Part shown: in pieces, positions 1 to 64,000 of the stretch
How positions within the stretch are numbered: the stretch's first letter is position 1
Layout: the number at the start of each line of letters is the position of its first letter
DNA from: Escherichia coli
GTDB lineage: Bacteria > Pseudomonadota > Gammaproteobacteria > Enterobacterales > Enterobacteriaceae
Assembly: GCF_003334385.1 (NCBI RefSeq)
Contig: NZ_QOWN01000011.1
Direction: 5' to 3' (one strand)
DNA length: 64,000 nt
The notes under the pieces: generated by a model
What the model saw: the letters and a program-made list of their open reading frames with translations, nothing else
The model's database searches: none
Told to the model about the DNA's origin: nothing
Translations under genes and position numbers: made by a program

Positions 1-908
1 CACGGCACCTGTACCATCCAGTCGATATAACCACGCACTACGGTCGCTTCTGCCGACATCGGAGACATCATTTTCAGCTTCTGCAACTCTGCTTCCGCTT
101 TCTCTTTTGCCTCTTTCGGCATCTTCGCCGCGTCGATTTTGCGCTTCAGGGCTTCGTTTTCGTCCGGCGCGTCGTCCATTTCACCGAGTTCTTTCTGAAT
201 AGCTTTCATTTGCTCGTTCAGATAGTACTCACGCTGGGATTTCTCCATCTGCTTTTTAACGCGGTTGCGAATGCGTTTCTCAACCTGCAGCAGATCGATT
301 TCCGATTCCATCATTGCCATCAGATATTCCAGACGTTCGTTAACGTCGGACATCTCCAGAACAGACTGTTTGTCAGCCAGTTTCAGCGGCATATGTGCAG
401 CAATGGTATCCGCCAGACGCGCCGGATCGTCGATGCTATTCAGCGACGTCAGCACTTCTGGTGGGATTTTTTTGTTCAGCTTGATGTAGCCTTCGAACTG
501 GCTGATTGCAGTACGCACCAGCACTTCCTGTTCCCGCTCATCAATGGTCGGCGACTCCAGATACTCCGCCTTCGCAGAAAAGTGTTCGCCATTGTCAGAG
601 AGCGCAGAAATACGCGCGCGCTGTAACCCCTCGACCAGCACTTTGACGGTGCCGTCAGGCAGTTTCAGCATCTGCAATATAGAGGCCACGGTCCCGACGG
701 TGAAAAGATCGTTTACACCCGGCTCATCCGTTGAAGCTTCTTTCTGCGCGACCAGCATAATTTTTTTATCATGGTCCATCGCCGCTTCCAGACAACGGAT
801 AGATTTTTCCCGCCCGACAAATAAGGGGATGACCATGTGCGGATAAACCACCACATCGCGCAGCGGCAATACGGGGATTTCAATGCGTTCAGAACGCTCA
901 GGATTCAT
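1..908 (-). CDS. lon: Lon ATP-dependent protease, N-terminal part only (3' end of gene lies outside the window)
   Basis: Reverse strand translates from MNPERSERIEIPVLPLRDVV... to ...ATVVRGYIDWMVQVPW at the window edge; sits downstream of clpX as expected. Confidence 0.95.
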   Translation of the reverse strand, partial: MNPERSERIEIPVLPLRDVVVYPHMVIPLFVGREKSIRCLEAAMDHDKKIMLVAQKEASTDEPGVNDLFTVGTVASILQMLKLPDGTVKVLVEGLQRARISALSDNGEHFSAKAEYLESPTIDEREQEVLVRTAISQFEGYIKLNKKIPPEVLTSLNSIDDPARLADTIAAHMPLKLADKQSVLEMSDVNERLEYLMAMMESEIDLLQVEKRIRNRVKKQMEKSQREYYLNEQMKAIQKELGEMDDAPDENEALKRKIDAAKMPKEAKEKAEAELQKLKMMSPMSAEATVVRGYIDWMVQVP

Positions 909-989
909 AGAGCTCTCTCTTAGTTTAATTTCCGCCAGGTAATCAGATGACACGACTGTGCTTCACGCCATCTATTAACATGTACGTCA

Positions 990-1020
990 GTATATGGGGA
1001 TGTTTCCCCCACATTCAACG
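990..1020 (-). promoter_or_regulatory. Putative sigma-32 heat-shock promoter of lon
   Basis: On the minus strand TTGAAT, a 13-14 nt spacer, then CCCCATAT, matching the sigma-32 -35/-10 consensus, about 90 nt upstream of the lon start. Confidence 0.55.
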
Positions 1021-1029
1021 CCGAGAATA

Positions 1030-1066
1030 GAGGAAAAATTAAAGGGGAGATAAAATCCCCCCTTTT
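1030..1066 (-). terminator. Putative rho-independent terminator after clpX
   Basis: Minus-strand GGGGGG...CTCCCC hairpin followed by a T-rich tract, directly after the clpX stop. Confidence 0.45.
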
Positions 1067-1095
1067 TGGTTAACTAATTGTATGGGAATGGTTAA

Positions 1096-2370
1096 TTATT
1101 CACCAGATGCCTGTTGCGCTTCCGGCTTGCCATAAATCAGCAACGGTTTGCTTTGACCATCAATTACCGACTCGTCGATAACCACTTTTTCGACGTCTTC
1201 CATGGACGGCAGATCGTACATGGTATCGAGCAGTGCGGCTTCTACGATGGAACGCAGGCCACGGGCACCGGTTTTACGCGCCATCGCTTTCTTAGCGATA
1301 GCATCCAGCGCCTCGTCACGGAATTCCAGATCCACGCCTTCCAGATTAAACAGCGCCTGATACTGCTTGGTCAGGGCGTTTTTCGGCTCTTTGAGGATCT
1401 GAATCAGAGCTTCTTCGCTCAGTTCATTCAACGTTGCGACAACCGGCAGACGACCAATAAACTCAGGGATAAGACCAAACTTGATCAGATCTTCCGGTTC
1501 AACCTGCGCCAGCAGCTCGCCTTCGCTTGCTTTGTCGGACTTCGCTTTTACCGTCGCGCCAAAACCAATGCCGGAGCCGGTTTCTACACGGTGGGAAATC
1601 ACTTTATCCAGACCGGCAAACGCACCGCCACAAATAAACAGGATCTTAGAGGTATCAACCTGCAAGAATTCCTGCTGCGGATGTTTACGCCCACCTTGCG
1701 GTGGAACAGCAGCTACCGTACCTTCGATCAGTTTCAACAGTGCCTGCTGTACGCCTTCACCGGAAACGTCTCGGGTAATGGACGGGTTGTCTGACTTACG
1801 AGAAATCTTGTCGATTTCATCGATGTAGACAATACCACGCTGTGCTTTCTGGACATCGTAGTCGCATTTCTGCAACAGCTTCTGAATGATGTTTTCAACG
1901 TCTTCACCCACATAACCGGCTTCGGTCAGTGTAGTCGCGTCGGCCATGGTGAACGGAACATCCAGCAGGCGCGCCAGCGTTTCAGCCAGCAGCGTTTTAC
2001 CGGAACCGGTCGGACCGATCAGCAGAATGTTACTTTTGCCCAACTCGACGCCATTGCTGGTATCGCCGTTGCGCAGACGTTTGTAATGGTTGTATACCGC
2101 GACCGCCAGCACTTTTTTCGCCTGTTCCTGGCCGATAACGTAATCGTCCAGGTGGTTGCGAATTTCATGCGGCGTCGGTAGCGCACTGCGTTCACGATGC
2201 GGTGCAACTTCTTTAATCTCTTCGCGAATGATGTCGTTACATAAATCAACACATTCGTCGCAGATATACACGGATGGACCGGCAATCAGCTTGCGCACTT
2301 CATGCTGGCTTTTGCCGCAAAAAGAGCAATACAGCAATTTGCCTGAGCCATCTTTGCGTTTATCTGTCAT
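1096..2370 (-). CDS. clpX: ClpX ATP-dependent unfoldase, chaperone subunit of ClpXP
   Basis: 424-aa ORF; N-terminal zinc-binding CxxC pairs (CSFCGK, CDEC); Walker A GPTGSGKT. Confidence 0.97.
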
Positions 2371-2495
2371 GGGTCAAAACCTCTTCTTTGTTCTTTGTGC
2401 CGCACACGACGACGCAAATGCCATTCTCAGGCGCAAGCCGCTTACAGCGTTGTGCCGCCCTGGATAAGTATAGCGGCACAGTTGCGCCTCTGGCA

Positions 2496-3119
2496 TCAAT
2501 TACGATGGGTCAGAATCGAATCGACCAGACCGTATTCCACCGCTTCAGGGGCGGAAAGGAAGCGATCGCGCTCGGTATCACGTTCAATCTGTTCTAATGA
2601 TTGACCCGTATGAAGCGCCATAAGTTCATTCATGCGCCCTTTAACTTTCAGAATTTCACGGGCATGAATTTCGATATCGGTCGCCTGGCCCTGGTAGCCG
2701 CCCAACGGTTGGTGAATCATCACGCGCGAATTCGGCAGGCAAAAACGTTTACCTTTTGCCCCTGCGGTCAGCAAGAAAGCGCCCATCGAGGCCGCCTGGC
2801 CCATACAGATGGTGCTGACATCAGGCTTGATAAACTGCATGGTGTCATAGATAGACATCCCGGCAGTGATCACCCCGCCTGGGGAGTTAATGTACAGATA
2901 GATATCTTTTTCTGGGTTTTCCGCTTCCAGGAACAGCATCTGCGCCACAATCAGGTTAGCCATGTGGTCTTCAACCTGGCCAGTCAGAAAAATGACGCGT
3001 TCCTTAAGTAGACGAGAATAGATATCAAAAGAGCGCTCACCGCGTGAGGTCTGTTCAATGACCATCGGCACCAGCGCCATATGGGGTGCAAAGTTATCTC
3101 GTTCGCCGCTGTATGACAT
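2496..3119 (-). CDS. clpP: ClpP serine protease subunit
   Basis: 207-aa [23 protein letters not shown]...; upstream of clpX on the same strand. Confidence 0.97.
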
Positions 3120-3297
3120 TTCCGTCTCCTGGATAAAATTGAAAAAACCTGCTGTACCGATTGTAACCTTATGGACGGATTATCAGCTAGTCCCTGTGTT
3201 ATGGGTACGGCATCACCATATTTCAAGCATAACAATCTTTTGTTGTTACGCTAACACCGAAAGAGGCTTTTCGCACGGTTCCATGCAAAATTCATGA

Positions 3298-3330
3298 CAA
3301 AAAAAAGCCCACCACCTGGCGGTGACGGGC
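3298..3330 (-). terminator. Rho-independent terminator after tig
   Basis: Minus-strand RNA GCCCGUCACC/GGUGGUGGGC 10-bp stem followed by a run of 8-9 U, directly after the tig stop. Confidence 0.6.
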
Positions 3331-3364
3331 CTTTGTGCGAATTTAGCGCGTTATGCTGCGTAAA

Positions 3365-4672
<1,308 letters not shown>

Positions 4673-4930
4673 TCAAAAAATCACAGTGCTCGGTCAACTC
4701 TTACCCCGCAAGCACAGGTTGTTGGCTTCGCGGAACCGGGATGTTCTTATAATCAATCACATTCCCTGTTACCAGAATCATCCCGAAAGCATTCAAATAG
4801 GACGCGGCATTATAGCGGCATCACTTTTATGAGTCGAGAACGGTTATTGCGCGCTGTCGCGTATTTTTTCACAATTCCCGGGCAATTTTCGTCTGAATGC
4901 TGGGCAAAAAGCGCAAAATCCAGACAAAAC

Positions 4931-4953
4931 AAAACGGCCCGCAGGCCGTTTTT
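4931..4953. terminator. Palindromic hairpin downstream of bolA, probable terminator
   Basis: AAAACGGCC CGCA GGCCGTTTT perfect palindrome with flanking A/T runs on both sides. Confidence 0.5.
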
Positions 4954-5006
4954 CATAAAATCTTTAGCAACATACTGGAAAAGCGCCGACAGTTGCAAAT
5001 GCGTTT

Positions 5007-5324
5007 TTACGCGATGCTTCCTGCTCCACGACAGGGAGGAGAGGCAAAGACGGTGTCCTGCAACCCTTCCCACTCCTTAATAGTGTAAGTATGCAGAGCC
5101 AGCGCATGAACGGTAGTAGAGAGTTCCTCCGCTAAAGTACTGTAAATCATTCGATGACGATTCAGAAAACGTTCACCCGTAAAACGATCGCTGACCAGCA
5201 CAACTTTAAAATGGCTTTCAGAGCCGGCTGGGACATTGTGACGATAGCTTTCATCCACTACTTCGAGGAATACGGGTTGGAACGCCGCCCTTAATTTTTC
5301 TTCTATCCGCTCACGTATCATCAT
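5007..5324 (-). CDS. bolA: BolA transcriptional regulator / morphogene
   Basis: 105-aa protein [22 protein letters not shown]...; the supplied ORF extends 11 codons further upstream (to 5357) but the start is taken at MMIRE. Confidence 0.93.
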
Positions 5325-5628
5325 GAAATATCTCCTCCGACAACGCTGAGATGTCATCCATCCCTTTAAATACTAGCCGCTTTTACCGTTTCCATTGCAG
5401 CTTAACAACAAATATTTAGGTTTCGTCCTGGTTTTTCCGTCAAGCGTATGAAGTTTACTGATTTAAAGATTGAAACACAGGCCTCGCATCAGTGTTTCTT
5501 TTACCAGGGGCGATTATTTCGTCAACATGATGAATTTACATGCCTTACCCACTTCCCCTCGCCGTTGGCAATGTTATGATGGCGGGAATTTTTACCAAAC
5601 ACGCTTAAGAGTCTCTGAGAGCCCGAAC

Positions 5629-6207
5629 ATGTTCAAAAAAATCCTCTTCCCGTTAGTTGCTCTGTTTATGCTTGCAGGATGCGCAAAACCGCCAACAACT
5701 ATTGAAGTTTCCCCGACGATTACACTGCCACAGCAGGATCCAAGCCTGATGGGCGTCACCGTAAGCATTAATGGTGCCGATCAGCGTACCGATCAGGCGC
5801 TGGCAAAAGTCACCCGCGATAATCAAATCGTTACCCTGACCGCCTCCCGCGATCTGCGTTTCCTGCTGCAAGAAGTGCTGGAAAAACAGATGACCGCGCG
5901 TGGTTACATGGTTGGTCCGAATGGCCCGGTTAATCTGCAAATCATCGTTAGCCAACTGTATGCTGACGTGTCCCAGGGCAACGTGCGCTACAACATCGCG
6001 ACCAAAGCGGATATCGCCATCATCGCTACCGCGCAGAATGGCAACAAAATGACCAAAAACTATCGTGCCAGCTACAACGTTGAAGGTGCGTTCCAGGCCT
6101 CCAACAAAAATATCGCCGATGCGGTTAACAGTGTGCTGACCGATACCATCGCTGATATGTCTCAGGACACCAGCATCCACGAATTCATCAAGCAGAACGC
6201 GCGTTAA
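5629..6207 (+). CDS. yajG: Lipoprotein YajG
   Basis: 192-aa protein starting MFKKILFPLVALFMLAGC with a lipobox; internal start within the supplied ORF 5470..6207. Confidence 0.9.
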   Translation: MFKKILFPLVALFMLAGCAKPPTTIEVSPTITLPQQDPSLMGVTVSINGADQRTDQALAKVTRDNQIVTLTASRDLRFLLQEVLEKQMTARGYMVGPNGPVNLQIIVSQLYADVSQGNVRYNIATKADIAIIATAQNGNKMTKNYRASYNVEGAFQASNKNIADAVNSVLTDTIADMSQDTSIHEFIKQNAR

Positions 6208-6250
6208 TTTCTGCCCTCTGGCCCGGTGCAAGCCGGGCCTGTAGACGCCC

Positions 6251-7726
6251 ATGTCCAGTCAATATTTACGTATTTTTCAACAGCCGCGTTCAGCCATATT
6301 GCTGATCCTGGGTTTTGCTTCCGGGCTACCGCTCGCCCTGACATCCGGTACCTTACAGGCCTGGATGACGGTCGAGAATATTGATCTCAAAACCATTGGT
6401 TTCTTCTCTCTGGTAGGCCAGGCTTACGTTTTTAAATTCCTCTGGTCACCGCTGATGGACCGCTACACGCCTCCATTTTTTGGGCGGCGACGCGGTTGGC
6501 TGCTCGCCACGCAAATCCTGTTATTAGTCGCCATTGCGGCGATGGGTTTTCTCGAACCAGGCACCCAACTCCGCTGGATGGCGGCGCTGGCGGTGGTGAT
6601 CGCTTTTTGCTCTGCCTCCCAGGATATTGTCTTCGATGCGTGGAAAACCGATGTGCTCCCGGCAGAAGAACGTGGTGCGGGCGCGGCAATCAGCGTTCTG
6701 GGTTACCGTTTAGGGATGCTGGTTTCCGGCGGCCTAGCCCTGTGGCTGGCAGATAAATGGCTGGGCTGGCAGGGCATGTACTGGTTGATGGCGGCGCTGT
6801 TGATCCCCTGTATTATCGCGACGTTGCTTGCACCAGAACCGACCGACACCATTCCTGTGCCAAAAACGCTGGAACAAGCGGTTGTTGCACCTCTGCGAGA
6901 TTTCTTTGGTCGCAATAATGCCTGGCTTATTTTGCTTCTTATCGTGCTGTATAAGCTGGGCGACGCATTCGCCATGAGCCTGACAACCACGTTTTTGATT
7001 CGCGGCGTCGGGTTTGATGCGGGTGAAGTAGGCGTGGTTAACAAAACGCTTGGCTTACTAGCGACCATTGTTGGCGCATTGTACGGTGGGATTTTGATGC
7101 AGCGCCTGTCACTGTTCCGGGCACTGCTGATTTTCGGCATTTTACAAGGTGCGTCTAACGCCGGTTACTGGCTGCTGTCGATTACTGATAAGCATCTCTA
7201 CAGCATGGGCGCAGCCGTCTTTTTCGAAAACCTCTGTGGCGGGATGGGCACATCAGCCTTTGTCGCGCTGTTAATGACGCTATGTAATAAGTCATTTTCC
7301 GCTACTCAATTTGCCCTGCTCTCAGCGCTTTCTGCTGTAGGGCGAGTTTATGTCGGCCCCGTGGCGGGTTGGTTTGTTGAAGCACACGGCTGGTCGACAT
7401 TCTATCTATTCTCCGTCGCCGCTGCCGTACCAGGGCTTATTTTGCTGCTGGTTTGCCGCCAGACGCTTGAATATACACGAGTAAATGACAACTTTATCTC
7501 CCGTACCGCATATCCGGCAGGTTATGCCTTTGCCATGTGGACACTGGCGGCGGGCGTCAGCCTGTTGGCCGTGTGGTTACTGCTATTGACGATGGACGCG
7601 CTGGATTTGACGCACTTCTCTTTCCTGCCTGCTCTGCTGGAAGTCGGGGTTTTAGTCGCCCTTTCTGGCGTCGTGCTTGGTGGTTTGCTGGATTATCTGG
7701 CGCTACGAAAAACGCATCTGACGTAA
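6251..7726 (+). CDS. ampG: AmpG muropeptide permease (MFS)
   Basis: 491-aa multi-span membrane ORF MSSQYLRIFQQPRSAILLILGFASGLPLALTSG... Confidence 0.95.
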   Translation: MSSQYLRIFQQPRSAILLILGFASGLPLALTSGTLQAWMTVENIDLKTIGFFSLVGQAYVFKFLWSPLMDRYTPPFFGRRRGWLLATQILLLVAIAAMGFLEPGTQLRWMAALAVVIAFCSASQDIVFDAWKTDVLPAEERGAGAAISVLGYRLGMLVSGGLALWLADKWLGWQGMYWLMAALLIPCIIATLLAPEPTDTIPVPKTLEQAVVAPLRDFFGRNNAWLILLLIVLYKLGDAFAMSLTTTFLIRGVGFDAGEVGVVNKTLGLLATIVGALYGGILMQRLSLFRALLIFGILQGASNAGYWLLSITDKHLYSMGAAVFFENLCGGMGTSAFVALLMTLCNKSFSATQFALLSALSAVGRVYVGPVAGWFVEAHGWSTFYLFSVAAAVPGLILLLVCRQTLEYTRVNDNFISRTAYPAGYAFAMWTLAAGVSLLAVWLLLLTMDALDLTHFSFLPALLEVGVLVALSGVVLGGLLDYLALRKTHLT

Positions 7727-7738
7727 TCTGTAAATATT

Positions 7739-7781
7739 ATTTAGCTGTAGTAATCACTCGCCGTAATTATTACGGCTAAAT
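7739..7781 (+). terminator. Palindromic structure after ampG, possible terminator
   Basis: ATTTAGC...GCTAAAT outer inverted repeat enclosing the GCCGTAATTATTACGGC palindrome, 13 nt after the ampG stop. Confidence 0.35.
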
Positions 7782-8185
7782 AAACATCAGTATCGCTTAT
7801 TAATATTTGTTCTTTTGTGCGGCTTAGCGTTTGGAAATTATTGGCGCCATTTATAAATTCTATTTTTCTTACACGATTCAGCTAATGAGTCTTTATTTTC
7901 TCATCACCCAGTTGTCACTCTAATGATAATTATTTGTTAAATAATTGTTTTATTTCACATTGATTATACCAATTGCCCGCCCAGACTCCTTCAGCACTCC
8001 CCTTTTGTTATAACGCCCTTTTGCAACAGCTTCTTAAAATCAACCTGATATGTTTTGCAACATATGTGACCTGGCAGCCAAATCCAAGTAACAGGAATTT
8101 AATCATGTTTACAGTAATGTAACCTTCCCGTAAAATGCCCACACACTTTAAACGCCACCAGATCCCGTGGAATTGAGGTCGTTAA

Positions 8186-9133
<948 letters not shown>

Positions 9134-9142
9134 AGGGGTTGA

Positions 9143-12079
<2,937 letters not shown>

Positions 12080-12090
12080 GAGCGGCGGTT

Positions 12091-12981
12091 ATGATGTTTA
12101 AGCAATACCTGCAAGTAACGAAACCAGGCATCATCTTTGGCAACCTGATCTCGGTGATTGGGGGATTCCTGCTGGCCTCAAAGGGCAGCATTGATTATCC
12201 CCTGTTTATCTACACGCTGGTTGGGGTGTCACTGGTTGTGGCGTCGGGTTGTGTGTTTAACAACTACATCGACAGGGATATCGACAGAAAGATGGAAAGG
12301 ACGAAGAATCGGGTGCTGGTGAAAGGCCTGATCTCTCCTGCTGTCTCGCTGGTGTACGCCACGTTGCTGGGTATTGCTGGCTTTATGCTGCTGTGGTTTG
12401 GCGCGAATCCGCTGGCCTGCTGGCTGGGGGTGATGGGCTTTGTGGTTTATGTCGGCGTTTATAGCCTGTACATGAAACGCCACTCTGTCTACGGCACGTT
12501 GATTGGTTCGCTCTCCGGCGCTGCGCCGCCGGTGATCGGCTACTGTGCGGTAACCGGTGAGTTCGATAGCGGCGCAGCGATCCTGCTGGCTATCTTCAGC
12601 CTGTGGCAGATGCCTCACTCCTATGCCATCGCCATTTTCCGCTTTAAGGATTACCAGGCGGCAAACATTCCGGTATTGCCAGTGGTAAAAGGCATTTCGG
12701 TGGCGAAGAATCACATCACGCTGTATATCATCGCCTTTGCCGTTGCCACGCTGATGCTCTCTCTTGGCGGTTACGCTGGGTATAAATATCTGGTGGTCGC
12801 CGCGGCGGTTAGCGTCTGGTGGTTAGGTATGGCTCTGCGCGGTTATAAAGTTGCTGATGACAGAATCTGGGCGCGCAAGCTGTTCGGCTTCTCTATCATC
12901 GCCATCACTGCCCTCTCGGTGATGATGTCCGTTGATTTTATGGTACCGGACTCGCATACGCTGCTGGCTGCTGTGTGGTAA
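12091..12981 (+). CDS. cyoE: Heme O synthase (protoheme IX farnesyltransferase)
   Basis: 296-aa protein starting [20 protein letters not shown]; the supplied ORF begins 15 codons upstream at a GTG. Confidence 0.93.
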
Positions 12982-12996
12982 CAAAACCTCTCTATT

Positions 12997-13022
12997 AAAA
13001 AGGTGCTACGGCACCTTTTTTC
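12997..13022 (+). terminator. Rho-independent terminator of the cyo operon
   Basis: AGGTGC TACG GCACCT hairpin followed by TTTTTT, 16 nt after the cyoE stop. Confidence 0.6.
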
Positions 13023-13129
13023 TTAGCATTAGAAACATATCCCTCTCGAAATATTTACTAAAAAATCCGCATGTTTACCCCATTCGTTTGCCGATTTACA
13101 CTAGTCGCGAATTTAAAACAGAGGTGGTA

Positions 13130-14494
13130 ATGAACGATTATAAAATGACGCCAGGTGAGAGGCGCGCGACCTGGGGTTTAGGGACCGTATTCTCGTTGCG
13201 CATGCTGGGCATGTTTATGGTTCTGCCGGTTCTGACCACGTACGGCATGGCTCTGCAAGGTGCCAGCGAAGCATTAATCGGTATTGCCATTGGTATTTAT
13301 GGTCTGACTCAGGCCGTTTTTCAGATTCCGTTTGGCCTGCTTTCCGACCGCATTGGTCGCAAACCATTAATTGTCGGTGGGCTGGCGGTGTTTGCCGCCG
13401 GTAGCGTTATCGCTGCGCTTTCCGACTCCATCTGGGGAATTATTCTGGGCCGGGCGCTACAAGGCTCTGGAGCAATTGCCGCCGCCGTTATGGCGCTGCT
13501 TTCCGATCTCACGCGCGAACAAAACCGCACCAAAGCGATGGCGTTTATCGGCGTGAGCTTTGGCATTACCTTTGCCATTGCGATGGTGCTTGGCCCGATC
13601 ATCACTCACAAACTTGGGCTGCACGCGCTGTTCTGGATGATCGCTATTCTGGCAACGACCGGCATTGCGTTGACCATTTGGGTTGTGCCCAACAGTAGCA
13701 CTCACGTACTTAATCGTGAGTCCGGAATGGTGAAAGGCAGTTTCAGTAAAGTGCTGGCGGAACCGCGGCTGCTGAAACTCAACTTTGGCATTATGTGTCT
13801 GCATATTTTGCTGATGTCGACGTTTGTTGCCCTGCCCGGACAACTGGCTGATGCAGGGTTCCCGGCGGCTGAACACTGGAAGGTCTATCTGGCGACAATG
13901 CTAATCGCCTTTGGCTCGGTCGTGCCTTTCATTATCTACGCTGAAGTTAAGCGCAAAATGAAGCAACTCTTTGTCTTCTGCGTCGGGTTGATCGTGGTTG
14001 CGGAAATTGTGTTGTGGAACGCGCAAACGCAGTTCTGGCAACTGGTGGTCGGCGTGCAGCTTTTCTTTGTGGCGTTTAATTTGATGGAAGCCCTCCTGCC
14101 CTCACTTATCAGTAAAGAGTCGCCAGCAGGTTACAAAGGTACGGCGATGGGTGTTTACTCCACCAGCCAGTTTCTTGGCGTGGCGATTGGCGGTTCGCTG
14201 GGCGGCTGGATTAACGGCATGTTTGACGGTCAGGGGGTATTTCTCGCTGGCGCAATGCTGGCCGCAGTGTGGCTGACAGTCGCCAGTACCATGAAAGAAC
14301 CGCCGTATGTCAGCAGTTTGCGCATTGAAATCCCGGCGAACATTGCCGCAAACGAGGCGTTAAAAGTGCGTTTGCTAGAAACTGAAGGCATCAAAGAAGT
14401 GTTGATTGCAGAAGAAGAACATTCAGCTTATGTGAAAATCGACAGCAAAGTGACGAATCGCTTTGAGATAGAACAGGCAATTCGTCAGGCATAA
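13130..14494 (+). CDS. yajR: MFS transporter YajR
   Basis: 454-aa protein starting MNDYKMTPGERRATWGLGTVF; internal start within the supplied ORF 12932..14494. Confidence 0.9.
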   Translation: MNDYKMTPGERRATWGLGTVFSLRMLGMFMVLPVLTTYGMALQGASEALIGIAIGIYGLTQAVFQIPFGLLSDRIGRKPLIVGGLAVFAAGSVIAALSDSIWGIILGRALQGSGAIAAAVMALLSDLTREQNRTKAMAFIGVSFGITFAIAMVLGPIITHKLGLHALFWMIAILATTGIALTIWVVPNSSTHVLNRESGMVKGSFSKVLAEPRLLKLNFGIMCLHILLMSTFVALPGQLADAGFPAAEHWKVYLATMLIAFGSVVPFIIYAEVKRKMKQLFVFCVGLIVVAEIVLWNAQTQFWQLVVGVQLFFVAFNLMEALLPSLISKESPAGYKGTAMGVYSTSQFLGVAIGGSLGGWINGMFDGQGVFLAGAMLAAVWLTVASTMKEPPYVSSLRIEIPANIAANEALKVRLLETEGIKEVLIAEEEHSAYVKIDSKVTNRFEIEQAIRQA

Positions 14495-14509
14495 AAAACG
14501 CGGCGAATT

Positions 14510-14596
14510 GCCTGCTGCGCTACGCTTATCAGGCCTACAAAGTTTCTGAATTACAAACCTTTGTAGGCCGAATCAGGCGTTCATGCCGCATCTGAC
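14510..14596. repeat. Pair of REP elements in inverted orientation (BIME-like)
   Basis: GCCTGCTGCGCTACGCTTATCAGGCCTAC and GTAGGCCGAATCAGGCGTTCATGCCGCATCTGACA between convergent yajR and yajQ. Confidence 0.7.
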
Positions 14597-14621
14597 ATGA
14601 ACAAAACGCACATAGTCGCGA

Positions 14622-15113
14622 TTAATCGCGGAAGTTTTTGAACTGGAACGGCTGACCGAGATCGCCACCACGTACCATCGCCATGACAGCCTGCAAATCA
14701 TCACGAGATTTGCCCGTTACGCGGATTTCATCGCCCTGAATTTGCGCCTGCACTTTCAGTTTACTGTCTTTGATCATCTTGACGATTTTCTTCTGGGTCG
14801 CGCTCTCAATGCCCTGTTTCAGTTTCGCTTCCACAAACCAGGTTTTACCGCTATGAACGATATTCTCCGGTACATCCAGCGAACTGCCTTCAATGCCGCG
14901 CTTCAGCAGCTTGGCACGCAGAATATCCAGCAACTGATTGACCTGGAAATCGGACTCGCTCAACACTTTGATGGTTTTGCTGGCGTCGTTCAGCTCAAAT
15001 GAGGCTTCAACGTTACGGAAGTCAAAACGGGACTCCACTTCGCGGCTCGCGTTATCGACCGCGTTACGTGCTTCCTGAAGATCAACTTCAGAGACAATAT
15101 CGAAAGATGGCAT
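14622..15113 (-). CDS. yajQ: YajQ nucleotide-binding protein (UPF0234)
   Basis: 163-aa protein starting [20 protein letters not shown]; internal start within the supplied ORF 14622..15281. Confidence 0.9.
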
Positions 15114-15190
15114 CTTTTCCTCTCCCTTCATTTTTGATGCGAAGCATAATACCCGCAAAGTTAAATAACCGACAGTCCTGCACCAGGACG

Positions 15191-15238
15191 TATCCCTTAA
15201 TTGTGCATAGTCGCAACAGCATGCACAATTAAGGGATA
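15191..15238. promoter_or_regulatory. 18-bp perfect inverted repeat in the yajQ-panE divergent intergenic region
   Basis: TATCCCTTAATTGTGCAT, 12-nt spacer, ATGCACAATTAAGGGATA; 43 nt upstream of the panE ATG. Confidence 0.5.
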
Positions 15239-15280
15239 GCCTTATTGAACACCCGGAGTGGTTGCGGGTGAGGAGGAACA

Positions 15281-16745
<1,465 letters not shown>

Positions 16746-16750
16746 TGTCG

Positions 16751-16790
16751 GATGCGGCAAACGTCGCATCTGACCAGATGCGACGTAAAA
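16751..16790. terminator. Palindromic element between convergent yajL and thiI, candidate bidirectional terminator or REP-like hairpin
   Basis: ACGTCGCATCTG AC CAGATGCGACGT 12-bp perfect inverted repeat, plus an upstream GATGCG copy. Confidence 0.4.
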
Positions 16791-16798
16791 ACCACAAA

Positions 16799-29191: not shown

Positions 29192-29319
29192 GAAAAGTTA
29201 CCTGGATGAAATGTAGGGTTACGCGCAGTTTCCCAAGATGCGGGGATTTTCGCAATCTCCATACATCAAAAAAAATCCCGATCTTCTGACCGGGATTTTC
29301 AACATCAACGGGAACTTGA

Positions 29320-30291
29320 TTACGGCAGAATTGACGGCTGATCCGCCCCTTCTTTTTCCACTTTCTGCTGCAACATGTGTTCGCGCTTCATACCCAGTTT
29401 CAGAGCCAACGCAGATGCCACATAGATGGAAGATGCAGTACCGATGGAAACACCGATAAGCATGGTCAGCGAGAAGCCTTCCAGTACCGGACCACCGAAG
29501 AGGTACAGCATCAGGATAACCATCAAGGTAGTACCGGATGTGATCAAGGTACGGTGCAGCGTCTGGGTCAAGGACACGTTAAAGATTTCGTAAGGCGTAC
29601 CGCGACGGATCTTGCGGAAGTTTTCACGAATACGGTCCGATACCACGATACTGTCGTTAAGCGAGTAACCGATAACCGACATCAACGATGCCACAATGGT
29701 CAGGTCAATCTCGATATGGAATAACGACAAAATACCCAGCGTAATGATAACGTCGTGCGCCAGCGCAATAACCACCCCTGCCGCCAGTCGCCACTCAAAG
29801 CGGAAACCTACGTACACGAGGATAGACAGCAGCGCTGCCATCAACGCCATCGCACCGGTTTGCGCAAGGTCTGCCCCCACGCTCGGACCGACGAACTCAA
29901 TACGCTTCACTGCTGCATTCTGATTGGTGGATTCGTTAATCACCTTCAGAACCTGGCTGCCCAACACCTGACCGCCGGTTTCGCCTTCAGCAGGCGGCAT
30001 ACGGACCATGATGTCATGGCTGCTACCAAAGTTTTGCAGCATCGGCTCTTCAAAACCGGCTTTTTGCAATGCATCACGCATTACGTCAATTTCAGCCGGT
30101 TTTTCGAGCGTAATTTCAATAACCGTACCACCGGTGAAATCCAGCCCCCAGTTAAAGCCGCGCACGCCCATAATAACGATAGCAGCGATTAACAGCAGAC
30201 CAGAGATGCCGAAAGCCCAGTAGTCCCAGCGCATAAAGTCATAGACTTTACGGCCGTGGTTTAGTTGTTCAACAGTATATTCCTGTGCCAC
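29320..30291 (-). CDS. secF: Protein translocase subunit SecF
   Basis: 323-aa protein; GTG start at 30291 ([15 protein letters not shown]...); the supplied ORF extends 15 codons upstream. Confidence 0.93.
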
Positions 30292-30301
30292 ATCGCACTC
30301 C

Positions 30302-32149
30302 TCAGATTGACAGCTTCTTGACGCGCTTGCCGCCATATAGCAGGTTTACGATGGCACGCGTACCGACAATCGCGGTAAACATCGACGTCGCCACACCGAT
30401 ACCGGTAGTAATCGCGAACCCTTTAATTGCCCCGGTACCCACTGCGTACAGGATGATGACTTTAATCAGCGTGGTGATGTTCGCATCGAAGATAGAACTG
30501 AATGCGCCACGATAACCTTCATCAATTGCCTGTTGAACAGTACGTCCGTTGCTCAACTCTTCTTTAATACGTTCGTTGATCAGTACGTTCGCATCGACCG
30601 CCACCGCAAGGGTTAAGACGATACCCGCGATACCTGGCATACTCAGCGTTGCGCCTGGCAACAGCGACATAATGCCGACGATTAAGATCAAGTTGGCAAT
30701 CAGAGCACTGGTCGCAATCAGACCAAACTTCTTATAGAAGATGATCATGAACAGAATAGAAACCAGCAGACCGGCAAGGCAAGCCTCCAGCCCCTGTTCA
30801 ATGTTCTGCATACCCAGGGTTGGGCCAATGGTACGTTCTTCAACAATCTGAATCGGCGCGATCAACGCACCGGCACGCAGCAGCAGTGACAGCTGACGGG
30901 CTTCGTTCGGGTTGTTGATGCCGGTGATACGGAAGCTGTTACCCAGACGAGACTGGATGTTGGCGATGTTAATCACCTCTTCCTGTTTCACCAGAACCGC
31001 ACGACCATTTGCATCTTTCTTACCGCTGTCTTTGTACTCCACAAACAGGGTTGCCATCGGTTTGCCGATGTTGTCCTTAGTGAAGTTAGACATGATGTTA
31101 CCACCAGCGCTATCGAGCGAGATGTTAACCTGCGGTTGGTTGTATTCGTCCTGGCTGGAAGTGGAGTCGGTGATATGGTCACCGGTCAGAATTACGCGTT
31201 TGTACAGCACAACTGGCTGACCTTCGCGGGTCTGTTTCACTTCAGAGTCGCCCGGTACGCGACCGGATGCCGCAGCGGCCTGGTCAACGTTGGTGTTTAC
31301 CAGACGGAATTCCAGCGTTGCCGTCGCACCCAGAATCTCTTTCGCACGCGCAGTGTCCTGAATACCTGGCAGTTCAACAACGATACGGTCAGCACCCTGA
31401 CGCTGAACCACCGGCTCCGCCACGCCAAGTTGGTTTACACGGTTACGCAGGATATTAATGTTCTGCTGCACCGCATATTCACGCGCTTCACTCAGACGAG
31501 CATCGCTCATTACCGCACGCAGCTGGTTGCTGCCCTGGCTGCTAATCACCAGGTCCGGATGGCGCTTGCTCAGATACGCAATGGCTTCATCACGAGCTTT
31601 AGCATCGCGGAAAGTGATGCTCAGGCCGTAGTTGTTTTCTTTACGAACAGTGGTATACGGGATGCCCTTTTCGCGCAGGTCACTGCGTAGGCTATCGATA
31701 TTTTGTTCCTGGAGTTTGCCAAGCGCGGTGTCCATATCCACTTCCATCAGGAAGTGAACGCCGCCACGCAGGTCAAGGCCGAGCTTCATCGGCTCAGCGT
31801 GAATAGCTGCCAGCCAGCGCGGCGTTGCCGGGGCAAGGTTAAGCGCCACGACGTATTTGTCACCCATAACGCCCATTAATGCTTCACGAGCGCGCAACTG
31901 GGTGTCAGTGGAGTCGAAGCGCGCAAGAATAGCGCCCTCTTCCAGTGCCACAGACTTAGCAGTTATTTTTTCTTCTTGTAACGTTTTCTGGACCTGGATC
32001 AGCGTTTGCTCACTGGCGGCGACTCCGCGCGCACCAGTGATCTGAACAGCCGGATCCTCACCAAACAGGTTGGGAAGCGCATACAGCAGACCGATGACAA
32101 TCACCACGATCAGCATGACGTACTTCCACAAAGGATAACGGTTTAACAC
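30302..32149 (-). CDS. secD: Protein translocase subunit SecD
   Basis: 615-aa [33 protein letters not shown]... Confidence 0.97.
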
Positions 32150-32176
32150 GGCAATTCCCTTAGGGAAAAATTTTAA

Positions 32177-32509
32177 TTACAGCGCCTTCATGGTGCCTTT
32201 CGGCAGGACGGCAGCTACGAAGTCACGTTTAATAACTACTTCAGTGGTGTCATTCAGCGCGATAGCAATGTAGCCGTTTTCCGCTACTTTGGTTACGCGA
32301 CCAACCAGGCCACCGTTCGTCAGAACTTCATCACCTTTGGCAATGGAGTCCATCAGCTTTTTGTGTTCTTTGGTGCGCTTCTGCTGTGGACGCAGGATCA
32401 TGAAATAGAAAATCAGACCGAATACCACCAGCATCAAAATCAAAGACATCGGGCTACCTTGCGCCGGTGCACCCGTTGCCGCTACCGCATCAGAAATAAA
32501 AAAGCTCAT
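32177..32509 (-). CDS. yajC: Sec translocon accessory subunit YajC
   Basis: 110-aa protein starting MSFFISDAVAATGAPAQGSPMSLILMLVVFG; internal start within the supplied ORF 32177..32539. Confidence 0.93.
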   Translation of the reverse strand: MSFFISDAVAATGAPAQGSPMSLILMLVVFGLIFYFMILRPQQKRTKEHKKLMDSIAKGDEVLTNGGLVGRVTKVAENGYIAIALNDTTEVVIKRDFVAAVLPKGTMKAL

Positions 32510-32531
32510 TAAATTTCCCTCATTATTAATA

Positions 32532-33674
<1,143 letters not shown>

Positions 33675-33714
33675 TCAGAAAAACAGTCCAACGTTTTAAA
33701 CCAGCGCCGCGGAA

Positions 33715-34785
33715 TTACTCCCCGACGCGCTCATTAATTGCCTGCGGATTGTACGTGATAAACATCGCATCACCGTAACTAAAAAAGCGATATTTCTCTT
33801 CTACCGCTGCTTTATAGGCGTTCATGGTGTGTTGATAACCGGCAAAGGCCGAAACCAGCATAATCAGCGTCGACTCTGGCAAGTGGAAGTTCGTCACCAG
33901 CGCATCGACCACTTTGTACTGGAAGCCCGGATAGATAAAGATTTGGGTATCGTCGAAGAACGGTTCAATGAGATCGTTTTTCGCTGCCTGAGCCGCGCTT
34001 TCCAGCGAACGTACTGAAGTGGTGCCAACCGCAATCACCCGGTTACCGCGCGCTTTCGCCGCCAGTACCGCGTCTACCACATACTGCGGTACTTCAGCGT
34101 ATTCCGAGTGCATGATGTGATATTCAATGGTGTCGACGCGCACCGGCTGGAAGGTGCCCGCACCAACGTGCAACGTCACAAACGCCATCTCCACGCCTTT
34201 GGCGCGCAATTTTTCCAGCAAAGGCTCGTCAAAATGCAGACCTGCGGTCGGGGCTGCAACCGCGCCCGGTTTTTCGCTATAAACGGTTTGATAAAGTTCG
34301 CGGTCAGCGTCTTCGTCCGGACGGTCGATATACGGCGGCAGCGGCATATGGCCGATGCTGTTGAGAATATCCAGCACCGAGCGTTCATCATTAAATTCGA
34401 CTTCAAACAGTGCGCCGTGGCGCGCGGTCATTGTTGCGTTAATACTTTCGTCATCGCCCAGCAGCAGTTCTGCGCCAGGTTTTGGCGCTTTCGAGGCGCG
34501 AATATGCGCAAGAATGCGTTTGTCGTCGAGCATCCGTTCAACCAGCACTTCAATCTTGCCGCCGCTGGCTTTACGCCCAAACAGGCGCGCCGGGATCACG
34601 CGGGTATTATTAAAAACCAGAAGATCGCCGGGGTTGAGCTTATCAAGTAAATCGGTGAAAGTACCGTGCGTCAGCGCGCCCGTCGGCCCGTCCAGCGACA
34701 GTAAACGACAGCTACTGCGTTCAGGCATGGGATAGTGGGCAATCAGGGATTCGGGCAATTCAAAGGAGAAATCGGTAACGCGCAT
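33715..34785 (-). CDS. queA: S-adenosylmethionine:tRNA ribosyltransferase-isomerase
   Basis: 356-aa [32 protein letters not shown]... Confidence 0.97.
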
Positions 34786-34877
34786 GACACTGACTCAGAC
34801 TAAAATAAGAGGCGGGTAGTCTAGTGCCGGGGCGCTCTCCCTGCAACCTTTACCCCCTTTTGGATAGAATATAATCG

Positions 34878-35459
34878 ATGAATTTTTTAGCTCACCTGCA
34901 TTTAGCCCATCTCGCGGAAAGCTCGCTTTCCGGCAATTTACTGGCTGATTTCGTACGCGGAAATCCTGAAGAAAGTTTTCCGCCCGACGTCGTGGCTGGC
35001 ATTCATATGCATCGACGTATCGACGTATTGACTGACAATCTGCCGGAAGTCCGCGAAGCACGGGAGTGGTTTCGTAGTGAAACGCGCCGCGTTGCGCCTA
35101 TTACGCTGGATGTCATGTGGGATCACTTTCTTTCCCGCCACTGGTCGCAGCTGTCGCCGGACTTTCCGCTACAGGAATTTGTCTGTTATGCCCGCGAGCA
35201 AGTGATGACGATTTTGCCGGACTCACCGCCACGTTTTATCAATCTGAACAATTACTTGTGGTCAGAGCAGTGGCTGGTGCGCTATCGCGATATGGATTTC
35301 ATCCAGAACGTGTTAAACGGCATGGCAAGCCGCCGCCCACGTCTGGATGCCCTGCGTGACTCCTGGTACGATTTAGACGCTCATTATGACGCCCTCGAAA
35401 CCCGCTTCTGGCAGTTTTATCCGCGGATGATGGCGCAGGCGTCACGCAAGGCGTTATAA
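34878..35459 (+). CDS. acpH: Acyl carrier protein phosphodiesterase
   Basis: 193-aa [28 protein letters not shown]... Confidence 0.94.
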
Positions 35460-35463
35460 AACG

Positions 35464-37278
35464 TTAGTTCATCCATACCGTAGCCGAAATGGCAGGCAAA
35501 GCCAGAATCCCGTCAGTCAGTTGCCCATGCCCTTCTTTGCATTGCCATTGCACGGCATTGAGAAACGGTGACGCGGGTAGCACCACTTCACAGGCCTCGC
35601 CACGGTTGATTGCCACCAGTACACGTTGCTGATTCAGCACGCGGACAAATACCACCACGTTATCTTCCGCATACAGCACCTGACAGCCGCCATGACGTAG
35701 CGCCTGACTTTTCTTACGCAGCGCAATCATTCGCTGGTACAGCGCGAATAACGCCGTATCCTGCTTTTCCACCTGCCAGGGGAACGGTTTACGGCAAAAC
35801 GGATCGTTTTTGCCATCCAGTCCTACTTCATCACCGTAATAAATGCACGGTACACCAGGCCAGGTGAACAGCCAGACCACCGCCAGCGGCAGGCGCGCAA
35901 TATCCCGACCGAGCAGCGTTTTAAATCGCGCAGTATCGTGGCTGTCGAGCTGATTAAACATACGTAATTGTTGTTGATGAGAAAGCCCTGCGCGGTAATT
36001 ATCCATCCAGGCCATACAGGTTTGGGCATCAATTTGCTGCGGATCGTAAGAGATATCGGTATTGGCAAGAAATCCCCACAACGGGAATGTGAAGCCACGA
36101 TAGTTCATGGCGGCATCTTCCACATCGGCCTGTAACCATTGCCGTGCATCGCCAAAATGTTCGCCGACAATATACGCTTCCGGCTGGGTTTCTTTCGCCG
36201 CTTCGGTGATCCCGGCAACGTGCTGCATATTATTGCGCGCCCCACCCGCCTCCCCCAGCATATGCACCACATCCAGCCGCCAGCCGTCCATATTCCACGG
36301 CGCTTTCAGCCAGTGGCGGACAATACTGTCTTCCCCGCGATAAATTTCATTCACCAGACTTTCCGACTGATAATCCAGCTTCGGCAAGCTGGCATAGCCA
36401 AGCCAGTCGAGCGCCGTGCCATCATCACTAAACGAGTACCAGTCGCGCCAGGGCGATTCGGGGTTGTGACAAGCACCACCCGTGCCACGATTATGCCTGT
36501 CAAACCAGGCATGGGAATCGCCACTGTGGTTAAACACGCCGTCCAGCACCAGCCGCATTCCCAGCTGCTGCGTATTGTGTCGCAAACGCAGCAACGCCCC
36601 ATCACCGCCAAACTGCGGATCGACATGGCGATAATCCTCGGTATCGTATTTATGTACGCTGGGAGCTTTAAACACCGGATTGAGATACAGCGCTGTCACG
36701 CCAAGCTTTTTCAGATACGGCAGTTTTTCGCTTATCCCGTCCAGATCGCCGCCATAGAACGTTGATCCGCCCGCCTGCGCCGTGACCGGTTCATCCCAGT
36801 CACGCAAGATGATCTCTTGTCCGGCTGCATGATGGTAATAGACATGATCCTGTTCAGCTTCACGAGGAAGACTACGCGCAAAACGATCAGGGAAGATCTG
36901 ATAAAAAATCTGATCCGCAGCCCATTGTGGGCCGATATCCGGTACATCGACGGCAAACTGCTCCAGTCGTGCCGGCGGCATTCGGCTGAAGCCCTGCGGT
37001 GTAAACCAACGCTGGCGATCGTGCCACAGCAGTTTGAAACTGTAACGCCGCCGGGGTTGTCCGCTGGAGAGATCAATCGCCGCACGCCATGCGGTGACGC
37101 CAGGCTGCGGCTGACTGCGCTGCTTATGCATCGGTACTGACATTTCTTCGTTATCGTGTTCTGTACGCAGCATAATGCGCTGCGGTGGGTCTTCGCCCGT
37201 CAGCCACAGTGTAATGAGCAGTTGATCTTTGCTTTGTTTAACAAATGGGGGCACCGGCAGGTGCCATGCATTTAACAT
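35464..37278 (-). CDS. malZ: Maltodextrin glucosidase
   Basis: 604/605-aa GH13 alpha-amylase-family ORF (the start could be either of two adjacent ATGs, 37278 or 37281). Confidence 0.94.
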
Positions 37279-37436
37279 CATAATTCCCCTGTGATGAAAA
37301 TCTGATCACCTTGCCATAGCCTAATGCAGGATCACTCATCATCTGAAGGATATTTGGGGGAGGAGGACGGGGGCGGATAACTTTCGGAATAGCCGGATCA
37401 GGATTTCCTCCTGAACCGGCTTACAGAACGCAAGGA

Positions 37437-38810
37437 TTACTGGTTTTCAGCCAGCTGACGATCGTGGCGGCGTTTAAACATCCAGCCAATCAACAGCACA
37501 ACAATCCACGCGAAACCGACATACAGCGAGATACGCGTATCCGGGTGATAACCAATCAACCCGATAATAAAGAGCAGGAAAATCAGCCCGCCGATGGTCG
37601 TTGCTACCCCACCCGGCACTTTAAATTTCAGCGCCTTAACTTCTTCTGGCGGCAAACGGCGACGGAAGGCAATTTGCGACAGCAGGATCATAATCCACAC
37701 CCACACCGTGGCGAAGGTTGCCAGCGAAGCGATCACCAGGAAGACGTTTTCCGGCATGATGTAGTTCAGATACACCGCAAACAGCAGCGCGGTAGTCATC
37801 ACCAGCACCGTAACCCACGGAATACCGCGACGCGACGTTTTGCTGAAAATTTTCGGCGCGCTGCCCTGCTCTGCCATACCGTGGAGCATACGGCCTACGC
37901 CAAATACATCACTGTTAATTGCCGACAGCGAAGCAGTCAGCACAACAAAGTTAAGAATGCTGGCGGCAAAGGTAATGCCCATATGCTGGAACGTCAGCAC
38001 GAACGGGCTACCGGCAGTGCCAACCTGATTCCACGGGTAGATAGACATAATGACGAACAGCGTACCGACGTAGAACACCAGAATACGCATCGGCACGGAG
38101 TTAATCGCACGCGGTATCGATTTCTCAGGATCTTTCGCTTCACCGGCGGTAATCCCGATAATTTCGATCCCACCGTAAGCAAACATCACCATTTGCAACG
38201 ACATTACCATGCCAAGCCAGCCGTTACTGAAGAAGCCGCCGTTGCTCCACAGGTTATGAATACCGGTCGGTTGCCCGCCGTTGCCAATCCCCCAGATGAT
38301 GATGCCGAAACCGGCGACAATCATGATGATGATGGTGGCGACTTTAAAGAACGAGAACCAGAATTCCAGCTCACCGAATACCTTCACGCTCATCAGGTTT
38401 ACGGCGCAAATGATCAGCACCACGCTCAGTACCCAAATCCAGTGCGGCACCGTCGGGAACCAGACACCCATATAGATACCAAAAGCGGTCACATCGGCGA
38501 TGGCGACAATAAGGATTTCAAAGCAGTAGGTCCAGCCGGTAATGTAACCTGCCAGCGGGCCGAGGTTTTCCTGCGCATAACGCGAGAAAGAGCTGGCGGC
38601 CGGGTTATGTACCGACATTTCCCCCAGCGCACGCATAATGATATACGCCGCGATACCACCGATAATATAGGCCAACAACACGCTCGGACCGGCCATTTTG
38701 ATGGCGTCTGCCGAACCGTAAAACAGCCCGGTGCCAATTGCTGAACCCAGTGCCATAAAGCGTATGTGGCGGGTACTTAGCCCACGCTTTAGCTTGTTCT
38801 TACTTTCCAT
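37437..38810 (-). CDS. proY: Proline-specific permease ProY (APC family)
   Basis: 457-aa 12-[38 protein letters not shown]... Confidence 0.94.
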
Positions 38811-38885
38811 CAATTCCTAACCCATCAACACAATAAAAAACCACGGGGCATCGCAGCCCCGTGGTTAAAACAAATGTTCAGTGAT

Positions 38886-40205
38886 TTAGTGAGCGCTGGA
38901 GGTCACCTGACGACCTGCCGCGCGATCCCAGATAATGGCCAGAACCACCATCACCACTGTTGGCATTAACCACGCCAGACCTTGTTCGGCCAGCGGTAAA
39001 CGCTGCGCCCAGGACGGTAAGATATCGCTGAATGCAGATGCTTTGATCCCGTCGAGAATACCAAAAAGCAGGCTGATAAACATCGGCGGAGCAATCACGC
39101 GGGACGAATTATGCCACCATGAGCGTGTAAAACTTAATACAACCAGTGCGATACACGGCGGATAAATAGCGGTCAGCACCGGTACGGAGATCTGGATCAG
39201 CTGGCTTAAGCCGAGGTTAGAAACCACCATCGAGAAGCCGCCGAGGATAAACACCAGCGTACGATAAGAGAGCGGTACGTACTGGGCAAAGAATTCTGCA
39301 CAAGCACAGGTCAGGCCAACTGCCGTTACCAGGCAGGCGATGAAGATTAACGCCGCCAGCAGGAAGCTACCGCCGCCGCCAAAGGTGTGCTGAACGTAAG
39401 CATGCAGAATAGCAGCGCCGTTTGCAGACTGATCGACCAGCGACGCGCTGTCTGACCCCAGACGGAACAGCGCCAGGTACAGCAGAGTCAGACCAACACC
39501 CGCCATCAGGCCAGCCCAGACGGTATAACGGGTCAGCAGACGCGCTTCGGTAACGCCACGAGAACGCGCCGCGTTAACAATAACGATACCAAACACCATT
39601 GCGCCCAGCGTATCCATGGTCAGATAGCCGTTAACGAAGCCGTTAGAAAACGCAGCGTTTTGATAAGCCTCAGTCGCCGTGCTGATAGAACCCGCCGGCC
39701 AGACAATAGCGGCAACAGACAGGATGACCAACGCGATAATTTTCAGCGGCGCAAGGAAGTTGCCCACGGTATCCAGCAGCTTGCCCGGATAGAGCGAAAC
39801 CAGAATAACGATAGCGAAATAGACCAGGCTGTAGATAAACAGCGGCAGCGCGGAATCACCCGTCAGCGGCGCAATCCCCACTTCAAAGGAAACGGTAGCT
39901 GTACGCGGCGTAGCGAAAAGCGGCCCCACCGCCAGGTAACAAACCGTTGCCAGCAGTACGCCAGCGACTTTACCGATTGGCGTGCTGAGGCTGTCAACAC
40001 CGCCGCCAACTTTTGCCAGCGCCACTACCGTTAATACCGGCAGGCCAACGGCAGTAATGAGGAAGCCGAATGCCGCAGTCCAGACGTGTTCGCCTGCCTG
40101 TAAGCCGACCATTGGAGGGAAAATAATGTTACCTGCGCCGACGAACAACGCAAATGTCATAAAGCCCAGAGCGATGATATCGCGCGATCTTAATTGATGG
40201 GTCAT
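38886..40205 (-). CDS. brnQ: Branched-chain amino acid transporter BrnQ
   Basis: 439-aa membrane [34 protein letters not shown]... Confidence 0.96.
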
Positions 40206-40554
40206 AAATCATACTGCCTGTGGATGTGGTGTTGTAACGTTAAATTTTTGTGCCAATCCCTGGGGATGATACAGCGGTATATTTAAACAATTTTAGCGGG
40301 AAATACTCCCAACCAGGCGCGGCGAAGAATAGTTTTTCGATTTACCGCGTTAATGCAGTCAGTATGACAGCACCTGAAGCGCAATTTAAACGCTTATAAC
40401 GTTTTAAAGCAAGGAGGGATCTAAAAACCAGAGGTATATAGCGATAAGAAATCACCAACCAGTATAAAACACTATTTCCGTGAAAAAGACATGGCTAATC
40501 ATGCGAACAAAAAATCACCAACCGTTGTAAAATCTAACGCCCGTATTTTGACTG

Positions 40555-40583
40555 CAAAGAAAATAAGCCAGCATCGACTGGCT
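40555..40583 (-). terminator. Rho-independent terminator of the phoBR operon
   Basis: Minus-strand AAGCCAGTCGATGCTGGCTT hairpin followed by ATTTTCTTT, about 30 nt after the phoR stop. Confidence 0.6.
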
Positions 40584-40611
40584 TATGGCAATAAAAGATG
40601 ACAAAGGCGGA

Positions 40612-41907
40612 TTAATCGCTGTTTTTGGCAATTAAACGTTCCGGGATAACAAAACTGAAACGTGTTCCTTTTCCTACTGTACTCTCAATATTCAGGCGAC
40701 TTTCGTGATGATTCACAGCATGTTTCACGATCGCTAACCCTAATCCGCTACCGCCGGTTTGCCGGGAACGCGCTTTATCAACGCGATAAAAACGCTCGGT
40801 CAGGCGCGGAATATGCTCCGGTGCAATGCCCGGTCCGTTATCTTCAACGCTAAATTCGGCACCGTGCGGCACTCGCTGCCAGCGTACGGTGATATGCGTG
40901 CCTTCCGGCGTATGATTCACGGCGTTATAGACCAGGTTCGAAATCGCACTGCGTAGCTGATCTTCGTTGCCAGACACCTTGAGGCCGTTATCTATCTCAA
41001 AGGTAAATGTCTGTTTTTTCTGACTCAGAGTCTGAGCCTCGCGCTCAACAACGCGCAGCATCATCGGCACATCAACCTTTTCATTGAGCAAATGCGTCGG
41101 TGCGGCTTCTATTTTCGACAGCGTCAGCAATTGCTTCACCAGTCCTTCCATCCGCTGGGTCTGCTCGCGCATGGTGTGCAACGCTTTTTCGCGTACCGCG
41201 CCTTCCAGCGGCTGCTCATTCATCATCTCCAGGTAACCCTGTAACACGGTCAATGGCGTACGTAACTCATGGCTCACGTTGGCAAAAAAGTTACGCCGCG
41301 CCCCTTCCAGTTGATGCATTTGCGTGACATCACGCGCCACCATCAGCAACTGTTTGTGGGTATAAGGCATGACGCGAATTTCCAGATGCCGCCCGGTGTT
41401 GAGCACCAGATTGAGCGGGCGAGAAAAATCACGCGTTTTCAGATATTGCGTAAACTCCGGGTAACGCAGTAGGTTAAGGATGTTCTGCCCGTTATCTTCC
41501 GGCCAGCGCAAACCAAGAATTTGTTGCGCCAGACCGTTACACCAGAAAATACCGCCCTCTTCCGTGGTCAGCACCACCGCGTCGGGCAGCGACTCCGCGC
41601 CGCTACGAAAGCGTTTAATCAGATTGCCCAGTTCACGGCGGCGTTTTTTATTTCGCAGCTGCATCTGGTGTAAGCCGTATAGTAGCGGTTCCCAGCTACC
41701 ACGCCCCGGTGGCGGGGTCATACTGCGATCCACCCACAGCCACCATGAAAGGCGCAATAAATTCCAGAAATGCCAGATAAGCAGTCCTGTTACCGATGCC
41801 AGCAAAAACCAGGGCAGGTAACCAAAAAATGCACCCAGGATGAAAGCCGGGAGGCAGCAAAGTAGCAGCTCCAGCACCAGCCTTTTCCACGACAGCCGTT
41901 CCAGCAC
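40612..41907 (-). CDS. phoR: Phosphate-sensing histidine kinase PhoR
   Basis: 431-aa ORF with H-box [13 protein letters not shown] and ATPase G-boxes (DNGPGI, GGSGLGL). Confidence 0.97.
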
Positions 41908-41964
41908 GTAAGATACTCCAGTTAAGAAATCATAAGCCCTGCTCTGCGTCCGATGAGCAAGGCG

Positions 41965-42654
41965 TTAAAAGCGGGTTGAAAAACGATATCCTGTACCGCG
42001 CACGGTCTGCACCATGCGGTCATGCCCGCCGGGCTCCAGTGCTTTACGCAGGCGACGAATGTGGACATCGACCGTGCGGTCTTCCACATACACGTTAGTT
42101 CCCCAGACGTGGTTTAACAGCTGCTCGCGGCTGTACACGCGCTCAGGATGCGTCATAAAAAAGTGCAGCAGTTTAAATTCTGTCGGCCCCATCTCCAGCG
42201 GCTCTTCGCCCGCCATCACTCGGTGAGATGTCGGGTCGAGACTTAATCCCTGCATCTCAATCACCTCTTCCACCGCCATTGGCGAAATACGGCGCATTAC
42301 CGCTTTGATTCGCGCCACCAGCTCCTTCGGCGAAAACGGCTTGGTGATATAGTCATCCGCGCCGGTTTCAAGGCCGCGCACGCGATCTTCTTCTTCCCCT
42401 CTGGCGGTCAACATCACCACTGGAATATCCCGGGTCATCGACTCGCGCTTGAGGTGTTTGATGAACTGGATACCGGAGCCGCCAGGTAACATCCAGTCAA
42501 GGAGAATTAAATCCGGCCAGGGTTCATTCAGTTGATTCACAGCACTGTCATAATCTTCCGCTTCGACCGGCTGAAAGCCATTTTGTTCGAGCACGAAGCA
42601 GACCATTTCGCGAATTGGAGCTTCATCTTCTACGACCAGAATACGTCTCGCCAT
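41965..42654 (-). CDS. phoB: Phosphate regulon response regulator PhoB
   Basis: 229-aa OmpR-family [21 protein letters not shown]... with receiver and winged-helix domains. Confidence 0.97.
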
Positions 42655-42699
42655 GATTTGCCCTGTTGTAATAAATAGGTTGCGATCATTAATGCGACG

Positions 42700-42731
42700 T
42701 CATTATGCGTCAGATTTATGACAGATTTATG
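42700..42731 (-). promoter_or_regulatory. Pho box in the phoB promoter
   Basis: Minus strand reads CTGTCATAAATCTGACGCATAATGACG, matching the PhoB-binding pho-box consensus, upstream of phoB. Confidence 0.7.
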
Positions 42732-42843
42732 AAAAGCTCGTCGCACATATCTTCAGGTTATTGATTTCCGTGGCGCAGAAAAAAGCAAATGGCACATCTG
42801 TTTGGGTATAATCGCGCCCATGCTTTTTCGCCAGGGAACCGTT

Positions 42844-44046
42844 ATGCGCATCCTTCACACCTCAGACTGGCATCTCGGCCAGAACTTCTACAGTAAAAGC
42901 CGCGAAGCTGAACATCAGGCTTTTCTTGACTGGCTGCTGGAGACAGCACAAACCCATCAGGTGGATGCGATTATTGTTGCCGGTGATGTTTTCGATACCG
43001 GCTCGCCGCCCAGTTACGCCCGCACGTTATACAACCGTTTTGTTGTCAATTTACAGCAAACTGGCTGTCATCTGGTGGTACTGGCAGGAAACCATGACTC
43101 GGTCGCCACGCTGAATGAATCGCGCGATATCATGGCGTTCCTCAATACTACCGTGGTCGCCAGCGCCGGACATGCGCCGCAAATCTTGCCTCGTCGCGAC
43201 GGGACGCCAGGCGCAGTGCTGTGCCCCATTCCGTTTTTACGTCCGCGTGACATTATTACCAGCCAGGCGGGGCTTAACGGTATTGAAAAACAGCAGCATT
43301 TACTGGCAGCGATTACCGATTATTACCAACAACACTATGCCGATGCCTGCAAACTGCGCGGCGATCAGCCTCTGCCCATCATCGCCACGGGACATTTAAC
43401 GACCGTGGGGGCCAGTAAAAGTGACGCCGTGCGTGACATTTATATTGGCACGCTGGACGCGTTTCCGGCACAAAACTTTCCACCAGCCGACTACATCGCG
43501 CTCGGGCATATTCACCGCGCACAGATTATTGGCGGCATGGAACATGTTCGCTATTGCGGCTCCCCCATTCCACTGAGTTTTGATGAATGCGGTAAGAGTA
43601 AATATGTCCATCTGGTGACATTTTCAAACGGCAAATTAGAGAGCGTGGAAAACCTGAACGTACCGGTAACGCAACCCATGGCAGTGCTGAAAGGCGATCT
43701 GGCGTCGATTACCGCACAGCTGGAACAGTGGCGCGATGTATCGCAGGAGCCACCTGTCTGGCTGGATATCGAAATCACTACTGATGAGTATCTGCATGAT
43801 ATTCAGCGCAAAATCCAGGCATTAACCGAATCATTGCCTGTCGAAGTATTGCTGGTACGTCGGAGTCGTGAACAGCGCGAGCGTGTGTTAGCCAGCCAAC
43901 AGCGTGAAACCCTCAGCGAACTCAGCGTCGAAGAGGTGTTCAATCGCCGTCTGGCACTGGAAGAACTGGATGAATCGCAGCAGCAACGTCTGCAGCATCT
44001 TTTCACCACGACGTTGCATACCCTCGCCGGAGAACACGAAGCATGA
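42844..44046 (+). CDS. sbcD: SbcCD nuclease subunit SbcD (Mre11-like)
   Basis: 400-aa protein starting [13 protein letters not shown] with phosphoesterase motifs (GDVFD, GNHD); internal start within the supplied ORF 42802..44046. Confidence 0.95.
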
Positions 44047-47000
44047 AAATTCTCAGCCTGCGCCTGAAAAACCTGAACTCATTAAAAGGCGAATGGAAGA
44101 TTGATTTCACCCGCGAGCCGTTCGCCAGCAACGGGCTGTTTGCTATTACCGGCCCAACAGGTGCGGGGAAAACCACCCTGCTGGACGCCATTTGTCTGGC
44201 GCTGTATCACGAAACTCCGCGTCTCTCTAACGTTTCACAATCGCAAAATGATCTCATGACCCGCGATACCGCCGAATGTCTGGCGGAGGTGGAGTTTGAA
44301 GTGAAAGGTGAAGCGTACCGTGCATTCTGGAGCCAGAATCGGGCGCGTAACCAACCCGACGGTAATTTGCAGGTGCCACGCGTAGAGCTGGCGCGCTGCG
44401 CCGACGGCAAAATTCTCGCCGACAAAGTGAAAGATAAGCTGGAACTGACAGCGACGTTAACCGGGCTGGATTACGGGCGCTTCACCCGTTCGATGCTGCT
44501 TTCGCAGGGGCAATTTGCTGCCTTCCTGAATGCCAAACCCAAAGAACGCGCGGAATTGCTCGAGGAGTTAACCGGCACTGAAATCTACGGGCAAATCTCG
44601 GCGATGGTTTTTGAGCAGCACAAATCGGCCCGCACAGAGCTGGAGAAGCTGCAAGCGCAGGCCAGCGGCGTCACGTTGCTCACGCCGGAACAAGTGCAAT
44701 CGCTGACAGCGAGTTTGCAGGTACTTACTGACGAAGAAAAACAGTTAATTACCGCGCAGCAGCAAGAACAACAATCGCTAAACTGGTTAACGCGTCAGGA
44801 CGAATTGCAGCAAGAAGCCAGCCGCCGTCAGCAGGCCTTGCAACAGGCGTTAGCCGAAGAAGAAAAAGCGCAACCTCAACTGGCGGCGCTTAGTCTGGCA
44901 CAACCGGCACGAAATCTTCGTCCACACTGGGAACGCATCGCAGAACACAGCGCGGCGCTGGCGCATATTCGCCAGCAGATTGAAGAAGTAAATACTCGCT
45001 TACAGAGCACAATGGCGCTTCGCGCGAGCATTCGCCACCACGCGGCGAAGCAGTCAGCAGAATTACAGCAGCAGCAACAAAGCCTGAATACCTGGTTACA
45101 GGAACACGACCGCTTCCGTCAGTGGAACAACGAACCGGCGGGTTGGCGTGCGCAGTTCTCCCAACAAACCAGCGATCGCGAGCATCTGCGGCAATGGCAG
45201 CAACAGTTAACCCATGCTGAGCAAAAACTTAATGCGCTTGCGGCGATCACGTTGACGTTAACCGCCGATGAAGTTGCTACCGCCCTGGCGCAACATGCTG
45301 AGCAACGCCCACTGCGTCAGCACCTGGTCGCGCTGCATGGACAGATTGTTCCCCAACAAAAACGTCTGGCGCAGTTACAGGTCGCTATCCAGAATGTCAC
45401 GCAAGAACAGACGCAACGTAACGCCGCACTTAACGAAATGCGCCAGCGTTATAAAGAAAAGACGCAGCAACTTGCCGATGTGAAAACCATTTGCGAGCAG
45501 GAAGCGCGCATCAAAACGCTGGAAGCTCAACGTGCACAGTTACAGGCGGGTCAGCCTTGCCCACTTTGTGGTTCCACCAGCCACCCGGCGGTCGAGGCGT
45601 ATCAGGCGCTGGAGCCTGGCGTTAATCAGTCTCGATTACTGGCGCTGGAAAACGAAGTTAAAAAGCTCGGTGAAGAAGGTGCGACGCTACGTGGGCAACT
45701 GGACGCCATAACAAAGCAGCTTCAGCGTGATGAAAACGAAGCGCAAAGCCTCCGACAAGATGAGCAAGCACTTACTCAACAATGGCAAGCCGTCACGGCC
45801 AGCCTCAATATCACCTTGCAGCCACTGGACGATATTCAACCGTGGCTGGATGCACAAGATGAGCACGAACGCCAGCTGCGGTTACTCAGCCAACGGCATG
45901 AATTACAAGGGCAGATTGCCGCGCATAATCAGCAAATTATCCAGTATCAACAGCAAATTGAACAACGCCAGCAACTACTTTTAACGACATTGACGGGTTA
46001 TGCACTGACATTGCCACAGGAAGATGAAGAAGAGAGCTGGTTGGCGACACGTCAGCAAGAAGCGCAGAGCTGGCAGCAACGCCAGAACGAATTAACCGCG
46101 CTGCAAAACCGTATTCAGCAGCTGACGCCGATTCTGGAAACGTTGCCGCAAAGTGATGAACTCCCGCACTGCGAAGAAACTGTGGTATTGGAAAACTGGC
46201 GGCAGGTACATGAACAATGTCTCGCATTACACAGCCAGCAGCAGACGTTACAGCAACAGGATGTTCTGGCGGCGCAAAGTCTGCAAAAAGCCCAGGCGCA
46301 GTTTGACACCGCGCTACAGGCCAGCGTCTTTGACGATCAGCAGGCGTTCCTTGCGGCGCTAATGGATGAACAAACACTAACGCAGCTGGAACAGCTCAAG
46401 CAGAATCTGGAAAACCAGCGCCGTCAGGCGCAAACTCTGGTCACTCAGACAGCAGAAACGCTGGCACAGCATCAACAACACCGACCTGACGACGGGTTGG
46501 CTCTCACTGTGACGGTGGAGCAGATTCAGCAAGAGTTAGCGCAAACTCACCAAAAGTTGCGTGAAAACACCACGAGTCAAGGCGAGATTCGCCAGCAGCT
46601 GAAGCAGGATGCAGATAACCGTCAGCAACAACAAACCTTAATGCAGCAAATTGCTCAAATGACGCAGCAGGTTGAGGACTGGGGATATCTGAATTCGCTA
46701 ATAGGTTCCAAAGAGGGCGATAAATTCCGCAAGTTTGCCCAGGGGCTGACGCTGGATAATTTAGTCCATCTCGCTAATCAGCAACTTACCCGGCTGCACG
46801 GGCGCTATCTGTTACAGCGCAAAGCCAGCGAGGCGCTGGAAGTCGAGGTTGTTGATACCTGGCAGGCAGATGCGGTACGCGATACCCGTACCCTTTCCGG
46901 CGGCGAAAGTTTCCTCGTTAGTCTGGCGCTGGCGCTGGCGCTTTCGGATCTGGTCAGCCATAAAACACGTATTGACTCGCTGTTCCTTGATGAAGGTTTT

Positions 47001-47189
47001 GGCACGCTGGATAGCGAAACGCTGGATACCGCCCTTGATGCGCTGGATGCCCTGAACGCCAGTGGCAAAACCATCGGTGTGATTAGCCACGTAGAAGCGA
47101 TGAAAGAGCGTATTCCGGTGCAGATCAAAGTGAAAAAGATCAACGGCCTGGGCTACAGCAAACTGGAAAGTACGTTTGCAGTGAAATAA
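44043..47189 (+). CDS. sbcC: SbcCD ATPase subunit SbcC (Rad50-like SMC)
   Basis: 1048-aa ORF; Walker [10 protein letters not shown], long Q-rich coiled coil, central CPLCGS zinc hook, C-terminal signature LSGGESF and Walker B DEGFGTLD; ATGA overlap with sbcD. Confidence 0.97.
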
Positions 47190-47314
47190 CTATTCAGCAG
47201 GATAATGAATACAGAGGGGCGAATTATCTCTTGGCCTTGCTGGTCGTTATCCTGCAAGCTATCACTTTATTGGCTACGGTGATTGGTAGCCGTTCTGGTG
47301 GTTGTGATGGTGGT

Positions 47315-48499
47315 ATGAAAAAAGTCATTTTATCTTTGGCTCTGGGCACGTTTGGTTTGGGGATGGCCGAATTTGGCATTATGGGCGTGCTCACGGAGCT
47401 GGCGCATAACGTAGGAATTTCGATTCCTGCCGCCGGGCATATGATCTCGTATTATGCACTGGGGGTGGTGGTCGGTGCGCCAATCATCACACTCTTTTCC
47501 AGCCGCTACTCACTCAAACATATCTTGTTGTTTCTGGTGGCGTTGTGCGTCATTGGCAACGCCATGTTCACGCTCTCTTCGTCTTACCTGATGCTCGCCA
47601 TTGGTCGGCTGGTATCCGGCTTTCCGCATGGCGCATTTTTTGGCGTCGGAGCGATCGTGTTATCAAAAATTATCAAACCCGGAAAAGTCACCGCCGCCGT
47701 GGCGGGGATGGTTTCCGGGATGACAGTCGCCAATTTGCTGGGCATTCCGCTGGGAACGTATTTAAGTCAGGAATTTAGCTGGCGTTACACCTTTTTATTG
47801 ATCGCTGTTTTTAATATTGCGGTGATGGCATCGGTCTATTTTTGGGTGCCAGATATTCGCGACGAGGCGAAAGGAAATCTGCGCGAACAATTTCACTTTT
47901 TGCGCAGCCCGGCCCCGTGGTTAATTTTCGCCGCCACGATGTTTGGCAACGCAGGTGTGTTTGCCTGGTTCAGCTACGTAAAGCCATACATGATGTTTAT
48001 TTCCGGTTTTTCGGAAACGGCGATGACCTTTATTATGATGTTAGTTGGGCTAGGGATGGTGCTGGGAAATATGCTAAGTGGCAGGATTTCAGGACGTTAT
48101 TCACCACTGCGCATTGCAGCAGTGACTGACTTTATAATTGTACTGGCACTGCTGATGCTCTTTTTCTGCGGCGGCATGAAAACAACGTCGCTTATTTTTG
48201 CTTTTATTTGTTGCGCGGGATTATTTGCCCTTTCAGCACCGCTACAAATATTGTTACTACAAAACGCCAAAGGCGGAGAGTTATTAGGTGCCGCAGGTGG
48301 GCAAATAGCGTTTAACCTCGGTAGCGCCGTCGGCGCATATTGCGGAGGTATGATGCTGACGCTGGGGCTGGCATATAATTACGTGGCGCTGCCTGCCGCC
48401 CTGCTTTCGTTTGCTGCGATGTCGTCGTTGCTGCTGTATGGTCGCTATAAGCGCCAGCAAGCGGCGGATACTCCGGTGCTGGCGAAACCACTGGGGTAG
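47315..48499 (+). CDS. araJ: MFS transporter AraJ
   Basis: 394-aa protein starting MKKVILSLALGTFGLGMAEFGIMGVL; internal start within the supplied ORF 47231..48499. Confidence 0.92.
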   Translation: MKKVILSLALGTFGLGMAEFGIMGVLTELAHNVGISIPAAGHMISYYALGVVVGAPIITLFSSRYSLKHILLFLVALCVIGNAMFTLSSSYLMLAIGRLVSGFPHGAFFGVGAIVLSKIIKPGKVTAAVAGMVSGMTVANLLGIPLGTYLSQEFSWRYTFLLIAVFNIAVMASVYFWVPDIRDEAKGNLREQFHFLRSPAPWLIFAATMFGNAGVFAWFSYVKPYMMFISGFSETAMTFIMMLVGLGMVLGNMLSGRISGRYSPLRIAAVTDFIIVLALLMLFFCGGMKTTSLIFAFICCAGLFALSAPLQILLLQNAKGGELLGAAGGQIAFNLGSAVGAYCGGMMLTLGLAYNYVALPAALLSFAAMSSLLLYGRYKRQQAADTPVLAKPLG

Positions 48500-48514
48500 G
48501 TTATAGTCTCGGTG

Positions 48515-48722
48515 CTCATTACTTATTGCCGGATGCGGCGTGAACGCCTTATCCGCCCTACGCGGTTCTGGCACATTTTGCAGGCCTGATAAGACGCGGC
48601 AAGCGTCGCATCAGGCATCGGAGCACTTATTGCCGGATGCGGCGTGAACGCCTTATCCGGCCTACGGTTCTGGCACCTTTTGTAGGCCTGATAAGACGCG
48701 GCAAGCGTCGCATCAGGCATGA
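48515..48722. repeat. Tandemly duplicated BIME: two ~100-bp units, each with two REPs in opposite orientation
   Basis: Unit ...CTTATTGCCGGATGCGGCGTGAACGCCTTATCCGGCCTAC...GTAGGCCTGATAAGACGCGGCAAGCGTCGCATCAGGCAT occurs twice in tandem with a few mismatches. Confidence 0.8.
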
Positions 48723-48743
48723 TGCGCCAATTGCCTACGTTTT

Positions 48744-49652
48744 TTACTCTTGTGGCCATAACCACGCAGCGCCGCGTACGCCGCTGGAATCACCGTGCTT
48801 CGCCTTACGCACCGGCGTTTCACATTCGCCGCCGAAGACAAATTGTTTAATCAACTGCCCAACCGTTTGATATAAACGGTCTACATTGCTCATCCCGCCC
48901 CCCAGGACAATCACATCCGGATCGAGAATATTCACGACATGTGCCAGCGATTTTGCCAGCCGCAGCTCGTAGCGACGCAATGCCAGTTCCGCTACCGGAT
49001 CGCTTTCTTCAACCAGGCGGATAATTTCACTGCCTTTCAGCGCATGTCCGCTCAAACGACGATAATCCATCGCGAATCCCGTGCCCGAAATAAAGGTTTC
49101 AATACAACCTTGTTTACCGCAATAACAAGGGACTTCCTCGCGATAACGCAGTTCGTCTTCGTCCATCCACGGTAGCGGATTGTGTCCCCACTCACCTGCC
49201 GTGCCATTGCCGCCGATATGCGCCCGCCCATTGAATGCCACGCCCGCGCCGCATCCCGTGCCGATAATCACGGCAAATACCGTCTGCGCTCCCGCTGCCG
49301 CGCCATCTACTGCTTCTGAAACCGCCAGACAGTTAGCGTCATTTGCCAGCCGCACTTCCCGCTGCAACCTCGCGCTTAAGTCTTTATCGAATGGCTGACC
49401 GTTGAGCCAGGTTGAATTGGCATTCTTCACCACACCGGTGTAAGGCGAAATTGAGCCAGGAATGCCCATACCTACCGTTCCGCGCTGCCCCGTCGCCTGC
49501 TCCGCCATATCAACCAACGTGGCGATCGTTTCAATAGTCTGCCGGTAATCATCACGCGGCGTGGGCAGACGATGGCGGTACAACTGCTCCCCTGCATCGC
49601 CCAGTGCAATCACTTCAGTTTTGGTGCCGCCTAAATCGATACCTATACGCAC
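48744..49652 (-). CDS. mak: Manno(fructo)kinase, ROK family
   Basis: 302-aa protein; GTG start at 49652 ([14 protein letters not shown]...) preceded by SD AAGGAG; the supplied ORF extends 46 codons upstream. Confidence 0.92.
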
Positions 49653-49776
49653 GGTACTCTCCTTATTTTTTTCAATATCAATAGCGTAGAGACGGACAAC
49701 CGGATTGGCAATGCAAGGCCGCCGACAATTCGTTATCATGCCCGCTAAATTTAACGACAAGGCCGTGGAAATTATC

Positions 49777-50688
49777 ATGCTGTGGTTCAAAAATTTAATG
49801 GTTTACCGTCTTAGCCGCGAGATTTCGCTGCGTGCAGAAGAGATGGAAAAACAGCTAGCCTCGATGGCATTTACCCCATGCGGCAGCCAGGACATGGCGA
49901 AGATGGGCTGGGTTCCTCCGATGGGATCGCACAGCGATGCGTTAACGCACGTTGCCAATGGTCAAATTGTTATCTGCGCGCGCAAAGAAGAAAAAATCCT
50001 CCCGTCTCCGGTGATTAAACAGGCGCTGGAAGCGAAAATCGCCAAACTGGAAGCGGAACAGGCGCGTAAGCTGAAGAAAACCGAAAAAGATTCGCTGAAA
50101 GACGAAGTGCTGCACTCTCTGCTGCCGCGTGCTTTCAGCCGTTTTAGCCAGACAATGATGTGGATCGACACGGTTAACGGTTTGATTATGGTGGACTGCG
50201 CCAGTGCCAAAAAAGCGGAAGATACGCTGGCATTACTGCGTAAAAGCCTGGGGTCGTTACCGGTTGTACCATTGAGCATGGAAAACCCGATTGAACTGAC
50301 GCTGACCGAATGGGTTCGCTCCGGTAGTGCGGCACAGGGCTTCCAGCTGCTTGATGAAGCCGAGCTGAAATCGTTGCTGGAAGATGGCGGCGTGATCCGC
50401 GCGAAGAAACAAGATCTGACCAGCGAAGAGATCACCAATCACATTGAAGCCGGAAAAGTGGTGACTAAACTGGCGCTCGACTGGCAGCAGCGCATTCAGT
50501 TTGTGATGTGCGACGATGGTTCGCTCAAGCGTCTGAAGTTCTGCGACGAGCTGCGCGATCAAAACGAAGATATCGACCGTGAAGATTTCGCCCAGCGTTT
50601 TGATGCCGATTTCATCCTGATGACTGGTGAACTGGCAGCGTTAATTCAAAACCTGATTGAAGGATTAGGTGGCGAAGCACAACGTTAA
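49777..50688 (+). CDS. rdgC: Recombination-associated protein RdgC
   Basis: 303-aa protein starting [16 protein letters not shown]; internal start within the supplied ORF 49705..50688. Confidence 0.94.
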
Positions 50689-50705
50689 TTGCTGATTTTC
50701 CTTTA

Positions 50706-50743
50706 ATGCCGGATGCGACGCCTGCCGCGTCTTATCCGGCGTA
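50706..50743. repeat. REP element downstream of rdgC
   Basis: ATGCCGGATGCGACGCCTGCCGCGTCTTATCCGGCGTAC. Confidence 0.6.
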
Positions 50744-50845
50744 CGAAGCCACACCAGGCATATAATTATTCGCTACGGCGAGCAATAATTTGTAGCGCAG
50801 CAATATTATGCGTTTTACGCTGTAACTTGCTCCATGGACGTTGTG

Positions 50846-51127
50846 TCATTGTTTTTCCTCAAGCCGGTGACGCGCTTCACTGCGAATTTTCCGCGTTGCC
50901 CCGGTTTTCACTAAATCACGTAACAGCGAAAGATCGGGTTGTTCGACAAATAAGAGTAATGATGGATCCTCTTTTAACCACGCCGTTTTCACATCGGCAG
51001 CCAGCTGTGGATTATTAATAGCCAGCGACCGATCCTGAGGCTCAGTCAATGTCGTTAACAACAACGCCGGGGTATGTGCGTTGCGCAATGCCGTTTGGCG
51101 TAAATGATCATTGCGACTTTGCAGCAA
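50846..51127 (-). CDS. ykiA: Small uncharacterized ORF, tentatively ykiA by map position; possibly a gene remnant
   Basis: 93-aa ORF with a TTG start; the same reading frame stays open a further 23 codons upstream; identification is by position only. Confidence 0.35.
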   Translation of the reverse strand: MLQSRNDHLRQTALRNAHTPALLLTTLTEPQDRSLAINNPQLAADVKTAWLKEDPSLLLFVEQPDLSLLRDLVKTGATRKIRSEARHRLEEKQ

Positions 51128-51334
51128 TGCACGCCACCATTCATCATCTGATTTATCTTTTATCGTAGCCAGTTCCGCAACAATATCTGGAGATCTTCAC
51201 TGATATTTATATCAACCTTGATAAATTATGAATATATCGGAAATTGAAAAAATCGCAGCAAAGGAAATATTATTATGGGCTAAAGAAAGGATATTTCAGA
51301 AAAATGCCCTCCCGTTCAAGGGGAAGGCGAGGAA

Positions 51335-51619
51335 TTACAGATAGCGGCACAGATAAGAGGTGGGTTCGGCAACTTGCAGATGAAACTCACTGTGACCGGG
51401 AACATTAAACACCGAACCGGCTTCATACACCTGCCAGTCGGTCGCGTCAGGCAGTAACACATTCAGCGCGCCACTGATTACCGTCATCTCTTCCGGCTCA
51501 GCGGTGCTGAAGGTGTATTCGCCTTCAACCATAACACCCACGCTGGCGCGACCAGTGCTGCTGCTGGAAAAGCCGATTGATTTCACTTTGCCGGAAAAGT
51601 ACTCATTACTTTGAAGCAT
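51335..51619 (-). CDS. ppnP: Pyrimidine/purine nucleoside phosphorylase PpnP
   Basis: 94-aa [33 protein letters not shown]... Confidence 0.94.
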
Positions 51620-51690
51620 AAACTGGCCCTGTTTGGTAGTTGAACATCTACTTCACTATAGGGGCCAGAGGCGCTGGCTGTCACGCAAAA

Positions 51691-52368
51691 TTACACCAGT
51701 AATTCCGCAGCCAGCCGTGCAATCAATACGTTAGACAGCAAGACAGGAACATCGAGCTGTTTTTGCAGTAAATCGCGATGACGTTGGTGAAATCCTAAAC
51801 AATCCAGCATGATGACATCAGCCCCTTTTGCCAGTAATTCTTTCCCGGCATCAATGATTTTTTGTTCTGAATCATGAATGGGGTTACCCAATGAAAATAC
51901 CGGCGATTTCTGCAAAATTTGCCATTTTTGCGCCTGAACGGGCAGCATCTCCTCAACCGGAACGATAACCCCCACCTGATGATCTTCAACAATAGAGGAA
52001 ACCAGTGGAGGCAATATTCGCGACGGCTCAAGAAAGATCGTATTACGCGCAGTCATACTACTAATGTTTGCTGTACTCATTAATAAAATGACGTCATAAC
52101 CCTGATTATCGAGCACTTCAACCACACCTTGCAGGTCACGCTCCACTTTGCGACGCGAAACATGGGCCAGCTGGTTGTCATTTAATAATGTGAGAATGGT
52201 GTCTTCGCCTGCTTCTGGCGCGTACTCCGCCATCACTTCTTCACGACTTAACTTCCCCAGCAGGCTATGATGGGAAATATTATCTTCGTCAATGTATTCC
52301 GTCAGGAGCGGCAAAACTTCCTGCATAGGTACAATGCCGATGGTCAGGATCGCCAACGACGCACTCAT
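51691..52368 (-). CDS. aroM: AroM protein, function unknown
   Basis: 225-aa [32 protein letters not shown]...; downstream of aroL-yaiA on the same strand. Confidence 0.93.
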
Positions 52369-52625
52369 TGTTCATCCACCTTACTTTTCTTTCGTCGTTA
52401 ATTACCGGGCAAGTGTGAAGCACCACTGCTGACACTTACTTGTGCTACAAATGACAAAAAGCGTAGCAGCAGACGTGCACGGCATAATGTAAAGATTCCA
52501 AATGATTCCAGTAATGGATTGTTATTGTTTAATATTCTAATTATTAGAAAAACATGAATTATGAAAAATGTGACGCAGATCCCTTGTAGTGGCACTCAGA
52601 ATCCCTTCCGAGCAGTCTGATGCGG

Positions 52626-52826
<201 letters not shown>

Positions 52827-52866
52827 TTATTTCACGGGATGAACGTTAAGTATAGGCGCTCGAAAA

Positions 52867-53391
52867 TCAACAATTGATCGTCTGTGCCAGGGCGCTGCGA
52901 ATTTCAGAAATCACCTGGCTGGGTTCGTTTGTTGCGTCGATGATAATATGCGCAACTTCGCGATATAGCGCATCGCGTTCTTCCAGCACTTCCTGAACTT
53001 CTTCGCTCAGCGGTTTTCCCGTTAAGGTTGGCCGTAAATCTTCTTCCGGTGCAGCTTGCAGTCGGTTAACCAGGACTGATACTGGCGCACACAAATAAAC
53101 CACGATCCCGTTATTTTGCATGAAGTGACGATTAAATTCCGTCAGAATAATGCCGCCGCCTGTAGCGATAACGGTGGATGGCGCAGTTACCGCTTCCAGC
53201 GCCGCCGTTTCTCTGGCGCGAAATCCCGCCCACTCTTCCCTTTCGACGATCTCCGCGACCGTCATATTGAGCTGTGATTGCAACCACTGATCGGTATCGA
53301 CAAACCGACGGTTAAGCGAATCGGCAAGGGCCATTCCGACCGTTGTTTTACCACAGCCCCGAGGCCCGATCAGAAAAAGAGGTTGTGTCAT
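52867..53391 (-). CDS. aroL: Shikimate kinase II
   Basis: 174-aa [26 protein letters not shown]... with Walker [10 protein letters not shown]. Confidence 0.97.
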
Positions 53392-53454
53392 CGTGGGTTT
53401 TCCCCAATAGGTCGCAATGCGGCGAAAGCCGGTGTCATGAGAATAGCGATCATA

Positions 53455-53572
53455 CCATCAAACTAGTACAATTTCGATTGTAAAGAAAAAATTCCACTTA
53501 AAGTGAAAATCTCAATACACCCCTTACTATACCAATAAATATTCAAGAATGAAGTGTAAATAATAAATTACA
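53455..53572 (-). promoter_or_regulatory. aroL regulatory region with TyrR boxes and a TrpR-like half-site
   Basis: TGTAAATAATAAATTACA at 53555..53572 (TGTAAA-N6-TTTACA with one mismatch), weaker TGTAAAGAAAAAATTCCA at 53480..53497, and AACTAGTAC at 53460..53468. Confidence 0.6.
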
Positions 53573-53573
53573 T

Positions 53574-54032
53574 TTAGCCACGACTACGTTGCACTTCCAG
53601 CCACCACTTCTCCAGCTCCGCGGCAAAGGCCTGGCGGTCACGTTGTGAAAGGCTATCTGGTCCGCCGGTCTGGATCCCACTGGCACGTAAGGTATCCATA
53701 AAATCGCGCATCGTCAGGCGCTCACGAATGGTCGCTGGCGTGTAACGTTCGCCGCGCGGATTAAGCGCCGCAGCGCCTTTCTCGATGGCTTCAGCAGCCA
53801 AAGGTATATCTGCGGTGATCACCAAATCGCCCGCTTCACACTGCCGGACAATTTCGTTATCGGCAACGTCGAAACCTGCCGCGACGCGCAGCGTACGAAT
53901 AAATCGCGATGGCGGCACGCGTAAACTCTGGTTTGCTACCAGTACCAGCGGCATCTGCATACGTTCCGCCGCGCGATACAAAATCTCTTTAATTACATTG
54001 GGACACGCGTCGGCATCCACCCAAATTGTCAT
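53574..54032 (-). CDS. yaiI: UPF0178 protein YaiI
   Basis: 152-aa protein starting [15 protein letters not shown]; internal start within the supplied ORF 53574..54152. Confidence 0.9.
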
Positions 54033-54151
54033 AAAGTCATCCTTTGTTGGGTAATCCTCTATTGTGTCGCGCTTTTGCCTTCCGGCATAGTTCTGTTTAT
54101 GCTTCTGCCAGCGATTATCAAAACAATGAATTTCACGGCAGGAGTGAGGCA

Positions 54152-54961
54152 ATGGAAAAGAAAATCGGTTTTATTGGCTGCGGCAATATGGGAAAAGCCA
54201 TTCTCGGCGGTCTGATTGCCAGCGGTCAGGTGCTTCCAGGGCAAATCTGGGTATACACCCCCTCCCCGGATAAAGTCGCCGCCCTGCATGACCAGTTCGG
54301 CATCAACGCCGCAGAATCGGCGCAAGAAGTGGCGCAAATCGCCGACATCATTTTTGCTGCCGTTAAACCTGGCATCATGATTAAAGTGCTTAGCGAAATC
54401 ACCTCCAGCCTGAATAAAGACTCTCTGGTCGTTTCTATTGCTGCAGGTGTCACGCTCGACCAGCTTGCCCGCGCGCTGGGCCATGACCGGAAAATTATCC
54501 GCGCCATGCCGAACACTCCCGCACTGGTTAATGCCGGGATGACCTCCGTAACGCCAAACGCGCTGGTAACCCCAGAAGATACCGCTGATGTGCTGAATAT
54601 TTTCCGCTGCTTTGGCGAAGCGGAAGTAATTGCTGAGCCGATGATCCACCCGGTGGTCGGTGTGAGCGGTTCTTCGCCAGCCTACGTATTTATGTTTATC
54701 GAAGCGATGGCCGACGCCGCCGTGCTGGGCGGGATGCCACGCGCCCAGGCGTATAAATTTGCCGCTCAGGCGGTAATGGGTTCCGCAAAAATGGTGCTGG
54801 AAACGGGAGAACATCCGGGGGCACTGAAAGATATGGTCTGCTCACCGGGAGGCACCACCATTGAAGCGGTACGCGTACTGGAAGAGAAAGGCTTCCGTGC
54901 TGCAGTGATCGAAGCGATGACGAAGTGTATGGAAAAATCAGAAAAACTCAGCAAATCCTGA
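54152..54961 (+). CDS. proC: Pyrroline-5-carboxylate reductase
   Basis: 269-aa protein starting [21 protein letters not shown] (Rossmann fold); internal start within the supplied ORF 54044..54961. Confidence 0.95.
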
Positions 54962-54977
54962 TGACTTTCGCCGGACG

Positions 54978-56093
54978 TCAGGCCGCCACTTCGGTGCGGT
55001 TACGTCCGGCTTTCTTTGCTTTGTAAAGCGCCAAATCTGCCGATTTCAACCACTCACGATAGTGACTCATTTGTGGGTTCAGCGGCGCAACCCCCACACT
55101 AATCCGTAAAGTTACCTGTGGCGTATTCGGCAAACGTAATGTATTTAGCCCTTCATGCACCCGTAACATGGCGGTAATGGCGCTCTCAGCTGGCGTACCG
55201 GACATGATTACTGCAAACTCATCGCCGCCAAACCGACCAATCACATCGCTACCGCGCAGGGTAATTTGTAACTGTCGGGTAAGCGCCACAATCGCTTCAT
55301 CGCCCACATCATGGCCCCAGGTATCGTTGATGCTCTTGAAATGGTCGATATCGATAATCAGTAACGTTGCATCGCGATTATGCCGCCGACAGTTATCAAA
55401 TTCATTGCGTAACATAGTTTCCCAATGACGTCGGTTATACACGCCCGTCATGCCGTCGCGGGTACTCATGACCTGCAACCTGCGTTTATGTTCCGCCAGT
55501 TTGGTTGCCGTCTGGTAGCTGACCCAGCCAAACAGCAGAGGATAAATGACAATAATGGGAAGGGAGAGCCACCATTCCAGCGGCGCACTATTGAACGACA
55601 CGGTAATGCCCGTCAGCTCGAGGGTGACAAGGCAGGAAACCACCATCAACACCAGACCCGCGACAAACAGACGGGGGCCGCCTGCCCCCATCAAATTCAG
55701 ACACATAATCATCAACATCGCGGTGGAAGGCAGCACGTTTACGCCCATTACGCCTACCCACATTCCCGCTAATACTGCATCGGTTTTTAAGTTGTAAATT
55801 TCCCGGCTAAGCGGATCGACGGCCCTGCTCGCTATCTGCCAGGCTAAATGCGGCCAGACGAACGCCCAGCCGACCAACACCAGCCACCACCAGCCCGGCG
55901 GCGGGTGTGAAACCAGCGTTGAAGCAATCGGTAAGAACATGCCAGCCAGGCCAACCGCACGGGGTAGTCTGACGCGACGGGCGAAGCGCAGCCCGGACCG
56001 CTGATGTTCGTTTTGAGGAGTTAAAGGAGGTTCCTCCCCGTGCGCCGCCGCTTTTTTGAAAAAGTTTTCATCATTCATTATTTTTGGGAACAT
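54978..56093 (-). CDS. dgcC: Diguanylate cyclase DgcC (AdrA)
   Basis: 371-aa ORF with N-terminal transmembrane MASE2-like region and C-terminal GGDEF domain (RFGGDEFAVI). Confidence 0.95.
   Translation of the reverse strand: MFPKIMNDENFFKKAAAHGEEPPLTPQNEHQRSGLRFARRVRLPRAVGLAGMFLPIASTLVSHPPPGWWWLVLVGWAFVWPHLAWQIASRAVDPLSREIYNLKTDAVLAGMWVGVMGVNVLPSTAMLMIMCLNLMGAGGPRLFVAGLVLMVVSCLVTLELTGITVSFNSAPLEWWLSLPIIVIYPLLFGWVSYQTATKLAEHKRRLQVMSTRDGMTGVYNRRHWETMLRNEFDNCRRHNRDATLLIIDIDHFKSINDTWGHDVGDEAIVALTRQLQITLRGSDVIGRFGGDEFAVIMSGTPAESAITAMLRVHEGLNTLRLPNTPQVTLRISVGVAPLNPQMSHYREWLKSADLALYKAKKAGRNRTEVAA

Positions 56094-64000: not shown

Follow-up and report, generated by a model that had tools for sequence, protein, structure and literature searches.

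We consider it likely that the 48-bp palindrome between the divergent genes yajQ and panE of Escherichia coli works at two levels, at the RNA level as a hairpin cut by RNase III and at the DNA level as a core promoter read in both directions, and that this arrangement goes with a rewiring of the locus in Escherichia. The palindrome itself is not a discovery: it is already on record both as an RNase III site and within a divergent locus known to give dsRNA. What we add is the coincidence of the hairpin with the transcription starts of panE and of a secondary yajQ promoter (P2), the restricted distribution of the element, its one-strand conservation in Citrobacter, and the promoter changes found in Escherichia, all of which we infer from published maps and from sequence comparison.

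The window, by which we mean the whole 64,000-nucleotide stretch of E. coli DNA analysed, carries yajQ on its minus strand (ATG at 15113). The plus strand has panE, which begins with an ATG at 15281 and is followed by yajL, and a spacer of 167 nt (15114-15280) separates yajQ from panE. In the stretch examined here, the reverse complement of NC_000913.3 (MG1655) 444400-444800 matches the window at 100% identity. The inverted repeat is as the first-pass annotation had claimed, with two 18-nt arms that are 100% complementary to each other around a 12-nt loop, and the distances given for it are also correct: 43 nt from its right end to the panE ATG, and 78 nt from the yajQ ATG to its left end. It is the sole perfect inverted repeat in the window with arms of at least 12 nt and a loop of 3-20 nt. 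The longest arm in Markov simulations is at most 14 nt, and an analytic calculation gives an expected number of 18-nt inverted repeats of about 2e-5 for the window and about 1e-3 for a genome of 4.6 Mb. The palindrome is real and far above chance expectation. Table 1 reports the coordinates of the palindrome and of the features around it.

Table 1. Features of the yajQ-panE intergenic region and its surroundings, in window coordinates.
Feature	Position	Strand	Remarks
yajQ P1, main proximal start	15139	-	444657 in NC_000913.3; 79 and 92 reads in two conditions
yajQ P1 -10 box TATTAT	15146-15151	-	conserved across Enterobacteriaceae
Small palindrome GTCCTG-CAC-CAGGAC	15175..15189	both	Escherichia-specific; at the site of the ancestral panE -10 box GCGCTATACT
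Palindrome, 48 bp	15191..15238	both	loop 15209-15220; K-12 NC_000913.3 444558-444605
Left arm TATCCCTTAATTGTGCAT	15191-15208
Right arm ATGCACAATTAAGGGATA	15221-15238
yajQ P2, secondary start	15194	-	444602 in NC_000913.3 (PMC6131387)
yajQ P2 -10 CACAAT	15205-15200	-	left arm; 17-bp spacer, start 6 nt after
panE -35-like TTGTGC	15201..15206	+	left arm; read from sequence
RNase III-dependent position	15223	-	MG1655 444573 (PMC5371410), mapped here
panE -10-like CACAAT	15224..15229	+	right arm; 17-bp spacer, 7 nt before start
yajQ P2 -35 TTGTGC	15228-15223	-	right arm
panE-yajL start	15236	+	right arm, 3 nt in from its outer end; 444560 in NC_000913.3; 45-nt leader
Overlap of panE mRNA and long yajQ leader	15236..15380	both	145 nt; p19 dsRNAs fall within
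panE leader hairpin CACCCG / CGGGTG, 6 bp	15250..15270	+	adjoins the Shine-Dalgarno
Distal yajQ start	15380	-	inside panE, antisense; PMC3415461, upstream sequence maps uniquely to the window
Distal yajQ -10 box TACAAT	15387..15392	-	inside panE codons

As RNA, the palindrome has a folding energy of about -30 kcal/mol whichever strand is read (z = -6.7 and -6.1). The stem has 18 Watson-Crick pairs plus flanking pairs, and it has the long duplex of an RNase III substrate, which is roughly two helical turns. The hairpin is kept in both the MFE and the centroid folds of the whole yajQ leader (276 nt folded). A terminator scan reports no intrinsic terminator at the palindrome, where the stem is AT-rich and neither arm is followed by a T run, and scanning the region 14000-16500 against Rfam gives no match at the palindrome with E-values up to 10.

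The palindrome has been known since 2017 as an RNase III cleavage hairpin in the long yajQ leader, so that the earlier remark of knowing no regulator for the site is outdated (PMC5371410). From the RNA-seq coverage of the wild type and of an rnc deletion mutant, Gordon, Cameron and Pfleger (mBio 2017, PMC5371410) report a site at 444573, annotated “Intergenic (panE-yajQ)”, where the mutant has 96 reads and the wild type 2-3. This coordinate maps to the third base of the right arm, in the stem and close to the loop. The same authors confirmed cleavage at the panE-yajQ site in vitro, using purified RNase III and 5’ RACE; their templates map to 15068-15832 (panE sense) and to 15419-14682 (yajQ sense), and both span the hairpin. 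The stability change is shown for yajQ, with an mRNA half-life of about 6 min in the wild type and about 3 min in the rnc deletion (PMC5371410), and in an rnc-14 strain the yajQ mRNA is at 0.56-fold (Huang et al. 2020, PMC7373196 supplement). Gordon et al. also noted that, the hairpins being complementary, similar structures could arise in yajQ-sense and panE-sense RNAs, and they proposed that cleavage by RNase III leaves a protective 5’ structure (PMC5371410). The palindrome is the yajQ member of the stabilising class of that study (ahpF, pflB, yajQ), and in its RNA role it does not differ from the class: it shares a long perfect duplex in a 5’ leader, a coordinate in the stem, an rnc-dependent cut and a processed mRNA that is stabler. 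What goes beyond that paper is that the panE and yajQ P2 starts lie on the same DNA, and that the element is a lineage-restricted insert.

Overlaying published start maps on the palindrome places the panE start and one yajQ start (P2) inside it, and two other yajQ starts (P1 and a distal one) outside. The distal start comes from Kim et al. 2012 (PMC3415461 supplement), who list one yajQ TSS, at 443640 in NC_000913.2, with 29 reads and a 5’ UTR of 267 nt. The panE-yajL start (444560) and the yajQ P2 and P1 starts (444602 and 444657) come from the SMRT-Cappable-seq data of Yan et al. 2018 (PMC6131387 supplement, NC_000913.3). After a coordinate shift of 776 nt, the two datasets agree on the starts of the neighbouring genes yajR and thiI; for yajQ, neither lists the starts of the other. 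The primary transcripts from yajQ P1, from yajQ P2 and from panE do not include a complete hairpin, and only the yajQ leader from the distal promoter has all of it, at +143 to +190. That both arms occur together in one RNA in vivo follows from the distal start taken with the reads at the site in the rnc mutant. The idea of a very stable hairpin in either of the divergent 5’ UTRs thus stands for yajQ, where the hairpin is present in the distal leader and is cut by RNase III, and it falls for the primary panE transcript of E. coli, which is without the full hairpin because the mapped panE start is inside the right arm.

Entries in Huang et al. 2020 (PMC7373196 supplement) independently support the start of panE as well as the distal one of yajQ. 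There, RNase III dsRNAs of 21-22 nt captured with p19 are found at 443641-443777 (NC_000913.2), and the 5’-end cluster of panE is cross-referenced to the immunoprecipitated dsRNA “MS-115, Divergent, 443638-443836 / 443638-443780” and to a pair of TSSs, 443641(+) and 443783, that overlap by 142 nt. Over their overlap (Table 1), the panE mRNA pairs with the long yajQ leader to form a dsRNA that RNase III cleaves. The locus is in this respect like other divergent loci with overlapping 5’ UTRs, having captured 21-22-nt duplexes inside a 145-nt overlap. The cut in the palindrome is of a different kind from MS-115-type dsRNA. Its position is 443797 in NC_000913.2, outside the intermolecular overlap, and therefore it is a cut in an intramolecular hairpin, with which the single-transcript in vitro assays agree.

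At the DNA level, the palindrome spans positions -45 to +3 relative to the panE start and, on the other strand, positions -45 to +4 relative to the yajQ P2 start. The centre of the palindrome is at 15214.5, so the exact mirror image of the panE start is 15193, and P2 is within 1 nt of it. Each arm offers a candidate -35 element for one direction and a candidate -10 element for the opposite direction, with identical hexamers both ways (Table 1). The spacing fits a sigma-70 promoter (spacer of 16-18 bp, start 6-8 nt past the -10) exactly in both directions, with 17 bp between the hexamers and starts at 7 nt (panE) and 6 nt (P2). These hexamers match the consensus at 3/6 and 4/6 positions, and a consensus promoter scan at the default threshold finds none. 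Because the hexamers are weak and missed by the scan, the two-way reading rests on the mapped, cap-selected starts. We read the palindrome as the putative core promoter of panE-yajL and, on the other strand, of yajQ P2. A literature search, which was not exhaustive, found no description of the coincidence of hairpin and promoter, or of the mirror layout. The bidirectional promoters described by Warman et al. 2021 and 2026 share a pseudo-symmetric -10 and have starts that are 18, 10 or 23 bp apart. The palindrome is like that class in being a short symmetric DNA from which RNA polymerase would start both ways, but we reject it as a member: its two starts are 42 bp apart, and its two -10 elements are separate. 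Here each -10 overlaps the opposite -35, and the symmetry comes from a long inverted repeat and not from the -10 hexamer.

Amongst 5,426 complete E. coli genomes, the 48-mer is present in 5425, at one locus each (the two matches reported per genome are the palindrome matching itself on both strands). It is identical in 5384/5425 (99.2%), and 41 genomes have a variant. The 48 nts of the left flank (15143-15190) are identical to those of the window in only 2000/5425 genomes (36.9%), and the right flank (15239-15286), which includes the panE leader, Shine-Dalgarno and start, is identical in 5288/5425 (97.5%). E. albertii has an identical 48-mer, and all its differences in the spacer fall in 15143-15190. 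In the genome NZ_CP019256.1 (strain 13TMH22), an IS1203 element (IS3-family, about 1.3 kb) is inserted in the right arm at the equivalent of window positions 15226-15228, inside the panE -10 hexamer and with a 3-bp duplication (CAA). This clinical strain has the sole insertion-interrupted palindrome among the genomes listed, and it shows that an intact palindrome is not essential. The first-pass annotation had proposed a search for further copies of the half-site. The 48-mer has no second locus in the E. coli genomes; in the window there is no other half-site even allowing 3 mismatches, and 72,556 plasmids and 50,697 phage records give no match to the palindrome.

The divergent arrangement of yajQ and panE is kept across Enterobacterales. 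The conservation check in other enterobacteria, also proposed at first pass, finds the palindrome or its insert only in Escherichia and in the Citrobacter freundii complex among the genera compared. Salmonella, Enterobacter, Leclercia, Kosakonia, Cedecea, C. amalonaticus/farmeri and Citrobacter sp. RHB25 have spacers of 113-145 nts without palindrome, and altogether the insert is absent from Salmonella, C. amalonaticus/farmeri and more than 20 other genera. In these insert-free genera the box GCGCTATACT or TATAAT is conserved, about 45 nt ahead of the panE ATG. A homologous but imperfect stem of about 23 pairs is found at 10 loci of the C. freundii complex (werkmanii, youngae, braakii and relatives), 2 nt after a TATACT box. 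Judging by these spacers, the element is an insert of roughly 60 nt that is restricted to certain lineages and lies between the ancestral panE -10 box and the panE leader hairpin adjacent to the Shine-Dalgarno.

That leader hairpin is conserved by covariation: across 22 Enterobacteriaceae 93% of the cells are paired, 3/6 of its pairs are changed on both sides, and its covariation exceeds that of all 500 shuffles. Erwiniaceae have stems at the same position with different sequences. There is no matching Rfam family for this hairpin.

The Citrobacter stem favours one strand. It folds with -22.7 to -32.5 kcal/mol in the panE sense and with -6.9 to -21.7 kcal/mol in the yajQ sense. Over its 23 pairs, in 8 closely related sequences, standard pairing is 94.6% in the panE sense versus 72.8% in the yajQ sense, and there are 10 positions with G.U in the panE sense and 0 in the yajQ sense (binomial p = 0.002). 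The changes in these 8 sequences are one-sided and of the G.U type, and none is a double-sided compensatory change. A replication-strand mutational bias is ruled out as the cause of the G.U asymmetry: the plus strand of the window is C-rich with a negative GC skew, and such a bias would act in the opposite direction. Assuming that the TATACT box is an active promoter in Citrobacter, the pairing pattern suggests that the stem is maintained there as RNA in the panE leader, and it would probably be at the very 5’ end of the panE mRNA.

Escherichia differs in several respects. In place of the TATACT box it has GTCCTGCACCAGGAC, the small palindrome at 15175-15189, which in the yajQ sense is predicted by folding to be a 5’-terminal stem-loop of both the P2 transcript and the RNase III product. 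The stem is all Watson-Crick and thus equally stable in both senses. The -10 box of the distal yajQ promoter is TACAAT in E. coli and E. albertii; in most other genera it is TGCAAT, without the A at -11, and the two correspond to synonymous Cys codons of panE (TGT vs TGC). From the codon comparison, a silent change in the panE coding sequence appears to have created an antisense promoter, the distal one of yajQ. A search for intermediate Escherichia lineages by means of PanE variants found none, the loci being Citrobacter-type or on contigs that are too short.

Other spacers have changes of their own. Kluyvera has an unrelated insertion of about 55 nt after the TATACT box, and one metagenome-assembled genome has another, of about 45 nt and further left, which may resemble an ERIC/IRU fragment. 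The yajQ-panE spacer may be a hot spot for insertions. Its left half occurs in two types, one common to Escherichia, the C. freundii complex and C. amalonaticus/farmeri, and the other common to Salmonella, Enterobacter and Citrobacter sp. RHB25. These two types, taken with the patchy distribution of the insert, hint at recombination or at an ancestral polymorphism at this locus.

Terminal stem-loops at the 5’ end protect mRNAs from 5’-end-dependent decay, as in the ompA leader. The Citrobacter stem starts 2 nt after the -10 box and would be expected at the 5’ end of the panE mRNA, and the small stem-loop would open both the P2 transcript of E. coli and the RNase III product. The difference from ompA is that protection of yajQ is a proposal of Gordon et al. 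only, and protection of panE is putative.

We have weighed these results against four other readings. In the first of them the palindrome would be a promoter only, or else a neutral leftover of an insertion, and RNase III cleavage of a rare long leader would be incidental and unselected. This would agree with a main yajQ start, P1, that bypasses the hairpin, with an effect on half-life that is twofold, with the one strain that tolerates an IS element in the palindrome, and with a distal promoter that hinges on a single synonymous base. It has to contend with the palindrome being the most conserved part of the spacer in the 5425 genomes, and identical in E. albertii despite a differing left flank, with 18 pairs that are all Watson-Crick, which exceeds what a promoter needs, and with the homologous Citrobacter stem, where maintenance of the pairing is strand-specific. 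We consider this reading unlikely.

Conversely, the palindrome could be an RNA element only. The panE and yajQ P2 ends would then be processing products at the base of the hairpin, and panE would be transcribed from further upstream. Both ends are indeed 3-4 nt inside the 3’ arm in their own sense, close to the base of the stem where processing is possible, the hexamers are weak, and some RNase III products are known to mimic mapped promoter starts (Gordon et al., PMC5371410). Against a processing origin, SMRT-Cappable-seq selects 5’-triphosphate ends. RNase III products carry monophosphate ends. Moreover, 443783 as an overlap end, with p19 dsRNAs that end at 443777, fits a panE RNA that starts there (PMC7373196), and the RNase III position is near the loop and not at the base of the stem. 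E. coli has lost the ancestral upstream -10 box, and the supplements PMC3415461 and PMC6131387 list no plus-strand start upstream of 15191 from which panE could otherwise be transcribed. An element confined to RNA is on these grounds improbable.

The first-pass annotation saw in the palindrome the geometry of a dimeric transcription-factor operator, and one may think of NtrC or of another dimeric or oligomeric protein controlling panE and/or yajQ. The inverted repeat, with arm centres 30 bp apart, has a suitable geometry, and any protein bound to it would cover the panE core promoter. A genomic-SELEX-chip peak of NtrC at 443,846 (41% intensity) is in the panE/yajQ spacer (PMC8743547), and we find three NtrC-like half-sites 21-22 bp apart, TGCACCA at 15179, which lies within the small palindrome, TTGTGCA at 15201 and TGCACAA at 15222. 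However, the SELEX fragments were 200-300 bp long and selected in vitro, and the peak is not assignable to the palindrome itself. The best match to the 17-bp NtrC box TGCACCAnnnTGGTGCA or to its core GCAnnA-nnn-TnnTGC is 9/14, reached by single half-sites only, and a 9/14 match occurs 154 times in the window; the two half-sites in the palindrome are wrongly oriented, with 14 nt between them where the box has 3. In Citrobacter the arms differ at 10 positions with pairing kept on the panE-sense RNA, where a symmetric DNA site would predict otherwise, and the element is absent from most relatives with the same gene pair. With a low-resolution SELEX peak as the sole protein-DNA datum, no full NtrC box, and asymmetric Citrobacter arms, the operator is not supported, and there is little chance that it accounts for the palindrome. 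The half-sites are suggestive at most, and protein binding would be a possible additional role, itself improbable, and not the explanation.

Finally, it is very hard to believe that the palindrome belongs to a dispersed repeat or mobile family (REP/BIME, ERIC, MITE), even though the element is an insertion relative to most relatives, Kluyvera and one metagenome-assembled genome have unrelated inserts of their own in this spacer, and the palindrome is, like REP/BIME, an intergenic inverted repeat able to form an RNA hairpin. It occurs at one locus per E. coli genome with no copy elsewhere in the window, in plasmids or in phages, has no Rfam match and no visible target-site duplication, and differs from REP/BIME in being single copy, in its 18-bp perfect stem, in lying in a promoter/5’ region rather than at convergent or co-directional gene ends, and in being AT-rich, unlike the REP consensus.

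Returning to the palindrome as both RNase III hairpin and two-way core promoter, we picture the steps as follows. A minor, Escherichia-specific yajQ promoter inside panE gives rise to the 267-nt leader, the leader folds the 18-bp stem-loop, and RNase III cuts it, as others have shown. The processed yajQ mRNA is about twice as stable, probably because the new 5’ end is directly followed by the small stem-loop at 15175-15189. The first 145 nt of the long leader are in addition antisense to the 5’ end of panE, giving the RNase III-cleaved dsRNA that others have shown. The same 48 bp would act as the core promoter of panE-yajL and as yajQ P2, a promoter reading that we put on published starts. As for the origin, a roughly 60-nt insert would have arrived just downstream of the ancestral panE -10 box. 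In the C. freundii complex it would still be a panE-leader hairpin, whose G.U pairs are all on the panE-sense strand. Escherichia would have lost the old -10, perfected the stem, moved panE initiation into it and gained the distal yajQ promoter. A stronger version, which we offer as tentative and somewhat doubtful, is that the palindrome is a mirror-symmetric two-way promoter as DNA and the RNase III hairpin of the third yajQ transcript as RNA, an Escherichia rewiring of a panE-leader hairpin insert in which the symmetry has been selected for both roles.

With three independent published maps overlaid, the RNase III hairpin and the panE core promoter come to be the same 48 bp, with mirror-image starts. 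The promoter layout would be an unusual one, distinct from the described bidirectional class. The species compared would form a compact series of regulatory rewiring, from no insert, to a one-strand RNA hairpin in Citrobacter, to a perfect palindrome in Escherichia with the old promoter lost and an antisense promoter gained. The genes involved are panE (pantothenate, coenzyme A synthesis), yajL (a protein deglycase in the RefSeq annotation) and yajQ, and since they are housekeeping genes the physiological stakes are probably modest. If the proposal is true, the expression of panE/yajL and that of yajQ would be coupled by promoter occupancy, by antisense pairing and by RNase III.

Follow-up and report, generated by a model that had tools for sequence, protein, structure and literature searches.

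The transporter mRNAs repressed by GcvB (dppA, oppA, cycA, sstT and Salmonella brnQ among them) carry a C/A-rich element that lies beside the ribosome-binding site and is complementary to the R1 segment of GcvB, and such an element is also found upstream of E. coli brnQ. The published list of GcvB R1 targets (PMC9299463) includes the gene, as a target that was verified in Salmonella and is conserved in E. coli. [quoted passage not shown] For brnQ-proY, membership of the Lrp regulon has been cited (PMC4474525). We examined the phoR-brnQ gap in one window, a stretch of 64,000 nucleotides of E. coli DNA. The gap is, with high probability, an ordinary regulatory spacer made up of the terminator of phoBR, some upstream sequence, the brnQ promoter P1 as mapped (with the minor P2) and a GcvB-targeted leader of 170 nt. 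This is a promoter-plus-leader region already known in its essentials. We consider it ordinary because the 12-bp direct repeat that had drawn attention to it is real but not conserved.

The gap spans 406 bp (40206-40611) between the phoR stop and the brnQ ATG, as the earlier note had stated; both genes lie on the minus strand, and the window is oriented opposite to the K-12 map. Its A+T content is 60%. K-12 MG1655 has a gap of identical length, likewise unannotated, and 531 bp around the gap are at least 95% identical in 5425 of 5426 complete E. coli genomes, with phoR and brnQ as the only annotation on this stretch among the matches listed. BLAST against the same 5426 genomes found the conserved core in single copy, with no paralogous site. 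The coordinates of all features are collected in Table 1.

Table 1. Features of the phoR-brnQ region in the window, with identity to E. coli across Enterobacteriaceae species where calculated
Feature	Position	Strand	Identity	Remarks
proY	37437-38813	minus
brnQ	38886-40205	minus
phoR	40612-41907	minus
phoB	41965-42654	minus
sbcD	from 42802	plus
brnQ third codon positions			0.57	neutral reference
phoBR intrinsic terminator	40563..40586	minus		10-bp stem ATAAGCCAG..CTGGCTTAT, then TTTCTTT; predicted by terminator scan
Sequence between terminator and block A			0.47	poorly conserved
36-aa ORF MANHANKK... plus stop	40491..40601	plus		judged not coding
Direct repeat copy 1, 24 nt	40509..40532 (-134..-157 from P1)	minus	0.67	TTTTACAACGGTTGGTGATTTTTT in brnQ sense; 12-mer 40512-40523
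Block A	40490..40514 (-115..-139 from P1)	minus		TTTTTTGTTCGCATGATTAGCCATG; conserved; start of the plus-strand ORF when reverse-complemented
Block A stretch	40514-40480		0.81
Direct repeat copy 2, 24 nt	40446..40469 (-71..-94 from P1)	minus	0.50	12-mer 40449-40460
Direct repeat copy 2, 12-mer	40449-40460	minus	0.45
brnQ P1 promoter block	40376..40433	minus	0.86	directly upstream of the mapped start
P1 T-tract and GATC	-52..-43 from P1; GATC 40421-40418	minus
P1 -35 (putative)	40412-40407	minus		TTGCTT
P1 spacer	40404-40388	minus		position of the dyad AAACGT-TATAA-GCGTTT, which lies within the 18-nt spacer
P1 -10 (putative)	40388-40383	minus		TAAATT
P1 discriminator	40376-40382	minus		GCGCTTC; G+C-rich
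P1 transcription start (A)	40375	minus		170 nt upstream of ATG; K-12 418645, two data sets
brnQ 5' leader	40206..40375	minus		170 nt, mapped P1 start to ATG
Leader +33..+63			0.80
Hairpin H2 (candidate)	40318..40349 (+27..+58)	minus		CGCGG...CCGCG; encloses conserved segment GGTAAATCGAAAAACTATTCTTCGCC
Hairpin H3 (candidate)	40297..40311 (+65..+79)	minus		UGGGAGUAUUUCCCG; 69% of cells paired
P2 -10 (putative)	40295-40290	minus		TAAAAT; from sequence
P2 start (A)	40282	minus		77-nt leader; K-12 418738, Cappable-seq
C/A-rich box	40219..40235	minus		ACAACACCACAUCCACA; probable GcvB R1 target; nearly invariant in all species
C/A box plus Shine-Dalgarno			0.87
Shine-Dalgarno	40219-40214	minus		AGGCAG
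brnQ start codon	40205-40203	minus		ATG

The cross-species comparison used 80 loci obtained by a scan with BrnQ, in genera that include Escherichia, Citrobacter, Enterobacter, Klebsiella/Raoultella, Kluyvera, Kosakonia, Buttiauxella and Cedecea. In 78 of these 80 Enterobacteriaceae loci phoR lies upstream of brnQ; the other two loci are truncated. With about eight exceptions among the 78, the phoR match ends roughly 410-470 bp before the brnQ ATG. Identities were calculated against E. coli over 76-77 Enterobacteriaceae species, with the third codon positions of brnQ as the neutral reference. A core of 156 nt, of which about 65 nt are promoter DNA upstream of the start site, is essentially free of indels (155-157 nt in 77 species). 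The P1 promoter block contains about 37 invariant columns among 52 species, and the 17-bp dyad in its spacer, AAACG(T/C)TATAAGCGTTT, is nearly invariant, as is the leader segment +30..+55.

Read in the phoR to brnQ direction, on the minus strand throughout, the first functional element would be the end of phoBR transcription. The earlier note had placed a phoBR terminator in the gap, and the terminator scan agrees: a hairpin starts 26 nt past the phoR stop and is followed by a T-run, as expected of an intrinsic terminator, and its stem GCCAG/CTGGC is kept in most genera. The scan returned only two other terminator-like sites, one inside brnQ and a weak one on the plus strand at the phoR stop. 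Between the phoR stop and the hairpin, TGTCAnnnTnnCTTTCCA (40586-40603, minus strand) is conserved across genera and loosely resembles half a Pho box (CTGTCAT). The terminator region of Escherichia sp. MOD1-EC7003 (L004:1351-2100) carries an insertion of about 745 bp, made up of approximately six tandem REP/BIME-like units (GCCTGATGCGCTACGCTTATCAGGCCTAC...GCCGGATAAGGCGTTCACGCCGCATCCGGCA), with the brnQ promoter and leader intact.

Some 190 bp past the hairpin, sigma-70 RNA polymerase would initiate brnQ-proY at P1. The start sites were determined experimentally by others. The supplement of Kim et al. 2012 (PMC3415461) gives a single E. coli brnQ start, at NC_000913.2 position 418645 (54 reads; UTR 170 nt; upstream sequence TTTAGATCCCTCCTTGCTTTAAAACGTTATAAGCGTTTAAATTGCGCTTCA), and the K-12 plus-strand part of the Cappable-seq data (Ettwiller et al. 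2016, PMC4782308) independently places a start at 418645 (score 15.3), a second at 418738 (score 12.3) and further weaker ones within brnQ. The same part of that data set holds no other brnQ-sense (K-12 plus-strand) start in 418409-418644, that is, from the phoR stop to P1. Kim et al. 2012 (PMC3415461) also mapped the brnQ start of Klebsiella pneumoniae (UTR 179 nt), which lies behind this promoter block too, shifted 1 nt upstream relative to E. coli. A primary 5' end thus maps directly downstream of the block in both E. coli data sets and at the orthologous Klebsiella site, as a sigma-70 promoter there would predict. The earlier note had proposed mapping the brnQ starts, and these published 5'-end maps supply them (P1 at 40375, P2 at 40282). 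Its suggestion of a complex brnQ promoter or leader proved right, with starts 170 and 77 nt upstream of the ATG and a C/A-rich GcvB-type site in the leader.

By consensus P1 appears weak. The putative hexamers are poor (3/6 for the -35 and 4/6 for the -10, the latter with -11A and -7T) and are set 18 nt apart, and a strict sigma-70 consensus scan of 40100-40700 found no promoter. Between the -10 and +1, the discriminator GCGC(C/T)(C/T)C is G+C-rich and conserved across genera, a feature that we take to be typical of promoters inhibited by ppGpp/DksA. In this respect P1 presumably resembles stringently controlled sigma-70 promoters such as rrnB P1, and its T-tract at about -50 is reminiscent of a distal UP subsite; unlike promoters of the rrnB P1 type, its hexamers and 18-nt spacer are far from consensus. 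P2 would act as a second, minor start in Escherichia, the only genus in which the cross-species alignment contains its -10.

Two other promoter candidates were rejected. No start maps to the conserved nATAAT motif at 40440-40435, and the best approach to a sigma-54 promoter (TGGCAC-N5-TTGCW), TGGCAC-AAAAA-TTTAA at 40255-40240, lacks the -12 GC and occurs in Escherichia only. The leader element at 40238-40256 (minus strand) resembles a sigma-54 -24/-12 pair with a defective -12, and no start was mapped there. A gSELEX peak of the RpoN holoenzyme has been reported in the phoR>brnQ spacer at 418832 (PMC8743547). Further downstream, Kim et al. 2012 (PMC3415461) list two proY starts, 419972 and 419920 (NC_000913.2), which correspond to 39048 and 39100 in the window (minus strand). 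Both lie within the 3' part of brnQ, and proY therefore need not rely only on read-through from brnQ.

The C/A-rich box at the end of the P1 leader abuts the Shine-Dalgarno sequence. The G/U-rich R1 of Hfq-dependent GcvB would pair with this box and repress translation, as shown in Salmonella; for E. coli we infer this pairing, like the terminator and the promoter hexamers, from sequence, conservation and the Salmonella work. The box ACAACACCACAUCCACA (given as -35..-19) has the position near the ribosome-binding site, the C/A-rich composition and the R1 complementarity of such targets. Pairing was computed with windowed R1 from the K-12 gcvB sequence. This replaced a duplexfold of full-length GcvB with the leader, which we discarded as meaningless, shuffles being equally good. 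The two best R1 (nt 60-87) duplexes, at -49..-25 (-22.7 kcal/mol) and -30..-6 (-20.6 kcal/mol) from the ATG, exceed those of shuffled leaders (about -17.6 +/- 2.7 kcal/mol) by only some 1.5-2 sd, which is suggestive but not decisive. Unlike the described GcvB targets, E. coli brnQ is paired here by computation alone, with a modest advantage over shuffles. In the published RIL-seq table the chimera count for brnQ is zero (PMC9299463), and the supplements of Adams 2021 contain no brnQ entry.

Several further details of the leader were observed. A 12-nt inverted repeat (40209-40220/40356-40367, 11/12 complementary) would allow the 5' end of the E. coli leader to pair with the Shine-Dalgarno/start region. 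By hand comparison with the alignment, this complementarity drops to 8-9/12 in Citrobacter and Enterobacter. Transcripts from P2 would be without the 5' arm (40356-40367). An out-of-frame ATG (40210-40212, minus strand), 7 nt upstream of the brnQ start, opens a 27-aa ORF (40129-40212) and is absent from other genera. In Intestinirhabdus alba (L062:2256-2440), about 180 nt are inserted into the leader of brnQ at a point between H3 and the C/A box.

The direct repeat described in the earlier note is present: two exact copies of AAATCACCAACC stand on the plus strand, at 40449-40460 and 40512-40523 (-74..-85 and -137..-148 from P1), and the similarity extends to 24 nt with 83% identity (40446-40469 and 40509-40532) at a spacing of 63 bp. 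When the 406 bp were shuffled 5000 times with dinucleotides preserved, 1.0% of the shuffles contained an exact direct repeat of 12 nt or longer, and the 24-nt copy-to-copy local alignment scores 28, compared with 13.7 +/- 2.3 (maximum 27) in 2000 shuffles. Since shuffles so rarely match it, the repeat exceeds chance for this single region, yet it was singled out by a reader who had scanned many regions. Across species the picture changes. The copy-to-copy score is 14-17 in E. albertii and other Escherichia and 12-17 in other genera, which is the background level (13.7). The 12-mer of copy 2 is conserved at or below the neutral rate, and the higher identity of copy 1 is due to its T-run, which overlaps block A. 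Within E. coli, copy 1 reads GATTGGTGATTT in K-12 MG1655, a mismatch of one base, and one base differs in the 36 nt around copy 1 in 1595 of 5425 E. coli genomes. Because similarity in the sister species is at background and copy 1 varies within E. coli, we regard the repeat as real but E. coli-confined and polymorphic, and as lying outside the conserved machinery. Given the neutral rate of copy 2, the loss of similarity in sister Escherichia and the K-12 mismatch, it is not the conserved regulatory feature of the gap. In these comparisons the repeat, situated upstream of the promoter, is a curiosity of one lineage.

Rival readings of the gap were also weighed. The two repeat copies might form an operator pair for a factor, with Lrp as the obvious candidate, that tunes brnQ to leucine in E. 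coli. The excess over gap shuffles speaks for this, as do the spacing, which equals six helical turns and leaves the two copies facing the same side of the helix, the reported membership of brnQ-proY in the Lrp regulon, and a match with two mismatches to the Lrp SELEX consensus (TAGTGTTTTATACTG, 40474-40460) that abuts copy 2. That consensus (YAGHAWATTWTDCTR) is uninformative here, however, since it has 83 matches in the window where 73 +/- 9 would be expected, and GGTTGGTGATTT is not Lrp-like (A/T-rich), so that brnQ in both respects differs from livJ, livKHMGF and yhjE. Lrp control of brnQ-proY is reported, but nothing links Lrp to the repeat. Copy 2 evolves at the neutral rate across genera, the copies in E. 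albertii and in three further Escherichia species are no more alike than background, and copy 1 is polymorphic within E. coli, K-12 included; we therefore consider an operator pair improbable; sites for an E. coli-specific factor are possible but unsupported. Least credible of all is a coding role for the plus-strand ORF, whether for a small protein or for a leader peptide some 12 aa long. An ORF of 37 codons is there, as the earlier note said (36 aa plus stop), with its ATG at 40491 and not at 40490. The first eight codons (MANHANKK) fall within conserved block A and the aligned start is ATG in 59 of 77 species. These eight codons are conserved because they are the reverse complement of block A, and nine of the 18 species that lack the ATG have no usable start codon (CCG, ACG, CCA, GCG, CCC). 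The stop position yields 7 to >53 aa, the residues change wholesale in Buttiauxella and Cedecea (MVVYAVKL, MVHHAVIL), and a Shine-Dalgarno is missing. Since the start codon is lost and the length varies so widely, we judge the ORF not to be coding, and the earlier note was right to discount it. Start, frame and length are not jointly preserved, six-frame tests were also negative, and in neither the conserved core nor the leader is any reading frame open in all species.

The conservation itself could be read as the mark of an RNA. A small RNA in the gap, either sense (from the phoR terminator to P1) or antisense to the brnQ promoter and leader, would account for deeply conserved non-coding sequence and for the conserved T-run that follows block A in the sense direction. 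The conserved core, however, coincides with the mapped promoter and mRNA leader. A scan with Rfam 15 (39800-41000, E<=10) gave only a spurious tmRNA fragment (8.4 bits, E=0.69), and the sense strand offers neither a start of its own in the Cappable-seq data for that strand (418409-418644) nor a suitable terminator. Block A shows no conserved hairpin in the aligned sequences and is followed by no G+C-rich terminator (it was also considered as a second terminator hairpin and rejected, the stem being lost in Kluyvera, Atlantibacter and Siccibacter in the alignment by eye). The stretch from the terminator to block A is poorly conserved, and the matches listed, from 5425 E. coli genomes with the core, carry no annotated feature beneath it. 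We found no stable fold either, and the unannotated small RNA suggested in the earlier note is thus very unlikely. More probable than a small RNA, though a shade less so than the operator pair, is a structured cis-regulatory leader (riboswitch, attenuator or protein-binding) in which H2 and its conserved loop would respond to a signal, with either the translation of brnQ or premature termination under their control. The nearly indel-free core and the invariance of +30..+55 would fit, and pair 95-123 of H2 shows a clean compensatory swap (UA in 33, CG in 9). Overall, 76% of cells are paired compared with 73.8% in shuffles (0/500 as high), and the covariation score is 0.130 compared with 0.112 (6/500 as high). 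Against this, 24% of cells are unpaired, G-U shows no bias over A-C that would fix the strand, no terminator lies past the hairpins, and the promoter share of the core is DNA. RNAalifold on the 156-nt core of 52 species found no leader structure, only the small promoter dyad (-2.5 kcal/mol overall). For single-sequence folds of both strands in 19 species the z-scores averaged around -1; that of the E. coli leader in full was -0.66. H2 and H3 are therefore weakly supported candidates for conserved helices; two further hand-built helices, H1a and H1b, were dropped because their registers are inconsistent between genera.

The promoter-plus-leader reading that we prefer does not explain everything. 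In its basic form it does not account for how little the promoter spacer, block A and the leader segment vary. Because their conservation far exceeds that of a plain promoter and leader, we regard the spacer dyad, block A and leader +30..+55 as candidate regulator sites, and they are probably bound by some regulator. That all three serve one regulator of branched-chain amino-acid uptake, a protein or a small RNA, new to brnQ, common to all Enterobacteriaceae and unrelated to the repeat, is possible, though on balance we doubt it. To our knowledge, the motifs of PurR, the LacI family, ArgR, FadR, IHF, Zur and TyrR bear no convincing likeness to the conserved blocks.

For this locus, the analysis adds both brnQ starts (P1 and P2), the leader and the probable GcvB box to the annotation, with little importance beyond it; the repeat and the ORF, although they catch the eye, are probably not its working parts. 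What may be of residual value is a pointer: little has been described of how enterobacteria regulate BrnQ (LIV-II), and three non-coding blocks of deep conservation lie here, upstream of and within its transcript.

Follow-up and report, generated by a model that had tools for sequence, protein, structure and literature searches.

BIME-2 elements are defined by palindromic units of the z2 and y types, a short S linker, flanks of the s, l or r type and multiple tandem copies; within a locus the tandem copies resemble one another closely, and strains differ in how many they have (PMC3333891). BIME-1 elements combine z1 and y in a single copy, and their long L linker frequently includes an IHF site (PMC3333891). 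Cleavage and recombination of BIMEs by TnpA(REP) in vitro has been proposed as a route by which copy number changes, and palindromic units are also the target of the insertion sequence IS1397 (PMC3333891). Gyrase cleavage sites are enriched in BIME-2 elements, with the loops of y-type REPs favoured (PMC6379681).

REPs sit at the 3’ ends of genes, about 60% of them between convergent genes, where they correlate with higher expression of both neighbours and where approximately 40% coincide with mapped bidirectional terminators (bioRxiv 10.64898/2026.03.23.713779). According to the same study, REP325 terminates transcription in a partly Rho-dependent manner and stabilises mRNA, and the effects of REPs have a large locus-to-locus variance with no general effect on half-life (bioRxiv 10.64898/2026.03.23.713779). 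Here we describe a two-unit REP array between the Escherichia coli genes araJ and mak, compare it with these systems and consider how old its two-unit state is.

Genomic setting and anatomy of the repeat

The DNA analysed is a stretch of 64,000 nucleotides from E. coli, referred to below as the window. Its araJ-mak region is 100% identical to E. coli K-12 MG1655 and to other K-12 assemblies over an 801-bp query. The MFS transporter gene araJ occupies 47315-48499 on the plus strand (RefSeq annotation of the identical sequence, with the open reading frame likewise ending at 48499), its TAG stop codon being 48497-48499. The fructokinase gene mak occupies 48744-49652 on the minus strand (RefSeq annotation; open reading frame 48744-49790), with its stop at 48744-48746. 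Both genes are annotated in NC_000913.3 and in more than 5,400 RefSeq genomes; they are convergent, and a gap of 244 bp (48500-48743) lies between their stops. The RefSeq annotation of the two flanks bears out the placement of the repeat between araJ and mak in an earlier note made from the sequence of the window.

Tandem Repeats Finder reported an array at 48521-48720 with a period of 102, 1.9 copies, 94% matches, 2% indels and a score of 363, which is the sole tandem repeat scoring 60 or more in the entire window. An exact-seed repeat search resolved two in-register direct-repeat blocks, one of 42 nt (98% identical, spacing 104) and one of 56 nt (96% identical, spacing 102), and the difference in spacing implies a 2-bp indel between the units. 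Each unit consists of a Y palindromic unit on the plus strand, a short S linker and a Z2 palindromic unit on the minus strand, with the CTAC/GTAG heads facing one another across the linker.

The Y of unit 1 (48528-48561, plus strand) has one mismatch to the consensus, CCGCCC for CCGGCC, and is followed by a locus-specific, head-to-head S linker of 18 nt (GCGGTTCTGGCACATTTT, 48562-48579, plus strand) and by a Z2 (48580-48616, minus strand) that also has one mismatch, its head being GCAGG and not GTAGG. An s-type, tail-to-tail linker of 15 nt (ATCGGAGCACTTATT, 48617-48631, plus strand) leads from unit 1 to unit 2, where the Y (48632-48665, plus strand) and the Z2 (48682-48718, minus strand) match the consensus without mismatch and enclose an S linker of 16 nt (GGTTCTGGCACCTTTT, 48666-48681, plus strand). 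The Z2 units at araJ-mak contain the 15-nt Z2-type centre GACGCTTGCCGCGTC, and the Y and Z2 consensus sequences used in these comparisons are those of the literature. To the left of unit 1, the motif CGGTGCTCATTACTTATT (48510-48527, plus strand) is paralogous to the inter-unit s linker (CGGAGCAC-TTATT), as judged by direct reading and from other alleles, and is probably a degenerate s-type BIME-2 flank. The first REP stem begins 28 nt downstream of the araJ stop, and the Z2 of unit 2 ends 25 nt from the mak stop.

Aligned from the first to the last palindromic unit, the two units are identical at 84 of 89 positions (94.4%) and differ by three substitutions and one 2-bp indel (CTACGCGG versus CTACGG); the linker motif adds a further substitution and a 5-bp indel. 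The units are truly homologous, the locus-specific S linker included. The repeat had been described in the earlier note as two tandem units of about 100 bp, each with two opposed REPs, and as having only two units and no spacers. Both descriptions hold: there are four palindromic units with at most one mismatch each, and the units abut through the 15-nt linker. The concern that the locus might be an assembly artefact is dispelled by the presence of a 45-mer spanning the unit-unit junction in 1,381 independent complete genomes.

Folded singly, three of the four palindromic units reach approximately -21 kcal/mol on either strand, the Z2 hairpin of unit 1 among them (-21.3 to -21.8 kcal/mol, either strand). 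The G-to-C change at the stem base of the unit-1 Y (CCGCCC) gives -14.7 as against -21.3 kcal/mol, a loss of about 6 kcal/mol. RNA folds of the whole region produced long-range pairing between the Y1 and Y2 arms; this is an equivalence artefact of the repeated sequence, and single-unit folds were used instead.

Assignment to the BIME-2 family

Because every sequence feature of BIME-2 is present at araJ-mak, namely Y and Z2 palindromic units, alternating orientation, an S linker, an s linker and a variable number of tandem copies, we assign the element with high confidence to this family, as a canonical K-12 BIME-2 in which an s linker connects two tandem Y-S-Z2 modules. It has in common with other members the Y/Z2 alternation, the S and s linkers, modules of about 100 bp and an extragenic position at gene 3’ ends, as well as a module number that varies between strains and its use as a target by IS1397. 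A single published gyrase cleavage site, which maps to a Y loop, would be a further point in common. It differs from them in nothing essential, its particulars being the two modules, the weakened Y of module 1 and an S linker of its own.

Like BIME-1/RIP/RIB elements, araJ-mak has an inverted REP pair at a gene 3’ end, but those elements have Z1, a single copy and a long L linker with an IHF site, whereas araJ-mak has Z2, two copies and S linkers of 16-18 nt. A consensus scan for the IHF motif WATCAANNNNTTR found no match in 48500-48743 and five matches elsewhere in the window. BIME-1 identity, and with it IHF binding, was accordingly considered and rejected for this element (Z2 and not Z1, a short linker, two copies, no IHF match). 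Of the two protein partners named in the earlier note, IHF thus falls away, being a trait of the BIME-1 L linker for which the consensus is missing here, and gyrase stands as the appropriate candidate, with an entry for this locus in a published table. The araJ-mak module is likewise an inverted REP doublet of the kind proposed to be mobilised or recombined in REPINs by RAYT, or TnpA(REP), proteins, although the araJ-mak locus is without involvement of a RAYT gene.

Two direct repeats of approximately 100 bp with internal palindromes have a superficial likeness to a minimal CRISPR-like, or otherwise spaced, repeat array, a reading that the earlier note had already discounted. It is ruled out by the anatomy: unique spacers are absent, only a 15-nt linker of the family type stands between the units, and the repeats themselves are Y/Z2 REPs, which occur in tens per genome (33-39 places).

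The resemblance of the two units has to be read against that of the family as a whole. The araJ-mak units are 87.6-90.8% identical to the modules of the unrelated REP325 array, while REP325 modules are 98.9-100% identical to each other. Since about 90% identity is found even between unrelated BIME-2 modules, most of the near-identity of the araJ-mak units is family resemblance. Their relationship as local paralogues follows from the locus-specific S linker that both units carry, GGTTCTGGCAC(A/C)TTTT, where REP325 has GGAGGGTGCGGGAATTT, and is further supported because the junction 45-mer occurs at one place per genome.

Comparison with REP325 and the naRNA4 model

REP325 has the same module architecture and the same period of approximately 100 bp as araJ-mak. 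It differs in having six modules (12 palindromic units) against two, in lying between tandem and not convergent genes, in the identity of its modules (99-100% against 94%) and in the sequences of its S and s linkers. Its s linker, GTCGGCACCGTT, nevertheless resembles the araJ-mak linker ATCGGAGCACTTATT.

The Rfam model naRNA4 (RF02564) corresponds to the Z2-linker-Y segment of REP325, which is the yjdM-yjdN BIME-2. It matches the araJ-mak element at 48583-48662 on the minus strand with 79.8 bits, against a gathering score of 59.5. The match covers the Z2 of unit 1, the s linker and the Y of unit 2 and exists because the two units abut; the one-unit and B2 alleles described below score under the gathering score. 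A match above that score agrees with assignment to BIME-2.

The match also raises the idea that araJ-mak is a source of naRNA4-class RNA, in which a Z2-Y two-hairpin transcript together with HU would bridge cruciform DNA and compact the chromosome. The original paper reports that most REPs are transcribed and proposes this role for REP325 (mBio 2015, PMC4550694). We consider it very improbable that araJ-mak acts in this way. The model was built on REP sequence, so that any abutting Z2-s-Y pair should match it, and the lower scores of the one-unit and B2 alleles indicate that such a role would not be conserved at the locus. The HU/naRNA compaction model has moreover been contested by a group that includes the senior author of the original paper (bioRxiv 10.64898/2026.03.23.713779), and for that reason we give it little weight.

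Gyrase cleavage

Table DS3 of a Topo-Seq study contains the entry ‘BIMEs2 410303-410493, 190 bp, 1 Cfx GCS’ (PMC6379681). The coordinates of that study are of the W3110 type and not those of MG1655 v3. With a coordinate offset of 775 bp the entry corresponds exactly to 48528-48718 of the window, and this mapping is validated because a second REP in the window, at 50707-50744 on the plus strand, fits the same offset and coincides with the DS3 entry 408277-408313. The araJ-mak BIME-2 is already known and catalogued, and it is ordinary.

Within the element one cleavage site was recorded with ciprofloxacin, and none with rifampicin plus Cfx, microcin B17 or oxolinic acid (PMC6379681). araJ-mak appears to be a weak gyrase site, with one site in one of four conditions. 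The ciprofloxacin site maps to the loop of the unit-2 Y, at approximately 48645-48646; this single published cut falls in the consensus Y of module 2, not in the weakened Y of module 1.

Besides the REP at 50707-50744, two further REP-like palindromic units were seen in the window. One, at 28730-28764 (plus strand), corresponds to the DS3 entry 430193-430290 (97 bp), whose partner unit beside 28764 was missed by our search pattern; the other is at 14563-14596 (minus strand).

Variation among strains

Alleles were counted over 5,426 complete E. coli genomes, the K-12 allele by means of the 45-mer junction query, which is unique in a genome. This junction was found in 1,381 of the 5,426 (25.5%), once in each except for one genome with two, and was at least 99% identical in 1,375. 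A diverged two-unit allele of the B2 type, with a gap of 268 bp between the genes, is present at 95% identity or more in approximately 1,055 genomes (19%); it has a 44-nt linker, a Z1-like palindromic unit in unit 1 and nine substitutions between its units. One-unit alleles, with gaps of 142 or 139 bp, make up about 55% of genomes by subtraction, a share consistent with the 22 one-unit chromosomes among 39 in an even-step sample. Three units were found in a single genome of the 5,426, E. coli PigCaeca_1 (NZ_CP039298.1), as an exact match to a synthetic query of unit 1 followed by two copies of unit 2. The suggestion that copy number at this locus varies between strains is thus substantiated, with one, two or three units present in the set.

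In PigCaeca_1 the three-module gap is 346 bp (L005, 501-846) and the flanks are identical to K-12; this is a single record, for which an assembly error is possible. The two-unit strain E. coli NCTC9104 (L006) has an araJ that is annotated as frameshifted (a pseudogene) and a different stop-proximal codon (CTGGAGTAG). The CCGCCC change of the unit-1 Y is kept in single-unit alleles of the O157/O8H8/UMB200201/MEI7BO1/B1.H1.18/CUPS04 type and is absent from AH50, MS69-1 and E1V33.

Some genomes have an IS1397-family insertion in the BIME. In E. coli YL03 (NZ_CP093548.1; L004, about 2397-3360) an IS3-like element of the IS1397 family, with a partial transposase annotated, lies in a one-unit araJ-mak BIME. 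The insertion is in the Z2 loop (GACGCG / IS / GCAAGCGTC) and constitutes a natural example of the targeting of palindromic units by IS1397.

The same gene end has had other histories in related species. Escherichia sp. MOD1-EC7003 (L023, 8316-8361) has a perfect 7-bp microsatellite, ATGCCTG/CATCAGG, of 6.6 copies, which grew from the Z2 tail of the one-unit BIME of that species. In Citrobacter koseri NCTC10786 (L020, 1-289) an 82-bp REP-pair module of Citrobacter type, repeated in tandem at least 3.5 times (94% matches), adjoins the mak stop and forms an independent, species-specific BIME array, which may extend beyond the start of this locus. In Escherichia albertii NBRC 107761 (L015, upstream of 8494, mak-oriented) araJ is absent, and the sbcC stop is followed by about 140 bp with one REP-like hairpin and then by mak.

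Age and origin of the two-unit allele

In the earlier note the near-identity of the units had been taken as a sign of recent duplication. This does not hold at the level of strains: the allele is present at 99% identity or more in 1,375 genomes and its units are only 94% alike. The reading is also opposed by unit 2, which is without two derived states of unit 1 (CCGCCC and an extra GC in the S linker) that are common to the neighbouring one-unit alleles.

The most direct view of change in unit number comes from three alleles on one haplotype. K-12 (two units), PigCaeca_1 (three) and CUPS04 (one) have no differences in 960 bp of coding flank, and the sole unit of CUPS04 is identical to unit 1 of K-12. 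Conversion of a CUPS04-like allele to that of K-12 would need four changes, all of them in unit 2 and none elsewhere; the opposite step is a single event, in which exchange between the Z2 segments, identical over approximately 40 bp, removes one module. Because loss takes one event and gain takes four changes in unit 2, the two-unit state is the older on the K-12 haplotype, and the one-unit allele of CUPS04 and the three-unit allele of PigCaeca_1 are recent derivatives. Whole modules may be gained and lost by recombination or by replication slippage between the direct repeats of about 100 bp, and RecA-dependent or slippage events would explain the exact duplication of unit 2 and the loss of a module as well as TnpA(REP) would.

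How the K-12 haplotype itself came to have two units is a separate matter. A neighbour-joining tree built from the flanks places the K-12 clade within a set of one-unit lineages (O8H8, O157, MEI7BO1), and for this reason plain parsimony would favour a gain on the branch to K-12. On this account a one-unit allele resembling that of O157 or O8H8 would have doubled on the K-12-like branch, after which the copies diverged slightly. The K-12 units are in keeping with such an origin in being three or four substitutions apart and nine to eleven from the B2 units, and the likeness between the left flank (CGGTGC...TTATTGCC) and the junction (CGGAGCAC-TTATTGCC) is what a duplicated segment beginning in the flank would leave. 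We nevertheless regard a lineage-specific duplication as rather unlikely. It needs about six changes in approximately 210 bp, against about five changes in the 960-bp flank on the same branch. Neither CCGCCC nor the extra GC, both present in all neighbouring one-unit alleles, occurs in unit 2, whose sequence is nearer to that of the sole unit in the outgroup Escherichia sp. E1V33. The B2 allele has the same junction octamer, CGGAGCAC, and E. whittamii has CTGAGCAC in its place, which suggests that the junction is old, and its conservation in the 1,375 genomes places any such duplication beyond the recent history of single strains.

The E. whittamii locus (L021), whose flanks are about 9% diverged, points to a greater age. 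It has a decayed two-unit BIME in an araJ-mak gap of 169 bp, from which the 3’ half of Y1 and most of the second Z unit have been deleted, and it has in common with the E. coli B2 alleles a Z1-like unit (ACACGCCAGTGT), a Y2 variant (GCGCGAGCGCC) and the junction motif. These shared features show that a two-module BIME was already at the araJ-mak locus before E. coli speciated.

The K-12 allele may descend from that element: a two-unit BIME older than the split between E. coli and E. whittamii would have been retained in K-12 types and homogenised there, while most lineages collapsed to one unit. Gene conversion, or cycles of contraction and re-expansion, would have made the K-12 modules alike. 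Besides the decayed E. whittamii element, the octamer common to K-12 and B2 fits this history, as do the contraction and expansion directly observed on an identical haplotype. Weighing on the other side, many independent losses are required on the flank tree, and the palindromic units of K-12 differ from those of B2 and E. whittamii (the Z of unit 1 is Z2 and not Z1-like, and Y2 is another variant). The sole link of K-12 to B2 and E. whittamii is accordingly the 8-nt junction, and the s motif found throughout the family, which in REP325 reads GTCGGCAC, is likewise similar to the linker. We therefore hold descent of the K-12 allele from the ancient element only tentatively, at slightly less than an even chance.

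Possible role at the 3’ ends of araJ and mak

No intrinsic terminator-like site was found on either strand in 48300-48950, where none of the four stems is directly followed by a T-run, and a consensus scan found no promoter in the araJ-mak intergenic region. Transcripts of both strands are predicted to form stable hairpins, of approximately -21 kcal/mol each, 25-28 nt past the convergent stops. The element could in this way block 3’-to-5’ exonucleases and partly terminate read-through without being an intrinsic terminator. Most likely, on the present analysis, the araJ-mak element acts as a bidirectional 3’-end element, a role that fits the distance of 25-28 nt between each stop codon and the first hairpin of its transcript. 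Just as plausibly, the element may be selfish, nearly neutral DNA belonging to the REP/RAYT system.

We also considered whether the number of modules might itself be functionally meaningful, with the old two-module state, dating from before the split of E. coli and E. whittamii, persisting in some lineages on that account. This appears very improbable to us. If it were true, it would be two modules, and not one, that provide the Z2-s-Y double hairpin of the naRNA4 class and a consensus Y gyrase site, and strains would differ in the processing of araJ and mak 3’ ends or in the local handling of supercoils, a natural ‘REP dial’.

Significance

That strains differ in their number of BIME-2 modules has been on record since the 1990s. 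The araJ-mak repeat has little discovery value in itself, as it is not a novel array and IHF is the wrong partner for a BIME-2. For the family it carries a caution about the reading of such arrays: unrelated BIME-2 modules being about 90% alike, near-identical units in a REP array cannot be read as a recent duplication. The allele counts (1,381, approximately 1,055 and 1 of 5,426 genomes), together with the series of one, two and three units on the same haplotype, make the locus a clean small example of expansion and contraction, and its module number could serve as a typing marker or as a teaching case.

Follow-up and report, generated by a model that had tools for sequence, protein, structure and literature searches.

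A C-terminal remnant of the DUF2773 gene ykiA, very probably inert as a protein, in the rdgC-ppnP interval of a K-12-like Escherichia coli

The interval between rdgC and ppnP in the stretch of Escherichia coli DNA analysed here (64,000 nt, referred to as the window) contains a reading frame, ykiA′, that is very probably the C-terminal fragment of a 759-codon gene lying behind that gene's surviving promoter, the remnant being non-functional as a protein. It is an ordinary, already annotated pseudogene and little about it is new, since the K-12 locus stands in RefSeq as a DUF2773 pseudogene truncated at the N-terminus ([quoted passage not shown]), with coordinates identical to those in the window. 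What is added here is the precise position of the breakpoints, the sequence in which the decay steps occurred and how common each is, the recognition of YkiD as the remnant of an SF0329-family gene, and the paralogy of the intact protein to YdbD. Homology, deletions, allele census and substitution pattern are shown directly, and promoter activity and YkiD detection have been published.

The genes in this part of the window are ordered mak-rdgC-[gap]-ppnP-aroM-yaiA-aroL, a chromosome segment of K-12-like E. coli. The locus was 100% identical to that of strain N18-04097 over 851 bp and 99.9% identical to that of K-12 MG1655, the single-base difference from the latter changing residue 20 of YkiD from K (MG1655) to Q (window). 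In agreement with the preliminary description of this DNA, the gap is 646 bp long, the rdgC stop codon ending at 50688 and the ppnP stop codon starting at 51335, and it holds a 93-codon ORF with a TTG start (minus strand, 50846..51127, 93 aa). The frame also stays open, as described there, for 23 further codons to 51196, with an in-frame TGA at 51199-51197, which gives 116 codons from stop to stop; no convincing Shine-Dalgarno sequence was found in this extension, nor an ATG or a GTG. The TTG at 51127 itself is preceded by GGTGG, 6 nt upstream, and some translation of the 93-aa peptide could occur from it. Between the convergent ends of rdgC and ykiD lies a REP-type hairpin (50708..50740; an inverted repeat with 14-nt arms, 86% complementary), which is probably the 3′ end or stabiliser of the rdgC and ykiD transcripts. 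It matched the Rfam family naRNA4 (REP-derived) below threshold, with 27.8 bits against a gathering score of 59.5 bits, and scanning of 50500-51700 against Rfam revealed nothing beyond this REP-like match.

The larger gene supposed in the preliminary description was found intact at the same locus in O157:H7 and in 443 other complete E. coli genomes. In O157:H7 the rdgC-ppnP interval is 2953 bp and contains an intact 759-codon DUF2773 gene and, behind it, an SF0329-family gene of 149 codons, the two overlapping as ATGA; the intact cassette is also present in strains Combat11I9 and 23S01245-7. The window aligned to both ends of the intact 2953-bp segment, which bears out the proposal that a deletion had left the C-terminal remnant of a larger gene. 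By blastn, the remnant frame had 95.7% nucleotide identity to the 3′ end of the O157:H7 gene (positions 4592-4961 of locus record L003). ykiA′ (50846..51187, minus strand) comprises the last 113 codons plus the stop codon, corresponding to residues 647-759 in O157 numbering; it covers the whole DUF2773 segment with about 93% amino acid identity to the intact protein, belongs by this match to Pfam DUF2773 (PF10971), and spans about three LRV/HEAT-like helical repeats. The homology to the 3′ end of a 759-codon gene, together with the strong DUF2773 match, indicates that the reading frame is not there by chance. The full-length YdbD/YkiA architecture was found in the intact alleles, whereas in the window only 113 of the 759 codons are left, the start, the signal peptide and the beta-helix being gone.

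Comparison with the O157 allele by blastn and MAFFT revealed that 1939 bp had been lost and 5 nt of filler added, leaving a net gap of 1934 bp. The deletion begins 1 nt ahead of the ATG and ends with codon 646, so that codon 647 (GAT, 51187) now abuts the 5′ leader; ykiA lost its start codon, its signal peptide and 85% of its length. The junction (51188..51192, minus strand) consists of the 5 nt CTCCA, matching neither side of the intact allele and left unaligned by blastn (query 589-593); the only microhomology at the breakpoints, apart from the filler, is an imperfect 6-bp repeat in the intact allele (GAAGAT/GAGGAT). The net 1934-bp gap was common to the 11 non-intact E. coli alleles aligned by MAFFT, a count that leaves out the IS1-disrupted allele of strain STO_Bone1B, for which no clean alignment was obtained. 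This shared gap indicates that the large deletion came first, as a single event, and that the other lesions were acquired later.

The region upstream of the junction (51193..51334, minus strand) is the retained upstream region of ykiA, collinear with that of the intact alleles and comprising the 5′ leader and the promoter PykiA. This is the AT-rich tract, with a GC content of 27-30% at 51150-51300 (100-bp windows) vs 48-58% in the flanking genes. The preliminary description was right as to the presence of the tract, but the length of about 200 bp given there was too great, 100-bp GC windows placing it nearer 150 bp. Nor is the tract a scar or foreign DNA: alignment revealed it to be ykiA's own upstream region, and in the intact alleles of O157, E. 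whittamii and Escherichia sp. E1V33 the sequence preceding the start codon is collinear with it and well conserved. Within it, a terminator scan located the intrinsic terminator of ppnP (51306..51328, minus strand), a hairpin with an 8-bp stem of which 6 pairs are GC, followed by a T-rich tail, which is kept in all four aligned species/alleles.

Salscheider et al. (PMC3950696) list ykiA as a BglJ-RcsB target of "unknown function (113 aa)", show that a ykiA promoter fragment is activated by BglJ-RcsB, and give a PykiA start site mapped by 5′-RACE with the binding site centred 79 nt upstream. Examination of the tract revealed a -10-like CATAAT at 51230-51225 (minus strand), which may be that of PykiA and would place the start of transcription near 51218. 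It also revealed TTTTCTGA at 51303-51296 (minus strand), a candidate activator box that fits the motif core wwTTCykA of PMC3950696; the distance between this box and the putative start is about the published spacing. Two elements on the plus strand were noticed as well, a 38-codon ATG ORF antisense to PykiA (51228-51344) that runs into the 3′ end of ppnP, and a sigma-70-like site with 10/12 matches (TTGAAA-18-TATTAT, 51244-51273); both are probably chance occurrences in such AT-rich DNA.

The start codon of ykiD (50766..50849, minus strand; 27 codons; RefSeq "protein YkiD") overlaps the stop codon of ykiA′ as ATGA. ykiD was found to be residues 1-11 of SF0329 fused to residues 136-151, from a 151-codon gene whose intact alleles terminate in ...RRKTHNIAALKIIARRSE. 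The small deletion inside the SF0329 gene removed 372 bp, equal to 124 codons, in frame. It is flanked by the imperfect 10-bp direct repeats CGCCGTAACT and CGCTGTAACT, and its junction, located by the MAFFT gap and by comparison of the flanks, lies at 50818..50827, where the two blastn segments overlap by 10 nt. ykiD's own Shine-Dalgarno sequence, GAGGA, is preserved within the last codons of ykiA, and YkiD has been detected by chromosomal SPA tagging and reported as a new small protein (VanOrsdel et al., PMC6001520). Taken together, the published activity of PykiA, the detection of YkiD and the kept Shine-Dalgarno sequence indicate that the locus is transcribed and ykiD translated, though both genes are remnants. 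With 27 of 151 codons, ykiD falls outside the SF0329 family, membership of which requires a match over most of a profile of ~160 positions, and because 124 of the 151 codons are missing it is unable to form the predicted SF0329 fold. Among nine K-12-type alleles compared, YkiD varied at 4 of its 27 positions, and the last residue was absent in EcN-type alleles.

The intact YkiA protein begins with MNRINILVICMVLFFMTGNACA-TEW, a Sec-type signal peptide by inspection, and is predicted to be periplasmic. An AlphaFold2 model built on a 48-sequence alignment (pLDDT 92) contains a beta-helix (about residues 68-176) as well as an all-alpha, LRV/ARM-like solenoid of roughly 500 residues, running from about residue 240 to the C-terminus and ending in DUF2773. 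The sole Pfam match of the intact O157 protein was DUF2773 (residues 679-759, E 1.5e-39, full model 1-81), and LRV or LRV_2 was matched in 6-8 of the 48 family members at E <= 0.001, with HEAT_2 also found among members. Neither intact protein had a match in PADLOC or PHROGs, sequence searching of the PDB yielded nothing for YkiA and mere noise for SF0329, and literature searches on SF0329 and DUF2773 returned nothing relevant. Classification of YkiA as a bactofilin was rejected: the bactofilin profile (PF04519) had no match at E <= 10 in intact YkiA and reached only E 0.05 in YdbD, and the predicted beta-helix, absent from the window anyway, resembles that of bactofilins in general shape only.

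A profile search of 1.84 billion representative proteins revealed 70 relatives of YkiA at E <= 1e-30, many of them 750-800 aa long, and the sampled contexts of distant homologues contained no conserved partner gene. Scanning of contigs with peptide patterns, which would miss diverged relatives, detected ykiA orthologues at two loci only, both in Escherichia. E. whittamii and Escherichia sp. E1V33 carry the orthologue intact at the same ppnP-rdgC site; its protein identity to the E. coli gene (L029/L030 4001-6271 vs L003 4620-6899) was 72-73%, as compared with 92-99% for the flanking genes. In the intact E. coli ykiA alleles pN/pS was 0.44-0.95, and ykiA is a fast-evolving or weakly constrained gene even where intact.

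The intact SF0329 gene of E. coli has 149-151 codons and lies between ykiA and rdgC; the predicted fold of its product (AlphaFold pLDDT 87) had no match in the PDB. There were 533 homologues, and 50 that were aligned keep 54-85% identity to the E. coli protein. The homologue records include some labelled with distant phyla (Prevotellaceae, Paenibacillus, Bradymonadia), identity across phyla being 54-68%. In five of nine sampled contexts the SF0329 homologue stands in an array of small same-strand genes, twice beside a tyrosine recombinase, and the array genes include Imm10, SUKH-3, SMI1_KNR4/SUKH_6, UPF0167, DUF4240+WGR, Macro, DUF4303 and CbrC. Such arrays look like orphan immunity-gene islands, and this gene context suggests that SF0329 may be an orphan immunity-type protein. 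Putative toxin domains are encoded beside SF0329 homologues, for example in a protein of >2140 aa at the Paenibacillus locus. It was also noticed that in E. whittamii and E1V33 the SF0329 gene has been cut by an independent deletion with other boundaries to 21 codons, MRSRRKTHNIAALKIIARRSE (L029 6277-6342; L030), and that this short ORF has the same C-terminal tail, RKTHNIAALKIIARRSE. Since the same tail occurs in both remnants, the last ~17 codons escaped two separate SF0329 deletions.

There is no obligate pairing of ykiA with SF0329, each being kept without the other: ykiA in E. whittamii and E1V33, and SF0329 in about 57 E. coli genomes. A toxin-immunity pair, with ykiA as the toxin and SF0329 as the immunity gene, was ruled out by this retention of each gene alone in different lineages. 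In addition, distant YkiA homologues had no SF0329 neighbour in the sampled contexts, and the C-terminus of YkiA is predicted to consist of helical repeats rather than an enzyme-like domain.

Across strains the locus ranged from 643 to 2953 bp; neither an equal length nor intact homologues of similar size, the outcome that the preliminary description had named as contrary to its reading, was seen. In a census of 5426 complete E. coli genomes, with class sizes estimated from bands of BLAST coverage together with a small number of sampled records, 1) the full cassette (coverage 80% or more) was present in 444 genomes (8.2%), 2) an intact SF0329 gene with the ykiA remnant in about 57 genomes (about 1%), 3) SF0329 only, the ykiA remnant having been lost by a further 320 bp, in about 430 genomes (about 8%), 4) the K-12 type with ykiA remnant and ykiD in about 4485 genomes (about 83%), and 5) an IS1 insertion or replacement in a handful of genomes. 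In the SF0329-only class, all three records sampled had a frameshift that reduces the product to 14 aa. In strain STO_Bone1B, IS1 was found in place of nearly the whole ykiA′-ykiD interval (L022 2646-3343), and in strain PEC408 (H11) it was inserted into this interval; the IS1 alleles indicate that the remnant locus tolerates further disruption. Locus searches placed it on a plasmid in only 1-2 cases.

The pooled pN/pS of ykiA′ was 0.70, a ratio to be read in view of the seven remnant alleles and 113 codons it is drawn from and of transition bias, vs 0.03 for rdgC, 0 for ppnP and 0.10 for aroM in the same strains. ykiA′ evolves almost neutrally, as a pseudogene does, with weak residual constraint being possible as the ratio is below 1. 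Further lesions were found in natural strains: the frame is shifted in A19, broken by an internal stop in 1517k and MRY15-117, and shortened by 3 nt in MS10858/60. The remnant thus has the attributes of a pseudogene: partial homology, a lost start, relaxed selection, and additional disabling mutations in the population. The ykiA′ peptide is presumably without function.

Three other readings were weighed against that of an inert remnant. The first is a joint one, in which YkiD, and perhaps the TTG-initiated 93-aa peptide, would have gained a role in the envelope-stress regulon, the transcript then being more than noise and ykiD a "new" small protein born from gene decay, and separately SF0329 would be a widespread orphan immunity-type protein and YkiA/YdbD an exported beta-helix/solenoid envelope factor; we consider this combination unlikely. 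A second reading, that the remnant has been re-used, holds that the 93-113-aa helical-repeat YkiA peptide and/or the 27-aa YkiD is functional and kept under the BglJ-RcsB promoter. The frame of 116 codons is still open in most sampled K-12-type alleles, PykiA is active and inducible, YkiD is detectable as a protein, the K-12-type arrangement persists across divergent lineages with 92.9-100% identity over the locus, and the ratio for ykiA′ is not exactly 1, all of which would be expected of a re-used remnant. Against this, ykiA′ has neither an ATG/GTG start nor a signal peptide, whereas the full-length parent is apparently exported; natural strains carry alleles with frameshifts, stops, indels or complete loss; the pN/pS of ykiA′ exceeds that of the neighbouring genes by a factor of 7 to more than 20; YkiD is variable and shortened by one residue in some alleles; and the remnant has been lost altogether in about 8% of genomes. 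Re-use is therefore very improbable.

The third reading, offered as an alternative in the preliminary description, takes the gap as an excision scar left by a mobile element or islet, with the short allele arising by precise or imprecise excision; the low GC content of the intact segment (ykiA 42% and SF0329 45% vs 51-56% for rdgC, ppnP and mak, with aroM at 47%), the length polymorphism of the locus and the IS1 found there in a few strains would fit it, but it is extremely unlikely, as the intact allele and the junctions are devoid of integrase or transposase genes, att-like direct repeats, terminal inverted repeats and target-site duplications, both breakpoints of the large deletion are internal to the gene and its leader, 0.5 kb of the segment has been retained, and the same site is occupied by an intact gene in E. 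whittamii and in a cryptic Escherichia clade. This last observation indicates that the 2.9-kb segment is old resident DNA.

For the preferred reading, that of gene decay, the following course is very probable. The ancestral state was a low-GC two-gene unit after ppnP, made up of ykiA (759 codons) and then the SF0329-family gene (151 codons), joined by the ATGA overlap. In ykiA, presumably an Escherichia-specific gene, one old deletion set the promoter and leader directly against codon 647, and later lineages underwent the 372-bp in-frame loss in SF0329 (K-12 type), the loss of the ykiA remnant, or damage by IS1. With no start codon and no signal peptide, the K-12-type remnant would be drifting neutrally and be inert as a protein. 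BglJ-RcsB acting at PykiA gives rise to a remnant transcript that carries ykiD, which is translated from its preserved ribosome-binding site.

The value of these results is mainly one of annotation hygiene, and they call for no change to current concepts. The BglJ-RcsB-regulated gene proper is the 759-codon gene for a predicted exported protein; because K-12 has lost it, regulon studies in K-12 miss the biology of ykiA, for which O157:H7 or E. whittamii would be suitable instead. The case of YkiD illustrates that detectable small proteins can be products of gene decay, and in the 5426 genomes the locus displays its decay as a clean series of ordered intermediates.

Among known systems, the closest is the ykiA (b0392) pseudogene of E. 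coli K-12, which is the same locus as that in the window and shows no essential difference from it. Intact YkiA is a full-length paralogue of K-12 YdbD (b1407; 768 aa; RefSeq "DUF2773 domain-containing bactofilin"), with 28% identity over 747 aa by BLASTP (E 3e-84) and a TM of 0.72 by Foldseek against AFDB, and the remnant in the window had 38% identity to YdbD residues 656-766. Like YkiA, YdbD starts with a hydrophobic, signal-like segment, continues with a beta-helix and an alpha-solenoid and ends in DUF2773, and its GC content (43.5%) is similarly low. Unlike ykiA, ydbD is located elsewhere, upstream of ynbABCD, remains intact in K-12 and is not followed by an SF0329 gene. For YdbD, induction by sigma-E has been reported, and its description reads "induced by methylglyoxal" (PMC2731931). 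It was noticed that ydbD lies directly upstream of ynbABCD (L028 25811-28893) and that the ynbA promoter, as is that of ykiA, is a published BglJ-RcsB target; through these two promoters both DUF2773 paralogue loci are tied to BglJ-RcsB.

The LRV and HEAT/ARM solenoids are represented by Foldseek matches in the PDB to PP2A-A, importins and designed armadillo proteins, which are generic scaffolds; these families are without the signal peptide and N-terminal beta-helix of YkiA, and the O157 protein is without a significant LRV/HEAT Pfam match. As for the SF0329 family (Pfam PF25753, NCBIfam NF049912), the gene downstream of intact ykiA scored 93.7 bits vs a 60-bit cutoff, with a Pfam E-value of 4.8e-22, whereas ykiD shares with the family its first 11 and last 16 codons and is a remnant, not a functional member.
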